Shown here in pieces: positions 1 to 51,324 of a stretch of 51,324 bases of DNA (position 1 is the stretch's first letter; each line of letters begins with the position of its first letter). This stretch comes from Oligoflexales bacterium. Lineage in GTDB: Bacteria; Bdellovibrionota_B; Oligoflexia; Oligoflexales; Bog-1112. The translations under genes and the position numbers were made by a program. The stretch lies in contig JBGCDR010000176.1 of the NCBI GenBank assembly GCA_045105515.1, positions 1 through 51,324 on the forward strand. The letters run 5' to 3'. The notes under the pieces were generated by a model that worked only from the letters and a program-made list of their open reading frames with translations, did no database searches and was not told the origin of the DNA.

Positions 1-133
1 AACTTAAGATTTTTCTCTTATTAGCTCTTAAACACATCTTAGGAAGGGGAATTTTGATGAAAATATTTTTTTCAAGCACAAATTTGTTTTGAATTCTGGA
101 CGGCAAGATTATTTTTGCATTTTCTTATTGAAT

Positions 134-355
134 TCAAGCAACAAGAATGTTTGAATAAATTTCTTTAACTTCATTAAAAGGTCGGTTTTCAGTGATTAGC
201 TGATGTTGAATAGGTGATTCTTTTGATAGATTGATACGTAACAAATCTTTATATAGAGCTTGCATCTGGATATCATCCAGGAACTCACCAGGTTTAAAAA
301 ATGTTTTAACTACGATATTCTTGCCAAATTTATCCGTACTTGTTTGCATAATCAT
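134..355 (-). pseudogene. Short 73-aa ORF, probably the truncated N-terminal remnant of a longer hypothetical protein
   Basis: AGGAG RBS upstream and protein-like sequence. Ends at TGA followed two codons later by TAA, with AT-rich, stop-rich DNA beyond. It could equally be a genuine small protein. Confidence 0.35.
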
Positions 356-901
356 ACTCCTAATTTGATTGTGATTCCTCTAAAATATTCAAATTAGGAT
401 TTATACGATTTTTATATTGACCAAAAATGTTGCTTTGATTGAGCCAAATTTTACAGACTCTTCGTCTTGAGCATTAAATAATTTAAAACTTATTCATTGT
501 ACTTGCTATCTAGTTAGTTAGATTGAAAAAAAAAAACTTCTAAACTTTCTTTTTCAAAGTTATTCTCATCAGACATTGACACTTGAATAGCACAAAAAAA
601 TTTCTAAGCTCTGTCCAAAAATCTTTTCGGCAATTTTTGGTAAAAATCGGCACTACAACATTGCCTAAAAAGCGTAAAAAACTATCCTTATCTCATACAT
701 TGAATACATTTTCATTCATTTAGCAGTGATAAGACACTATAATATTTATATAAATGATGGTTTTATGAATTGAATAAGGTTCGGCAGACCTTGCCGGTGA
801 AAATACTAAAAAAGAATAATAAAAGGCTGTTTTGCATTTTGATTTACTACCAAAAAATCAAATCTCTTTTAATCAGCCCCTTGAGTAAGAAAAGTCAGTT
901 A

Positions 902-2446
902 TTAGAGATTCTCAGATTGAGCTGCGGGAATATCATACCTAGTCAAAATATCAGGCCCATCTCTTTCTGCTACATCTCTATCCAAGACAATCAGTCTTTT
1001 ATTTAACAACAGAATTTTTTGGAAAAGACCTTCATTTTGTTTCAACAATTCAATCATATGTTTCAAATTTTTTACCTCTACTCCATTGACTTCTTTAACA
1101 ACCTCACCGTCGAAACTCTCATACCCTTCATTAGCTTCAGCTTGGAGAACCTGACTTAAAATTACTATCTCTTGATCAGCTTCTTTTTTCTCTTTATTGA
1201 GATAGCCTAACATATCAAGAGAAATGTTACCTGTCAGACATCCTCCTACTAATGGTTGAAATACACAGCCTCCATAAATGTAGTAAGTAGGTTTTTGATC
1301 ATAGTTAAATTTTTCTACAAGCTCGGTTGTCTTACGATCGGCTGTTAGTTTTAGCTCAATATCAAGCTCCTCCCCATCTCTTAGGGTCTTTAGTTGGAGC
1401 GTATCATCCATAAAACTACTTCTGACAATATGTTCATAGCTGATTCTCAATTTTCCTGGAAAATCGTATTTCAAATCGTTGTCAACATGAGTTCCATTTA
1501 ATGATAAAACTACATCTCCTATTTGCAAGGCCCCTTTCGCTGGCGAAGTGGGCGCAATACCTGCTACTAACATGCCAGATTGATCGTCAGGAATCTTATG
1601 CATTCTTCTTAATGCTGGATTTTGAAGCTCCTGAAAGGTAACTCCTAGTACAGGGAAACCCCGATAGTCTCCATTTTCAACTTCCTTAACAAAATGCTCA
1701 ATGACTGGGGTTGGAATAAAATACGCAGTGTTTTGCAAGTCATCAGTACCTTGGAATGCAACCCCGACAACCATGTCATTTCTATCAAGAACTGGTCCTC
1801 CGCTGTTACCCGGATTAATCGGTGCATCAGTTTGAGTTAAAAGAAGCTCAGTACCGCTATGAACATAATCTTGAACTTCAGTTCTACCACTCAATCCACG
1901 GGTGACAGAAAGGCTTTCTCCACCTGCAGGATAACCATAGACGGTTATTTTCTGGTTCTTACTGATTTCACCAAACTCAAGGGGTTCAATGCCTTCAAAA
2001 AAGTCTGAGGAATTTTCTACTGTTAGTACTGCTAGGTCACACTCATGTCCGATAAAACTTACTTGAGCATTGAACTTTTTTGAGGTGTGTGGTTTTAAAA
2101 CCTGAATGAATGCACCATCAGCCACTACGTGGGCATTAGTCATGATATAAAGCTTATTGCCAATGCTTACAACAAAGCCTGACCCTGAACCAGCCTTCTT
2201 TTCAGGAGCATTCCATGGAGAACTGAAATCATAATCTTTTGATGTCACCATGATCTTGATTATGGAAGACTCTAAAGAATTTTGCTCATCAGATACTTTA
2301 CTGTAATCACCATCCTCTTCAGCATCTGACTCAGCACCCTGCAATATCGTTAACAGCTGATTCAAGTCGATGGTTTGCGTAGCTGCAAAAGAAGGTAGAC
2401 TCAATGCTAGACCTAATAAGACAGCAGAACTATATTTGACTATCAT
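902..2446 (-). CDS. Secreted HtrA/Deg-family serine protease with two PDZ-type domains (plant Deg2/Deg9-like architecture)
   Basis: Signal peptide; catalytic triad motifs TNAHVV, HECDLA and INPGNSGGP; PDZ region; C-terminal YYIYGGCVFQPL...EIVILSQVL segment typical of Deg2-like proteases. Confidence 0.9.
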   Translation of the reverse strand: MIVKYSSAVLLGLALSLPSFAATQTIDLNQLLTILQGAESDAEEDGDYSKVSDEQNSLESSIIKIMVTSKDYDFSSPWNAPEKKAGSGSGFVVSIGNKLYIMTNAHVVADGAFIQVLKPHTSKKFNAQVSFIGHECDLAVLTVENSSDFFEGIEPLEFGEISKNQKITVYGYPAGGESLSVTRGLSGRTEVQDYVHSGTELLLTQTDAPINPGNSGGPVLDRNDMVVGVAFQGTDDLQNTAYFIPTPVIEHFVKEVENGDYRGFPVLGVTFQELQNPALRRMHKIPDDQSGMLVAGIAPTSPAKGALQIGDVVLSLNGTHVDNDLKYDFPGKLRISYEHIVRSSFMDDTLQLKTLRDGEELDIELKLTADRKTTELVEKFNYDQKPTYYIYGGCVFQPLVGGCLTGNISLDMLGYLNKEKKEADQEIVILSQVLQAEANEGYESFDGEVVKEVNGVEVKNLKHMIELLKQNEGLFQKILLLNKRLIVLDRDVAERDGPDILTRYDIPAAQSENL

Positions 2447-2697
2447 AAGAACCCTTTTTAGTAAAAGACCAACAAATCTAGATAAAAATAGACTAGAGTA
2501 GTTACTATCTCTTATAACTTCTTGCTTTTATTTATCGATCGATAGGCACCATTAAAAAATGGCCAGGCCAATATAGAATACAAACTATAATTAAAATTGG
2601 TGTATAAATACAAGCGAAAATTTAAGAATGAGGACAAGTTATACACTGGAACAAATTTGATTGTCTTTTAGCAGATGGTGTAAGAGCTGCAAAGCTC

Positions 2698-3459
2698 TTA
2701 GCTTTGAGAACTTGGGTGAGTGAGGATTATAGGTTTCTTTTTAGTAATCACCATAGAGTGCTCAAACTGAGCAGAAAAGCTACCCAACTGATTAAGTAGA
2801 GCCCAACCGTCCTTGCTATCACTAACTAAGTCGGTGCCTGTAGAAAGAAAAGGCTCTATGGTAATGACCATATTTTCCTTGAGCCTGCGAGTTTCATCTT
2901 GCTTAAAATAACCGGGTATCAGTTCAGGCTCTTCATGGAGCTTGCGTCCCACCCCATGAGAACAAAGGTTCTTGATGATCTTAAAACCAGATTTTTTTGC
3001 TTCTTTTTCGATTGCTTTACCAATCACATTAAGTTTTTCACCGGCTTTTACAGCATCAATTGCCCGATTTAACGAACGTTTACATGCTTTACACAGTGCC
3101 TTTAGCTCAAGGGAAGCAGGTGCAACGAGTTTCGAACCACCTGTGTCAGCAAAGTACTGGTCCTTCATTGCTGACACATCAATATTCACAAGATCACCTT
3201 CCTTAAGTATAAGATCTTCCTTAGGGATCCCGTGTGCAGCTTCCTGATTAACACTGATGCAGGTTTCTCCAGGAAACTCATACATCAATCGTGGTGCGGA
3301 AACGGACCGATGCGACTTCAAAAAGTCTCCGCCCATGCGATCTAACTCTGCAGTCGATATTCCAGGTTCGACATGGGAAAGCATCATTTGTAAACAATCT
3401 GCTACAATAGACCCAATATGTAGCAATGCTTTTAAATCTTTCTGACCTTGAATGATCAA
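2698..3459 (-). CDS. map: Type I methionine aminopeptidase
   Basis: CISVN..AAHGIP, VNIDVS, DTG, HGVGRKLHEEP, TIEPF and AQFEHS motifs; TTG start overlaps the upstream stop. Confidence 0.95.
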   Translation of the reverse strand: MIIQGQKDLKALLHIGSIVADCLQMMLSHVEPGISTAELDRMGGDFLKSHRSVSAPRLMYEFPGETCISVNQEAAHGIPKEDLILKEGDLVNIDVSAMKDQYFADTGGSKLVAPASLELKALCKACKRSLNRAIDAVKAGEKLNVIGKAIEKEAKKSGFKIIKNLCSHGVGRKLHEEPELIPGYFKQDETRRLKENMVITIEPFLSTGTDLVSDSKDGWALLNQLGSFSAQFEHSMVITKKKPIILTHPSSQS

Positions 3460-4814
3460 GTCGGACTCCCTGCAAAAAAGGTCTGCATGACTTCTTTAGC
3501 ATAAAATAAATCAAGCGCTCCCATAGTCTCAGCACTTGAATGCATGGACCACATTGGAGTTCCCACATCAACAGCTAAACAATTAAGTTGTGCGGCTAGA
3601 ATTGGACCAATCGTACTTCCACAACCAATATCCTGTCGATTCACATAGTTTTGCACTGGCACTTTTGCTGCCTCACAAATACCTCTAAAAATTGCTGCAG
3701 ATTGTCCCGAAGTTGCATAGCGATCATTGGCATTGTCTTTTATCGCTATTCCTTTATTAATAAGCAACTTATGGTGAGGATCATACTTTTGAGGATGTGC
3801 TGGATGATAGGCATGAGCCATGTCAGCTGAAATGAGAAAGCTTTGACTAAATGCACGTTCAATTTGTTCACTCGGATTGTACTTTGGATGACTCTGACAT
3901 ATTCTTCTCAAAATATGAGGAAGAAAGGAAGATGCAGCACCCGAAGAAGTCTGCGAACCTGTTTCTTCAGCATCAAAGAAACCCGCTAAAAGAGTCTTAC
4001 TTGCAGGAATTGAACTACCTGCATCTGTGAGCCCCTTGTAGATTGCAAAAACCATCGCAAGGTCGTCATGGCGTGGACCAGTGATCAGCTCACCGTCAAC
4101 ACCCACCTGAACATGCGGAAAGTAGGGAGCTAAAGACAATTCAAATCCATCGACACCCTCACTAGACTGTCCAAGGCATTCCCAAAAACGTTTTTTCTGC
4201 TCATCTAGACTACCATCAACCGCAGCGACTGCCGAAAGCATAGTTTCGAAGTCTATCTTGCCAGACCTGTTTTTCTCACGATCCAGATGAATTGCAATAT
4301 CTGGAATAACCATCAAGGGTTTTTTTGACTGCACAAGGATTCTCTGAGGTACAGGCAACAAGGCCTCTTGATCAATCGTAATGCTATTACCCGACCTCGG
4401 TAACTTATAAACTGCTCCTGCAAGGTTCATAGGTCTGTCCAACCAAGTACGGGCAATTAGGCCACCATGATATTGGGTTAGTACTTGCAAGAGATTTTCT
4501 TTGGTAGCGAACGGGTTCAATCTGAGACGCAAGCTAGGGCTATCTGTATGAGCGCAAGCGAGATGAAAACCATTATTCTGCGGAGCAGTTTCGCCTACTT
4601 TGAAAGTCAGTAAGCTTTTTCCATCTCTGTGACAAACAAAATAACCTGCACCAATTTGCAGGCTCCAATCACTTGAGTCATCGAGCTCCTTAAATCCTGA
4701 CTGGCTCAAGGATACTTTCAAAGTTTCTACCACATGAAAGGGGCTTGGGCATTCTTCCTGAAATTTGCAATATTGCGATGCTAAATCGCGTACCTGTTTA
4801 TCATTACTTACCAT
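3456..4814 (-). CDS. M18 family (aspartyl) aminopeptidase
   Basis: SPFHVV, AHTDSP, TWLDR, FDAEETGS, SADMAHAYHP, GCGSTIGP and SMHS motifs; ATG at 4814 preferred to the overlapping 4844 start. Confidence 0.92.
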   Translation of the reverse strand: MVSNDKQVRDLASQYCKFQEECPSPFHVVETLKVSLSQSGFKELDDSSDWSLQIGAGYFVCHRDGKSLLTFKVGETAPQNNGFHLACAHTDSPSLRLRLNPFATKENLLQVLTQYHGGLIARTWLDRPMNLAGAVYKLPRSGNSITIDQEALLPVPQRILVQSKKPLMVIPDIAIHLDREKNRSGKIDFETMLSAVAAVDGSLDEQKKRFWECLGQSSEGVDGFELSLAPYFPHVQVGVDGELITGPRHDDLAMVFAIYKGLTDAGSSIPASKTLLAGFFDAEETGSQTSSGAASSFLPHILRRICQSHPKYNPSEQIERAFSQSFLISADMAHAYHPAHPQKYDPHHKLLINKGIAIKDNANDRYATSGQSAAIFRGICEAAKVPVQNYVNRQDIGCGSTIGPILAAQLNCLAVDVGTPMWSMHSSAETMGALDLFYAKEVMQTFFAGSPT

Positions 4815-4827
4815 GTTACTTTCCAGC

Positions 4828-5595
4828 CTATATAAAATATGCAAAAAATCCTAAAATGCCGCCAAAAACCCCTCCCCAAACTACCAGCCATCCTAAGTGA
4901 GTTCGGATCATTTCTTGGATGATATCCTTCACCATCTGGGGAGTAAGCTCATCGAGACGCTTTTGCACAATATCCTCTACTTTCTCGACAATACTATCAC
5001 TGTCAAAATACTGGGAAACTAAGTTCCGTAATGTTTTCTGAAACTCGGGGTTCTCGGTAAATTCTAATAAGGTTTCCCGCATTTTTTGAATAAAAGGTTC
5101 TTTCACTGGCTCGAGAGCCTGATCTCCCCCCACCAAAGCAAGCATTCCACCAAGAGGTGAAGATTTTACAGCAGAAATTAGCTTCTCATAGAGCAAGTCA
5201 TAATCAAGTCCATTGAGGACAGGTTGTAAAGATATATCATGATGATAGGAGTCTTCTTGTTCTGAAAAAAACCTTTTGACATTCTCCGAAGTAAAAAATT
5301 GGTTCATTATAAGACTCCTAATTCCCAGCTTAAACTCCTCAAATCGATTAGGAATGACTCCTGATCCATAGAGAAAAGGTACTTTTTCAAATAGCATATA
5401 AATGGCTAGCCAGTTCGTAATTGCACCCGACAATGCATAGAATCCAATGTTTTTTAATATATCTGGATATACTGGCGAAAAGTAGCCCAACACAGACACT
5501 AAGACAGCGACCCCATTTGTTACTAGGCTCTTGTTAACTTTAAATCCACTCCCGTAAGAGCCAAGAGATATTTTTGCTTGGTTTTGATCTAACAA
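4828..5595 (-). CDS. DUF445 family membrane protein
   Basis: ALSGAITNWLAIYMLFEKVPFLYGSGVIP and LTPQMVKDIIQEMIRTHLGWLVVWGGVFGG motifs. Confidence 0.85.
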   Translation of the reverse strand: MLDQNQAKISLGSYGSGFKVNKSLVTNGVAVLVSVLGYFSPVYPDILKNIGFYALSGAITNWLAIYMLFEKVPFLYGSGVIPNRFEEFKLGIRSLIMNQFFTSENVKRFFSEQEDSYHHDISLQPVLNGLDYDLLYEKLISAVKSSPLGGMLALVGGDQALEPVKEPFIQKMRETLLEFTENPEFQKTLRNLVSQYFDSDSIVEKVEDIVQKRLDELTPQMVKDIIQEMIRTHLGWLVVWGGVFGGILGFFAYFI

Positions 5596-5610
5596 TGCTC
5601 ACCCCATGTT

Positions 5611-6207
5611 TCAAAATAGCAGCTCAAAGCCAATATGAAGGGAGCGAGAACTAAATTCCTGCTGCTGAGCTCCCTCTTCGGTAAAAACTTCACGACTTGC
5701 GGCAAGCCCAAAAATCATTTTTGAAATAGGAACCAGCAAATACTTAGCTCCTATCACCACACGGCTGCCTGTTGCGCGAAACTGCACGACCTCTGCTGGG
5801 GATTCAAAGCGGTATGAACCAGTAGACTTTAGGGACTGCTTTACTTTAAAGACAAAGTCTAAAACCGAGGTAACAGAATAAAGGAAATTAATTTCGGCGC
5901 CAAGGGTCTCTAGGCTCGCATCTGCTGGCGGGGTTATGAACACCTCTTTGTTTATATTTAAGGCAGAATAGTTAAGACCTAAATGTACCGAGGGCACAAA
6001 GGGGATCGGATAGAAAAGTCCTAAGCTGGAAAGTTTTCCTTCAAGCTTTTTCTTAGTTCTAGTTCCAAGTTCGCCATCGTACCAAACCCAGCCTATTTCT
6101 ATTCGAGTGCCCACACTTGCAGAAGCATGTTTGCAAGCATAGCTAAACGTGCCAATTATCAGAAGAATCAATAAAATTGATAGCAATTTAAAACGTTGCC
6201 GAACCAT
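5611..6207 (-). CDS. Small outer-membrane beta-barrel protein
   Basis: GAGG RBS, signal peptide, alternating amphipathic strands and C-terminal Phe (HIGFELLF). Confidence 0.6.
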   Translation of the reverse strand: MVRQRFKLLSILLILLIIGTFSYACKHASASVGTRIEIGWVWYDGELGTRTKKKLEGKLSSLGLFYPIPFVPSVHLGLNYSALNINKEVFITPPADASLETLGAEINFLYSVTSVLDFVFKVKQSLKSTGSYRFESPAEVVQFRATGSRVVIGAKYLLVPISKMIFGLAASREVFTEEGAQQQEFSSRSLHIGFELLF

Positions 6208-6334
6208 GCTAATACCTCATGCCAGTAACTAGCATATTTGCAATCATGGAAATGGTTTGAAAAGACTATTTAAAAGAATATGCTAACAGGGTCAGCATAA
6301 AACCAAAAGTGATTCTACTTAAAAAAGGTGGAGA

Positions 6335-7156
6335 ATGGATACTCTAGCAGGCAAAACATTATTTATAACAGGAGCTAGTCGGGGAATTGGAAAAGCTATT
6401 GCTCTTAGAGCCGCAAAAGATAAAGCAAATATTATTATTGCTTCGAAAACAACAGAGCAACACCCAACGCTACCTGGCACAATATACACAACAGCAGATG
6501 AGTGTGAAAAAATCGGGGGTAAAGCACTACCTTTGAAACTTGACGTCCGGAATGAAAACGCTATACAGGAAACTGTAACAAAAGCTATAGACCACTTCGG
6601 TGGTATAGATATTCTTATAAACAATGCATCTGCCATTTTCCTCAGCAAGACCATCGAAACCCCCATTAAACGATATGACCTCATGCATCATGTCAATGTT
6701 AGGGCTACATTTATCTGTTCTCAGGCATGTATTCCTGCACTACAAAAATCAGAAAACCCTCATATACTTAACCTATCCCCTCCCCTTAATTTAAATCCTA
6801 AATGGTTCAAGAATCATGTTGCTTACACAATGACTAAATATGGGATGAGTATGTGTAGCCTAGGTATGGCAGAAGAGCTCAAGTCACTTGGAATCGCAGT
6901 CAATTCCCTTTGGCCATATACCATAATTGCAACTTCAGCTCTAAGAGCTACCGGCGAAAATTCCATCGAACAGCATGCAAGAACTCCCGAAATTATGGCA
7001 AATGCTGCCCATATCATTCTGACTAAGAACTCTCGCGAATGTACAGGAAATTTCTTCATTGATGAGCTCCTTTTGCGTGACCACAATGTGACAGACTTTG
7101 GACCATATGCAGTAAAAAAAGGTGAAGCATTACAAAAAGACTACTTTATCGATTAA
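6335..7156 (+). CDS. Short-chain dehydrogenase/reductase, HSDL2-like
   Basis: TGASRGIG, HPTLPGTIYT, NNASAI, NLSPPL and YTMTK (YxxxK) motifs. Confidence 0.92.
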   Translation: MDTLAGKTLFITGASRGIGKAIALRAAKDKANIIIASKTTEQHPTLPGTIYTTADECEKIGGKALPLKLDVRNENAIQETVTKAIDHFGGIDILINNASAIFLSKTIETPIKRYDLMHHVNVRATFICSQACIPALQKSENPHILNLSPPLNLNPKWFKNHVAYTMTKYGMSMCSLGMAEELKSLGIAVNSLWPYTIIATSALRATGENSIEQHARTPEIMANAAHIILTKNSRECTGNFFIDELLLRDHNVTDFGPYAVKKGEALQKDYFID

Positions 7157-7369
7157 CACTAAGACATTGATAATATTTAAAATAGACAGCCCGCAGCATA
7201 AATTAATATATTTTTTAAAAATCATATAAATCTATAATTCATTATCATGATTTTAATGAATTATAATAAAATTATAGACATGAAAATTGTTGTAAGTTAG
7301 CCTTAAAATCCTGTAAAGCGGGAGGACCTGACGACTTTAAATAAATATATAAATAGATGGTTTTAATTT

Positions 7370-8725
7370 ATGCTTTCTACTCATCAAAAAATGAATATCT
7401 CTCCTGAAATTGATAAAAAGTACCGGTATTGGAGGATGCGAATTTTTGCCTCTATTTACTTGGGTTATGCAACTTTTTATTTTACCCGCAAGAGTTTTAC
7501 TTTTGCCATGCCCGCCTTAATAGACGATTTAGGTTATAGCAAAGCTGACCTGGGGATACTGGCTAGCATACTCTATATCAGTTATGGCATCAGCAAATTT
7601 ATCAGTGGAATTCTATCAGATCGAACAAACCCAAGATATTTTATGTCCATTGGATTAATTTTTACCGGCATTGCAAACATCTGCTTTGGTAACGCTTCAT
7701 CCTTAGTCTTTTTTGCTTTGTTTTGGGGCCTAAATGGATTTTTCCAAGGCTGGGGATTTCCACCATGTACTAAGCAGCTAACATACTGGTTCAGCAAGAA
7801 AGAAAGAGGAATGTGGTGGAGCATTTTGAGCACCGCAAACAATCTAGGAGGAGCATTAATACCTCTTCTTTCGGTCTTTGTTTTGACTAAGCTTGGCTGG
7901 AGATGGGCTATGCATATGCCAGGTATTATTAGCATTTTTATTGGAATCTTGTTACTAGCAAGCCTTCGAGGGATCCCCAGTACACTGGGCTTGCCTTCGG
8001 TGGAAGTGTATAAAGGAGAGCCGGAAGAAAATGCTACTGAACTGACAAATAAAAATGAAAGTGCACTTAGCTCGCTCTTCAACCATGTACTCAAAAGTAA
8101 ATCCATCTGGATACTAGCTATATCTTGCTTCTGTATCTATATCGTCCGTTCCGGAATCAATGACTGGATAGTAGTGTATTTGAACAAATACAAGGGCTAT
8201 CGTTTAGTTGAAGCTGCAGGAAGTGCATTTTGGTTTGAAATTGGAGGTTTTATTGGTTGCCTTGGAGCTGGATGGGGAACTGATCGTTTTTTTCAAGGCC
8301 AGAGAATTCCTTACATAATATTTTGTTCTTTAGGGCTGATTGCAAGCATTTTTTGTACTTGGTCTATACCAGGAAGCTCTATCATAGTAGAAAATGTCTT
8401 CTTATCTCTTTCTGGATTTTTTATTTTTGGTCCACAAGCTTTGATTGGTTTAGCTTCGGCAGAATTTGTCAGTAAAGAAATGGCATGCAGTGCATACGGT
8501 TTTACAGGAGGTGTTGCCTACTTAGGAGCTGCAGCTTCTGGATACCCACTTGGCAAAATCATTGACTTGTGGGGATGGGATGGTTTTTTTTGGAGCTTGC
8601 TTACCTGCTGTGGAATCTTGTTGTTGGTTCTCATACCTCTTCTAAAAGGGAATTCAGCATCGAAGTACCGCCAATCAATGATAGGGAATAAATCCTTAGT
8701 TCCTGCAAGCGGTTCTAAAGGCTAA
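7370..8725 (+). CDS. MFS organophosphate:Pi antiporter (UhpC/GlpT, OPA family)
   Basis: YRYWRMRIF..IYLGYATFYFTRKSF, YGISKF, NGFFQGWG, WFSKKERG and GFFIFGPQ motifs; about 12 TM segments. Confidence 0.88.
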   Translation: MLSTHQKMNISPEIDKKYRYWRMRIFASIYLGYATFYFTRKSFTFAMPALIDDLGYSKADLGILASILYISYGISKFISGILSDRTNPRYFMSIGLIFTGIANICFGNASSLVFFALFWGLNGFFQGWGFPPCTKQLTYWFSKKERGMWWSILSTANNLGGALIPLLSVFVLTKLGWRWAMHMPGIISIFIGILLLASLRGIPSTLGLPSVEVYKGEPEENATELTNKNESALSSLFNHVLKSKSIWILAISCFCIYIVRSGINDWIVVYLNKYKGYRLVEAAGSAFWFEIGGFIGCLGAGWGTDRFFQGQRIPYIIFCSLGLIASIFCTWSIPGSSIIVENVFLSLSGFFIFGPQALIGLASAEFVSKEMACSAYGFTGGVAYLGAAASGYPLGKIIDLWGWDGFFWSLLTCCGILLLVLIPLLKGNSASKYRQSMIGNKSLVPASGSKG

Positions 8726-8877
8726 CTGCATATTCAATAACACCTGTTTTCACCCCCAAGCATACCAGCACATCAAGCTAAATAAGCATCATATTATTAT
8801 AGGTCACATCATTAATTTATCTTTTTAATTTGGCAAAGTATGTTATTTACCAAACATAAAGCTCCACACCCAACTTT

Positions 8878-9096
8878 ATGAGAATAAGTATGAGCAGATA
8901 CCTAATTACCTTCGGACTCTTATTGATTGTTGGTGGCTTAGCTTGGCCTTTCTTAAGCAAATTAGGACTTTTTAGGCTTCCTGGAGACTTAATTATTAAA
9001 AAGGAAAGCTTTACGATTCACTTTCCCATCGTAACTTGTATCCTAATTAGCATAATTTTTTCAGTTTTTTTCTGGATCGTAAGGAACCTCCGCTAA
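8878..9096 (+). CDS. DUF2905 family small membrane protein
   Basis: RLPGDLII...FPIVTCILISII motif; two TM segments. Confidence 0.85.
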   Translation: MRISMSRYLITFGLLLIVGGLAWPFLSKLGLFRLPGDLIIKKESFTIHFPIVTCILISIIFSVFFWIVRNLR

Positions 9097-9148
9097 GCAT
9101 AGTTTCAAATAAGGGTTCTTTATTAAAAGCTAGGAATAGGAGTTTAGC

Positions 9149-10486
9149 TTGTCACATGATAGTGCTCGATTTACCCATGGTTCCATACTTAAACATGTAG
9201 TATCAATGACAGGAATGTCATCAATAGGACTAATGGCTATTTTTTTCGTTGATTTTGTAGATATCTACTTCTTGAGCTTATTAGGAGAAGTAGAAATTGC
9301 AGCATCAGTTGGGTACGCTGGAAGCATCCTCTTTGTGACAACAGCTTTGTGTATCGGTTTGAGCATCGGCGTAGGGGCTTTGACAGCCCGTGCTGTAGGT
9401 GCTGAACAACATGAGGATGCAAAACGCTACTTTATTCATTGTTTGATAATTAGCACCTTCATCACGACCTTAGTTAGCATCTTGGTTTACTTTGCCAAAG
9501 ATGCCGCACTATCTCTTCTTGGTGCTAAAGGGTTAGCAAAAGAATTAGGGCATACTTACTTAAATATCATGCTGTTTTCAGTACCCATCATAGCATTTGC
9601 AATGTTATGCATGTCCACCTTAAGGGCATATGCAGAAGGAGGGCTATCCATGACGGCAACTTTGGTCGGTGGAGTCGTTAATGCTGTCCTCGACCCCATT
9701 CTAATATTTGGATTCGACCTCAATGTAGCAGGCGCTGCATGGGCTTCACTCATATCCAGAGCAGCAGTTTTAGTGGCTGCAATCATTCCTTTACAACACT
9801 ATTACAAAGTACTGAAGAAACCTGATTGGTATTTATTTTTCGCAGATTGCAAGTCATTCTTGAGTATTGCAAGTTCAGCAATCCTAACAAACCTCGCCAC
9901 ACCAATAGGCCAAGCTTATATAACAACTCAAATGGCGGTTTATGGTGACCAAGCTGTGGCTGGAATGTCGATTATCAGCCGGCTTACCACCCTTGCCTTT
10001 GTGGTAAACTTTGCAGGTAGCGGAGCTATTGGCCCCATTGTAGGCCAAAATTTTGGTGCTAAAAAATGGGCGCGCTTAAACGCAATTGTCTTAGACTCAA
10101 CAACTTTTCTTGCTATTTATTCAGTATTTATAGGTGTGGCCTTATACTTCTCTGGCCAATTCCTGGCAGATGCATTTAATCTGGAAGGTACTGCCTCGCA
10201 ACTATTATTATTCTTCTGCAATGGTATGTGTCTGTTCAATTTCTTTGATGGTATTACCTTTTACATCAATGCCTCTTTCAATAATACAAACCGAGCTAGT
10301 TTCGCCACGGTGATTAACTTTAGCAAAGTATGTCTTGGATTTTTACCTCTTGTAGCTCTAGGAAGCTATTTATGGGGTGCTAAAGGGGTCATAGTAGGCC
10401 AAAGCGTTGCTATGACCGGCACAGCTTTTGGCGCTCTCTTGTGGTACCATTTTTACTTAAAGTCATTTGCAACTAATTCTAAATAA
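9149..10486 (+). CDS. MATE family efflux transporter
   Basis: AGGAG RBS with TTG start; NAVLDPILIFG..L.VAGAAWAS and VGQNFGA motifs; about 12 TM segments. Confidence 0.92.
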   Translation: MSHDSARFTHGSILKHVVSMTGMSSIGLMAIFFVDFVDIYFLSLLGEVEIAASVGYAGSILFVTTALCIGLSIGVGALTARAVGAEQHEDAKRYFIHCLIISTFITTLVSILVYFAKDAALSLLGAKGLAKELGHTYLNIMLFSVPIIAFAMLCMSTLRAYAEGGLSMTATLVGGVVNAVLDPILIFGFDLNVAGAAWASLISRAAVLVAAIIPLQHYYKVLKKPDWYLFFADCKSFLSIASSAILTNLATPIGQAYITTQMAVYGDQAVAGMSIISRLTTLAFVVNFAGSGAIGPIVGQNFGAKKWARLNAIVLDSTTFLAIYSVFIGVALYFSGQFLADAFNLEGTASQLLLFFCNGMCLFNFFDGITFYINASFNNTNRASFATVINFSKVCLGFLPLVALGSYLWGAKGVIVGQSVAMTGTAFGALLWYHFYLKSFATNSK

Positions 10487-10692
10487 CAAATTCCATCCAG
10501 GCTCTCGATAAAAAACTCCATAGTTCTCTTCCTTCAAAGTGTTTTTTAATACTTCGCATCAAAGATGTGTGCTTGGTTAGATGAATCAAATAAACTTTAA
10601 GCCATGGAATAGTCAACATACTTTGCTGGTCCCTTAAATTCGATGCTAAAATATTGTTAAAAGTTTGAAAATCCTTCTGATAGGGAGCAAAG

Positions 10693-11604
10693 ATGAATTT
10701 CATCAACAATTATGCCTTGATATTTGATAGTATAGAAGGAAGAGTGGCGAAGCTCGCGGAAGCACTCAAGCAAATGAACTTCAAGCTCGTTATAGCTTCA
10801 GATCCCGAAAAGCTCATCAATACGATCAACCGATCTAACCAGATCTCCGCCGTGCTTATATGCGCTGACTACTGTATGGAAAATAATTACGGCTCTAATA
10901 TCATTGAACAAATAAATGATGCAAATCCGCGACTTACGACAATTTGGTTTGACGGAAAAAAAAAGAAGAAGGTAAAATTTGAAAATTCCACTCCAAAAGT
11001 CACCATCGAATATCTAGATTCTAAAAACCTCATGATTCAAGCTCTTTCTAAGAAAGTATTGGGCCATATTTACCCTCAAGATCGCTTAGATACCTTTACC
11101 AATGGTTGTGAAAAGTTTCTGCGTCGCTCATTTAAAATGTATGCTTCTCCTCGTACACCCTTTTTAAGATCTTCCAACAAACTTTTTTGCGATACTTTTT
11201 CAATGACATTTATTCAAGGAGATCATTTAAATGGACAGATTATAGTTTCCACACCCTATCGTTTTGCATCTGACCTATACAAAAGAGTTTCAGGAATAAA
11301 AGAGGTGTCAAGGAATAAGGTTTGGGATCTTATGAGCGAAATTTGCAATCTGGTGGTAGGAAACTTCAAAAGTTGTTTCACTGATGGCCTATCAAGCAGG
11401 ATTAGTATTCCTACCACTTTTTATTCTAAAAAGATGGAAATTATTCCAAAGTATTGTCAACCTTCTTTAGTAATACCATTTGATGAGGGACCTAATACTG
11501 TTTTTGTTGAATTCAATCTGGATACCTTTGATCCCGAAGAATCGCTGAAGGGAAAAGATAACCTCGAGGCTGCAAGTGAAGATGGGGATGTTTGCTTTCT
11601 TTAA
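10693..11604 (+). CDS. Receiver-like domain fused to a CheX-like phosphatase domain
   Basis: C-terminal half has the CheX/CheC ExxN motif (DLMSEICNLVVGNFK) and ISIPT; N-terminal half has a receiver-like beta/alpha pattern without a clear phosphoacceptor. Confidence 0.6.
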   Translation: MNFINNYALIFDSIEGRVAKLAEALKQMNFKLVIASDPEKLINTINRSNQISAVLICADYCMENNYGSNIIEQINDANPRLTTIWFDGKKKKKVKFENSTPKVTIEYLDSKNLMIQALSKKVLGHIYPQDRLDTFTNGCEKFLRRSFKMYASPRTPFLRSSNKLFCDTFSMTFIQGDHLNGQIIVSTPYRFASDLYKRVSGIKEVSRNKVWDLMSEICNLVVGNFKSCFTDGLSSRISIPTTFYSKKMEIIPKYCQPSLVIPFDEGPNTVFVEFNLDTFDPEESLKGKDNLEAASEDGDVCFL

Positions 11605-11631
11605 GAAACAGCCGACAACTAAATTTATTTC

Positions 11632-12285
11632 TCACTTTACCAATAAACGGAAAGCATGATTCCATTTATTGTTGAGAAAACCTCTGATACACCATAACAT
11701 ACATAGAGGCTCAATAGCTCTAGCTGCTTCTACCTTACCCATATCACAGACATCCCAGCCAAATTCTTTAAGGATCTGACCAGTTTCCTCTTTAGCATTT
11801 TTCTCATTACCACAAATGAACATGCTTGGTTTCTCATCTCCAAAATCCGGATTAACCATATGAGCATTGCCCACACAGGAAAATGCCTTAACAAAGTGAG
11901 CTTGTGGTGCTGATTCTTGAAGATGCTCCATTAGAGAATGATTATGATCGGTAAAAAAACTGATAACTCCATTTTGTGGTGGAGCCTCTGCGATTGGATT
12001 CGTGGTATCGATAATCGTTTTTCCATGGAGGTTTTTAATCCCTGACATTTCAATAACATTTTGAGCAACAGATCCCTTCACAGCTAAAATCAAAATGTCG
12101 CCATATTTAGCAGTTTCCTCAAAATTACCAATACCTGCACTATCTCTATACTTTACTAACCATTCTTCCAATTTATTAGGATCTCGTGAACCTCGCATGA
12201 CCTCGTAACCATGCTGGATTAAGCCTTCTGCTAAAGTTTGACCAACAAGCCCAGAGCCTAGGACTCCTATTGTTTTTCCACCCAT
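11632..12285 (-). CDS. NADPH-dependent F420 reductase / F420_oxidored family oxidoreductase
   Basis: GSGLVG Rossmann motif, GSRDP, IDTTNPI, VKAF and ARAIEPL; GAGGAGG RBS before ATG 12285. Confidence 0.85.
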   Translation of the reverse strand: MGGKTIGVLGSGLVGQTLAEGLIQHGYEVMRGSRDPNKLEEWLVKYRDSAGIGNFEETAKYGDILILAVKGSVAQNVIEMSGIKNLHGKTIIDTTNPIAEAPPQNGVISFFTDHNHSLMEHLQESAPQAHFVKAFSCVGNAHMVNPDFGDEKPSMFICGNEKNAKEETGQILKEFGWDVCDMGKVEAARAIEPLCMLWCIRGFLNNKWNHAFRLLVK

Positions 12286-12334
12286 GATTTTCCTCCTCAT
12301 GATTTTCCTAAGGTTCATCAGGAATGTTTGGGCT

Positions 12335-12688
12335 TTATGGTTCCAAAATCCCCTTAACAGTCCTTAAGAAATCATTGTTTTTGAATGGCTTAGTCACAAC
12401 AGCTCTAATTTTGTAATAGCTTATTTTTTGCTTAATCTCATCTGGAGCTCCAGTAAGAATAATTATTTCGGGCTCATCACCTGCAACTTTAATTTTATCT
12501 ATAAGCTGATAACCATCCATAACAGGCATAACAAGATCAATGATCACTAGATCAGGTTTGTGCAACATGTAACAATCGTACCCGATCGACCCGTCTAAGG
12601 CAGTTAAAACCTCATAGTAGTCTTGCAGAATACCATCAACATACTCTAAAACAAAATCATCATCATCTACAATGAGTACTTTTTTCAT
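12335..12688 (-). CDS. Single-domain response regulator (CheY-like)
   Basis: VLIVDDD, DLVMPVMDG, IILTG and KPF motifs. Confidence 0.92.
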   Translation of the reverse strand: MKKVLIVDDDDFVLEYVDGILQDYYEVLTALDGSIGYDCYMLHKPDLVIIDLVMPVMDGYQLIDKIKVAGDEPEIIILTGAPDEIKQKISYYKIRAVVTKPFKNNDFLRTVKGILEP

Positions 12689-12824
12689 AAAGACCTACAA
12701 ATTATGTTGCTCAATTGATATTGTATCATAAATCTATATAGGATTAGACTTGTACCATTGCACCATCTATTTTCAGTTATTTATAGTTAGAAATAATTCA
12801 CTAAATTGGTAAATAGCAAAGATA

Positions 12825-13940
12825 TTAACAATTATGAAACAAACCTTTGAAGCACCAACATCCTACTTTACTTGTTTGCTCCTCTTCTTCCTTCTTAGCA
12901 GGCTCATCTAAAAATTGATCTGCCTCAAAATCAAGCTCAAGCTGCCAGAAATCCAAATTGACCAATTGATTCGCATTATTTGGAAATAATTTCAGCAAAC
13001 ATCCTTCACAAGAATACAAAGTAGCTAGATTTCTATTTACATCACCCGATTGTGAAAGCTGAAGAAGCTGACTTCTTAAAAAGCCATAATATGTCCAGTT
13101 TAGTGAAAACTCTCTATTCTTAGAATAATCATCATCAATCTCTTTATCGGTAACCACAACGATCCCATTTTCATGAAACTGATTTGGGCCAAGCATGAAT
13201 TCACGATCTGGTTTTTTAATATATCTTTTCCACCATGCATTGCTGAGATCTAAAACACTAACCTTCATATCCGCTTTCTCTAATTCTCGCTCGATTGCCA
13301 CAAAGGGATTAGTCATATTCAGTTCTAAGTACCTTGTTACTATTTTGCCATTCATGACCATGTTACGTAGAGTATTATAGTGCTCCTCATTTTGAAAATA
13401 TACATTCGCTAACGAACCATTTAAGCAAGCATCAAGAAACTCTTTTTTAGAAAGGTGCATTTGCCTAATGAACCAACGTCCATGTTTAATTTCTCTAAGA
13501 TCAATGCTCCTTTTTGGAATGTAATTTTGCTTTTTGAGATTTACTTGAAATTCATAAATATTCCTTGCGAATCTTAGCGCAATATAATCAATAAGTGACT
13601 CAGACGCCTCAATTAAAGCCAGGTTAATTTCATTGAAATAGATTACAGCAGGGTCATGATCAGCGAGGATAACATGATCAAATTTGTATCTAGAAATCCC
13701 AAGCCCAAATAAACCTCGTTCAGTACCAAGAGCTAGGTAAACCCCTTCTGGAGGGGCTTCATTTAGAATAGCTGTCTGCCTAAATGGGTTGAGCTCATTG
13801 GGGCATAAAAAAGAAAAGTGACCAACTTTTCTCAGACTACCAGAGCCAAATCGAAAATTTCTGTTTTCTTGAATATGTGCTTGGGAGCTCTTAAAAATAA
13901 ACCATAAAAAAAAGCAGGGTACTATTTTAAAGAATCTCAT
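12825..13940 (-). CDS. Secreted hypothetical protein with a possible SAM-methyltransferase-like (LIC_10091-like) fold
   Basis: GGAGG RBS and signal peptide. GVYLALGTER...ILADHDPAVIYFN and VLDLSNA resemble Rossmann motif positions. Family assignment is from memory and unverified. Confidence 0.5.
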   Translation of the reverse strand: MRFFKIVPCFFLWFIFKSSQAHIQENRNFRFGSGSLRKVGHFSFLCPNELNPFRQTAILNEAPPEGVYLALGTERGLFGLGISRYKFDHVILADHDPAVIYFNEINLALIEASESLIDYIALRFARNIYEFQVNLKKQNYIPKRSIDLREIKHGRWFIRQMHLSKKEFLDACLNGSLANVYFQNEEHYNTLRNMVMNGKIVTRYLELNMTNPFVAIERELEKADMKVSVLDLSNAWWKRYIKKPDREFMLGPNQFHENGIVVVTDKEIDDDYSKNREFSLNWTYYGFLRSQLLQLSQSGDVNRNLATLYSCEGCLLKLFPNNANQLVNLDFWQLELDFEADQFLDEPAKKEEEEQTSKVGCWCFKGLFHNC

Positions 13941-14164
13941 GAAACCCTCCCGAATAAAAATCTTGGAAGGGCAAGACTATCATCGAATCTAAAAATCACA
14001 ATGGTAAATCGACTATTATAAACACTCAAAATATTGATTTATAGATTGGTAAGCACCAATGAACCTAATGATTGTATGGAAAAACTAAGAATTTTCCATA
14101 CCGAGCTGCTAATACATAACTTTCAATATGGAGGCTTAGTGAAGGAAAGACATTGTTGATATAA

Positions 14165-14638
14165 TTAGCTGCCTAACATCGGTTCTCCAAATTCGCATTC
14201 AATTTCATATATCTCTGTCAAACTTCCTAGCCTTTTTTCCATAATTGCCTTTGTCAAAGCGAAGTAGGAAACCTTGGCAATGTCACCTGGAACAAGTGCG
14301 GCCATAACAGTAGGATAAGCCATAGCAAAGACGGTATTATAGACTACCTGAGGATTTTTTTCATATATATCCATTCTTAACTCTTGACCAAACACCCTAT
14401 CTGTCTCCTCCAATGCTGGATCAATCACCTCACCAAATCTCATAAGTCCGGGGATTCCAAAATACCAGCCAGGAATTTCAGAATAGTCAATGGTTCGCAA
14501 TTCAATATTTTCAGCAAGCTGATTAATTTCCAATTTCATCTGCTCACAACTAAGTTTTTCATCAGAAAAAGCCAATAAATTGCTGGCTAAATTCAAATAA
14601 ATTACAATGGAAAAAATACTTACGCATCTTGCTTTCAT
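14165..14638 (-). CDS. Secreted hypothetical protein
   Basis: GGAG RBS, signal peptide (NLLA-F) and Cys near each end; no recognised motif. Confidence 0.65.
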   Translation of the reverse strand: MKARCVSIFSIVIYLNLASNLLAFSDEKLSCEQMKLEINQLAENIELRTIDYSEIPGWYFGIPGLMRFGEVIDPALEETDRVFGQELRMDIYEKNPQVVYNTVFAMAYPTVMAALVPGDIAKVSYFALTKAIMEKRLGSLTEIYEIECEFGEPMLGS

Positions 14639-14828
14639 ATTAAGGCTCCAGGAATGGATCGATTATTTTTCTGAGATATTCTGTAGAATTATAAATGCAA
14701 TATTACCCATGTAAACCAGTATTTTTTACATTTTTATCTATTATTTATAAACAAATATTTCAACTCTCATAGATACCAATTTTCAAAAATAGCGAGCTAA
14801 TTGCTGACAATAGAAATTAGGATTGAAA

Positions 14829-16766
14829 TCATTCATGGGGAGTTTTACATTTGCGAGATTCTGGATATATATCAACTAAGTAAGGAGCAATCCAGTTTTT
14901 TGCTCTAGGAATAACACGACAATTAAAAACACCTTTTTTACTGCGAAAACCATAGGGATAAACCCAAAAAACATGAACTTCTCCAAAAGTAATATCTCTA
15001 GCATCATAAGGCTCTGACGCATTCAACTCTTCGGTAATTTCTCCATCATCCATTTTTACCCAAACGCTCTTAAAGCGCTTGCTTTTTAATCTTAAACGCG
15101 TTGGTGCGATATCTACCATTTTATCTAGTACCAAAAATCGCTCCAAATCTTTGTCGACTTTAAAGACAAATCTCTCGTCCTTGAATCCCGACCTCCTAAC
15201 CACCAACACATGGCTCTTATCAGAGTTTAGTACAGCAGAATCCTCATATTCCTTACTTATTATACGGTACCTCCCCCTACCTTTTCCTTTTGCAGGAGTA
15301 AAATCTAGTGGCGTCTTAACATACTGCCCGCCAAAAAGAGGCTTTCCGTCAAGCCAAACCGTCACATTATCGGGAGTTGTAGAGATGCGAAGTTTTCCCA
15401 TGTCAGTTCCGAATATATCTTTTTTATAAGCTACAAAGCCTATGCCTCCCAGGACCAGTACTAGAACAAGCAAGAGCATATATGCACCTGTTGGTGATGA
15501 GTAAGACTGGCTCCGGCGTGATGAGTGTCGATAATGCTGATGCGCTCCTGGCAAGGGAGCACTTCTAGGAGCATCATTGGATCTTTGGTGGTTAGAACTC
15601 CTACCAATCGCATGCCTTCCGGTTCCGGGAACCCCCGAGATTACAGAAAACTCTGGTTGCCTCCCGCTGAAACCGCCTTTTGGCTTAGATGATTTTGTTT
15701 GCCCTTGAGCTTTTGGTTTAAAAGAAGCTGAATGATGTTCTACTTGAAAGTTTGAACCTGTAGCAGGAGTATTGCTCATGAAAGGGTTCTGCGAAGGAAC
15801 CTGTTTTGACAGCAAGTTTTTTATTTCTAGCTGCATCTCTTTAAGCCTTGCACTCATCAACTTCTTGATAAACTCGGCTAAATCGTTAACTGTAAAGTCT
15901 GCATAGCGCTTATTTATGTATTTCCTCAGCGCTTTTTCAAACTCAGCAGCACTAGAAAAACGAGACCTGGGATCTTTACTCAAGCCTTTCATGAGTAGCT
16001 GATAAAGTTCATTGTCGACTTTAGAGTTTAGCTTTCTCAGGTCTTCTGAAATCTGGCAGCTTCTTACCATTTGAATAGTCATCACTTCGTTTTCACCTTG
16101 GAAGAGACGCTTCATTGCGAGCATTTCCCAGAGAACAATTGCTAGTGCAAAAACATCTGTCCTTGCATCAACAGACATTGCAGAAATCTGCTCTGGGCTC
16201 ATGTAAGAGTATTTTCCTTTGACAATGCCAGGTTTGGTCTCGGTTTCTTTACTGTCCGCATCAGCTATACCAAAATCGGTTACCTTTACTTCGCCCTCAA
16301 AGGATATTAGGATATTTTGCGGAGAAATATCGCGATGGACAATTTCTAGGGGTTTACCGGTTAGGTCATCCACCTTGCAATGCGCGAAATGCAAGCCTCT
16401 TGCCGCCTCAGCTATGATATATAAAGTCATAGGCACAGAGAGTTGATGGTTTTGCTTCTCACAGCTTGAGAGTACAGTCCTTAAATCCCCGCCATTTATA
16501 AACTCCATTATAATCGCATAGGAACCTTCGACTTCTTCAAAACCTTCTACGCGTACAATGTTAGCATGCTGCAACCTCTTGCAAATATGAGCTTCATCGC
16601 GAAACATTTCGATAAATTCTTGATCTTGAGCATAGTGAGGTAATATTCGTTTTATACAACAAATTCTTTGGAAACCATCTTCACCAATTTGCTTACCGAG
16701 GTAAATTTCAGCCATACCCCCGCGCGCAACTTTTTTATACAGCATGTAACGGCTACTATCTGCCAT
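14829..16766 (-). CDS. Membrane-anchored Hanks-type Ser/Thr protein kinase with an extracytoplasmic PEGA-like domain
   Basis: ARGGMAEIY, IKRILP, HRDISPQN, DFGIA, GKYSYMSPEQ and DVFALA motifs; low-complexity linker; one TM segment; ISTTPDNVTVWLDG PEGA start. Confidence 0.92.
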   Translation of the reverse strand: MADSSRYMLYKKVARGGMAEIYLGKQIGEDGFQRICCIKRILPHYAQDQEFIEMFRDEAHICKRLQHANIVRVEGFEEVEGSYAIIMEFINGGDLRTVLSSCEKQNHQLSVPMTLYIIAEAARGLHFAHCKVDDLTGKPLEIVHRDISPQNILISFEGEVKVTDFGIADADSKETETKPGIVKGKYSYMSPEQISAMSVDARTDVFALAIVLWEMLAMKRLFQGENEVMTIQMVRSCQISEDLRKLNSKVDNELYQLLMKGLSKDPRSRFSSAAEFEKALRKYINKRYADFTVNDLAEFIKKLMSARLKEMQLEIKNLLSKQVPSQNPFMSNTPATGSNFQVEHHSASFKPKAQGQTKSSKPKGGFSGRQPEFSVISGVPGTGRHAIGRSSNHQRSNDAPRSAPLPGAHQHYRHSSRRSQSYSSPTGAYMLLLVLVLVLGGIGFVAYKKDIFGTDMGKLRISTTPDNVTVWLDGKPLFGGQYVKTPLDFTPAKGKGRGRYRIISKEYEDSAVLNSDKSHVLVVRRSGFKDERFVFKVDKDLERFLVLDKMVDIAPTRLRLKSKRFKSVWVKMDDGEITEELNASEPYDARDITFGEVHVFWVYPYGFRSKKGVFNCRVIPRAKNWIAPYLVDIYPESRKCKTPHE

Positions 16767-16982
16767 AATTGTACAATCATCCGAATTTCAGCAAACTTTC
16801 GAAACCTCTACTCAGCTTCACAACGTCTTTTCGGCACTTAGGCAAAAAATATAACCAATGTTCTGACAGACAAAAGAACTTGCCGTACATAATTTAAATA
16901 TTTGGGTTTAAAGGTAGGCCATTATATGACAGCATGAATTTTGCGGCCTAGCATAACATTCACTTTTAATTTATAATTATCA

Positions 16983-17669
16983 ATGAGTTGCAATATGCAA
17001 ACAAAGAATAAGGGAGCCTTTATCTCCATAGAAGGTGGTGAAGGAGTCGGAAAAAGCCTCTTATCTGATCGACTTGCAGAAATGCTTAAAGATCAAATTG
17101 GGATCGATGTGATTCAAACACGAGAACCCGGGGGAAGTTTGAGCGCAGAAACTATTAGATCTCTGTTTAACAAAGACTTAGCTCAAGAACCTTTTACTGT
17201 GATGTCTGAGCTTTTTCTTGTATCCGCCGCCCGTTGCCAACACCTTCACTACAGAATTGTACCCAGCTTAAAATCTGGAAAATGGGTTCTTTGTGACCGC
17301 TATACCGATTCTACAAGGGTCTATCAAGGAATTTTGGGGGGCATGGCTCAAGCTCCTATGGAAAAGATAATCGAACTCTCCACTGGTGGCTTACAGGCAG
17401 ATTTAACCTTCTTGCTGGACTGCGACGTCGAGACTTCTGCCGATAGGTTGCTCCATCGCGCTGCTAACAAGAGCAATCGGGAAGGCGGTGCTAGCCGCTA
17501 CGACGAAGCTTCAAGCAATACACACCGCAAACTTAGGGCTGCTTACCTAGATTTGGCACAAAGATTCCCAAACCGAATCAAAGTTCTAGATGCCAACCAG
17601 AAGCCTGATAATATTGCTCAGCAAGCCTATCGAATAATTCAAGAACGAATTGGAAGCGATGGAAACTAA
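16983..17669 (+). CDS. tmk: Thymidylate kinase
   Basis: EGGEGVGKS P-loop, TREPGG and LCDRYTDSTRVYQG motifs. Confidence 0.95.
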   Translation: MSCNMQTKNKGAFISIEGGEGVGKSLLSDRLAEMLKDQIGIDVIQTREPGGSLSAETIRSLFNKDLAQEPFTVMSELFLVSAARCQHLHYRIVPSLKSGKWVLCDRYTDSTRVYQGILGGMAQAPMEKIIELSTGGLQADLTFLLDCDVETSADRLLHRAANKSNREGGASRYDEASSNTHRKLRAAYLDLAQRFPNRIKVLDANQKPDNIAQQAYRIIQERIGSDGN

Positions 17670-18684
17670 ATATAAGACTCAAGTCACAGAAGAATCGCGT
17701 GGAAACTGGACCAACTTGATAGGTTATGCTCAAGAGTTTGCAGCACTTTCGCGCTTGGTCATACAAAATCGCATTCCACCAGTTATTCTCTTCACCGGTA
17801 GAGCAGGAATAGGTAAAGCGAGCGCTGTAAGAGGTGTCAGTGCTATGTTTTTTTGTGAAAAAAACATAGCATGCGGTGCTTGCCCACCATGCAAACGCAT
17901 CAAGCTTGATGAGCACCCTGACCTTCTTTTCTTAGAACCAAGCTCGGGACGGCTGAAAACCGAAGATGCTATTTTAGCTCAAGAACATCTATCACTGAAG
18001 ACCAGCCGGAAGGATGAGAGCCCCTTAGCGCGTAGGGTCATTTGTCTGATCGATGTTGACTTGATGACAAATCAAGCCATTAACCGCCTGCTCAAAACCC
18101 TAGAAGAACCACCTGAAGACTCTGCTATTCTTATGAGCACATCTCGTAAAAATGCACTACTCCCTACATTGCGTTCGCGAGCTATTAACTGGCCCTTAAC
18201 CCCGCCTCCGGTGAAGGACTCTATTGAACTTATAAAAGCACGGTGTGAGGCTAAAGAACTCAAACTCCCTAGCAAAGGTGAGGTACTCGAGGTCTTGCAG
18301 CGTTGCGGCCTAGCTCCAGGTAAGGCTATTTCCTACTTTGAGACGCAATCTCATGCTAAGTTGAAAGAAGTCAAGGACTTCTGCGCATTGTTGCAAGGAA
18401 GCTCTACGCATGAGGTAATGGCAGTAGCTGAAAGCCTTTCAAGAAAGTGGGGTTGGAGCTTGCCAGATCTTATCCAAGAAGCTGAAGTACAACTAAATCT
18501 GGAATACCGACGTAATGTTAATTCACAATTGAGCTCAGATGGTAGCTCATCTCAGCTCATGATAAGAAGGCGCAGAGCAACACTCAGTAAGATGAATCGC
18601 CTTGCAATAAAAGAGAGAATCAATTTAAACACTCAGCTAGCTGCTGAGCATTTAGGTTTTTACAGCAGCCTATATATTAAGTGA
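17650..18684 (+). CDS. holB: DNA polymerase III delta' subunit
   Basis: LFTGRAGIGK, Zn motif C..CGACPPC, HPD, NRLLKTLEEPP and LLPTLRSR; follows tmk. Confidence 0.9.
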   Translation: MEAMETKYKTQVTEESRGNWTNLIGYAQEFAALSRLVIQNRIPPVILFTGRAGIGKASAVRGVSAMFFCEKNIACGACPPCKRIKLDEHPDLLFLEPSSGRLKTEDAILAQEHLSLKTSRKDESPLARRVICLIDVDLMTNQAINRLLKTLEEPPEDSAILMSTSRKNALLPTLRSRAINWPLTPPPVKDSIELIKARCEAKELKLPSKGEVLEVLQRCGLAPGKAISYFETQSHAKLKEVKDFCALLQGSSTHEVMAVAESLSRKWGWSLPDLIQEAEVQLNLEYRRNVNSQLSSDGSSSQLMIRRRRATLSKMNRLAIKERINLNTQLAAEHLGFYSSLYIK

Positions 18685-18700
18685 AGGTTTCAAAAAAAAC

Positions 18701-20101
18701 ATGACAGAACAAGGCATCAATATTGTTGGAGTTCAATTTAGAAGATCTGGAAAAATATATGATTTTTCTTCTGACGGTCTAGCAGTCATAGTTGGTGACC
18801 ACGTGATTGTGGACTCTGATCGCGGTCCTAGCCTTGCAGAAGTAGTATCGGTTCGCTTCCACCATCCAAATGAGCATTTTGAAAAAAAGCTTAAGGCAAT
18901 AGTTCGGGTTGCAAGTAAAAAGGAAGTCAACCGACCAGCTAGGCTTACTCCAGAAGATGTGGTGAATTTTACTAAAGAGCAGGTGGATAAACACAGCCTT
19001 AAAATGCGAATTCTCAGGAGCGAAGTACAGTTTGGTGGCAACAAAGTCATTGTTTACTTCACCGCACCAGGTCGGGTTGATTTTCGTGAGCTTGTAAAAG
19101 ATCTCGCTAGCGGTCTGAAAACTCGCATAGAGTTAAAGCAGATAGGTGCACGGGATGAAACAAAACTCCTCGGAGGTATTGGCATCTGCGGAAGGGAATA
19201 CTGCTGCTCCAGTTTCTTACGTGAATTCGTTCCAGTTTCAATCAGAATGGCTAAGAACCAAAATTTAGCTTTGAACCCAAGCAAGGTATCCGGAGGATGC
19301 GGCCGCCTGCTTTGTTGTCTTACGTACGAAAACGACACATACTCTAGCTTACGTCAGAACCTTCCCCCTATTGGAGCGAGGGTAAAAGTTCCAGAACTTG
19401 ACCTCGTAGGGAAAGTAATTCGGGCCGACCTATTGAATCAGCTTGTCGCCCTAGGCACTGATGATGGTGGTCAAGTGGAAGTCAAAGTCGACAAAGTCGA
19501 AGTAATTGATAGGTACACTAATATTGGGCCTGAAGCTGGTAAGTCAGCAACTGAGGACGAGCTCGACCCTCATGCTGAACAATGGGCAGATGGCTTAGAT
19601 CTGGAAGTCTTAACGGATGAAGTATCTAAGCTAGACGAACAAAGTACAGAACCTCAAAATAAAACCCGAAATCAATCAAGAGATCGTAATTCTAGAGGTG
19701 AGCAAGGGCGCAGACACCCCAAAAGTCGCCACCAAGAAGGTGAGAAACGTCCACAGCATAAAAGTCGGGACCAACGAAGCTCTAACAAGCCCCATCGAGA
19801 CAAACCAGGAGGCGGAGGAAACCCCAAAGGTCGCTTCAAACGTGGTGAAAATCAAAACCAGCAAGTTCAGGGAGAGCAGAGAAAAGATCGAGAAGATGGA
19901 AATAGACCGTATTTTAAAAAGCCTCGCAATGAAGGTAGCCAACATAACAACAACCGACATGAAAAGAACCAGCCTGGTGAGGAACAACAAGGGAAGCCTA
20001 GACCACCTCATGCAAAAGGCGGCTTTAAGAAGAAGCATCCGCGTAACAGACCTAAAAAGCCCAATGTGCAGGGGCCTACGAATAAAAAATCTGAAGACTG
20101 A
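18701..20101 (+). CDS. ricT: PSP1/RicT (YaaT) family protein with a long disordered C-terminal tail
   Basis: RVDFRELVKDLA, RIELKQIGARDE, GICGREYCC and SGGCGRLLCCL motifs; tmk-holB-ricT synteny. Confidence 0.88.
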   Translation: MTEQGINIVGVQFRRSGKIYDFSSDGLAVIVGDHVIVDSDRGPSLAEVVSVRFHHPNEHFEKKLKAIVRVASKKEVNRPARLTPEDVVNFTKEQVDKHSLKMRILRSEVQFGGNKVIVYFTAPGRVDFRELVKDLASGLKTRIELKQIGARDETKLLGGIGICGREYCCSSFLREFVPVSIRMAKNQNLALNPSKVSGGCGRLLCCLTYENDTYSSLRQNLPPIGARVKVPELDLVGKVIRADLLNQLVALGTDDGGQVEVKVDKVEVIDRYTNIGPEAGKSATEDELDPHAEQWADGLDLEVLTDEVSKLDEQSTEPQNKTRNQSRDRNSRGEQGRRHPKSRHQEGEKRPQHKSRDQRSSNKPHRDKPGGGGNPKGRFKRGENQNQQVQGEQRKDREDGNRPYFKKPRNEGSQHNNNRHEKNQPGEEQQGKPRPPHAKGGFKKKHPRNRPKKPNVQGPTNKKSED

Positions 20102-20225
20102 TATTACCCATAATCTTGGGTCATCCCGCGCAAGGTCGAGGGATCTCAAGTGCAAATAAGGAGTCCTCAACATTCCAGTCGAGGTGGCAAAGGTATTCAT
20201 ATCTCTAAAATAGTATAGCAACTTG

Positions 20226-21335
20226 CTATAATGACTGATTAACCACACTTTTTCGTCTAGGAGCATCACTTAGGTTCTGTTGATGTTTTGCTGCCAACTG
20301 TCCGCAAGCTGCAGAAACACCCAAACCTTTTGAATACCGCACTGGTGCGGGATATCCACGCTTTGAAAGGTATTTTTGGAATAAGAGAATGTCTGACTCC
20401 TCCGGCCTATCATAATCCATTCCCGGATGAGAATTAAAAGGGATAAGGTTCACCTTGGCTCTCAAGCCGTGTAAAAACCTCACCAACTCCTTTGCTTCAC
20501 GGATACCGCAATTCTTATTTTTAATGAGTATGTATTCGATGGTAATTTTTTCACCAGTTTTCTCCTGGTAAGAAACTAACTGTTCTTTGAGGACTGCTAG
20601 CGGATAGCGGCGGTTAATTGGCATCAGCTCACTTCGCAAGTCATCTCTAGCTGCATGCAGTGAAACTGCGAGGCTTGCCCTAGCTTGTTCTGCCAACAAT
20701 CCAATCTTTGGGGTGATCCCTGACGTAGAAACCGTCACTCTTCTTGCAGACAAACCATAGCAGTCTGCACGAGTGAACAGATTTACTGCTTTAACAACAT
20801 GCTCAAAATTATCGAGGGGCTCTCCCATACCCATAAAAACTATGTGGCTGATTTTACGCGACTCAGGCTCAAGAATTTTATTTGCAAGCAAGAATTGTCC
20901 AACGATTTCCTCTGCACTTAAATTGCGGAAAAAACCAAGCTTGCCTGTCTGGCAGAAGCTACAGGCCAACTTACAGCCGACTTGGCTCGAAACACACAAA
21001 CTTGTTCTACCTTCATAGCGAAGGATAACAGCCTCGAAAATCTGTTGTCTCGAACCCCTTAGCAACAATTTGGTAGCACCGTCACTTCCATCCAATTTAC
21101 TCATCAGCTCAGGCATAGACCAATCAAAAGTTGATGCTAACGAGTCTCTTAAAGACTTTGGAAGGTTACTCATATTTGCAAGCTCATGCTCTCTATGAGT
21201 AAAAATCCACTCTAAGAGTTGTTTGACCCTAAATTTGGGAAGCTTCCCGGAGCCATTTACAAGATGGCTTATTTCGTCCGGATACAAGGAAAATATGGAC
21301 TTAGGGGATTCATTTAATTGAGTCATACTGTTCAC
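20226..21335 (-). CDS. rlmN: 23S rRNA A2503/tRNA A37 C2-methyltransferase (radical SAM)
   Basis: CVSSQVGCKLACSFC, MGMGEP, VSLHA, NLIPFN and AACGQL motifs. Confidence 0.95.
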   Translation of the reverse strand: MNSMTQLNESPKSIFSLYPDEISHLVNGSGKLPKFRVKQLLEWIFTHREHELANMSNLPKSLRDSLASTFDWSMPELMSKLDGSDGATKLLLRGSRQQIFEAVILRYEGRTSLCVSSQVGCKLACSFCQTGKLGFFRNLSAEEIVGQFLLANKILEPESRKISHIVFMGMGEPLDNFEHVVKAVNLFTRADCYGLSARRVTVSTSGITPKIGLLAEQARASLAVSLHAARDDLRSELMPINRRYPLAVLKEQLVSYQEKTGEKITIEYILIKNKNCGIREAKELVRFLHGLRAKVNLIPFNSHPGMDYDRPEESDILLFQKYLSKRGYPAPVRYSKGLGVSAACGQLAAKHQQNLSDAPRRKSVVNQSL

Positions 21336-21592
21336 AGCTAATCCTAACTAATTTAGGAGCATAAGCTTAATATAAGCTTTGCATTATACGCATCAGTGTC
21401 TATTGATACGGCGGTAGAATAGTGAGAAATGCTCACAAAGTCAAAGAAATAGTGAAAACCAATCGTAACTCTCATTACGAAGCTTCTTACTCCAACACTT
21501 GCACCACTCTTTTAAAGGGTAGGTTAAGCTGATGAATTAATATAAAGGGTAAGTAAAGCAGATATATAAATAACCCCTTAATATTTAGTTAA

Positions 21593-22357
21593 TTATAGGT
21601 TTTTGGCTAACTCAACTAGCGATACCATACTGGGATCTGAGGCCTCAAATACTTTCTGAAAAGATCTTTGACAAGCCTTTAAAGTCGTTGGTCCAATTGC
21701 AACTGCCTTACATTTTTGGAGAAAAGTATTCAAACCTGCTTGCTCTAAAGTACTTGTAAAGCCTGCAACTGCAGACGGACTCGCGAAGCAGACTGCAGGA
21801 TCAGGCATACCAGAGACCGCTCCCTCAAGGGACTTCTTGCTCATCTGCCCACCATCAGTATTAAAAATACCGATCTTAACCTCATAGGTATTGCAGCATA
21901 CAACTTGAAACCCACAAGCCAGTAAATGTGTATCGAGTTGATAGGCCCTTTTTTTAGCACCAGGCAGGAAAAATGTAATTTTCTGCCCTTGGTAAAACTT
22001 GCAAAGGAATGATGCCAAATCAGCACCTTTCCTCACTCCTTGAGGCAAATATGCATAGCATCTTGAATTCTTTGAGGCATTAAAACAATCTCTTGTTCTC
22101 TCACCAACCGCATACCATTTTTTACATTTATTTAAAAGTTCCGGTGCATTATTGAGACTCATCACTGTATGAGCACTGCTTAGAACACCAATCAGTGAAC
22201 CTGACTCGGGGAGTCCGGATTCGGGTAACTGGCTTATGATTTCTTTATGACCAAAATCGTGGTAAGCAAGGCAAGGAAGCCTTAGATGCTTTGTACCCTT
22301 AAGCAAGCTCTTATCTTCCGCCCACAAGCCTGCGGGACGAGTCCAAATTATACCCAT
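21593..22357 (-). CDS. hemD: Uroporphyrinogen-III synthase
   Basis: Starts MGIIWTRP directly after the hemC stop; AVGERT, YEV, FASPSAV and AIGPTT motifs. Confidence 0.85.
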   Translation of the reverse strand: MGIIWTRPAGLWAEDKSLLKGTKHLRLPCLAYHDFGHKEIISQLPESGLPESGSLIGVLSSAHTVMSLNNAPELLNKCKKWYAVGERTRDCFNASKNSRCYAYLPQGVRKGADLASFLCKFYQGQKITFFLPGAKKRAYQLDTHLLACGFQVVCCNTYEVKIGIFNTDGGQMSKKSLEGAVSGMPDPAVCFASPSAVAGFTSTLEQAGLNTFLQKCKAVAIGPTTLKACQRSFQKVFEASDPSMVSLVELAKNL

Positions 22358-22358
22358 G

Positions 22359-23366
22359 TTAAATACCAACTGCAGGCAGCTTAAGACTTTGAAGAATGGG
22401 ATTAACGCCTGCGTCCACGAGTGCAGCAATGACCTCAGCAACCAACTCTGTGCTCTTGCTAAGCATATCATCACTTTTTTGCCAGGAAAGTCTAACCCTG
22501 GCTTCCTCTCCTGAATTATTGAGTACACTAGCTCGTACCAATAGCTGGTCACCTTCAAAAAAACTATGGACCCCTATGGGTAGGGTACAATCTCCGCCTA
22601 AGGCCAAGAGAATTTGGCGCTCGATACTAACTCTAGTCCTAGTCTGCTGACAATCGAGAAACTCTAAACTACGTTGATATGGAAACTCAGACAAACATTC
22701 AACAACCAAGGCTCCTTGTGAAGGACTTGGGATAAACCAGTTTGAATCAAGCTGCAACTGCCTCATGTCCTGAGCAATCTTCAGCCTTTCAAACGAGGCA
22801 CTTGCCAAAATCAAACTATCCCATTCTCCCTTCTTTAGTTTAGCTAATCGAGTATCTACATTCCCTCGAATGGGAACAACTTTGGCATTTTTATTTGCAC
22901 CCTTTAAAAAACAGCTCCGTCTTAAGCTTCCTGTACCTACAGAAATCGTCCCTAGGGAAGCAAAGAGTTTTGCTGTCAAGGAAGTTTCATCAGTTTTTAT
23001 CTGCGACTCTATCCTCGGATGCAAAACCATAGTATCCCCACTTTGATGCCTAGGAAGAATTGCAGCGAAGATAAAAGGTTCAGGCAGTTGAGCTGGCAAA
23101 TCCTTGAGGCTATGAACTGCTAAATCAGCCTCCTTATTTAACAACGCTTGCTCAATTTCTCGCACAAAAACACCTTTGCCTCCAATCTCGTGAAGGAATC
23201 TATCTTGCACCCGGTCACCTGTGGTTTTAACCACAAAAACCTCAGAATCAATGCCTTGCTTAGCTAAGAGGCCTTTTACATAGTCAGCTTGCCACAAAGC
23301 AAGCTTGCTGCCTCTGCTTGCGATCTTGAGCGTACGGCCTAAATTCTGATGATCTTGTTCTTGCAT
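22359..23366 (-). CDS. hemC: Porphobilinogen deaminase (hydroxymethylbilane synthase)
   Basis: SRGSKLALWQA, TTGD, GKGVFVRE, AVHSLKDLP, GTGSLRR, RGNVDTR and GGDCTLPIG motifs. Confidence 0.96.
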   Translation of the reverse strand: MQEQDHQNLGRTLKIASRGSKLALWQADYVKGLLAKQGIDSEVFVVKTTGDRVQDRFLHEIGGKGVFVREIEQALLNKEADLAVHSLKDLPAQLPEPFIFAAILPRHQSGDTMVLHPRIESQIKTDETSLTAKLFASLGTISVGTGSLRRSCFLKGANKNAKVVPIRGNVDTRLAKLKKGEWDSLILASASFERLKIAQDMRQLQLDSNWFIPSPSQGALVVECLSEFPYQRSLEFLDCQQTRTRVSIERQILLALGGDCTLPIGVHSFFEGDQLLVRASVLNNSGEEARVRLSWQKSDDMLSKSTELVAEVIAALVDAGVNPILQSLKLPAVGI

Positions 23367-24730
23367 TCGTCTTCATCTTTCTTATCAACTTGGTTCACTT
23401 TTTTTGTCTTATCACCTTCTTCCGGAATTTGTCTTGGAAATAACATTCGCAAGGAACTGGCAAGCTGCTCCCTAAAAACGGTATCATCTGGATTATTGAT
23501 TGATCTAGCAGCATCACCTACAATTTTTCCTGCAAGAGATGCAAGCATATTTTGAATTGCTTGATTCTGCTGCTCTGAGAGGTCCTTAAACAGTGAGCGC
23601 CCTAGAGTTTTCTCAAGCTCCCTTGTCATAAGATCGTCAAGATAATCACGAAAGTTGGCAAATATAGGTTTGATTGCTACGGTACTAAGCCATTGATCGA
23701 AAACTTTTGCTCTTCTCCTCACGATGGTACGGCCAATGTCAGCGGCCTTCCTTCGCTCTTCGAGGTTATTGTCTACCACTTTCTGCAAATCATCTATTTC
23801 AAATAGATACACATCATCGAGGTTTCCACAACGAGCGTCAATATCCCTTGGAATTGCTATATCTACAAGGAACAAGGTTTTGCCTCGCCGTTTTTTAATA
23901 ATCTTTTTAAGCATAGAGTATTCAATGATGGGATGATAGGCAGCTGTAGAGCTTATAACAATATCAACTTGTTCCAAAAGCTTGCTAAGCTCTTCCCAGC
24001 GATGAGCTTGTCCCATGCCTAGAGTATCGACCAACTCACTACCCTTGCTAAAGGTTCGATTCACTACATGCAGGCTCTTTGGACTATATTGGCAAGCATA
24101 CTGTGCTGCAACCTGAGCCATTTCTCCAGCTCCGATAATTAAAAAACTATGCTCACTCAAATCACGAAAGACTTTTTTTGCTAAGTCAATTGCAGCATGT
24201 GAAATAGAAACCTTCTTTTCGCCTATTTTTGTGCGTGACCGCACCTGTTTTGCAGTACTCAAGACCTCTTGGGCCATTCGATCCAGATATGATCCTAGAG
24301 TCTTGGCTGTTCCAGCAAGGGAAAGAGCTTCTTTAAATTGGCCAGTAATTTGCGTTTCTCCAACCACCAAAGAGTCTAGGCTAGCAGCAACTGCAAAGAC
24401 ATGCTCAATTGCATGCAATCCTTCATAATAATACGTATATTTGCGGTAAACAGACTCGGACTGTTGCTCTTTACCGACCCTCTCTTGAAGATTCATATAA
24501 GCTCGGTAGACATCTTCCTCGCACTTTTTCTCATCAGTACTAAGGGCATAAAGTTCAAAACGATTACAAGTCGACAGCACAATGATTTCCTGGAAACCAT
24601 GGGAAGAAGCTAAATCTGCGAGAGTAGTACGCAGTTCATCTGGTTTAGTGTAAAGAAACTCCCGAAAAGAAACTGGTGCTGACTTGTGATTGGCTCCCAA
24701 GCAAAAGATTTTTGGCTTTTTTAGTAGCAA
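23339..24730 (-). CDS. hemA: Glutamyl-tRNA reductase
   Basis: STCNRFE, SLDSLVVGETQITGQFK, GAGEMA and DIAIPRDID motifs; TTG start after GAGGGG RBS. Confidence 0.95.
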   Translation of the reverse strand: MLLKKPKIFCLGANHKSAPVSFREFLYTKPDELRTTLADLASSHGFQEIIVLSTCNRFELYALSTDEKKCEEDVYRAYMNLQERVGKEQQSESVYRKYTYYYEGLHAIEHVFAVAASLDSLVVGETQITGQFKEALSLAGTAKTLGSYLDRMAQEVLSTAKQVRSRTKIGEKKVSISHAAIDLAKKVFRDLSEHSFLIIGAGEMAQVAAQYACQYSPKSLHVVNRTFSKGSELVDTLGMGQAHRWEELSKLLEQVDIVISSTAAYHPIIEYSMLKKIIKKRRGKTLFLVDIAIPRDIDARCGNLDDVYLFEIDDLQKVVDNNLEERRKAADIGRTIVRRRAKVFDQWLSTVAIKPIFANFRDYLDDLMTRELEKTLGRSLFKDLSEQQNQAIQNMLASLAGKIVGDAARSINNPDDTVFREQLASSLRMLFPRQIPEEGDKTKKVNQVDKKDEDECKNKIIRI

Positions 24731-24746
24731 CTTACTGATCCCCTCA

Positions 24747-25547
24747 CTAAAAAAAGGACATACCAAAAAAGGTTATCGCCAAGAGCAAAAACCCAAATAA
24801 GCCCATCTGTGCAACCCTCTTTACCGGTACTCTTAAAACATTTCTTGCAAGCAATGCTGAGAGGTACCATATCCAGACAGTAACAGCCCAAACTACCTTT
24901 TCGTTGTAGGCTCCTTTGGGAGCTCCATGCCATTGTACATAAAAAGCTCCACTGAGGAGCGCAGCTGTTAGAAATAGGAAGCCAGCCCAAAGACATGTGA
25001 TTAGTACTTTTTCAAGTAAATCTAAAGCAGGGACTCTAGCTGTGAGCTGGTTAAGCAGTTTTCGCTTTAGAACCCTTTGCTGCCAAAGAAATAAGACAGA
25101 TACTATGGCAGCACAAACAGCAACGACCTGGCCCATCAAAGCACCGGCAATATGAAACGACAAAAATACACTAGATAGTTCGGGGAACTCCTCACCTGTT
25201 CGGAAAGGACTTTGGAAAAAGTGAGCCAGCATGAGTAAGGTAGCAACTGGAGCTACAAATGCATTGATACTTGTCATCCTTAGAAAAAAATGGGCTCCAA
25301 GTGCTAAGGTAGAGACTCCAAGAGCTAGGATCATAGTGCGCGATTCAAAAAGATCAAAACGTCCATCAATAGATAGCCAAACTATAGATAAAAAAACGGA
25401 AAAAGTCCCGGTTGCAAACAGTAATAGTGAAAGCTTAGAGCCCGCTCCGATACCCTTAGATTCTACTTTCAAGGCTTGCAGACTCAATATGGATGCTACC
25501 GCAAAATTTAATAAGCCCAGGTGACCGGTAATAACATCGAAGTTCAA
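24747..25547 (-). CDS. ccsA: Cytochrome c assembly protein CcsA/HemX-like membrane protein
   Basis: About 8 TM segments, FHI...G, LQ/QQR.LK.K, PALDLLE and a WWD-like EKVVW..TVW.WY segment; immediately upstream of hemA. TTG 25547 after GGAG is preferred to the 25760 start. Confidence 0.8.
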   Translation of the reverse strand: MNFDVITGHLGLLNFAVASILSLQALKVESKGIGAGSKLSLLLFATGTFSVFLSIVWLSIDGRFDLFESRTMILALGVSTLALGAHFFLRMTSINAFVAPVATLLMLAHFFQSPFRTGEEFPELSSVFLSFHIAGALMGQVVAVCAAIVSVLFLWQQRVLKRKLLNQLTARVPALDLLEKVLITCLWAGFLFLTAALLSGAFYVQWHGAPKGAYNEKVVWAVTVWIWYLSALLARNVLRVPVKRVAQMGLFGFLLLAITFFGMSFF

Positions 25548-25717
25548 ACCTGAACCTTTCTCCTCCGTTAGAGGTGTTATATGTTTAGACTCTGGTGATG
25601 ATTTGCATCTCTGGCCTTTCCTCACCAGTCGAGTTATAACACGTTTTATACCTACGGTATGATAGCAGGTAGCTACTGCCACATCTGTTATCGGTTTGAA
25701 ACCTCTATTATATAAAG

Positions 25718-27079
25718 GTGCCTGTCTTGAAAGACCAGAACTCATGGAGCTTAAATTCATGGCGTAGCAAACATGCGGCTCAGCAACCCGAATATAAAGC
25801 TAAAGAGCAGTTAAAAACTTGCCTTCAACAAGTCAGTGACTACCCGCCACTCGTCTTTGAAGGAGAAGTGGACTCACTCAAAAAAGAGCTGGCTGATGCT
25901 TCTGTAGGAAAAAAATTTCTCCTACAGGGGGGAGATTGTGCAGAACGTTTTCAAGATTGCAACCGCAGCACAATTATGAATAAAATCAATATATTACTAC
26001 AGATGTCAGTGGTGCTTTGCTATGGTTCTCGGCGCCCGGTGATTAGAGTTGGACGGATAGCTGGTCAATATGGAAAACCGCGATCGAATAAAACTGAAGA
26101 GGTGGATGGCGTCCAACTCCCTGTTTATAGAGGTGACAATGTAAATTCTTTTGAACCTGAACCAAATCTCAGAGAACCAGATCCTACGCGACTTTTACAG
26201 GGCTACCACTTTTCTGCACTTACCTTAAATTACATCCGAGCCCTGTCTTCCGGTGGATTTGCCGACTTACATCATCCAGACAACTGGAATTTGGATTTCG
26301 TGGCTAAGTCTCCACACTGGCCACGCTACGAAGAAATTGTCTTGAATATTAAGAATGCTATCACCTTTATGGAAACCATTGGCTATAAAGACACCTTCCT
26401 GTCGGGTGTTGATTTTTATACCTCTCATGAAGGTTTAATCCTCCCCTACGAAGAAGCTCAGACTAAAAAGAGCCAGATTAACGATAAATATTACAACCTA
26501 GGTGCTCATATGCTCTGGATTGGTGATAGAACACGGCAATTAGACGGGGCTCATATTGAATACTTTAGAGGAATTGCAAACCCGATAGGAATCAAAGTAG
26601 GACCAAGCGCTGACCCAGCAGAATTAGTTAAAGCTATCGAAATCCTCAACCCAGAACACGAGATGGGACGTATCACCTTAATTACTAGATTTGGCGCCGG
26701 CAAAGCTAATAATTACCTTCCTAACATTATCAAAGCGGTGACCGAAGCAGACCTCCCGGTTTGTTGGAGCTGTGATCCCATGCATGGAAATGCAATTAAG
26801 ACCAAAAACAATATAAAAACACGCGACTTCAACGCGATACTCAATGAACTGAAAGAAACATTTTCAGTGCATCTTGACATTGGCTCTCACCTAGGAGGGG
26901 TTCACTTTGAGCTAACAGGGGACAATGTTACAGAATGTACTGGAGGCTCTGAAGGAATTACGGACACTGATCTTTCGAGAAGCTATCAAACATACTGCGA
27001 TCCAAGACTTAACTACAGTCAAAGCCTCGAGATGGCTTTTCTCATATCATCCATGCTTGAAGAAAAAACGAAAGTTTAG
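25718..27079 (+). CDS. Class II DAHP synthase (AroA-II)
   Basis: LQGGDCAERF, GRIAGQYGKPRS, YRGDNVN, TSHEGL, WIGDRTRQLDGAH, CDPMHGN and CDPRLN motifs. Confidence 0.95.
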   Translation: MPVLKDQNSWSLNSWRSKHAAQQPEYKAKEQLKTCLQQVSDYPPLVFEGEVDSLKKELADASVGKKFLLQGGDCAERFQDCNRSTIMNKINILLQMSVVLCYGSRRPVIRVGRIAGQYGKPRSNKTEEVDGVQLPVYRGDNVNSFEPEPNLREPDPTRLLQGYHFSALTLNYIRALSSGGFADLHHPDNWNLDFVAKSPHWPRYEEIVLNIKNAITFMETIGYKDTFLSGVDFYTSHEGLILPYEEAQTKKSQINDKYYNLGAHMLWIGDRTRQLDGAHIEYFRGIANPIGIKVGPSADPAELVKAIEILNPEHEMGRITLITRFGAGKANNYLPNIIKAVTEADLPVCWSCDPMHGNAIKTKNNIKTRDFNAILNELKETFSVHLDIGSHLGGVHFELTGDNVTECTGGSEGITDTDLSRSYQTYCDPRLNYSQSLEMAFLISSMLEEKTKV

Positions 27080-28260
27080 TTGCTAGGTTTCATAGCATCG
27101 GTTTCTCTCCAAATTTCTCCTCTTAAATCCTCGATAATTAAGTCATGACCGTCTTGTCCAAGTACATGGTTATGCCCGATCGGGACCTTTCCCGATGGGG
27201 TGTCCAGGATATAGTTGGGAATCCCGTAACCGCTAATATTTCCTCTTAGACTTTTCATGATCTCAATCCCCCTTGAAATTGGAACTCGCAAGTGAGCTGT
27301 ACCAGCTACCATATGGGCATGGAAAACATAGTAAGGGCGAACCCTATTACGGATCAATGAACGACAGAGATCTTGCATTTTTTGTTCAGTGTCATTTACA
27401 CCTTTAAGCAAGACCGACTGATTTCCGACCGGAATGCCATGATCTACTAGATTACTAATTGCCATACAAGCTTCAGGAGTCAACTCCTCTGCACAGTTAA
27501 AGTGGGTGTTCACCCATACTGGGTGATACTTCTTAAGAATCATTGCAAGCTTGCTAGTTACCCGATAAGGCAAAGTTACTGGAGTACGGGTACCAAAGCG
27601 GATAATTTCCACATGAGGAATCTCACTGATCTTTGCAAGGAGACGATCAATAGCCTGATCCGAAGCGATAAAAGGGTCTCCTCCGGTGATCAAAACGTCT
27701 TTGATCGAAGGGTTTGAGGCAATATAGGATATTCCCCGCTCTACAATACTACGGTTAAAATGCAAACCTTCTTCATCATCTCGACGCTTGCGATAACAAT
27801 AACGACAATAAACTGGACACAGCATTGCCACACAAAAAGCTACACGATCGGGATAGACGTGCACAACTTCTCTTACCGGGGAATGAGCAACTTCTTCCAA
27901 AGGATCATTCAGCCCTTTTAAGTCAGAAATTTCTTCAAGGCGAGGAATTGCCTGTAAGCGAATTCCCTGATGACCTGGAAACTCTGGGATAAGCCCGGCA
28001 TAATAGGGTGTCACTCCAGCATTGAATAAATCTTTTATTGCAGCAAAACTACGGCTTTCTGCAAATTCAAGCTTGCAAAAGCGTTCAAAATCCTTTTTCG
28101 AGCGCAGTTGATGATTCATTTGCCATCGCCAATTTACATAGGTCCTTGGATCCACACCATATTGGACTGCCAAACGATAGCTTAACGAATTCGGATCATT
28201 TGCAAATTTATAAAATTCACTAGGTTCATCCGTCTCTTTTTGCTTCGTTTGTGCTTCCAT
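27076..28260 (-). CDS. KamA family radical SAM aminomutase (lysine 2,3-aminomutase/EpmB-like)
   Basis: DPLEE, HVYPDR, CPVYCRYC, TGGDP, NQSVLLKGVND, PYY and PLP lysine in SGKVP. Confidence 0.9.
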   Translation of the reverse strand: MEAQTKQKETDEPSEFYKFANDPNSLSYRLAVQYGVDPRTYVNWRWQMNHQLRSKKDFERFCKLEFAESRSFAAIKDLFNAGVTPYYAGLIPEFPGHQGIRLQAIPRLEEISDLKGLNDPLEEVAHSPVREVVHVYPDRVAFCVAMLCPVYCRYCYRKRRDDEEGLHFNRSIVERGISYIASNPSIKDVLITGGDPFIASDQAIDRLLAKISEIPHVEIIRFGTRTPVTLPYRVTSKLAMILKKYHPVWVNTHFNCAEELTPEACMAISNLVDHGIPVGNQSVLLKGVNDTEQKMQDLCRSLIRNRVRPYYVFHAHMVAGTAHLRVPISRGIEIMKSLRGNISGYGIPNYILDTPSGKVPIGHNHVLGQDGHDLIIEDLRGEIWRETDAMKPSN

Positions 28261-28363
28261 GGTACCTACACTTCTTTAGCGGGTTGATTTACCTGTACGC
28301 TTTAGTCCGTACAATTTTTAAGCTTCAGCTTGATTGCCCCCACTCACTAAAGGGGCATGATAA

Positions 28364-29071
28364 ATGCTTAGCTTTGACAATAATCAGGAAGGTATAGAAA
28401 AAAAAATGGCAATTGTAAAGCAAGTCATCCTTGGATCAGGTTCAGTTTTTAGAAAACAGTTGCTTGCGAGTACTGGACTTAGTTTTATTTCCAAATCCTC
28501 GCCAATTGATGAAAAAACTATTAAAAATCCTGACCCAAAAAGACTCGCTGAGGAAAGAGGAATTGCAAAAGCCGTTGCTCTTTGTCCTTACTATCCAGAC
28601 TCGCTAATCATAGGGGCCGATCAAACCCTTTCACTCAAGGGAAAACTTTTTGAAAAAGTAACGAATCGCGCCGAAGCGAAACAATGCCTCCTCAATTTAT
28701 CTGCTCAGACTTATTACCTGCATACGGGATTCTGTCTGGCTTTCCAAGAAAGCTCAGAAAATACCACATACATTCTTCATAAAGAATTGATAGACACTCC
28801 CCTTGAATTAAGAAGCCTATCGGAGGCTGAAATTGAAGCTTACCTGGATACTGAAGAATGGCAAGATGTGGTTGGATGCAGCCGAATTGAAAGTATCGGA
28901 ATTCACTTACACACATCAACCTACCCCTTGAACACCCAAACCATCATAGGTTTACCACTCATCCCCCTACTTTCTGCTTTTAGGAAGCTAGGTATTAACA
29001 CCCTCATCAGTCCCTCTCCCCCATGGAAGTTAAATTTAGCCAATGAACAGCTAGAAGTTCACACTAAATGA
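28364..29071 (+). CDS. Maf family nucleotide pyrophosphatase, YceF-like (m7GTP pyrophosphatase signature)
   Basis: ILGSGSVFRKQLL, IDE, GADQ, RIES and IIGLPL. Aromatic residue before R, DQ and E are YceF-type rather than YhdE-type. Confidence 0.85.
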   Translation: MLSFDNNQEGIEKKMAIVKQVILGSGSVFRKQLLASTGLSFISKSSPIDEKTIKNPDPKRLAEERGIAKAVALCPYYPDSLIIGADQTLSLKGKLFEKVTNRAEAKQCLLNLSAQTYYLHTGFCLAFQESSENTTYILHKELIDTPLELRSLSEAEIEAYLDTEEWQDVVGCSRIESIGIHLHTSTYPLNTQTIIGLPLIPLLSAFRKLGINTLISPSPPWKLNLANEQLEVHTK

Positions 29072-29110
29072 GCCCCGAATAAGAGTTAGTCATTGAGTAG
29101 AACAAGCCTC

Positions 29111-29136
29111 ATGAATGCATGCAAGCATTCGTTTTT
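29111..29136 (+). terminator. Probable intrinsic terminator downstream of the Maf gene
   Basis: ATGAATGC-atgcaa-GCATTCGT hairpin followed by a T run. Confidence 0.45.
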
Positions 29137-29302
29137 AGAGAGAAAATCATCCCTCAACAGCCATTTAAAAATCCAAGTGATTCACTAAATTTTGACCTCA
29201 TTTGGAAAAGCCTTTCAAAAAGCTTGCCCCCATTTTTCCCAATTATTTAAATGTATTATTGGTAAGGTGATAAAAAAGTAGATTAATTTTATAAAAAACA
29301 AA

Positions 29303-29331
29303 TTGTAAGCAAGTTATAAGCCAGTTAATGT
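29303..29331 (+). promoter_or_regulatory. Sigma70-like promoter upstream of the structured element
   Basis: TTGTAA-N17-TAATGT preceded by an A-rich UP-like tract. Confidence 0.35.
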
Positions 29332-29342
29332 AGCAATCATAT

Positions 29343-29553
29343 CACCTCACAAACTAGGGGTGTCGGTAAAAAAACAACTTTTTTCGACGCATAGCGTCTG
29401 TTTATTTTTAACGACCAACACTGAGGGCTTGCTAACACCACCGGACTTCAAGACCGTTAGCATATACAAGCCCAGGTCGGAGCCTTTCCTACGCTGAGGG
29501 GCTCACTCGCTCGCACACAGAGAGCGCTAGAAAATAGACTCGTCGAAAAGTTG
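29343..29553 (+). ncRNA. Candidate structured RNA (standalone ncRNA or long 5' leader), family unassigned
   Basis: Nested helices 29375-29389/29541-29553, 29412-16/29475-79, 29425-31/29467-73, 29430-36/29456-62, 29480-88/29496-504 and 29508-12/29522-26, plus hairpin 29343-62. G-U pairs favour the + strand. GC-enriched relative to its flanks. Confidence 0.55.
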
Positions 29554-29618
29554 GAAGCATCTGCTACTTAGACTGTGGATCGTTTGATTGTTGAATTAAA
29601 AAGTTGAAAGGAACCTTT

Positions 29619-30899
29619 ATGGTTGCTAAGCGAATCTTTCGCGGCCTTGCTGCCGTGTCAATCGTTTCCAATTTACTTACCTACCCACTGTACGCTCAGG
29701 AATTAAGGAGCTCGCAGAAAGAAGGGGAAACTGCATCGACAAACTCACTCCTAACTCACATCAGCGGTGGCGAGGGAAAGGTTTTACCAAGGAATGTAGC
29801 CCGGGCAAGGGTCGTCAACCGCATTTACTCTTCGGGCTCTGGCTTCGATAACAGGGGCCATAAACTTGAACTAGGCCTCGACCAAAAATTGGGAGTTAGA
29901 GCACTGGTTGCTGAGTACGGAATCACAGAAAAGCTTAGTTTTCGAATGCTGGCTCCCTTTGTTTACCAAAATCAACTCACAATGGACGAAGAAGCTTTTA
30001 AACGCTCTGCCACCTATCAGAATATCTATGCTCAAAAGGCAAATGAAGTAGCCCAAGTACTTTTAGGACGCATGTGCAACGATATGGAAAGCTGCAGAAA
30101 AATAATAGACAGCCGCGATCAAACAGCCCCTCAAGACTATCCCATCACTCTCGACACTGGCGAAAAAATTATCATACCAGCAGGCAGTATTATTGCTGAT
30201 GCCATCGAAGACAGTATCCTAAATGGAGTAAGAAGGCCCAAAGACGGTGCAACCGGTTTAGGAGACATGGAGTTTGGACTCCTTTATAACGCTTACCAGT
30301 CAAACTCCCTCTCTCTTTCAGCCGGCCTTGGGCTTAGAACAGCCACTGGCAAATTTAATCTGCCCGAAGGACAGCGCCCTATTGGTGAGGGACTTAATGA
30401 CCTAGGTGCACGCCTTAATCTCGACTACTGTCCAACCGAAGGTCTGTGGATTTCATTCCAAGAACAGCTGGAGATGGCTATCTCAAAGGCTAGATGGAAG
30501 CGCCCTAGTATGCTCGATAGCAGCAAGTATAATGAAGCCGATCCTTATGAAGGTGGAGATGGACTGCCCAACTCTCGTACTATTGAAAAAGTTGGGTTTA
30601 TGACAGCTACAATGCTAAAAGCAAATTATGGACTTGGTGCCCTAGACTCCTCGTTGAAGGCACTCGCAGTTAATGCAAGCTATGAATACAGACGTGATCG
30701 AGCTAAACGCATTGATAGAGTTGAAACCACTCCTCAGTCTAATATAGAAACTGCAAGCATAGGTGCCATAGTATCCGGCCTCCCCTACCGCATTCCCCTT
30801 GAATTTGAAGCAAACTATGTTACGCCAATCAAAGGAAAAAATGTAACTCTAGCAAGAAGTACGATTGAATCTGTAGTAAGGCTCTACACACGTTTCTAA
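29619..30899 (+). CDS. Outer-membrane beta-barrel protein (transporter-like, MetA-pathway/CoxB-like barrel) with a helical insertion
   Basis: AAAGGA RBS, signal peptide (LYA-Q), EYGITEKLS..L.APF and TGLGDMEFG..Y...GLGLRTATG motifs, terminal Phe (LYTRF). Confidence 0.65.
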   Translation: MVAKRIFRGLAAVSIVSNLLTYPLYAQELRSSQKEGETASTNSLLTHISGGEGKVLPRNVARARVVNRIYSSGSGFDNRGHKLELGLDQKLGVRALVAEYGITEKLSFRMLAPFVYQNQLTMDEEAFKRSATYQNIYAQKANEVAQVLLGRMCNDMESCRKIIDSRDQTAPQDYPITLDTGEKIIIPAGSIIADAIEDSILNGVRRPKDGATGLGDMEFGLLYNAYQSNSLSLSAGLGLRTATGKFNLPEGQRPIGEGLNDLGARLNLDYCPTEGLWISFQEQLEMAISKARWKRPSMLDSSKYNEADPYEGGDGLPNSRTIEKVGFMTATMLKANYGLGALDSSLKALAVNASYEYRRDRAKRIDRVETTPQSNIETASIGAIVSGLPYRIPLEFEANYVTPIKGKNVTLARSTIESVVRLYTRF

Positions 30900-30927
30900 A
30901 AAGTTTAATTTTATGGAGATTTTTCCT

Positions 30928-33144
30928 ATGAAATATTTAAATTATCTCAGAGTTATTTCATCTATTTTATTAAGCAGTATGATCTTTTCTAGTTGCGGCA
31001 AAGTGAAGGATGGAAAACTTGCTGCCCCGAAGGACACGAAAGACTCACACACAAAGTGGTTGCAGTTAAAGGATGCTTTAAAGCTTACTGAAAAACTTGA
31101 AGATCCAACTCGGTACCTAACCGATGAGTCCCTTCACCCAGAGTACGAAAAATTAATATTCGAGGCCGCAAAACGGTACAATCGAGATGCTTTTAAAACC
31201 CGGTGTGCATCTATTGAAGGAATTCGCCCACTCAATATTAAGCGTAACAAAAACATAGATATTTACCTCTTCGAATATAAACTGCAGAAAAATTTCGCTG
31301 GAGAAAAGGAAGACCAGACACGCAGTGCTTACCTTACAATTCCTAAAACTCAAGAAAATACTGATATAAAATTTCCACTTATGGTTTACTCTCATGGTGG
31401 AGACACCGGTGTTAGCTATACCAAAGAACTATCCAAGCTAGATAAACTTTTAGAAGAATATATTATATTGGCTCCAGCTTTCCCTGGAGAAACTCTATCA
31501 AGCGAAGAAGAACCAAATGATCCTAATGGCGAAATTTGGTTAGGTACAAAAGCTGTAGGCCTAAGCACACCTTGGGATAATGATGTGGATGACCTTTTAG
31601 GAGCCCATGATTGCCTTGCCAGAGATATTTACTTAAATTTAGAAAAACCCAAGTATCCTTCTGAAAAAACTCATTTGGTCCAAAAGTTAGCGAATGAAAT
31701 AAATGAAAATCAACAAACTAGTATCGAAGAAGTCCTTCAGGATATAAGAACTAAAACCAAGACTTACGGTGCTGATCACCTGCTCGGAGGTGTAGAAAAC
31801 TACCCACTAAGTGTCGTAATGGGTGCTTCTAGAGGGGGTTTAGTAGCTTCCTTGGCTGTGGCTAAGTCAGGTGCTATTTTATCCTCCGCATTGCAAGCAA
31901 ACAATAAAGGGAATAATAATGAAGGTGATAACTCTGATAACAGAATTACATTAATGGATTTTGTGACTTCTAAGGGAACATTAAGCAAGAAGTCCCTTGC
32001 GATGTTCCAGCATCTAGGCGAAAAATATGGTAGTGTACCACCTCTTTTCTCTGGCCTTGCAACCCTATCTGCACCAGCAACTGTTACCATCGGAAGCTTT
32101 CGCGTCATCTTGGAACAAATGGTAAAAGGCAATACAGACCTAACGGTTGCAAAACATCTTCCTGGGATTAGAAACCTTGGGCATATCTTTGACCGCTACC
32201 TTAAAACAGGGGATGTGGAGGAAGCAAAGTTTGAAATCGTTTTGAGAGATTTATCTTATGTTTCACCACTAATTATTGCGGCTCTAAAAGATTGGGGATA
32301 CCCAGCAAAAGGTGGATCCATGCTTTTTATTCACGGCAATAAAGACAAGGTAGTCCCCGTGGAGCAAACCCAAGCAGCATTTAATATTTTCCAAAATTTA
32401 AAGGAAAGCGAAAAAATACAAGCTATGACTGGTTCCGTAACTGGAATCAAGGTAATCAAACGCATCTTTGATTCACAGGAAAATCTTGATAATCAAATCA
32501 GATTCCACTTGGATGATGCTTTTGAAAATAGTCATAGTTATCATTATTCTCACTTACTTCAGGACCAAACCCTCAAGGCTGTAATGTCTAGCAAAAACTA
32601 CGACTCTGTTCCCAAGTTCATTTCAGATATTGATGATAAACTAAAAAACGACGCCATGTTCAGGTTTTTCTTACCACCGGAAAGCTTAAATAAATTTAAT
32701 GAAGTCAGAGACTTATATTTTTTAGCTGGAAATGCCGAGGGCATGCGCCAGCAAAAAGTAAAGGCATTACAAGCAAGTATGAAACATATTGTCCAAGCCA
32801 GCACATACCATTCTAGTAACTTTATAGAAATTGATGGTGAAGAACATGTGACCTTTACCGAGCAAGACATACCTGAAAAAGAACGAATCCTAGAGATGCT
32901 TTACCTTGCGAACGCTCTAAAAGCAAAAGAGTTTGCATTGCATCTTAAGTCAGAAGAACTCTTGCATTTAGCTGTCCTTTATCAAATTAGCAATGGCGGA
33001 TTTAAAAACGGAGAAACCACATTAGATACTGGCGCAGTTCCAAAAGTGGTTAAACTCAGCAGAAATAAGGGAGATTTCTTCAGCCTTAAAGAAGCCCATG
33101 GCCCTTATGATGTAGTTGAAGCCTGGGGCAAGATGCTTAAGTAG
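30928..33144 (+). CDS. Lipoprotein alpha/beta-hydrolase (esterase/peptidase-like)
   Basis: GGAG RBS; lipobox FSS-C; PLMVYSHGG; nucleophile elbow GASRGG; IHGNKDKVVP acid motif; later His candidates. Confidence 0.75.
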   Translation: MKYLNYLRVISSILLSSMIFSSCGKVKDGKLAAPKDTKDSHTKWLQLKDALKLTEKLEDPTRYLTDESLHPEYEKLIFEAAKRYNRDAFKTRCASIEGIRPLNIKRNKNIDIYLFEYKLQKNFAGEKEDQTRSAYLTIPKTQENTDIKFPLMVYSHGGDTGVSYTKELSKLDKLLEEYIILAPAFPGETLSSEEEPNDPNGEIWLGTKAVGLSTPWDNDVDDLLGAHDCLARDIYLNLEKPKYPSEKTHLVQKLANEINENQQTSIEEVLQDIRTKTKTYGADHLLGGVENYPLSVVMGASRGGLVASLAVAKSGAILSSALQANNKGNNNEGDNSDNRITLMDFVTSKGTLSKKSLAMFQHLGEKYGSVPPLFSGLATLSAPATVTIGSFRVILEQMVKGNTDLTVAKHLPGIRNLGHIFDRYLKTGDVEEAKFEIVLRDLSYVSPLIIAALKDWGYPAKGGSMLFIHGNKDKVVPVEQTQAAFNIFQNLKESEKIQAMTGSVTGIKVIKRIFDSQENLDNQIRFHLDDAFENSHSYHYSHLLQDQTLKAVMSSKNYDSVPKFISDIDDKLKNDAMFRFFLPPESLNKFNEVRDLYFLAGNAEGMRQQKVKALQASMKHIVQASTYHSSNFIEIDGEEHVTFTEQDIPEKERILEMLYLANALKAKEFALHLKSEELLHLAVLYQISNGGFKNGETTLDTGAVPKVVKLSRNKGDFFSLKEAHGPYDVVEAWGKMLK

Positions 33145-33283
33145 TAAAATCTACGAATAACCCGCTGGTCCCTGCTCCTTCCTCAGATCAAGCAATTGTT
33201 TTAAGCAGTATTTTTTATTTTTTTCCTATAACAAATACTTAGGCTTGTGACTCGTAAGCAGACTTACTTGTTGAACTATCTAC

Positions 33284-33310
33284 TAAAGAAAAATTTCCGT
33301 TCATCGATAA
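33284..33310 (+). promoter_or_regulatory. Sigma28 (FliA)-like promoter
   Basis: TAAA-N15-ATCGATAA about 70 nt upstream of the lipoprotein gene at 33380. Confidence 0.5.
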
Positions 33311-33379
33311 GGGATTGAGTGACCCTGGGCTCAAAAATTTTGGGCACCTATTATTTGGCGTTCGATACAGGAAAACCCT

Positions 33380-33841
33380 ATGTACTACAAAGCTGCTGCC
33401 CTATTGATATCTTTGCTTATGCTTAGTTGTAAGAGCACTAAGGATATTTCCTTTAAAAAAAAACAGATACTGAAAAAAAACTCTGACATGCGCAACAGAC
33501 TCATAACCATAAGTTCAGGTAGAATAGGGTGCCCTCCAGAGGTGATCCAGATCAAAGATTATTATGAACTCAACAGCTTTCACGAAGCCTGGACCGCTAT
33601 ATGCTTTAAGCGGATTTTCTATTGCTCATATAACAATGTATCACCAGCTTGTAGCGAAAGAATCAACTCTCCAGAAAAAGCTTCTAACCCGAGAGGCACA
33701 TCTAAGACTAAGGTTCCCCTAAGTCCTCTGGCTCCTCCTACACCAAAAGCTTCGCCAATTATAAGAAAAGCTCCTGAAAGCCCTGCCCCTCGGCCTGAGC
33801 TGCCAGAAACACAGCCCAGAATTAGGATTAATGACAAATAA
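33380..33841 (+). CDS. Small lipoprotein with a Cys-containing domain and Pro-rich tail
   Basis: Lipobox MLS-C; SSGRIGC...WTAIC....YC....C pattern; Pro-rich C-terminus. Confidence 0.7.
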   Translation: MYYKAAALLISLLMLSCKSTKDISFKKKQILKKNSDMRNRLITISSGRIGCPPEVIQIKDYYELNSFHEAWTAICFKRIFYCSYNNVSPACSERINSPEKASNPRGTSKTKVPLSPLAPPTPKASPIIRKAPESPAPRPELPETQPRIRINDK

Positions 33842-33873
33842 GAATGGGCTTCAAAAGCTTAAAACAAGATCTC

Positions 33874-35214
33874 TCAGATTAAAAATAAGCCACATAGGAT
33901 TAAAATAATAAGCAAAGGGCAAATAAATTTAATGTGGAAGCTCCACACCCTTGCAATTTTTGGGAAGCGAGGGCTGCCTAAAGTGAGTTCTTTAGCCGCT
34001 TCGTTGCTTCCCCATACCCAAGCAACAAAGACTGTTAAACCTAAGCCACCAAGTACCATTGCGAGACTCCCCCAAAAGAAGTCCATTATTTCATAAAATC
34101 CCGATATTTTAAGAGAGGGAATTGAAATTTGACTCAAAAAATGGTTAGCACCATGGGAAAGCGCAGATGGGATACTAATTAAGAAGGATGCAATTCCCAC
34201 AAGCCAAACCGCCTTTTTTCGTTTCAAACCGAAGGTTTCCATCAAAAAACTGCTAGGTATTTCTATCAAGGCAACGCATGTTGTCAAAGCTGCGAACGCC
34301 AATATTGCAAAAAACCCAAAGCCAAAGACACTCCCATAAGGAATCTTTAAAAAAATCTGAGGCATCACATTAAAGATCAAACCAATGCCTTGCTCGACGG
34401 GCTCACCAAAAGCAAATAGAGCTGGAAAAATTATCAAGCCTGAGAGCAAGGCAATTAAGGTATCAAATAATGCAATGTAAGCAGCAGAAGCCACCAGATT
34501 ATCATGCTTACGAGTATAGCTTCCATATGTAACAAGCACTGCCTCGCCAATGCATAAGGAAAAAAAAGCCTGGCAAAGGGCAAACAGGATAGCTTCAGGT
34601 CCTATCTTCGAAAAATCAGGAGATAAATAGTATTTAATTCCGGCACTCGCTCCATCTAAACTCAAAGATCTTATAGCCAAACCCACAAGTAAAAAAACAA
34701 GAAGTGGCATAAGAATCTTACTGAGCTTTTCAATTCCATGCTTTAGACCTTGCCCCACAATCAATATACTTATTAACTGAAACAAAGCAGTAGCTGGAAT
34801 ACAATACCAAGGTTCTGACGAAAATTCGTCAATAGGAATAGTCTGTCCACTTAGAATCTGGAAACTATATCCCAAGGTCCAACCAGCTACGACCACATAA
34901 TAACTCAAAATAAAAAAAGCAGTAGCAATACCAAGAAGCCCAAAGTATTTCCAGATCCCATTGGGGTTTATTGATGCAACAGCAGCCATAGGGTTTTTCC
35001 GGGCATGACGGCCTAGGGAAAACTCAATCAAAATCAAGGGAAGGCCTAGAATTAAAACACACAAAAGATAGATAAATACAAAGGCTGCTCCACCCCATTG
35101 AGCCGTAATATAAGGAAACCTCTGGATATTCCCTAGTCCTACGGCGGCTCCCGATGTAGCTAAAATAAAACCTAGTTTTGAACCCCAGTGGTCTCTTTGA
35201 TTTTTAGCAACCAT
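33874..35214 (-). CDS. Sodium-dependent transporter, NSS/SNF family (LeuT/MhsT-like amino-acid symporter)
   Basis: WGSKLGFILATSGAAVGLGNIQRFPY, QAFFSL and TYGSY motifs; about 11 TM segments. Confidence 0.93.
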   Translation of the reverse strand: MVAKNQRDHWGSKLGFILATSGAAVGLGNIQRFPYITAQWGGAAFVFIYLLCVLILGLPLILIEFSLGRHARKNPMAAVASINPNGIWKYFGLLGIATAFFILSYYVVVAGWTLGYSFQILSGQTIPIDEFSSEPWYCIPATALFQLISILIVGQGLKHGIEKLSKILMPLLVFLLVGLAIRSLSLDGASAGIKYYLSPDFSKIGPEAILFALCQAFFSLCIGEAVLVTYGSYTRKHDNLVASAAYIALFDTLIALLSGLIIFPALFAFGEPVEQGIGLIFNVMPQIFLKIPYGSVFGFGFFAILAFAALTTCVALIEIPSSFLMETFGLKRKKAVWLVGIASFLISIPSALSHGANHFLSQISIPSLKISGFYEIMDFFWGSLAMVLGGLGLTVFVAWVWGSNEAAKELTLGSPRFPKIARVWSFHIKFICPLLIILILCGLFLI

Positions 35215-35341
35215 TGTTCTGTCCTGCATTGTGATATCATATTTTTGCGCTTTAGCGACTAAACAGCGAATAATGCACTAAGTTGCATACAGGAACAAGA
35301 ATTGATTAATTTTTGAGCTTATCCTTAAAACTTTAAAAGAA

Positions 35342-37981
35342 CTAAGCCAAGGCATTGCTGACGATCTCAGCTACATCGGAACTTAAATCTTCTTGGCTGC
35401 TAATACGATTTAACTCTTTGAGCATCATCTCTTGTCTTACAGGATCATACTTCCTCCAAGAGGTCAGGGATTTAACTAAAAGAGAAGCCATTTGCCTATT
35501 AATTTTATTTAGTTTCAAGACGTACTCACTACATGTTTTGTAGCCAGTACCACATTTGCTATGAAAGGCAATTGGATTATTAACACAGAAACTGAGTAAA
35601 ACTGAGCGCATACGATTAGGATTTTCAATCATAAAAGACGGATGATTAAGTAGCTTACTAAGTAATTCTTCAGGCTTTTCAGTTGGACAGCTAGCTTGAA
35701 GAGCAAACCACCGATTAATTACCAATTCTTCATGGGACCAAGCAGTATAAAAATCATTAAGAAAAATTTCTCTATCTTCAAAATTGCTGTTAATGATAAG
35801 AGCTAAAGCCGCATCCCGATCTGTCATATTATTGCTTGTATGGTACTGTTTTCGAATTAATTCTTGAATATGTTTTTCGTCTAATTTATGTAGGTAGTAG
35901 AGGGACAGATTCTTGAGTGAGCGAATTCCCATCTCCTCATTAGTCAAAGTGTAAGGTTTTTCGCTACTGAGACTCAAATAAGTTTTAAGCAGAATTTCCT
36001 TGTTTGCTTTTGCTAATTGCTCACAAACAAACTTTCGTACTTCGTGAATAGCCTCCACATCGATAATTTCCATATTTTGGCTTATCAGCTGCTCTGATGG
36101 TAGGGTTAGGGCATGTGCCTTAAAAGCATGGTCAAAAACACGATTTTCTACAATTGCATGAAAGGACTCACAAATACCCTCAGGCAGCTGAAGCTCTCCT
36201 CCCTGCTTATAGTCGGAAATTAGCTTGAGAATCATCTGCATGTATAGGCTTTGTCCTGCATCCCAAACATTAAAGGGATCTGTATCGCTAGCCATGAGCC
36301 TTAATAACCGCTCTGGACTTAAAAATGGTTCTACTTTAACAGGGGCACTAAAATCTCGAAATAAACTTGGTGTCGGCCGATCAGGAATATTTTTAAAACA
36401 TAAACTCTGCTGCTCTTTGTTTAAGGTAAAAATCCTATCTTTTTTACCCTGTTCATTTTCGTCCATCAAAGTTAAAGCTAATTCGTTACCATCATGATCT
36501 AAAAGCCCCATTCTAAGGGGAATTTGTTTAGGGTAACTTTCCTTTTGGACTCCGTTTGGAAGGGTTTGCTGAGAAATATTAAGAGTATATGTCTGATTTT
36601 TAGCATCGAAATATTCTTCAATATGAATATGGGGAGTCCCCGCCTGCGTATACCAGAGAATAAATCGGTCTAAGTTAATACCACTCGCATCAGCCATGGC
36701 CTGCACAAAGTCCTCTTGACGTACAGCCTTTCCATCAAACCTTTCAAAATAAAGATCCATACCCCTGCGAAAACTTTCTTCGCCAATAAGGGTACTAAGC
36801 ATACGAACAACTTCCGCCCCCTTATTATAGACTGTTGCGGTATAAAAATTATTGATCTCACGGTATCTATCAGGCCTAGGAGGATGCGACAATGGGCTTT
36901 CATCTTCAGGCCACTGAAACCTGCGAAGCTGTTGGACATCTTCAATCCTTTTAACTGCTGATGAGTAAATCGATCGTGAAAATTCCTGATCTCGGAAAAC
37001 CGTCAATCCCTCTTTCAAACATAACTGAAACCAATCCCTGCAAGTGACCCTATTTCCAGTCCAGTTATGAAAATACTCATGACCTATCACCGACATTATA
37101 TCTTGATAATTAGTGTCACGAGCAATTTCTGGATTAGCCAATACCAAAGAATTATTGAAAATATTCAGTCCCTTGTTTTCCATAGCTCCTAGGTTAAAAT
37201 CACTAATAGCAACAACCTTATATTCATCCAAGTCACATTCAAGGCCAAAAACTTCTTCATCCCAAGCCATTGATTTTTTGAGGCAATCCATGGCATAAGC
37301 ACACTTATTAATATCTGTGCTTGCCGCGTAAATCGCTAATTCGACCTGCCTTCCAGATTTAGTCACAAACTTATCATTGATAAAGTCTAACTGACCAGCT
37401 ACGAGAGCAAATAGGTAACTAGGTTTAGGAAACGGGTCATCCCAGATAGCAAAATGCCGGTTTTCATCCAAATCCCCTCGATCAATACAATGTCCGTTTG
37501 ATAGCAAGACTGGATAACTTTTTTTGTCCGCTTCAATCCTAACCCGATAAGTCGCCATTACATCCGGCCTATCGAGAGAATAGGTGATCTTCCGAAAGCC
37601 TTCTGCCTCGCATTGGCTGCACATTATGCCTTTAGACTGATAAAGGCCTTCTAAAGAAAGGTTAGATTTTGGACTAATCCGGACTTTAGTGCCAAGAACG
37701 AACTCTTCCGGTAGTTGTTCTATCCGAAGGCTATAATTTTCCAGGATAAAATCACTCTTAGTTAAGAGTTTTCCGTCAATGCTGAGCTGTTCCAGCTCCA
37801 GATCAACTCCATTTAGCACTAGGGGGAGCTTCGAGTTTGGGTCTCTTTTTTCCATTTGGAGCTGCGAATCGACACTGGTTTTTTCTTCTCCTAGGCAGAC
37901 ATTAAGGTCTATATGCTTAACAATATAGGCTGTTTCCTTATAGTCATTGAGATAAATCAGCTCACTCTTTTCAGACGTCAT
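35342..37981 (-). CDS. pepN: Aminopeptidase N (M1 family)
   Basis: QCEAEGFRKITY, GAMENKGLNIFN, HEYFHNWTGNRVTCRDWFQLCLKEG and YNKGAEV motifs. Confidence 0.97.
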   Translation of the reverse strand: MTSEKSELIYLNDYKETAYIVKHIDLNVCLGEEKTSVDSQLQMEKRDPNSKLPLVLNGVDLELEQLSIDGKLLTKSDFILENYSLRIEQLPEEFVLGTKVRISPKSNLSLEGLYQSKGIMCSQCEAEGFRKITYSLDRPDVMATYRVRIEADKKSYPVLLSNGHCIDRGDLDENRHFAIWDDPFPKPSYLFALVAGQLDFINDKFVTKSGRQVELAIYAASTDINKCAYAMDCLKKSMAWDEEVFGLECDLDEYKVVAISDFNLGAMENKGLNIFNNSLVLANPEIARDTNYQDIMSVIGHEYFHNWTGNRVTCRDWFQLCLKEGLTVFRDQEFSRSIYSSAVKRIEDVQQLRRFQWPEDESPLSHPPRPDRYREINNFYTATVYNKGAEVVRMLSTLIGEESFRRGMDLYFERFDGKAVRQEDFVQAMADASGINLDRFILWYTQAGTPHIHIEEYFDAKNQTYTLNISQQTLPNGVQKESYPKQIPLRMGLLDHDGNELALTLMDENEQGKKDRIFTLNKEQQSLCFKNIPDRPTPSLFRDFSAPVKVEPFLSPERLLRLMASDTDPFNVWDAGQSLYMQMILKLISDYKQGGELQLPEGICESFHAIVENRVFDHAFKAHALTLPSEQLISQNMEIIDVEAIHEVRKFVCEQLAKANKEILLKTYLSLSSEKPYTLTNEEMGIRSLKNLSLYYLHKLDEKHIQELIRKQYHTSNNMTDRDAALALIINSNFEDREIFLNDFYTAWSHEELVINRWFALQASCPTEKPEELLSKLLNHPSFMIENPNRMRSVLLSFCVNNPIAFHSKCGTGYKTCSEYVLKLNKINRQMASLLVKSLTSWRKYDPVRQEMMLKELNRISSQEDLSSDVAEIVSNALA

Positions 37982-38113
37982 AATCATTCCTTATGTTTGG
38001 TCCAGAAAAAACCTAAAATGAACCTTGCTGTTTTCATTTAATGTTGTTAAGGACTGCAAAATTATAGTCTTTTTTCTAAGACCACCCTAGCGTTAATTTT
38101 GAACGGGGATAAA

Positions 38114-39001
38114 ATGATACGAAGAACCCTATATGGAAGCAACAATCACTTTCGTCTTTTAATTACCGTTCCGCATGGATCTATTGGCGAAGCCTTTTTT
38201 GCACGCTACCCTCACTTTTGGCAAAGCTTTGCTGAGCCGGGCGAGATAGAGGCATTCTACAGGTATTTAAGAATTGAGCAAGATTTTGGATCCAGAGAAC
38301 TAGCGCACCGCTTAGCCTTCTGGGTCAATACCTTAATGCCCCAACTCGGAGTTCTAATTCTGGAAAAGGACTATCCTCGTGGAATTCTCGATGGCGGTAG
38401 ACAATTGAGCCATTGCCTGCGTTCCATGGTCCCTCCAGCACTCATGCAAAGCTTGGAGTTAGACTTGCTACAGGTCCACACTTCCACCTTGGAAGTAGTA
38501 AGACAGGAGATAGTAGCGCTAAATCAGCGAAATGGTGTTTTGGTTGACCTCCATACCATGGCACCTTATTGTCCCCACTTCATGCAAGGTGAGAAAAATT
38601 TACCAGATCACTACGATAGCCTTACTGATTACCTAAATCACTTTCTTGATCCAAACTTTCACCATCCTGACTTCAAAAGAGATATTGACCTCATCACTGA
38701 AGATGGGAGTGGCAATATAATTGCCGACCAACAACTAACTTTAGCTTTTTCTTCAACTCTCTCCGCCCACTTCCCCATTGCATTCAACAATCCCTATGCC
38801 GCCCTCCCTCACTTTATGATGCATGAGTACCTATGCAGTAGTAGAGGAATAGCAATCGATGTGCCCAAAGACCTCATCAGTTATCAACAGGCACCTAATT
38901 TTAACCTAGAACGCTTTGACTTGTGCATGCAAAAGCTTGACAGACTTGCTAGCTTAATGGCTGAATCAATACAGGCTTTTTTCACTAAGGAAAATTGCTA
39001 A
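38114..39001 (+). CDS. N-formylglutamate amidohydrolase-like (Zn-carboxypeptidase fold) protein
   Basis: ITVPHG, EQDFGS, RGILDGGR, VDLHT and NNPY motifs follow the FGase pattern. Confidence 0.55.
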   Translation: MIRRTLYGSNNHFRLLITVPHGSIGEAFFARYPHFWQSFAEPGEIEAFYRYLRIEQDFGSRELAHRLAFWVNTLMPQLGVLILEKDYPRGILDGGRQLSHCLRSMVPPALMQSLELDLLQVHTSTLEVVRQEIVALNQRNGVLVDLHTMAPYCPHFMQGEKNLPDHYDSLTDYLNHFLDPNFHHPDFKRDIDLITEDGSGNIIADQQLTLAFSSTLSAHFPIAFNNPYAALPHFMMHEYLCSSRGIAIDVPKDLISYQQAPNFNLERFDLCMQKLDRLASLMAESIQAFFTKENC

Positions 39002-39017
39002 CGATCCTTGAGACTAC

Positions 39018-39035
39018 AAGGAACCATTTTTGCTT
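39018..39035 (+). promoter_or_regulatory. Possible sigma54 promoter of the YccA-family gene
   Basis: AGGAAC-N5-TTGCT with exact GG-N10-GC spacing. Confidence 0.4.
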
Positions 39036-39098
39036 ATCGTCTCTTAATCATATTTCAGGTATTTTATTAGTATTAACTCAAAGGAGGAACGAACCCAA

Positions 39099-39884
39099 AT
39101 GAGAACTTCTAACCCAGCATTAAGAACCGATACCTTCGTGGATGCCGCTAGAGGGGTTTTGAGAGGCAACTCGAGCGATGTAATGTCCATTGATGGTGCT
39201 ATTAACAAAACAGGAATCTTAGCTTTTATTCTTGTATGTTCTGCAGCTTTTGTCTGGTCTCTGGCCTATAAGACCACTGGATATGATGGAACACCAGCCA
39301 TATTACAAAACCCTGGGATGATTTATCCATGGATGATTGGAGGGGCTATCGGTGGGTTGGTATTAGCTATTGCTACCAGCTTCAAACCAGTTTGGGCACC
39401 CTACACTGCACCCGGTTACGCTGTAGTCGAGGGTTTTTTTATTGGTGGAATTTCCGCATTGATGGAGCTTCGCTTTCCTGGGATTGTCATGCAGGCAAGC
39501 TTCCTAACAATGGGCACTCTTGTATGCATGGTCATGGCTTATAAAGCTGGTCTCATAAGAGCAACGGAAAAGTTTCGCTCATGTGTTGTCATGGCCACTG
39601 GTGGAATCTTTTTCCTATACCTCATGTCGTTTGTCCTTTCTTTTTTCGGGGTACAAATGAATTTTATGCACGACAGCTCACCTTTAAGCATAGGGATTAG
39701 CCTAGTGGTGGTTGTGGTTGCAGCGCTTAACCTTATCTTAGACTTTGACTTAATCGAAACCGGAGCTCGCCAAGGTGCTCCTAAGTATATGGAATGGTAT
39801 AGTGGCTTTGCACTCTTGGTAACCTTGGTATGGCTTTACGTAGAATTTCTTCGCCTGCTTTCAAAAATAAATAGCAGAGACTAA
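39099..39884 (+). CDS. Bax inhibitor-1/YccA family membrane protein
   Basis: AAGGAGG RBS; MRTSNPAL, MSIDGAINKT, LNLILDFDLIE and GAPKYMEWY...LLVTLVWLYVEFLRLL motifs. Confidence 0.9.
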   Translation: MRTSNPALRTDTFVDAARGVLRGNSSDVMSIDGAINKTGILAFILVCSAAFVWSLAYKTTGYDGTPAILQNPGMIYPWMIGGAIGGLVLAIATSFKPVWAPYTAPGYAVVEGFFIGGISALMELRFPGIVMQASFLTMGTLVCMVMAYKAGLIRATEKFRSCVVMATGGIFFLYLMSFVLSFFGVQMNFMHDSSPLSIGISLVVVVVAALNLILDFDLIETGARQGAPKYMEWYSGFALLVTLVWLYVEFLRLLSKINSRD

Positions 39885-40071
39885 GAACTTGCATGGGCTC
39901 TCTTACCTTCCTAACTAAGCTCCTGAATTCACGACAGTTAATTGATTGCTGGAAAGACGATTGACATAGGAGTCAGGAAGGTGGTAGGTCTATCATGCTT
40001 AATGAGCCAAGATATTTTGAATCCTTGGGTGAAAACAACGAGTTTTTATCAACTTACTGGAACGAAACCTT

Positions 40072-40353
40072 ATGCCTAAAGTTACTATTACCACTGACGA
40101 TTTAACAATTGATGTGGCAGACAAGTACCCGATGATTGACATGTGTGAAGATCATGAAACCTCAATCCTTTTCGGTTGCCGCGATGGAGCATGCGGAGCA
40201 TGCATGATCCGAGTCAAAAAAGGGATGAATAATTTAAGCAAAATGGAAGACGATGAGCGTGACTTCCTCGAAACCATGGCAGCTGAGGAAGATGAACGTC
40301 TCGCCTGCCAATGCAAGGTCTTAGGAGACGTTATAGTAGAAGTCTCGGAATAG
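40072..40353 (+). CDS. 2Fe-2S ferredoxin
   Basis: GCRDGACGAC...RLACQC motif; acidic, 93 aa. Confidence 0.92.
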   Translation: MPKVTITTDDLTIDVADKYPMIDMCEDHETSILFGCRDGACGACMIRVKKGMNNLSKMEDDERDFLETMAAEEDERLACQCKVLGDVIVEVSE

Positions 40354-40366
40354 AGTACCTTTTACA

Positions 40367-41041
40367 ATGTCTAAACTAAGAGCAAAGCCAAGAAAACTCT
40401 CCGTAGTTGCAAAGCGCTCTCTTGTGGAAGAGGCAGTAGCTATCCTCAAGAAAAAAATGCCTGAGCCAAAATGCGAACTATACTTTGAAACCCCTTTCCA
40501 GCTCTTGGTTTCAGTTGTTCTTTCAGCTCAAACCACCGACAAAAGTGTCAACAAATGCATGAAGCCCATTTACAAGCAGGGCTTTAGCTACGACACTGTA
40601 ATCAATTGGGGTCAAGAAAAGCTATTATCCCATATCCGCACCATTGGCTTGGCTCCAACCAAGTCTAAAAACGTTTTAGCCCTTGCCAAAATCATCAAGG
40701 AACGACATTCAGGTGAAATACCGAATAATCGCCAAGATTTAGAAGACCTACCAGGCGTTGGCCGAAAAACGGCCAATGTAGTACTTGGAGAGTTGTTTGG
40801 TCAGCCTACCATTGCCGTAGATACTCATGTTTTTCGAGTTGGTTTCCGCCTGGGCCTGCATACTGAAAAAACTCCGATAAAAGCCGAACAAGAACTGTTG
40901 AAGATCATCCCTGAACACTATCTACCTGCGGCTCATCATTGGCTGATCTTACATGGACGTTATACTTGCAAAGCCATAAAACCTCTATGCGAACAGTGTG
41001 ACTTAGCAAGCTTGTGCCCTAGCCTTTCTAGCAAGCACTAG
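40367..41041 (+). CDS. nth: Endonuclease III
   Basis: LSAQTTD, LPGVGRKTANVV, AVDTHVFRV and FCL motif C-x6-C-x2-C-x5-C. Confidence 0.96.
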   Translation: MSKLRAKPRKLSVVAKRSLVEEAVAILKKKMPEPKCELYFETPFQLLVSVVLSAQTTDKSVNKCMKPIYKQGFSYDTVINWGQEKLLSHIRTIGLAPTKSKNVLALAKIIKERHSGEIPNNRQDLEDLPGVGRKTANVVLGELFGQPTIAVDTHVFRVGFRLGLHTEKTPIKAEQELLKIIPEHYLPAAHHWLILHGRYTCKAIKPLCEQCDLASLCPSLSSKH

Positions 41042-41112
41042 GCGCTTCCCACCTTGCACTCATCACTGACAGAAGGTAAACAGTTAGTGAATTTAGGGAG
41101 GTTTTTTCACAT

Positions 41113-42438
41113 ATGATTAAAAGAAACTTTCATGTTGCTGACTTAGGAGTGCCAAAGCATCCTAATCCGGTAGATATGGCACCATCCCGTTTTGTAGGCA
41201 AAGATAAGAAAATTGCTCACAACCCATACCTGTACCAGACTGCGGCCGACGGTGAATGGCAACTTCCGGACTTTACAGGATTTGAGCCTGCAGGCCCTCG
41301 GGAACATATTTATTTCAACCCCCAAGCCACCAAAGTCGCAATCGTAAGCTGCGGTGGTTTATGCCCGGGGATTAATGGGGTAATTAGAGCCTTAGTGATG
41401 CAACTATGGTACCGCTATGGAGTAAAGAATATTGTGGGTGCTCGCTTCGGCTACCAAGGTTTATCCGAGACACAGTCTCAGAGTTTATTGGAGCTACACC
41501 CAGACACCCTAGACCACATCCACGAAACAGGGGGGAGTTTTCTAGGCTCCTCTCGCGGAAGCCCGCCAACAGAGGAAATTCTCGAAACCCTCATCACAAA
41601 TAATATTCAGATTCTCTTTACCATTGGTGGTGATGGAACTATGCGAGGAGCTCATGCAATACATGATGCTGCTAAAAAACGCGATTACCCTCTTGCAGTA
41701 GTCGGGGTTCCTAAAACCATCGACAATGATATAGCCTATGTTCGACAGTCTTTTGGTTTTGAAACAGCTGTATCCATTGCATACCAAGCTCTGCAATCAG
41801 CCCACAATGAGGCTAAAGGTTATAAAAACGGCATTGGCCTTGTCAAACTCATGGGACGTCATTCTGGCTATATTGCCGCAACTGCTAGCCTCGCTGCAGG
41901 GCACGTTAATTTTTGTTTGGTTCCAGAAGTTCCCTTCTACCTTGAAGGAGATACTGGCCTTTTAAACCTTTTGGAAAAACGCCTCGATGAAAGAGAACAC
42001 GCTCTCGTAGTGGTTGCTGAGGGAGCTGGGCAACACTATTTTTCTAGCATGAAAGCTGAGCATGATGCTTCTGGAAACATTAAATTGGGAAATATCGGGC
42101 ACTACCTGAAAGAAAGGTTTAGCCAACACTTTTCAGGAACAGAAAAGCAGGTGACTATCAAATATATCGATCCCAGTTATCTGATTCGTTCGGCTCCTGC
42201 AAATCCAGCAGATCAGCTTTTCTGCACCAAATTAGCACAAAATGCTGTACATGCAGCGATGGCCGGTAAAACAGGTCTTATGATTGGTTATTGGCATGGT
42301 AGCATGACCCATGTCCCTCTAAGTGCAGTCAACGATTACAGGCAATCGATCAACCCTGGAGGACATTTGTGGTTTAATATTTTGGAGACTACAGGTCAAG
42401 CCATACACATTGGTAATCCAAAGGACTTTAATACTTAA
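41113..42438 (+). CDS. pfkA: ATP-dependent 6-phosphofructokinase (plant/trypanosome/Amycolatopsis-type PfkA clade)
   Basis: AGPREHIYF, CGGLCPGIN, GSSRG, GGDGT (Gly indicates ATP), PKTIDND, MGRHSG and KYIDPSY motifs. Confidence 0.92.
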   Translation: MIKRNFHVADLGVPKHPNPVDMAPSRFVGKDKKIAHNPYLYQTAADGEWQLPDFTGFEPAGPREHIYFNPQATKVAIVSCGGLCPGINGVIRALVMQLWYRYGVKNIVGARFGYQGLSETQSQSLLELHPDTLDHIHETGGSFLGSSRGSPPTEEILETLITNNIQILFTIGGDGTMRGAHAIHDAAKKRDYPLAVVGVPKTIDNDIAYVRQSFGFETAVSIAYQALQSAHNEAKGYKNGIGLVKLMGRHSGYIAATASLAAGHVNFCLVPEVPFYLEGDTGLLNLLEKRLDEREHALVVVAEGAGQHYFSSMKAEHDASGNIKLGNIGHYLKERFSQHFSGTEKQVTIKYIDPSYLIRSAPANPADQLFCTKLAQNAVHAAMAGKTGLMIGYWHGSMTHVPLSAVNDYRQSINPGGHLWFNILETTGQAIHIGNPKDFNT

Positions 42439-42490
42439 TACAAGCCCTCCTTAAGGATTTGATAAAAACCTCTTACTGAATACTTAGAAG

Positions 42491-43201
42491 TTAAATTGAA
42501 GCAGATGAGTATATTATCTCGTCAGCTTCAGCAGCACTTAACCTTCCCTCTACTATTTGAAAAAACTTTTTCCCTACTCTCTTTCTCTGAGCAGTTTGAT
42601 GACTTACCCATAGATATGCACGATCTTGTTTAGCTTCTAGAACCCAATCTCGTAATAATTTCTCAACTTTCAGAGTGCTTTTCTCATCAAGACTAGCCGT
42701 GGGTTCATCCAAAATCAAAATATGAGGGTTTAAACACATCCCTAAGACAAGATGTATCTTTTGTTTTTGCCCCCCCGATAGTTCATATGCTTTTCTGGTA
42801 AAAATATCATGTTCAAGGCCTATCATGTCCGCTAATTGCCTCGCATCCGACTGCAAACGATCATAAGAATTTCTGTAAATCTTGTACCTAAAGATGCGAT
42901 TAAATTCTTCGGCAATAGTATCATCACTAAATTGTGGAACTTGCTGCAAGTAGATTACCTTAGAACGATAAAAAAGAATTTCCTTACTTGTTACTTGCAT
43001 ATTTTGAAAATATACGTTTCCAGATTGAGGAGGGTAAAGCAAAGTCAAAGATTTCAAGAACAGCGATTTTCCTGAGCCTGAATCTCCGTAAATACAAACA
43101 AAATCACCTGCATCTATTTCTATATCCCAAGTTCCCTCAAATTTTAATTTTTTCTTAGGATTATGAGGAGTGAAACCCTGAGTGTATAGAAGATGAGGCA
43201 T
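42491..43201 (-). CDS. ABC transporter ATP-binding protein, FetA/YbbL-like
   Basis: GDSGSGKS, LSGGQ, LILDEPT and VSH motifs; paired with a FetB-like gene. Confidence 0.85.
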   Translation of the reverse strand: MPHLLYTQGFTPHNPKKKLKFEGTWDIEIDAGDFVCIYGDSGSGKSLFLKSLTLLYPPQSGNVYFQNMQVTSKEILFYRSKVIYLQQVPQFSDDTIAEEFNRIFRYKIYRNSYDRLQSDARQLADMIGLEHDIFTRKAYELSGGQKQKIHLVLGMCLNPHILILDEPTASLDEKSTLKVEKLLRDWVLEAKQDRAYLWVSHQTAQRKRVGKKFFQIVEGRLSAAEADEIIYSSASI

Positions 43202-43209
43202 ACTTGACC

Positions 43210-44046
43210 TTAATTTTTCTTTAGATGCATTGTTGAAAATTGATGCATCTGATTAAAGCAACGTCGATAACAGAAATATACAACCATCATGGTTCCAAAA
43301 AAACTTGCTCCAGTAATAAGAAAGAGTATGAACACTTGATATTTAGCAGCTTCATAAGGGTCCATCCCTGCAAGAATCTGCCCAGTCATCATCCCTGGCA
43401 AACTCACTAAGCCAGCAATCATCATCGCGTTAGTGACTGGGATAGTACCCATTTTTATTGCTTCCTTCACAGCTCCTCTTGCTGCTTCCCATTTATTCGC
43501 ACCAAAAGATAATGCTTGCTCGATTTTTTCTTTTTCTCTCAAGAAGTCTTGGGTCGCTGTATTAAGAGCCAACGATATTCCATTAAGAGAATTTCCAAGC
43601 AACATACCCAAAAAAGGTATTAGGTATTGGGCTTGATACCAAGGAGTAGGATTAAGAATCAATTGAGCAGGAAAAAGCACAAGTAACCAAGAGCTAATAC
43701 CAACTGCCACGACACTGTGCCAAAAAAGCCCTGCATAATGATATTTAGACCTTGAAGCGGCAGTATATGCAGCAATAAGGCTCATGCTTACCATCGTCAT
43801 AAGAGTTGGATAGGGGCTGTTAAGAGTAAATACCCACGAGAGAAAAACTCCCACAAGACCTAACTGCACCACACTCCGGATGGCAGAAATCAAGAGAGTT
43901 TTACCAATCTCAAGCTTAAGCAAAAAAGATAGTAGTGCATTTATAAAAATGAACATACTGGCTGCAGACAACTGGGCAATAGAGAGAGGAGGATTACTGG
44001 TCATACTTAGCCTTTTCTCGTTTGCTTCCATATCAGTCTTTACCAA
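43210..44046 (-). CDS. fetB: ABC transporter permease FetB/YbbM (UPF0014)
   Basis: RSVVQL, QYLIPFLGMLLGNS and GLVSLPGMMTGQILAG.DP..A..YQ motifs; true start may be ATG 44031 or 44004. Confidence 0.88.
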   Translation of the reverse strand: MVKTDMEANEKRLSMTSNPPLSIAQLSAASMFIFINALLSFLLKLEIGKTLLISAIRSVVQLGLVGVFLSWVFTLNSPYPTLMTMVSMSLIAAYTAASRSKYHYAGLFWHSVVAVGISSWLLVLFPAQLILNPTPWYQAQYLIPFLGMLLGNSLNGISLALNTATQDFLREKEKIEQALSFGANKWEAARGAVKEAIKMGTIPVTNAMMIAGLVSLPGMMTGQILAGMDPYEAAKYQVFILFLITGASFFGTMMVVYFCYRRCFNQMHQFSTMHLKKN

Positions 44047-44227
44047 AAGCTAATGATTTATTAAATAACTTTGTCTCATAAAACTAATTTATCGAAAGTG
44101 ACCATTCTATTTTTGGGAGTTAAATTGCTGGGTATTCCCGATCAGCATCTTTTTTTGATAGGAGTAATATGACTCCACCTCTGAAATCGATACCTTTGGC
44201 GAGACTTTTAGAGATATTAGCTGAACT

Positions 44228-46183
44228 TTATCTTGATTCTTCGATGGTTTTCCTGATTTGCAGATAGTATTCGCTATTTTTGGTTTCCAGATCTTGGAGC
44301 TTCTCTTCTAACTCTATTTTATTAGTCCCTGCGTCTATTAAGGCTTCTTCTACACTCTTAGCCTTCGTTAACGCCAAGTTATATGTACTTGCATTAAAAG
44401 CTGCTCCTCCTCCAAGTACGAAATAAAAAAAGATCGAAGCGTTGCCTTTCCATCGTCCACCTGTTTTAGGAGCGTCAGGACCGCTTAAGGGCTTACCCTT
44501 GTAATTTGGATCCAAATCAATCCCTCTATTTTTAAACTCTGCTTCGTTAAACCTTGGGTTAGCCTTATAGTCGTCTCCAAATACTGGTTTAAGATCCGTA
44601 TCGTTTATAATTTGTTTATCGAGTCTGGTGATTTTATCTGCCTTTATTTTCTCATCAAGAGTATTATCTGTTAGTATTTGTTTTTTTCTTGCCCTAACAG
44701 TATCATTGTAAGCGTCAACTTTTACCTTTAGTTGATCCGGTGAAGCGTTATTCAAACCTTTAAGTGCTTCATCGTAATCTGTTAAAATCTTGCTATTCTT
44801 TCTTTGTACTCTTTTTTCTCCCCATAAACCAAGTCTGTTGGTAATAGCTGCACCTGCTGTGGTAAACGCTATCACAGATACTGCAATGGACACGAACATG
44901 CCAGTTTTTTTACTCCCTTCTGGGTCATCAATCTGGGCTTCAACTGGATTAGGGCCCTCGCTGCTATCTGCACTATCATCTGAAGCATCAGAGTCATCAT
45001 TGCTAGAAGTATCAGTACCCTCCGTCTCATCACCCTCTTCTTCAGTGGTGGACGATGAACTTGTATCGCCTTGATCAATTTCTTCGTTATCACCACCTGT
45101 TCCGGTGTCAACCGGCTCTTGTTCAAAGAAGCCATCTCCAAAAATACTATTATCAGAAGGTGGTGTATAGGAGGAGTCTGAGCCGTCAGGGTCTCCATCG
45201 ACAGAGCCATTTTCATCCACACAATCAGCTGCGGAAAGCAGTTGGTCAGTGTTGGTAAGCGCCAAAGAAGCACTTTGCCGCTCCGTGGCTTCGATATCTT
45301 TCATAAATTCGAGATTCTGTGGAGTATTAATCTCTAATTCTGCAACCATACGACCAATTCCATGAATGTCCTTATAGACTTTGAGAGCAGATGAGATGCT
45401 ATCATTACCACCACTTAATGTACCTGCAAAATAGTCATCTGCTATTTTTTTGAGATCCTCAGCCACGGTAATATTGCCTTCATACTGGGCTCTCTCTAGC
45501 TCACAGAAACCTTCCATAATTTTCTCTTGATCATCCGGATCGATCAACTTTTGGTAATTTGGAGAGAAGAAATCATAATACAAATACCTTGTATGCGTTT
45601 GATCTTCTCCATCAAAGCAAACATAACCATGGCCATGTTTACTTGCCTCGCTAGTGTCTAGATTATCTTTATGGACACAAGGAAAAAAGTTAACCTTTAC
45701 CTTTTTACCTATCAAACCTTTCATACATCCAAGACGAAGAGCTCCTGAAAATGGCCTATAATAGCCCTGATAAAGCTCGTCATTTGGTGGATAAGAAATA
45801 CTGCCTTCAAGGTCAGTAACCTGAACAAAAACCGTCTCTACGTTACTATTTAACATATTGGCAGTGGGAACAATTGATATTCTAGGAATGGAAAACATGC
45901 CCTCATAATTAGTGCTTTTAATCTCAATAGCTTCTCCTTCCACTTTACCAACAGTCTTTGAATCTATACCTATCGGGTTCAGAAAAAAAGATGAGTCATC
46001 ACCAAATGGAGAGTCAGTGCTTGGATTTGTGGCTTCGTTTCCTGATGTCCCTAGGATACTGCATGCATCAGCTAGCCCCCCAGTTTTATGGGCTTTTCTG
46101 CTAACCTTCCGGTTGCAACTAGTCAAACCAGCTAGAATCCCAGTAATAAGGAATAATTGCAGAAAGTATTTATATTGGTACAT
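44228..46183 (-). CDS. Large orphan lipoprotein with an acidic low-complexity linker and two C-terminal hydrophobic segments
   Basis: Lipobox LTS-C; Cys-containing N-domain; D/E/S/T-rich linker; hydrophobic stretches GMFVSIAVSVIAFTTAGAAI and ASIFFYFVLGGGAAF. Confidence 0.75.
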   Translation of the reverse strand: MYQYKYFLQLFLITGILAGLTSCNRKVSRKAHKTGGLADACSILGTSGNEATNPSTDSPFGDDSSFFLNPIGIDSKTVGKVEGEAIEIKSTNYEGMFSIPRISIVPTANMLNSNVETVFVQVTDLEGSISYPPNDELYQGYYRPFSGALRLGCMKGLIGKKVKVNFFPCVHKDNLDTSEASKHGHGYVCFDGEDQTHTRYLYYDFFSPNYQKLIDPDDQEKIMEGFCELERAQYEGNITVAEDLKKIADDYFAGTLSGGNDSISSALKVYKDIHGIGRMVAELEINTPQNLEFMKDIEATERQSASLALTNTDQLLSAADCVDENGSVDGDPDGSDSSYTPPSDNSIFGDGFFEQEPVDTGTGGDNEEIDQGDTSSSSTTEEEGDETEGTDTSSNDDSDASDDSADSSEGPNPVEAQIDDPEGSKKTGMFVSIAVSVIAFTTAGAAITNRLGLWGEKRVQRKNSKILTDYDEALKGLNNASPDQLKVKVDAYNDTVRARKKQILTDNTLDEKIKADKITRLDKQIINDTDLKPVFGDDYKANPRFNEAEFKNRGIDLDPNYKGKPLSGPDAPKTGGRWKGNASIFFYFVLGGGAAFNASTYNLALTKAKSVEEALIDAGTNKIELEEKLQDLETKNSEYYLQIRKTIEESR

Positions 46184-46248
46184 AATCAACCTGCTTTAGT
46201 TAAAGCCATAGGATATTGCTACCCGCTTTGGGTGGTCTATGACCGCCC

Positions 46249-46276
46249 TTATCGGAAATTAGTACCAATTCCTATA
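46249..46276 (-). promoter_or_regulatory. Sigma28 (FliA)-like promoter of the large lipoprotein gene
   Basis: TATA-N16-TCCGATAA on the minus strand, about 65 nt before ATG 46183. Confidence 0.45.
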
Positions 46277-46719
46277 ATTATTTTAGAAAAGTTCGATGAG
46301 TATATTTTTTAAAAAATAAATTTAGCATGTTAGGTTCATCATTTAGTAAACGCTTCGCATAAGCTGATTGCTGACGGACTTAGTGCAGGTAATATCAAGC
46401 CTTGCGATAATAGATTTCACCTACCTATTCATTTTAGACCAGGCATTAATATGCCGTACGCTCATCAATATAAACTCTTTAGGTACTAAAAAGTACAATT
46501 TACAAAGCCCCAAGATTGAGAGAACCGATATGATCGTGTAAGATTAGATAATGATAATGAAATCTTACTAAGATTGGCTGTGCGGATGGGTGCGCTCACG
46601 ATGTACCTGTGATTGCCAAGATCCTATTCGAAGTATGATCCAGTCTAAGTGACTACCCCTAAGAGGGTAAAATGTGTAAAATAGTCAGTAGAATACACAA
46701 TCTGGGAGCATGAAGCATA

Positions 46720-47022
46720 ATGGTTAAGTCTGAGCTAATCGAAAGGGTTGCTGAAAGAGCTGGTATCACTTTATTCAAGGCTGAAGAATTAATTGATCTA
46801 TTCTTTGGCAGTGTTACTAATGCGCTTTGCCAGGGAGGAAGAGTAGAAATCCGTGGTTTTGGTGCTTTTTCTGTAAAAGAATATAAAAGCTATGTTGGTA
46901 GAAATCCTAAAACCGGAGAAGAGGTGCAAGTTACTCCAAAAAGATTGCCAGTATGGAGAACAGGGACCGAGCTTAGGCAAAGAGTTGACTCAGCCTTTGC
47001 CGACTCAGAAGGCGGGTCTTAA
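46720..47022 (+). CDS. ihfB: Integration host factor beta / HU family DNA-binding protein
   Basis: MVKSELIE, RVEIRGFGAF and GRNPKTGE motifs. Confidence 0.85.
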   Translation: MVKSELIERVAERAGITLFKAEELIDLFFGSVTNALCQGGRVEIRGFGAFSVKEYKSYVGRNPKTGEEVQVTPKRLPVWRTGTELRQRVDSAFADSEGGS

Positions 47023-47152
47023 AACTTCCGTTTTAAAAAAATTTGTGACTACCATAGTTTGAAAAAGTTTGCCGCCTATTCTTTAGTATTTTGCTACCAG
47101 TAGGCTACGGATTATCTACTAACGAACACTTTTATTATTATTATGACTGCGT

Positions 47153-47884
47153 ATGATCATCAACATTCCGCGGCCATTGGAAAATCTTGCTTGGGTTTTT
47201 ATTCTAAGCATCAGCCTCAGCTCTTGCGTTAGCATCAGCGAATTCTTTTATGGTCGTATTTGCCCAGACGACATGGAACATGTTCAAAACCTCGCTTCAA
47301 AAGTAAATATCTGTGTTGACCGCTACGAATACACCATTTCCAATGCATCCGAGTTAGAAAATAGCAAACCTATTGCGGGGGTAAATTATTATGAGTGTAA
47401 GCGTCTCTGCGCTAAGAAAGGGCGTAGAATGCTTAAGCACCATGAGTGGCTTATTGCTTGCAAAGGAACAGATGCAAACAACTGTAATAAACACCGGGCA
47501 CACCCTGTACTCAGGCGTTTAGCATCAAACCAGCCTTGGAAATTTGGCAGAGCAAACTGCAAAAACAGACGTTACACTTGGGGAAGTTGCTTACAAGATA
47601 AAAGTTTGAATAGTATGCCTAAGAGCTTAGCAAGAAATGGTGAGTTCGAGGACTGTATCTCGAATTCTGGCTTGCGGCATATGATTGGCAACCTTGGTGA
47701 GTGGGTCGAAGATTTGCGCAAACGCAGAGGAAAAATTTATGGACGATTCAATGGAGGCCTCTACCCGCAAAAAAAATCAAGTTGCAGCTACACCACAATA
47801 GCCCATGGCCCAGGCTACAAGGACTACTCTATTGGGTGTCGATGTGCATCCTCAGTCATCAATACCGACAATCTGGATCAATAG
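47153..47884 (+). CDS. Cys-rich lipoprotein with an FGE-sulfatase (SUMF1, C-type lectin-like) domain
   Basis: Lipobox LSS-C; CPDDM, CVDRYE, C...GRRML...EW..AC, HMIGNLGEW and IGCRC motifs. Confidence 0.8.
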   Translation: MIINIPRPLENLAWVFILSISLSSCVSISEFFYGRICPDDMEHVQNLASKVNICVDRYEYTISNASELENSKPIAGVNYYECKRLCAKKGRRMLKHHEWLIACKGTDANNCNKHRAHPVLRRLASNQPWKFGRANCKNRRYTWGSCLQDKSLNSMPKSLARNGEFEDCISNSGLRHMIGNLGEWVEDLRKRRGKIYGRFNGGLYPQKKSSCSYTTIAHGPGYKDYSIGCRCASSVINTDNLDQ

Positions 47885-48168
47885 AACCCAATCACAGGAA
47901 CATCTGCTCCGCGACTGCATTTTTAGTCCGGGCTGCAAGTACTGACCATTCAAACTTTCCAACGAAATCTTGATATCTTATAACACAAAATGAACTTAAA
48001 ATAAAATCCCGTCAAATTGACTCACCTTATCACTATGCCAATTTCTAATCGGACTTGAATGGGATAAATTGTATATAAAATAGTCATATGTGTTCGATGA
48101 AGGCTTCTCTAGTTTTTCCCTTTCAAAGATAAGACATTAAAATCATTAAATTTTTATACCAATTAATC

Positions 48169-48185
48169 TTGGCTCATATTTTGCT
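48169..48185 (+). promoter_or_regulatory. Sigma54 (-24/-12) promoter
   Basis: TTGGCTC-ATAT-TTTGCT; one mismatch to TGGCAC-N5-TTGCW with exact GG-N10-GC spacing. Confidence 0.6.
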
Positions 48186-48307
48186 TATTGAGTTTCAGAA
48201 AATATAATAATGAGAAGCGTAGATACTGGCTGCAGATTAGAGGACCACGATACTGCCACTCTGCTCATCTCGAATTTGAAAATAACCTTTCATAGTGGAG
48301 TGTGGTT

Positions 48308-48682
48308 ATGGATCGATTCTTGATCGTTTCTATATTTTTGTCTTTCTATGCGTTCATACAAGCTAGCCCGGCATTGGCGAATGAGCATAACCTGGTTATA
48401 TCTCATAGCTTTCTTATTAGTAAATGTTGGGGACAAACAAGAACAAAACAGACTTGCAGGGTGCCAGGAAAATTAGGCAAAATAAATGATACTGTAAGCA
48501 TATACGAAGGAACCAATTGGGTTGCCGCTGGTGTAATAAAAAAACGTAAAGGTTCTCAAACCACAATTATAGTAGAAGAAAGGTTCAAGACCGTACGGCC
48601 TGGATTCCTAATCATCAATAATTCTGGCGACAATTCAGACCTGAACCCTAAATACATGTTTTCAAAGTCGGATTCATATTAG
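48308..48682 (+). CDS. Small secreted beta-rich hypothetical protein
   Basis: GGAG RBS, signal peptide (ALA-N) and a Cys pair. Confidence 0.65.
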   Translation: MDRFLIVSIFLSFYAFIQASPALANEHNLVISHSFLISKCWGQTRTKQTCRVPGKLGKINDTVSIYEGTNWVAAGVIKKRKGSQTTIIVEERFKTVRPGFLIINNSGDNSDLNPKYMFSKSDSY

Positions 48683-48819
48683 ATTTTCTCCTATAAAATT
48701 CTTCAAACACTTCTTAACTACCTGATTTCATGTAATTATCTAATACCATCTACATCAAAATTTATGATTTCCACTTAGCTTCCGAATCCTTGAAGTAAGG
48801 GAAGTGGAGGATTTATTTC

Positions 48820-49755
48820 TTGATAGTCAAGAAGTCGGCAATACAAAGCATCGTAATAACAAAAGATCGGGAGTTCAAACACCGATCTATCACCTTTTTG
48901 AATAATATTGCTTTCAATGCAGAAAAAATTTCTGTTGATAATGTTGCAGAAGCACTAGCACATGTCGAACAAAACCCCAAAATACTAAACCTTGTGATTG
49001 ATGGTAAAGAATTTTACAGTCTACTTGATACTTACTCTGAAGAACTTAAAAAGCTTTGCGGAAAATCAGAACTTATTGCTCTTATGTTTGTAGAAAAAGC
49101 TGTTCCCGAAGAAACCATCGCTGGTCTTGAACTTAGTAACCTCTACGTAAAAAAGCTTCCATTTGAAAAGGGGCACTTCAATGAGGCTTTTCATAATAGA
49201 GGTGGAAAAGGTGGCGCTTCTGGAGTTTTTCCGGGCCTCCAAGAGGTTACAAAACCAGGAGCAAACCAATCTGGACCAGGTTCGACAAATGCTACTGGTC
49301 CCAAAAAAAATATTACCGCATTTGAAGCCACAGCCCACGTCCGTGATACTATCGCAATGCTCACCATTATAGATAAAAACCGAGGTGCATTAGAGCAACT
49401 AAATAAGATAGGACAAATATTCAATGGATTGGTTGGTGCTTTTGCGTACTTTGAAAAGAAGGGTGGGTTTCAAGAGCTAAAACATCTAGCTATCATTGTC
49501 GACGAAATTAGTCGCTACAGCGACAAAAATGATAAAGATAATATTTCTGACGACCACTATGATCTATTATACAATTCTGTGAGAACATCTTTCCTTATTT
49601 TACAAGCCCTGCGAGATAACCAGACTCCTAAAGCTGAGCTCCTCGAAAAAGCGAAACAGCTCAATGAAGTTTATATGAAAACAGATGAACTAGAAAAAAG
49701 AGATAAGATAGATCAAGGCGAAATTGACAAGCTTCTCGAAGGTAATGACTCCTAA
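48820..49755 (+). CDS. Degenerate receiver-like domain plus His-less Hpt-like helical domain with a CheZ/FliM-like C-terminal peptide
   Basis: GGAGG RBS with TTG start. N-terminal LVID..KLPF receiver pattern. IFNGLVGAFAYF...LKHLAIIVDEI aligns to Hpt AHxLKG...L..LA..LE with Asn for His. C-terminus IDQGEIDKLL. Confidence 0.55.
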   Translation: MIVKKSAIQSIVITKDREFKHRSITFLNNIAFNAEKISVDNVAEALAHVEQNPKILNLVIDGKEFYSLLDTYSEELKKLCGKSELIALMFVEKAVPEETIAGLELSNLYVKKLPFEKGHFNEAFHNRGGKGGASGVFPGLQEVTKPGANQSGPGSTNATGPKKNITAFEATAHVRDTIAMLTIIDKNRGALEQLNKIGQIFNGLVGAFAYFEKKGGFQELKHLAIIVDEISRYSDKNDKDNISDDHYDLLYNSVRTSFLILQALRDNQTPKAELLEKAKQLNEVYMKTDELEKRDKIDQGEIDKLLEGNDS

Positions 49756-49982
49756 TCTTTATCTTTAATCATCTGACCATTTCCATCGAATTAATAATAA
49801 TTTATTCCTCGAGTATTAATCACTAAATTTATTAGATTTATTTCTTCTGTCAAATTCTCATGGTTTAATCTACCCAAGAACCTTGATCTCATAGAATATA
49901 GGTTTTATAACTTCAAATTAAGGAGTTAATCGTTTAAACTACGAAATAATCAATTAATATTTACATATTTTGCAAAAATATC

Positions 49983-50009
49983 TAAAGTTCATTGGCGAAT
50001 TTCCGATAA
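49983..50009 (+). promoter_or_regulatory. Sigma28 (FliA)-like promoter
   Basis: TAAA-N15-TCCGATAA, one mismatch to the canonical TAAA-N15-GCCGATAA. Confidence 0.6.
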
Positions 50010-50060
50010 GTCATGTGCTTACAAATATATCGGTTCAGCTCCCCCTTGAAAGGACAATTG

Positions 50061-51209
50061 ATGGAAGAAATGGTTAAAATGAATTGGGAACGGGTTATCT
50101 CATATGCTGATGCTTACCAACTATTTTCGCAAGGAAACCTTCCAATCGACAAAGAAGTCATTAAGGCATTCAAAACCTTAGAAAATGACAACAAAGAACC
50201 TTTTTATCAATTCTATGTAGATGCAATTTTACAAAAAGAAAAAGAAAATACTTGGAAAAGCTACGTAATGGAAAGCTGCTTACAAATGGCTCATTACCGA
50301 TTAGATGAAAAACAAGTGATAAAACTTATAGAGCTATTTTGGAAAAAAGATGACCCATTAATGGTATGTCAATTATTCACAGAAAGCATGATAGCTTGGG
50401 AAAAAAATCTAGAAATAAAAGAAGAGCATGTTTTATTTCCTTTTGCTGTTACATTAACATGCGAATTTGGAATTTATTTTGCAACCGAAATGCATAAACG
50501 AAAATACAACGACAAAGATATCCAAAAAATCTTAGCTCCTATTGCCTCTTATTTAATTTCACTAGCCAACATCAATGATTCCGGTGTCCGATTAGCTCTA
50601 CTTAGATACTTTGCAATCTTAGCAAGCGTTCAATCTGATAGGACTGATTTTATCCGAATTATGAACCGATTTGGACATTCGGTATTATTAAACCTCTTAA
50701 ACAGGCTTTCAGATAAAAAAGTTGCGGCATATGCAACATCATACCTACTTGAAAATTTCCATCTATTTTTCGTACTTGATGAAAAAAATCAGCTAATAGT
50801 ACATGAGTCCTTAAAAAACTACATGCTTAAAGAACCCGAAATATTAACTTCTCTATTAAAAAAGTTAGCTAAGCAACTTAAGAGAACTAAAAAAGATCAA
50901 CCTAGCAGGTATGTAAAAATATTTGAATCCCATTTAGGAGCCTTGCTAAGCGTTGCCGCAGAACTTAGTCGTAAGTCACTTGCATGGGGCCTTTTAGCAG
51001 TAATAGAAGAATTTTCTAGCTTAAAAGTCCGAAATGAATATATAAAAGCTGTTATCAATAAAAAGTTAGGCAGTGCCCAATTTCACTCTTTTCTTAGGGA
51101 ATTATCGAAATCTAGCTGTAGAACTAAAGCCGGTCAGAAACTTCTTTTTGATTCATGTAAATCAAAAAAAACAGCTATCATCAATCTAATAGAGTTGTCT
51201 AACAATTGA
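50061..51209 (+). CDS. All-alpha-helical hypothetical protein (possibly ARM/HEAT-like)
   Basis: Long Leu/Lys/Glu-rich ORF; AAAGGA RBS before TTG-ATG at 50058/50061; no signal peptide. Confidence 0.7.
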   Translation: MEEMVKMNWERVISYADAYQLFSQGNLPIDKEVIKAFKTLENDNKEPFYQFYVDAILQKEKENTWKSYVMESCLQMAHYRLDEKQVIKLIELFWKKDDPLMVCQLFTESMIAWEKNLEIKEEHVLFPFAVTLTCEFGIYFATEMHKRKYNDKDIQKILAPIASYLISLANINDSGVRLALLRYFAILASVQSDRTDFIRIMNRFGHSVLLNLLNRLSDKKVAAYATSYLLENFHLFFVLDEKNQLIVHESLKNYMLKEPEILTSLLKKLAKQLKRTKKDQPSRYVKIFESHLGALLSVAAELSRKSLAWGLLAVIEEFSSLKVRNEYIKAVINKKLGSAQFHSFLRELSKSSCRTKAGQKLLFDSCKSKKTAIINLIELSNN

Positions 51210-51324
51210 TAAAACCCTTTGGTAGCTTAATTTATGTTATTTTATAGTTCCAAAGACCTGCTGCTGCGTAACCTATTTCATCACGAAGCTTATCAATTCT
51301 GACTCTTAACTTTGAAGAAGCTGC

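Follow-up and report, generated by a model that had tools for sequence, protein, structure and literature searches.

The locus between maf and the barrel gene

The window analysed here, a contiguous stretch of 51,324 nt, comes from a member of the Oligoflexales, a lineage of the predatory phylum Bdellovibrionota that has been little studied and is largely uncultured. Within this window, a gap at positions 29072-29618 separates a maf-family gene from a gene for a putative outer-membrane barrel protein. The genes around the gap are as follows.

28364-29071: maf gene (PF02545, E 2.7e-33)
29619-30899, + strand: gene whose product is a putative outer-membrane beta-barrel and carries a signal peptide (open reading frame with a weak, sub-threshold match to PF13557)
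30913-33144, + strand: 743-aa gene, its product probably an alpha/beta-fold serine hydrolase (sub-threshold Pfam matches and Atlas look-alikes)

The barrel protein scores 18.1 bits against the outer-membrane family PF13557 (Phenol_MetA_deg), below the cut-off of 22, and searches of NCBIfam and PDB sequences returned no matches for it. Relatives of its gene occur in 14 of the 16 genomes of the family and in 41 of the 95 genomes of the order. For the 743-aa protein the only Pfam matches are sub-threshold ones to Peptidase_S9, FSH1 and BD-FAE (E 0.02-0.05), and its look-alikes by protein language model (Atlas) are S9/DLH-type hydrolases (score 0.96). This second gene adjoins the barrel gene in 6 of the 14 loci examined and is a conserved downstream partner.

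A preliminary description of this DNA had pointed to a GC-enriched block in an otherwise AT-rich gap, and the GC content is indeed 50-53% at 29400-29549 against 25-26% at 29200-29349. The gene order that it gave, with an RNA ahead of an outer-membrane barrel gene and then a hydrolase-like gene, also holds. Directly after maf, at 29113-29136, a hairpin followed by a T run resembles a maf terminator, so that the RNA element probably has its own promoter; this site is absent from the list of our terminator scan under the rule that the scan applies. From 29553 to the ATG at 29619 the scan found no terminator-like site. The simplest reading is therefore that the element and the barrel gene share one transcript, and since no terminator intervenes between the RNA and the barrel/hydrolase-like pair, we read the element as a putative cis-acting 5′ leader.

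The gaps upstream of barrel orthologues are mostly shorter than 260 nt, by a rough estimate based on open reading frames, and those of the window's genus, at 517-547 nt, are the longest among them. Most barrel orthologues in the order have a short upstream gap and no such RNA element, which indicates that the operon does not need the RNA.

Anatomy of the putative leader

The leader extends for roughly 280 nt (282 nt) 5′ of the barrel gene, and the RNA element within it comprises about 220 bases. Its features, together with those of the DNA immediately upstream, are listed in order of position.

29234-29302: AT-rich conserved block upstream of the putative promoter (identity with the sister species 0.92 at 29260-29299)
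29303-29331, + strand: putative sigma-70-type promoter TTGTAA-N17-TAATGT, read from the sequence
29343-29362, + strand: 5′ hairpin CACCUC / GGGGUG, 6 bp with an 8-nt loop, in both MFE and centroid folds and invariant in the sister species
29375-29553, + strand: closed multi-stem domain, in MFE and centroid folds and in the consensus with the sister species
29375-78:29550-53, 29382-89:29541-48 and 29396-403:29532-39, + strand: basal rod of the domain
29386-29409, + strand: local hairpin GACGC-AUA-GCGUC with a U-rich run, the only terminator-like site of the scan
29412-29479, + strand: arm A
29480-29504, + strand: arm B, a 9-bp hairpin
29508-29526, + strand: arm C
29570-29581, + strand: conserved block AGACUGUGGAUC, downstream of the domain and ahead of the ribosome-binding site, with no change in the sister species
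29598-29606, + strand: second copy of the closing helix's 3′ strand, AAAAAGUUG (I13, 100% complementary; D4)
29608-29621, + strand: Shine-Dalgarno sequence AAGGAA and the barrel ATG at 29619, conserved in the sister species

The upstream block holds two A-tract repeats 21 bp apart, at 29263-77 and 29284-98 (direct repeat family D1); it may act as a UP element, contain regulator sites or belong to a longer transcript. The putative promoter has the same -35 hexamer in the sister species, where its -10 hexamer reads TAATCT. This promoter had been proposed in the preliminary description, and both hexamers are present at 29303-29331; however, a consensus promoter scan lists no + strand promoter at its threshold, this one included. 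Judged by the position of the hexamers, transcription would start near 29338-29340, and a start near 29339 would place the 5′ hairpin a few bases from the 5′ end. Alternatively, a conserved TTAAAT near 29248 may act as the promoter, with a start at about 29260. A pairing of 29331-29341 with the start-codon region (I8) was considered and rejected, being lost in the sister species and lying upstream of the predicted start. As a repeated genomic motif, the 5′ hairpin does not exceed its reversed-pattern control (3+3 against 5+3).

The domain at 29375-29553 is built as a three-part basal rod around a four-way junction, from which arms A, B and C project. Its closing helix is formed by CAACTTTTTTCGACG at 29375-29389, which pairs with CGTCGAAAAGTTG at 29541-29553 (inverted repeats I14 and I20). 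Arm A is an interrupted stem with helices CGACC/GGTCG at 29412-16/29475-79 and GGGCTTG/CAAGCCC at 29425-31/29467-73 and an inner helix GCTAAC/GTTAGC at 29431-36/29456-61, and arm C consists of CGCTC/GAGCG at 29508-12/29522-26. The CTGAGGG repeat corresponds to direct repeat family D2. All of the helices, motifs, repeats and competing pairings listed in the preliminary description are present where it had placed them, and a repeat search recovers them among inverted repeats I13, I14, I20 and I21 and direct repeats D2 and D4.

The local hairpin at 29386-29409 and the middle of the basal rod are mutually exclusive; the MFE fold takes the hairpin and the centroid takes the rod. The hairpin is invariant in the sister species. 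Together with its U-run it resembles a weak intrinsic terminator of 5 pairs at the 5′ edge of the domain, and the count of terminator-like sites, one found, compares with 0.9 expected in shuffles. Downstream of the domain, the spacer at 29555-29569 is the part of the leader that has diverged most from the sister species. The second copy of the closing strand at 29598-29606 adjoins the ribosome-binding site and can replace 29546-29553 as the partner of 29375-29383. Folds of the leader also predict a small local hairpin between the ribosome site and codons 2-3.

Conservation and structure-preserving evolution

A homologue of the element was found in a sister species (G001), whose genome is the only other one of the genus; it lies there in the same place and orientation, between maf and the barrel gene. 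The preliminary description had raised the matter of whether homologues keep company with the same barrel gene, and in both species the element precedes it. The two copies are identical at 186 of 219 columns (85%) and differ by 32 substitutions and one indel; the corresponding BLAST match has 84% identity over 319/321 bases. The figure of 92% mean column identity reported by the aligner is not a pairwise identity. Across the 27.6 kb that are syntenic between the two species, coding stretches are 74-77% identical, and for the barrel protein the figure is 72%. No alignment is possible for the gap DNA between 29020 and about 29233 (some 200 bases); it resumes at about 29234.

Conservation within the element is uneven. 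Its 5′ half, 29343-29409, is the best-conserved part, at 0.90-0.95 identity, and the 3′ half is less conserved, at 0.75-0.82. The segment 29346-29445, with 0.94 identity, ranks third among non-overlapping 100-nt segments of the syntenic 27.6 kb; the other top-six segments that were checked (25609-25708, 18680-18779, 38049-38148 and 16669-16768) cover gene starts.

The consensus structure of the two sequences has 54 pairs, and each of them can form in either species. A compensatory change has turned A-U into G-C at 29377:29551, and five changes on one side only leave the pair intact. Such a consensus is chosen to fit both sequences and is thus biased, and for this reason we based the substitution test on a structure from one species. 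With two sequences only (from 2 of the 131 genomes of the class), the usual covariation statistics are impossible, and the shuffle control of the covariation tool is uninformative with two rows (250/500). The covariation among homologues that the preliminary description had named as a check thus comes down to one congeneric homologue and one compensatory pair.

For the substitution test, the structure predicted for one species was held fixed and the 32 substitutions of the other were reassigned at random 20,000 times, each to a position that carries the same starting base. On the structure of the window, the substitutions touched 12 pairs, of which 7 were kept and 5 broken, against about 12.3 broken pairs expected (P ~0.0008). 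The reciprocal test on the structure of the sister species gave a similar outcome, with 7 of 11 touched pairs kept (P ~0.0026). On the minus strand, by comparison, 25 pairs were touched and 6 kept (P 0.999), which bears out the assignment to the + strand that had been made from G-U pairs. None of 74 control segments of 219 nt, taken from the same 27.6-kb synteny, reached P <= 0.01, and the kept fraction in these controls averaged 0.30 with a maximum of 0.52, against 0.58 for the element. The broken pairs sit at helix ends and in marginal pairs. The outcome of this test is our main reason for accepting a real RNA structure on the + strand.

Folding energy

The region 29340-29560 on the + strand folds at -66.4 kcal/mol, with a z-score of -4.30 and 1 of 200 dinucleotide shuffles as good, and its core, 29375-29553, has a z-score of -3.96 with no shuffle of 200 as good. 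The minus strand of the region scores -2.38. The homologue in the sister species scores only -2.05, with 8 of 200 shuffles as good. As the stretch had been picked out of 51 kb, we also computed z-scores along the entire + strand, on a regular grid of 465 windows (220 nt each, step 110) with 20-30 shuffles per window. The grid z-scores had a mean of -0.36, a standard deviation of 1.19 and a minimum of -3.79, and the grid window at 29371-29590, with -3.18, ranked sixth of 465. The better-than-shuffled folding expected of a structured RNA is therefore present and supportive, though not exceptional at this rank, and folding energy alone does not decide the matter.

Searches for known families and relatives

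No known RNA family accounts for the element. Rfam (4227 models) gave no match to the whole window at gathering scores, and at E <= 10 over 29050-29700 it gave noise only, the best match having an E-value of 1.3 and 21.6 bits against a cut-off of 55. ARAGORN found no tRNA or tmRNA gene in 29200-29700. The papers found on Oligoflexia and riboswitches describe no such RNA, as far as titles and the openings of abstracts tell. Among sequencing runs, no RNA data set was listed as containing the region: the four matches are DNA contigs, three of which may be the source of this DNA, and the one run with a small share of the sequence covers parts of the flanking genes but not the RNA.

By BLAST over 41 related genomes, the congener provided the sole match. 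A covariance model, R1, was built from the two sequences (219 positions, 54 pairs) and run at successive taxonomic depths. In the family, at E <= 1, it matched 4 of the 16 genomes. Two of the matches are weak and partial, with little beyond the 5′ hairpin, and one of this pair, the 18.5-bit match in genome G002, lies inside a 326-aa open reading frame on the other strand. In the order it matched 3 of 95 genomes, and in the class 2 of 131 at E <= 0.01, both of the same genus. With filters off, R1 reached at best 9.3 bits on seven ortholog loci. A pattern scan that took one genome for each species gave 11 loci, of which only that of the congener is real by R1 (268.7 bits); the others score at most 11.7 bits and share the scanned word alone. 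The same kind of scan over metagenome contigs returned one locus, a chance match inside an open reading frame with no R1 match, and viral contigs, phages and plasmids held no match to the element. Among the genomes searched, the RNA thus appears restricted to one genus.

By both BLAST and the covariance model the element is single-copy in its genome. A miniature inverted-repeat or other repeated mobile element was rejected on this ground, and on the lack of copies elsewhere in the class genomes, phages, plasmids and viral contigs. Two small protein genes were likewise rejected on comparison by eye: a 45-aa open reading frame on the + strand is frameshifted in the sister species, and a 34-aa frame on the minus strand shows four amino-acid changes and no silent one, followed by a frameshift.

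Taken with the substitution test (P ~0.0008), the empty Rfam search upholds the proposal of a structured RNA outside the known families. The gap carries a conserved structured RNA, encoded on the + strand and without a known family; its fold, its strand, the conservation of its shape and its position are shown by the analysis.

Alternative pairings

The preliminary description took the RNA to be switchable and possibly riboswitch-like, and the pairings on which that idea was built do exist. TAGCGTCTGT at 29392-401 can pair with ACAGA..CGCTA at 29517-29, and the competing GACGC/GCGTC hairpin is present at 29386-98. In addition, 29375-29383 is perfectly complementary both to 29546-29553, in the closing helix, and to 29598-29606, beside the ribosome-binding site (I13, I20, D4), and the MFE fold of the full leader uses the second of these partners. 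Constrained folds of the window give -87.8 kcal/mol with the domain closed and -88.2 kcal/mol with the alternative partner, making the two conformers isoenergetic. In the sister species the corresponding values are -82.3 and -76.9 kcal/mol, so that one conformer is better by 5.4 kcal/mol.

Modelled access to the Shine-Dalgarno sequence and start codon is equal in either conformer, in both species, and is dominated by the local hairpin with codons 2-3. Since the two conformers leave the ribosome site equally accessible, no control mechanism follows from the structure. The pairings thus allow a switch in principle, yet in the models it has no output: predicted access does not change, no terminator lies downstream of the domain, and the sister species prefers one conformer. 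The status of riboswitch is unsupported; the significant substitution test speaks for a structure and not for the binding of a ligand.

A proposed cis-acting leader and its alternatives

The explanation that we prefer, and in which our confidence stands at about even, is that the RNA is a lineage-specific structured element in the long 5′ untranslated leader of a two-gene barrel/hydrolase operon and acts in cis. Transcription would start near 29339 from the element's own promoter, and the transcript would open with the 5′-proximal hairpin. The RNA would then fold as a rod-closed four-way junction at 29375-29553 and continue into the barrel gene without meeting a terminator, the element acting in cis on expression of the operon. 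As to how it might do so, the most likely modes are that the 5′ hairpin and compact domain protect or mark the mRNA, and that the element serves as a platform for a factor, be it a protein, a small RNA or a metabolite. The site where transcription starts, a transcript shared with the barrel gene and any influence on expression are inferred. The RNA element remains a candidate, one for which neither a ligand nor an effect can be proposed with confidence.

Among the alternatives, a separate trans-acting small RNA, either the whole element processed from the leader or a shorter RNA of about 70 nt that stops at the hairpin and U-run of 29386-29409, seems to us rather unlikely. The succession of 5′ hairpin, A-rich linker, GC hairpin and U-run at 29343-29409 has the layout of small RNAs that end in intrinsic terminators, it coincides with the best-conserved half (0.90-0.95), and the spacer at 29555-29569, after the domain, is poorly conserved. 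However, the terminator-like hairpin has only 5 pairs and its kind is as frequent in shuffles (one site against 0.9), conservation and structure extend well beyond it, to 29553, no terminator follows the domain (29553-29619), and the element precedes the same gene in the same place in both species. A metabolite riboswitch of a new class would make the junction an aptamer, with the ligand setting whether 29375-29383 pairs with 29546-29553 or 29598-29606. Several observations favour it: a GC-rich folded island in an AT-rich gap directly before transport and hydrolase genes, a closing-helix strand with two perfect alternative partners (I13, I20, D4) that can still both pair in the sister species, and isoenergetic conformers in the window. 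Arm B, moreover, holds an anti-Shine-Dalgarno-like CCUUUC paired to a Shine-Dalgarno-like GAGGGG, and in the sister species this GAGGGG partner reads GAAAGG, the same as the real site. We nevertheless hold a riboswitch to be unlikely, as the element occurs in one genus only (2 of 131 class genomes, with none added by pattern scans of genomes and metagenomes), has no match among the known classes even at E <= 10, leaves ribosome-site access identical in both conformers while the sister species favours one by 5.4 kcal/mol, has no terminator downstream of the domain, and has a gene context that offers no candidate ligand.

A further reading is that there is no RNA function at all, and that the conservation reflects signals in the DNA, such as a promoter and regulator sites, or the relic of an inserted element with terminal inverted repeats that imitate a closing helix. 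In its favour, conservation ahead of the putative promoter (0.92) equals that of the RNA, and the two strands of the closing helix formally make up a terminal inverted repeat of 13-15 bp. The folding energy ranks only sixth of 465, and the comparison comprises two sequences only. Against this, the helices are spared on the + strand and not on the minus strand (P 0.0008 against 0.999), a difference that a constraint on DNA does not predict; the genome has one copy, with none elsewhere in the 131 class genomes, phages, plasmids or viral contigs; and no target-site duplication is seen at the ends of the element. We consider this reading improbable. Less probable still is repression of translation by CsrA bound to GGA motifs, including that of the ribosome-binding site. 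CsrA is encoded in the genome (75.1 bits), and the 282-nt leader has five GGA triplets, at 29443, 29479, 29553, 29577 and 29610, three of which are kept in the sister species, including the one in the Shine-Dalgarno sequence and one in AGACUGUGGAUC. Five triplets per 282 nt are nonetheless about what composition predicts by our own estimate, the sister species lacks two of them, no triplet lies in a clear hairpin loop of the predicted folds, and the conserved multi-stem domain is left unexplained. The chance that the element is a divergent 6S RNA, an option raised in the preliminary description for its length of about 180 nt and paired ends, is close to nil. The genome has a genuine 6S RNA on another contig (C35:59571-59768, 58.3 bits against a gathering score of 46.4), the RF00013 model gives no match in 29050-29700 even at E <= 10, and the fold branches at a junction above a basal rod, where 6S RNA has a rod with a central bubble. 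To the extent that models of sequence and structure can decide, the 6S identity was excluded on the model result and the presence of the genuine RNA.

Comparison with known and related systems

The cis-acting leader that we favour can be compared with the 5′ untranslated region of ompA in Escherichia coli, a structured leader in which a 5′-proximal hairpin stabilises the mRNA of an outer-membrane protein. Here, too, the gene of an outer-membrane barrel is preceded by a leader that is long and structured, and a hairpin lies within a few bases of the predicted 5′ end. There is no homology of sequence or structure between the two, however; the present element is larger and forms a rod-closed four-way junction, and an effect on mRNA stability is hypothetical. 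With 6S RNA (RF00013) it shares length and paired ends, but it fails that family's model and is branched where 6S RNA is a rod with a bubble.

In its setting the element resembles the orphan candidates for structured RNAs and riboswitches that the Breaker laboratory has drawn from long GC-rich intergenic regions of AT-rich bacterial genomes (PMC6429828, PMC8723152, PMC11109978). Like those motifs, it stands out as a GC-rich, well-folded segment of an AT-rich gap directly upstream of a gene and belongs to no curated family. The published motifs are reported to have many representatives and covariation, whereas the present element has two representatives in one genus and no recognisable expression platform.

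The closest comparison is found within the same family. In another genus, g11 (genomes G011 and G013), the gap upstream of the barrel orthologue measures 370-415 nt and contains a different element of about 100 nt.

L012:1217-1314: g11 element, upstream of the orthologous barrel gene and on the same strand
L011:2819-2915, minus strand: g11 element, upstream of the orthologous barrel gene and on the same strand

The g11 element has a 9-bp closing helix and three hairpins, which together make a four-way junction, and its MFE fold equals its centroid. Its z-scores are -4.3 and -5.1, the substitution test gives P ~0.001, and Rfam holds no match to it. It is restricted to its own genus, in 2 of the 95 genomes of the order. 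Both this element and that of the window consist of a closing helix, an AU-rich joiner of 6-8 nt, three hairpins and a 5-nt joiner, and they end at similar distances from the start codon, 76 nt in g11 and 66 nt in the window. They differ in length, about 100 nt against about 180 nt, and have no detectable sequence similarity. A model of the g11 element, R2, finds no match at the element of the window, and R1 likewise misses the g11 element. Given this lack of similarity and the failure of either model to find the other element, common descent of the two is not shown.

One speculative extension, which we judge to have a small chance of being right, is that in this Oligoflexales family the barrel/hydrolase operon is under the control of sensor RNAs that evolve fast. 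The elements of the window and of g11 would then be one regulatory class, diverged beyond recognition by sequence, or two independent inventions. Both would bind a common signal, such as a compound that the hydrolase consumes or produces and that enters through the barrel, with the closing helix switching between its two partners. If confirmed, the element of the window would be a new structured RNA family from the Oligoflexales, tied to a gene pair for an outer-membrane channel and a hydrolase. The occurrence of different folded leaders before the same gene in two genera would make this operon useful for studying how regulatory RNAs arise and are replaced.

Gene pair and RNA of the sister genus

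The barrel gene and the gene for a 743-aa hydrolase-like protein form a conserved pair in several genera of the family. Both proteins fall below the Pfam cut-offs. The pairing was found in 6 of the 14 loci examined, certain of which stop too soon to judge. The loci listed for it are:

window 29619-33144, barrel gene and hydrolase-like gene
L009, L011-L014 and L019, loci in the genomes of relatives

Ahead of the orthologous barrel gene in G011 and G013, genomes of a sister genus, we found a roughly 100-nt RNA with a four-way junction:

L012:1217-1314, + strand
L011:2819-2915, - strand

The folding z-scores were -4.3 and -5.1, and the helices are spared by substitutions (P ~0.001 for as few broken pairs when the differences are re-dealt onto the predicted structure). 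The RNA was found in 2 of the 95 genomes of the order, and an Rfam search with it returned no match.

Other features of the window and genome

A hairpin lies downstream of the maf gene:

29113-29136, GAATGCATG/CAAGCATTC with a T run behind it, at a distance of 42 nt from the maf stop codon

This is probably the maf terminator; it is absent from the list of the terminator scan, which applies its own rule. The lowest folding z-scores in the + strand grid scan were -3.79 (21231-21450) and -3.59 (8031-8250), noisy values from 30 shuffles each. Further 100-nt windows among the most conserved against the sister species (identity 0.92-0.97) were 38049-38148, largely within the gap separating the aminopeptidase N gene from the next gene, 25609-25708, 18680-18779 and 16669-16768; gene starts or divergent promoter regions underlie all four.

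The 6S RNA of this genome lies on another contig, C35, and scores 58.3 bits, the gathering score being 46.4:

G000:C35:59571-59768 (L001), minus strand, 6S RNA
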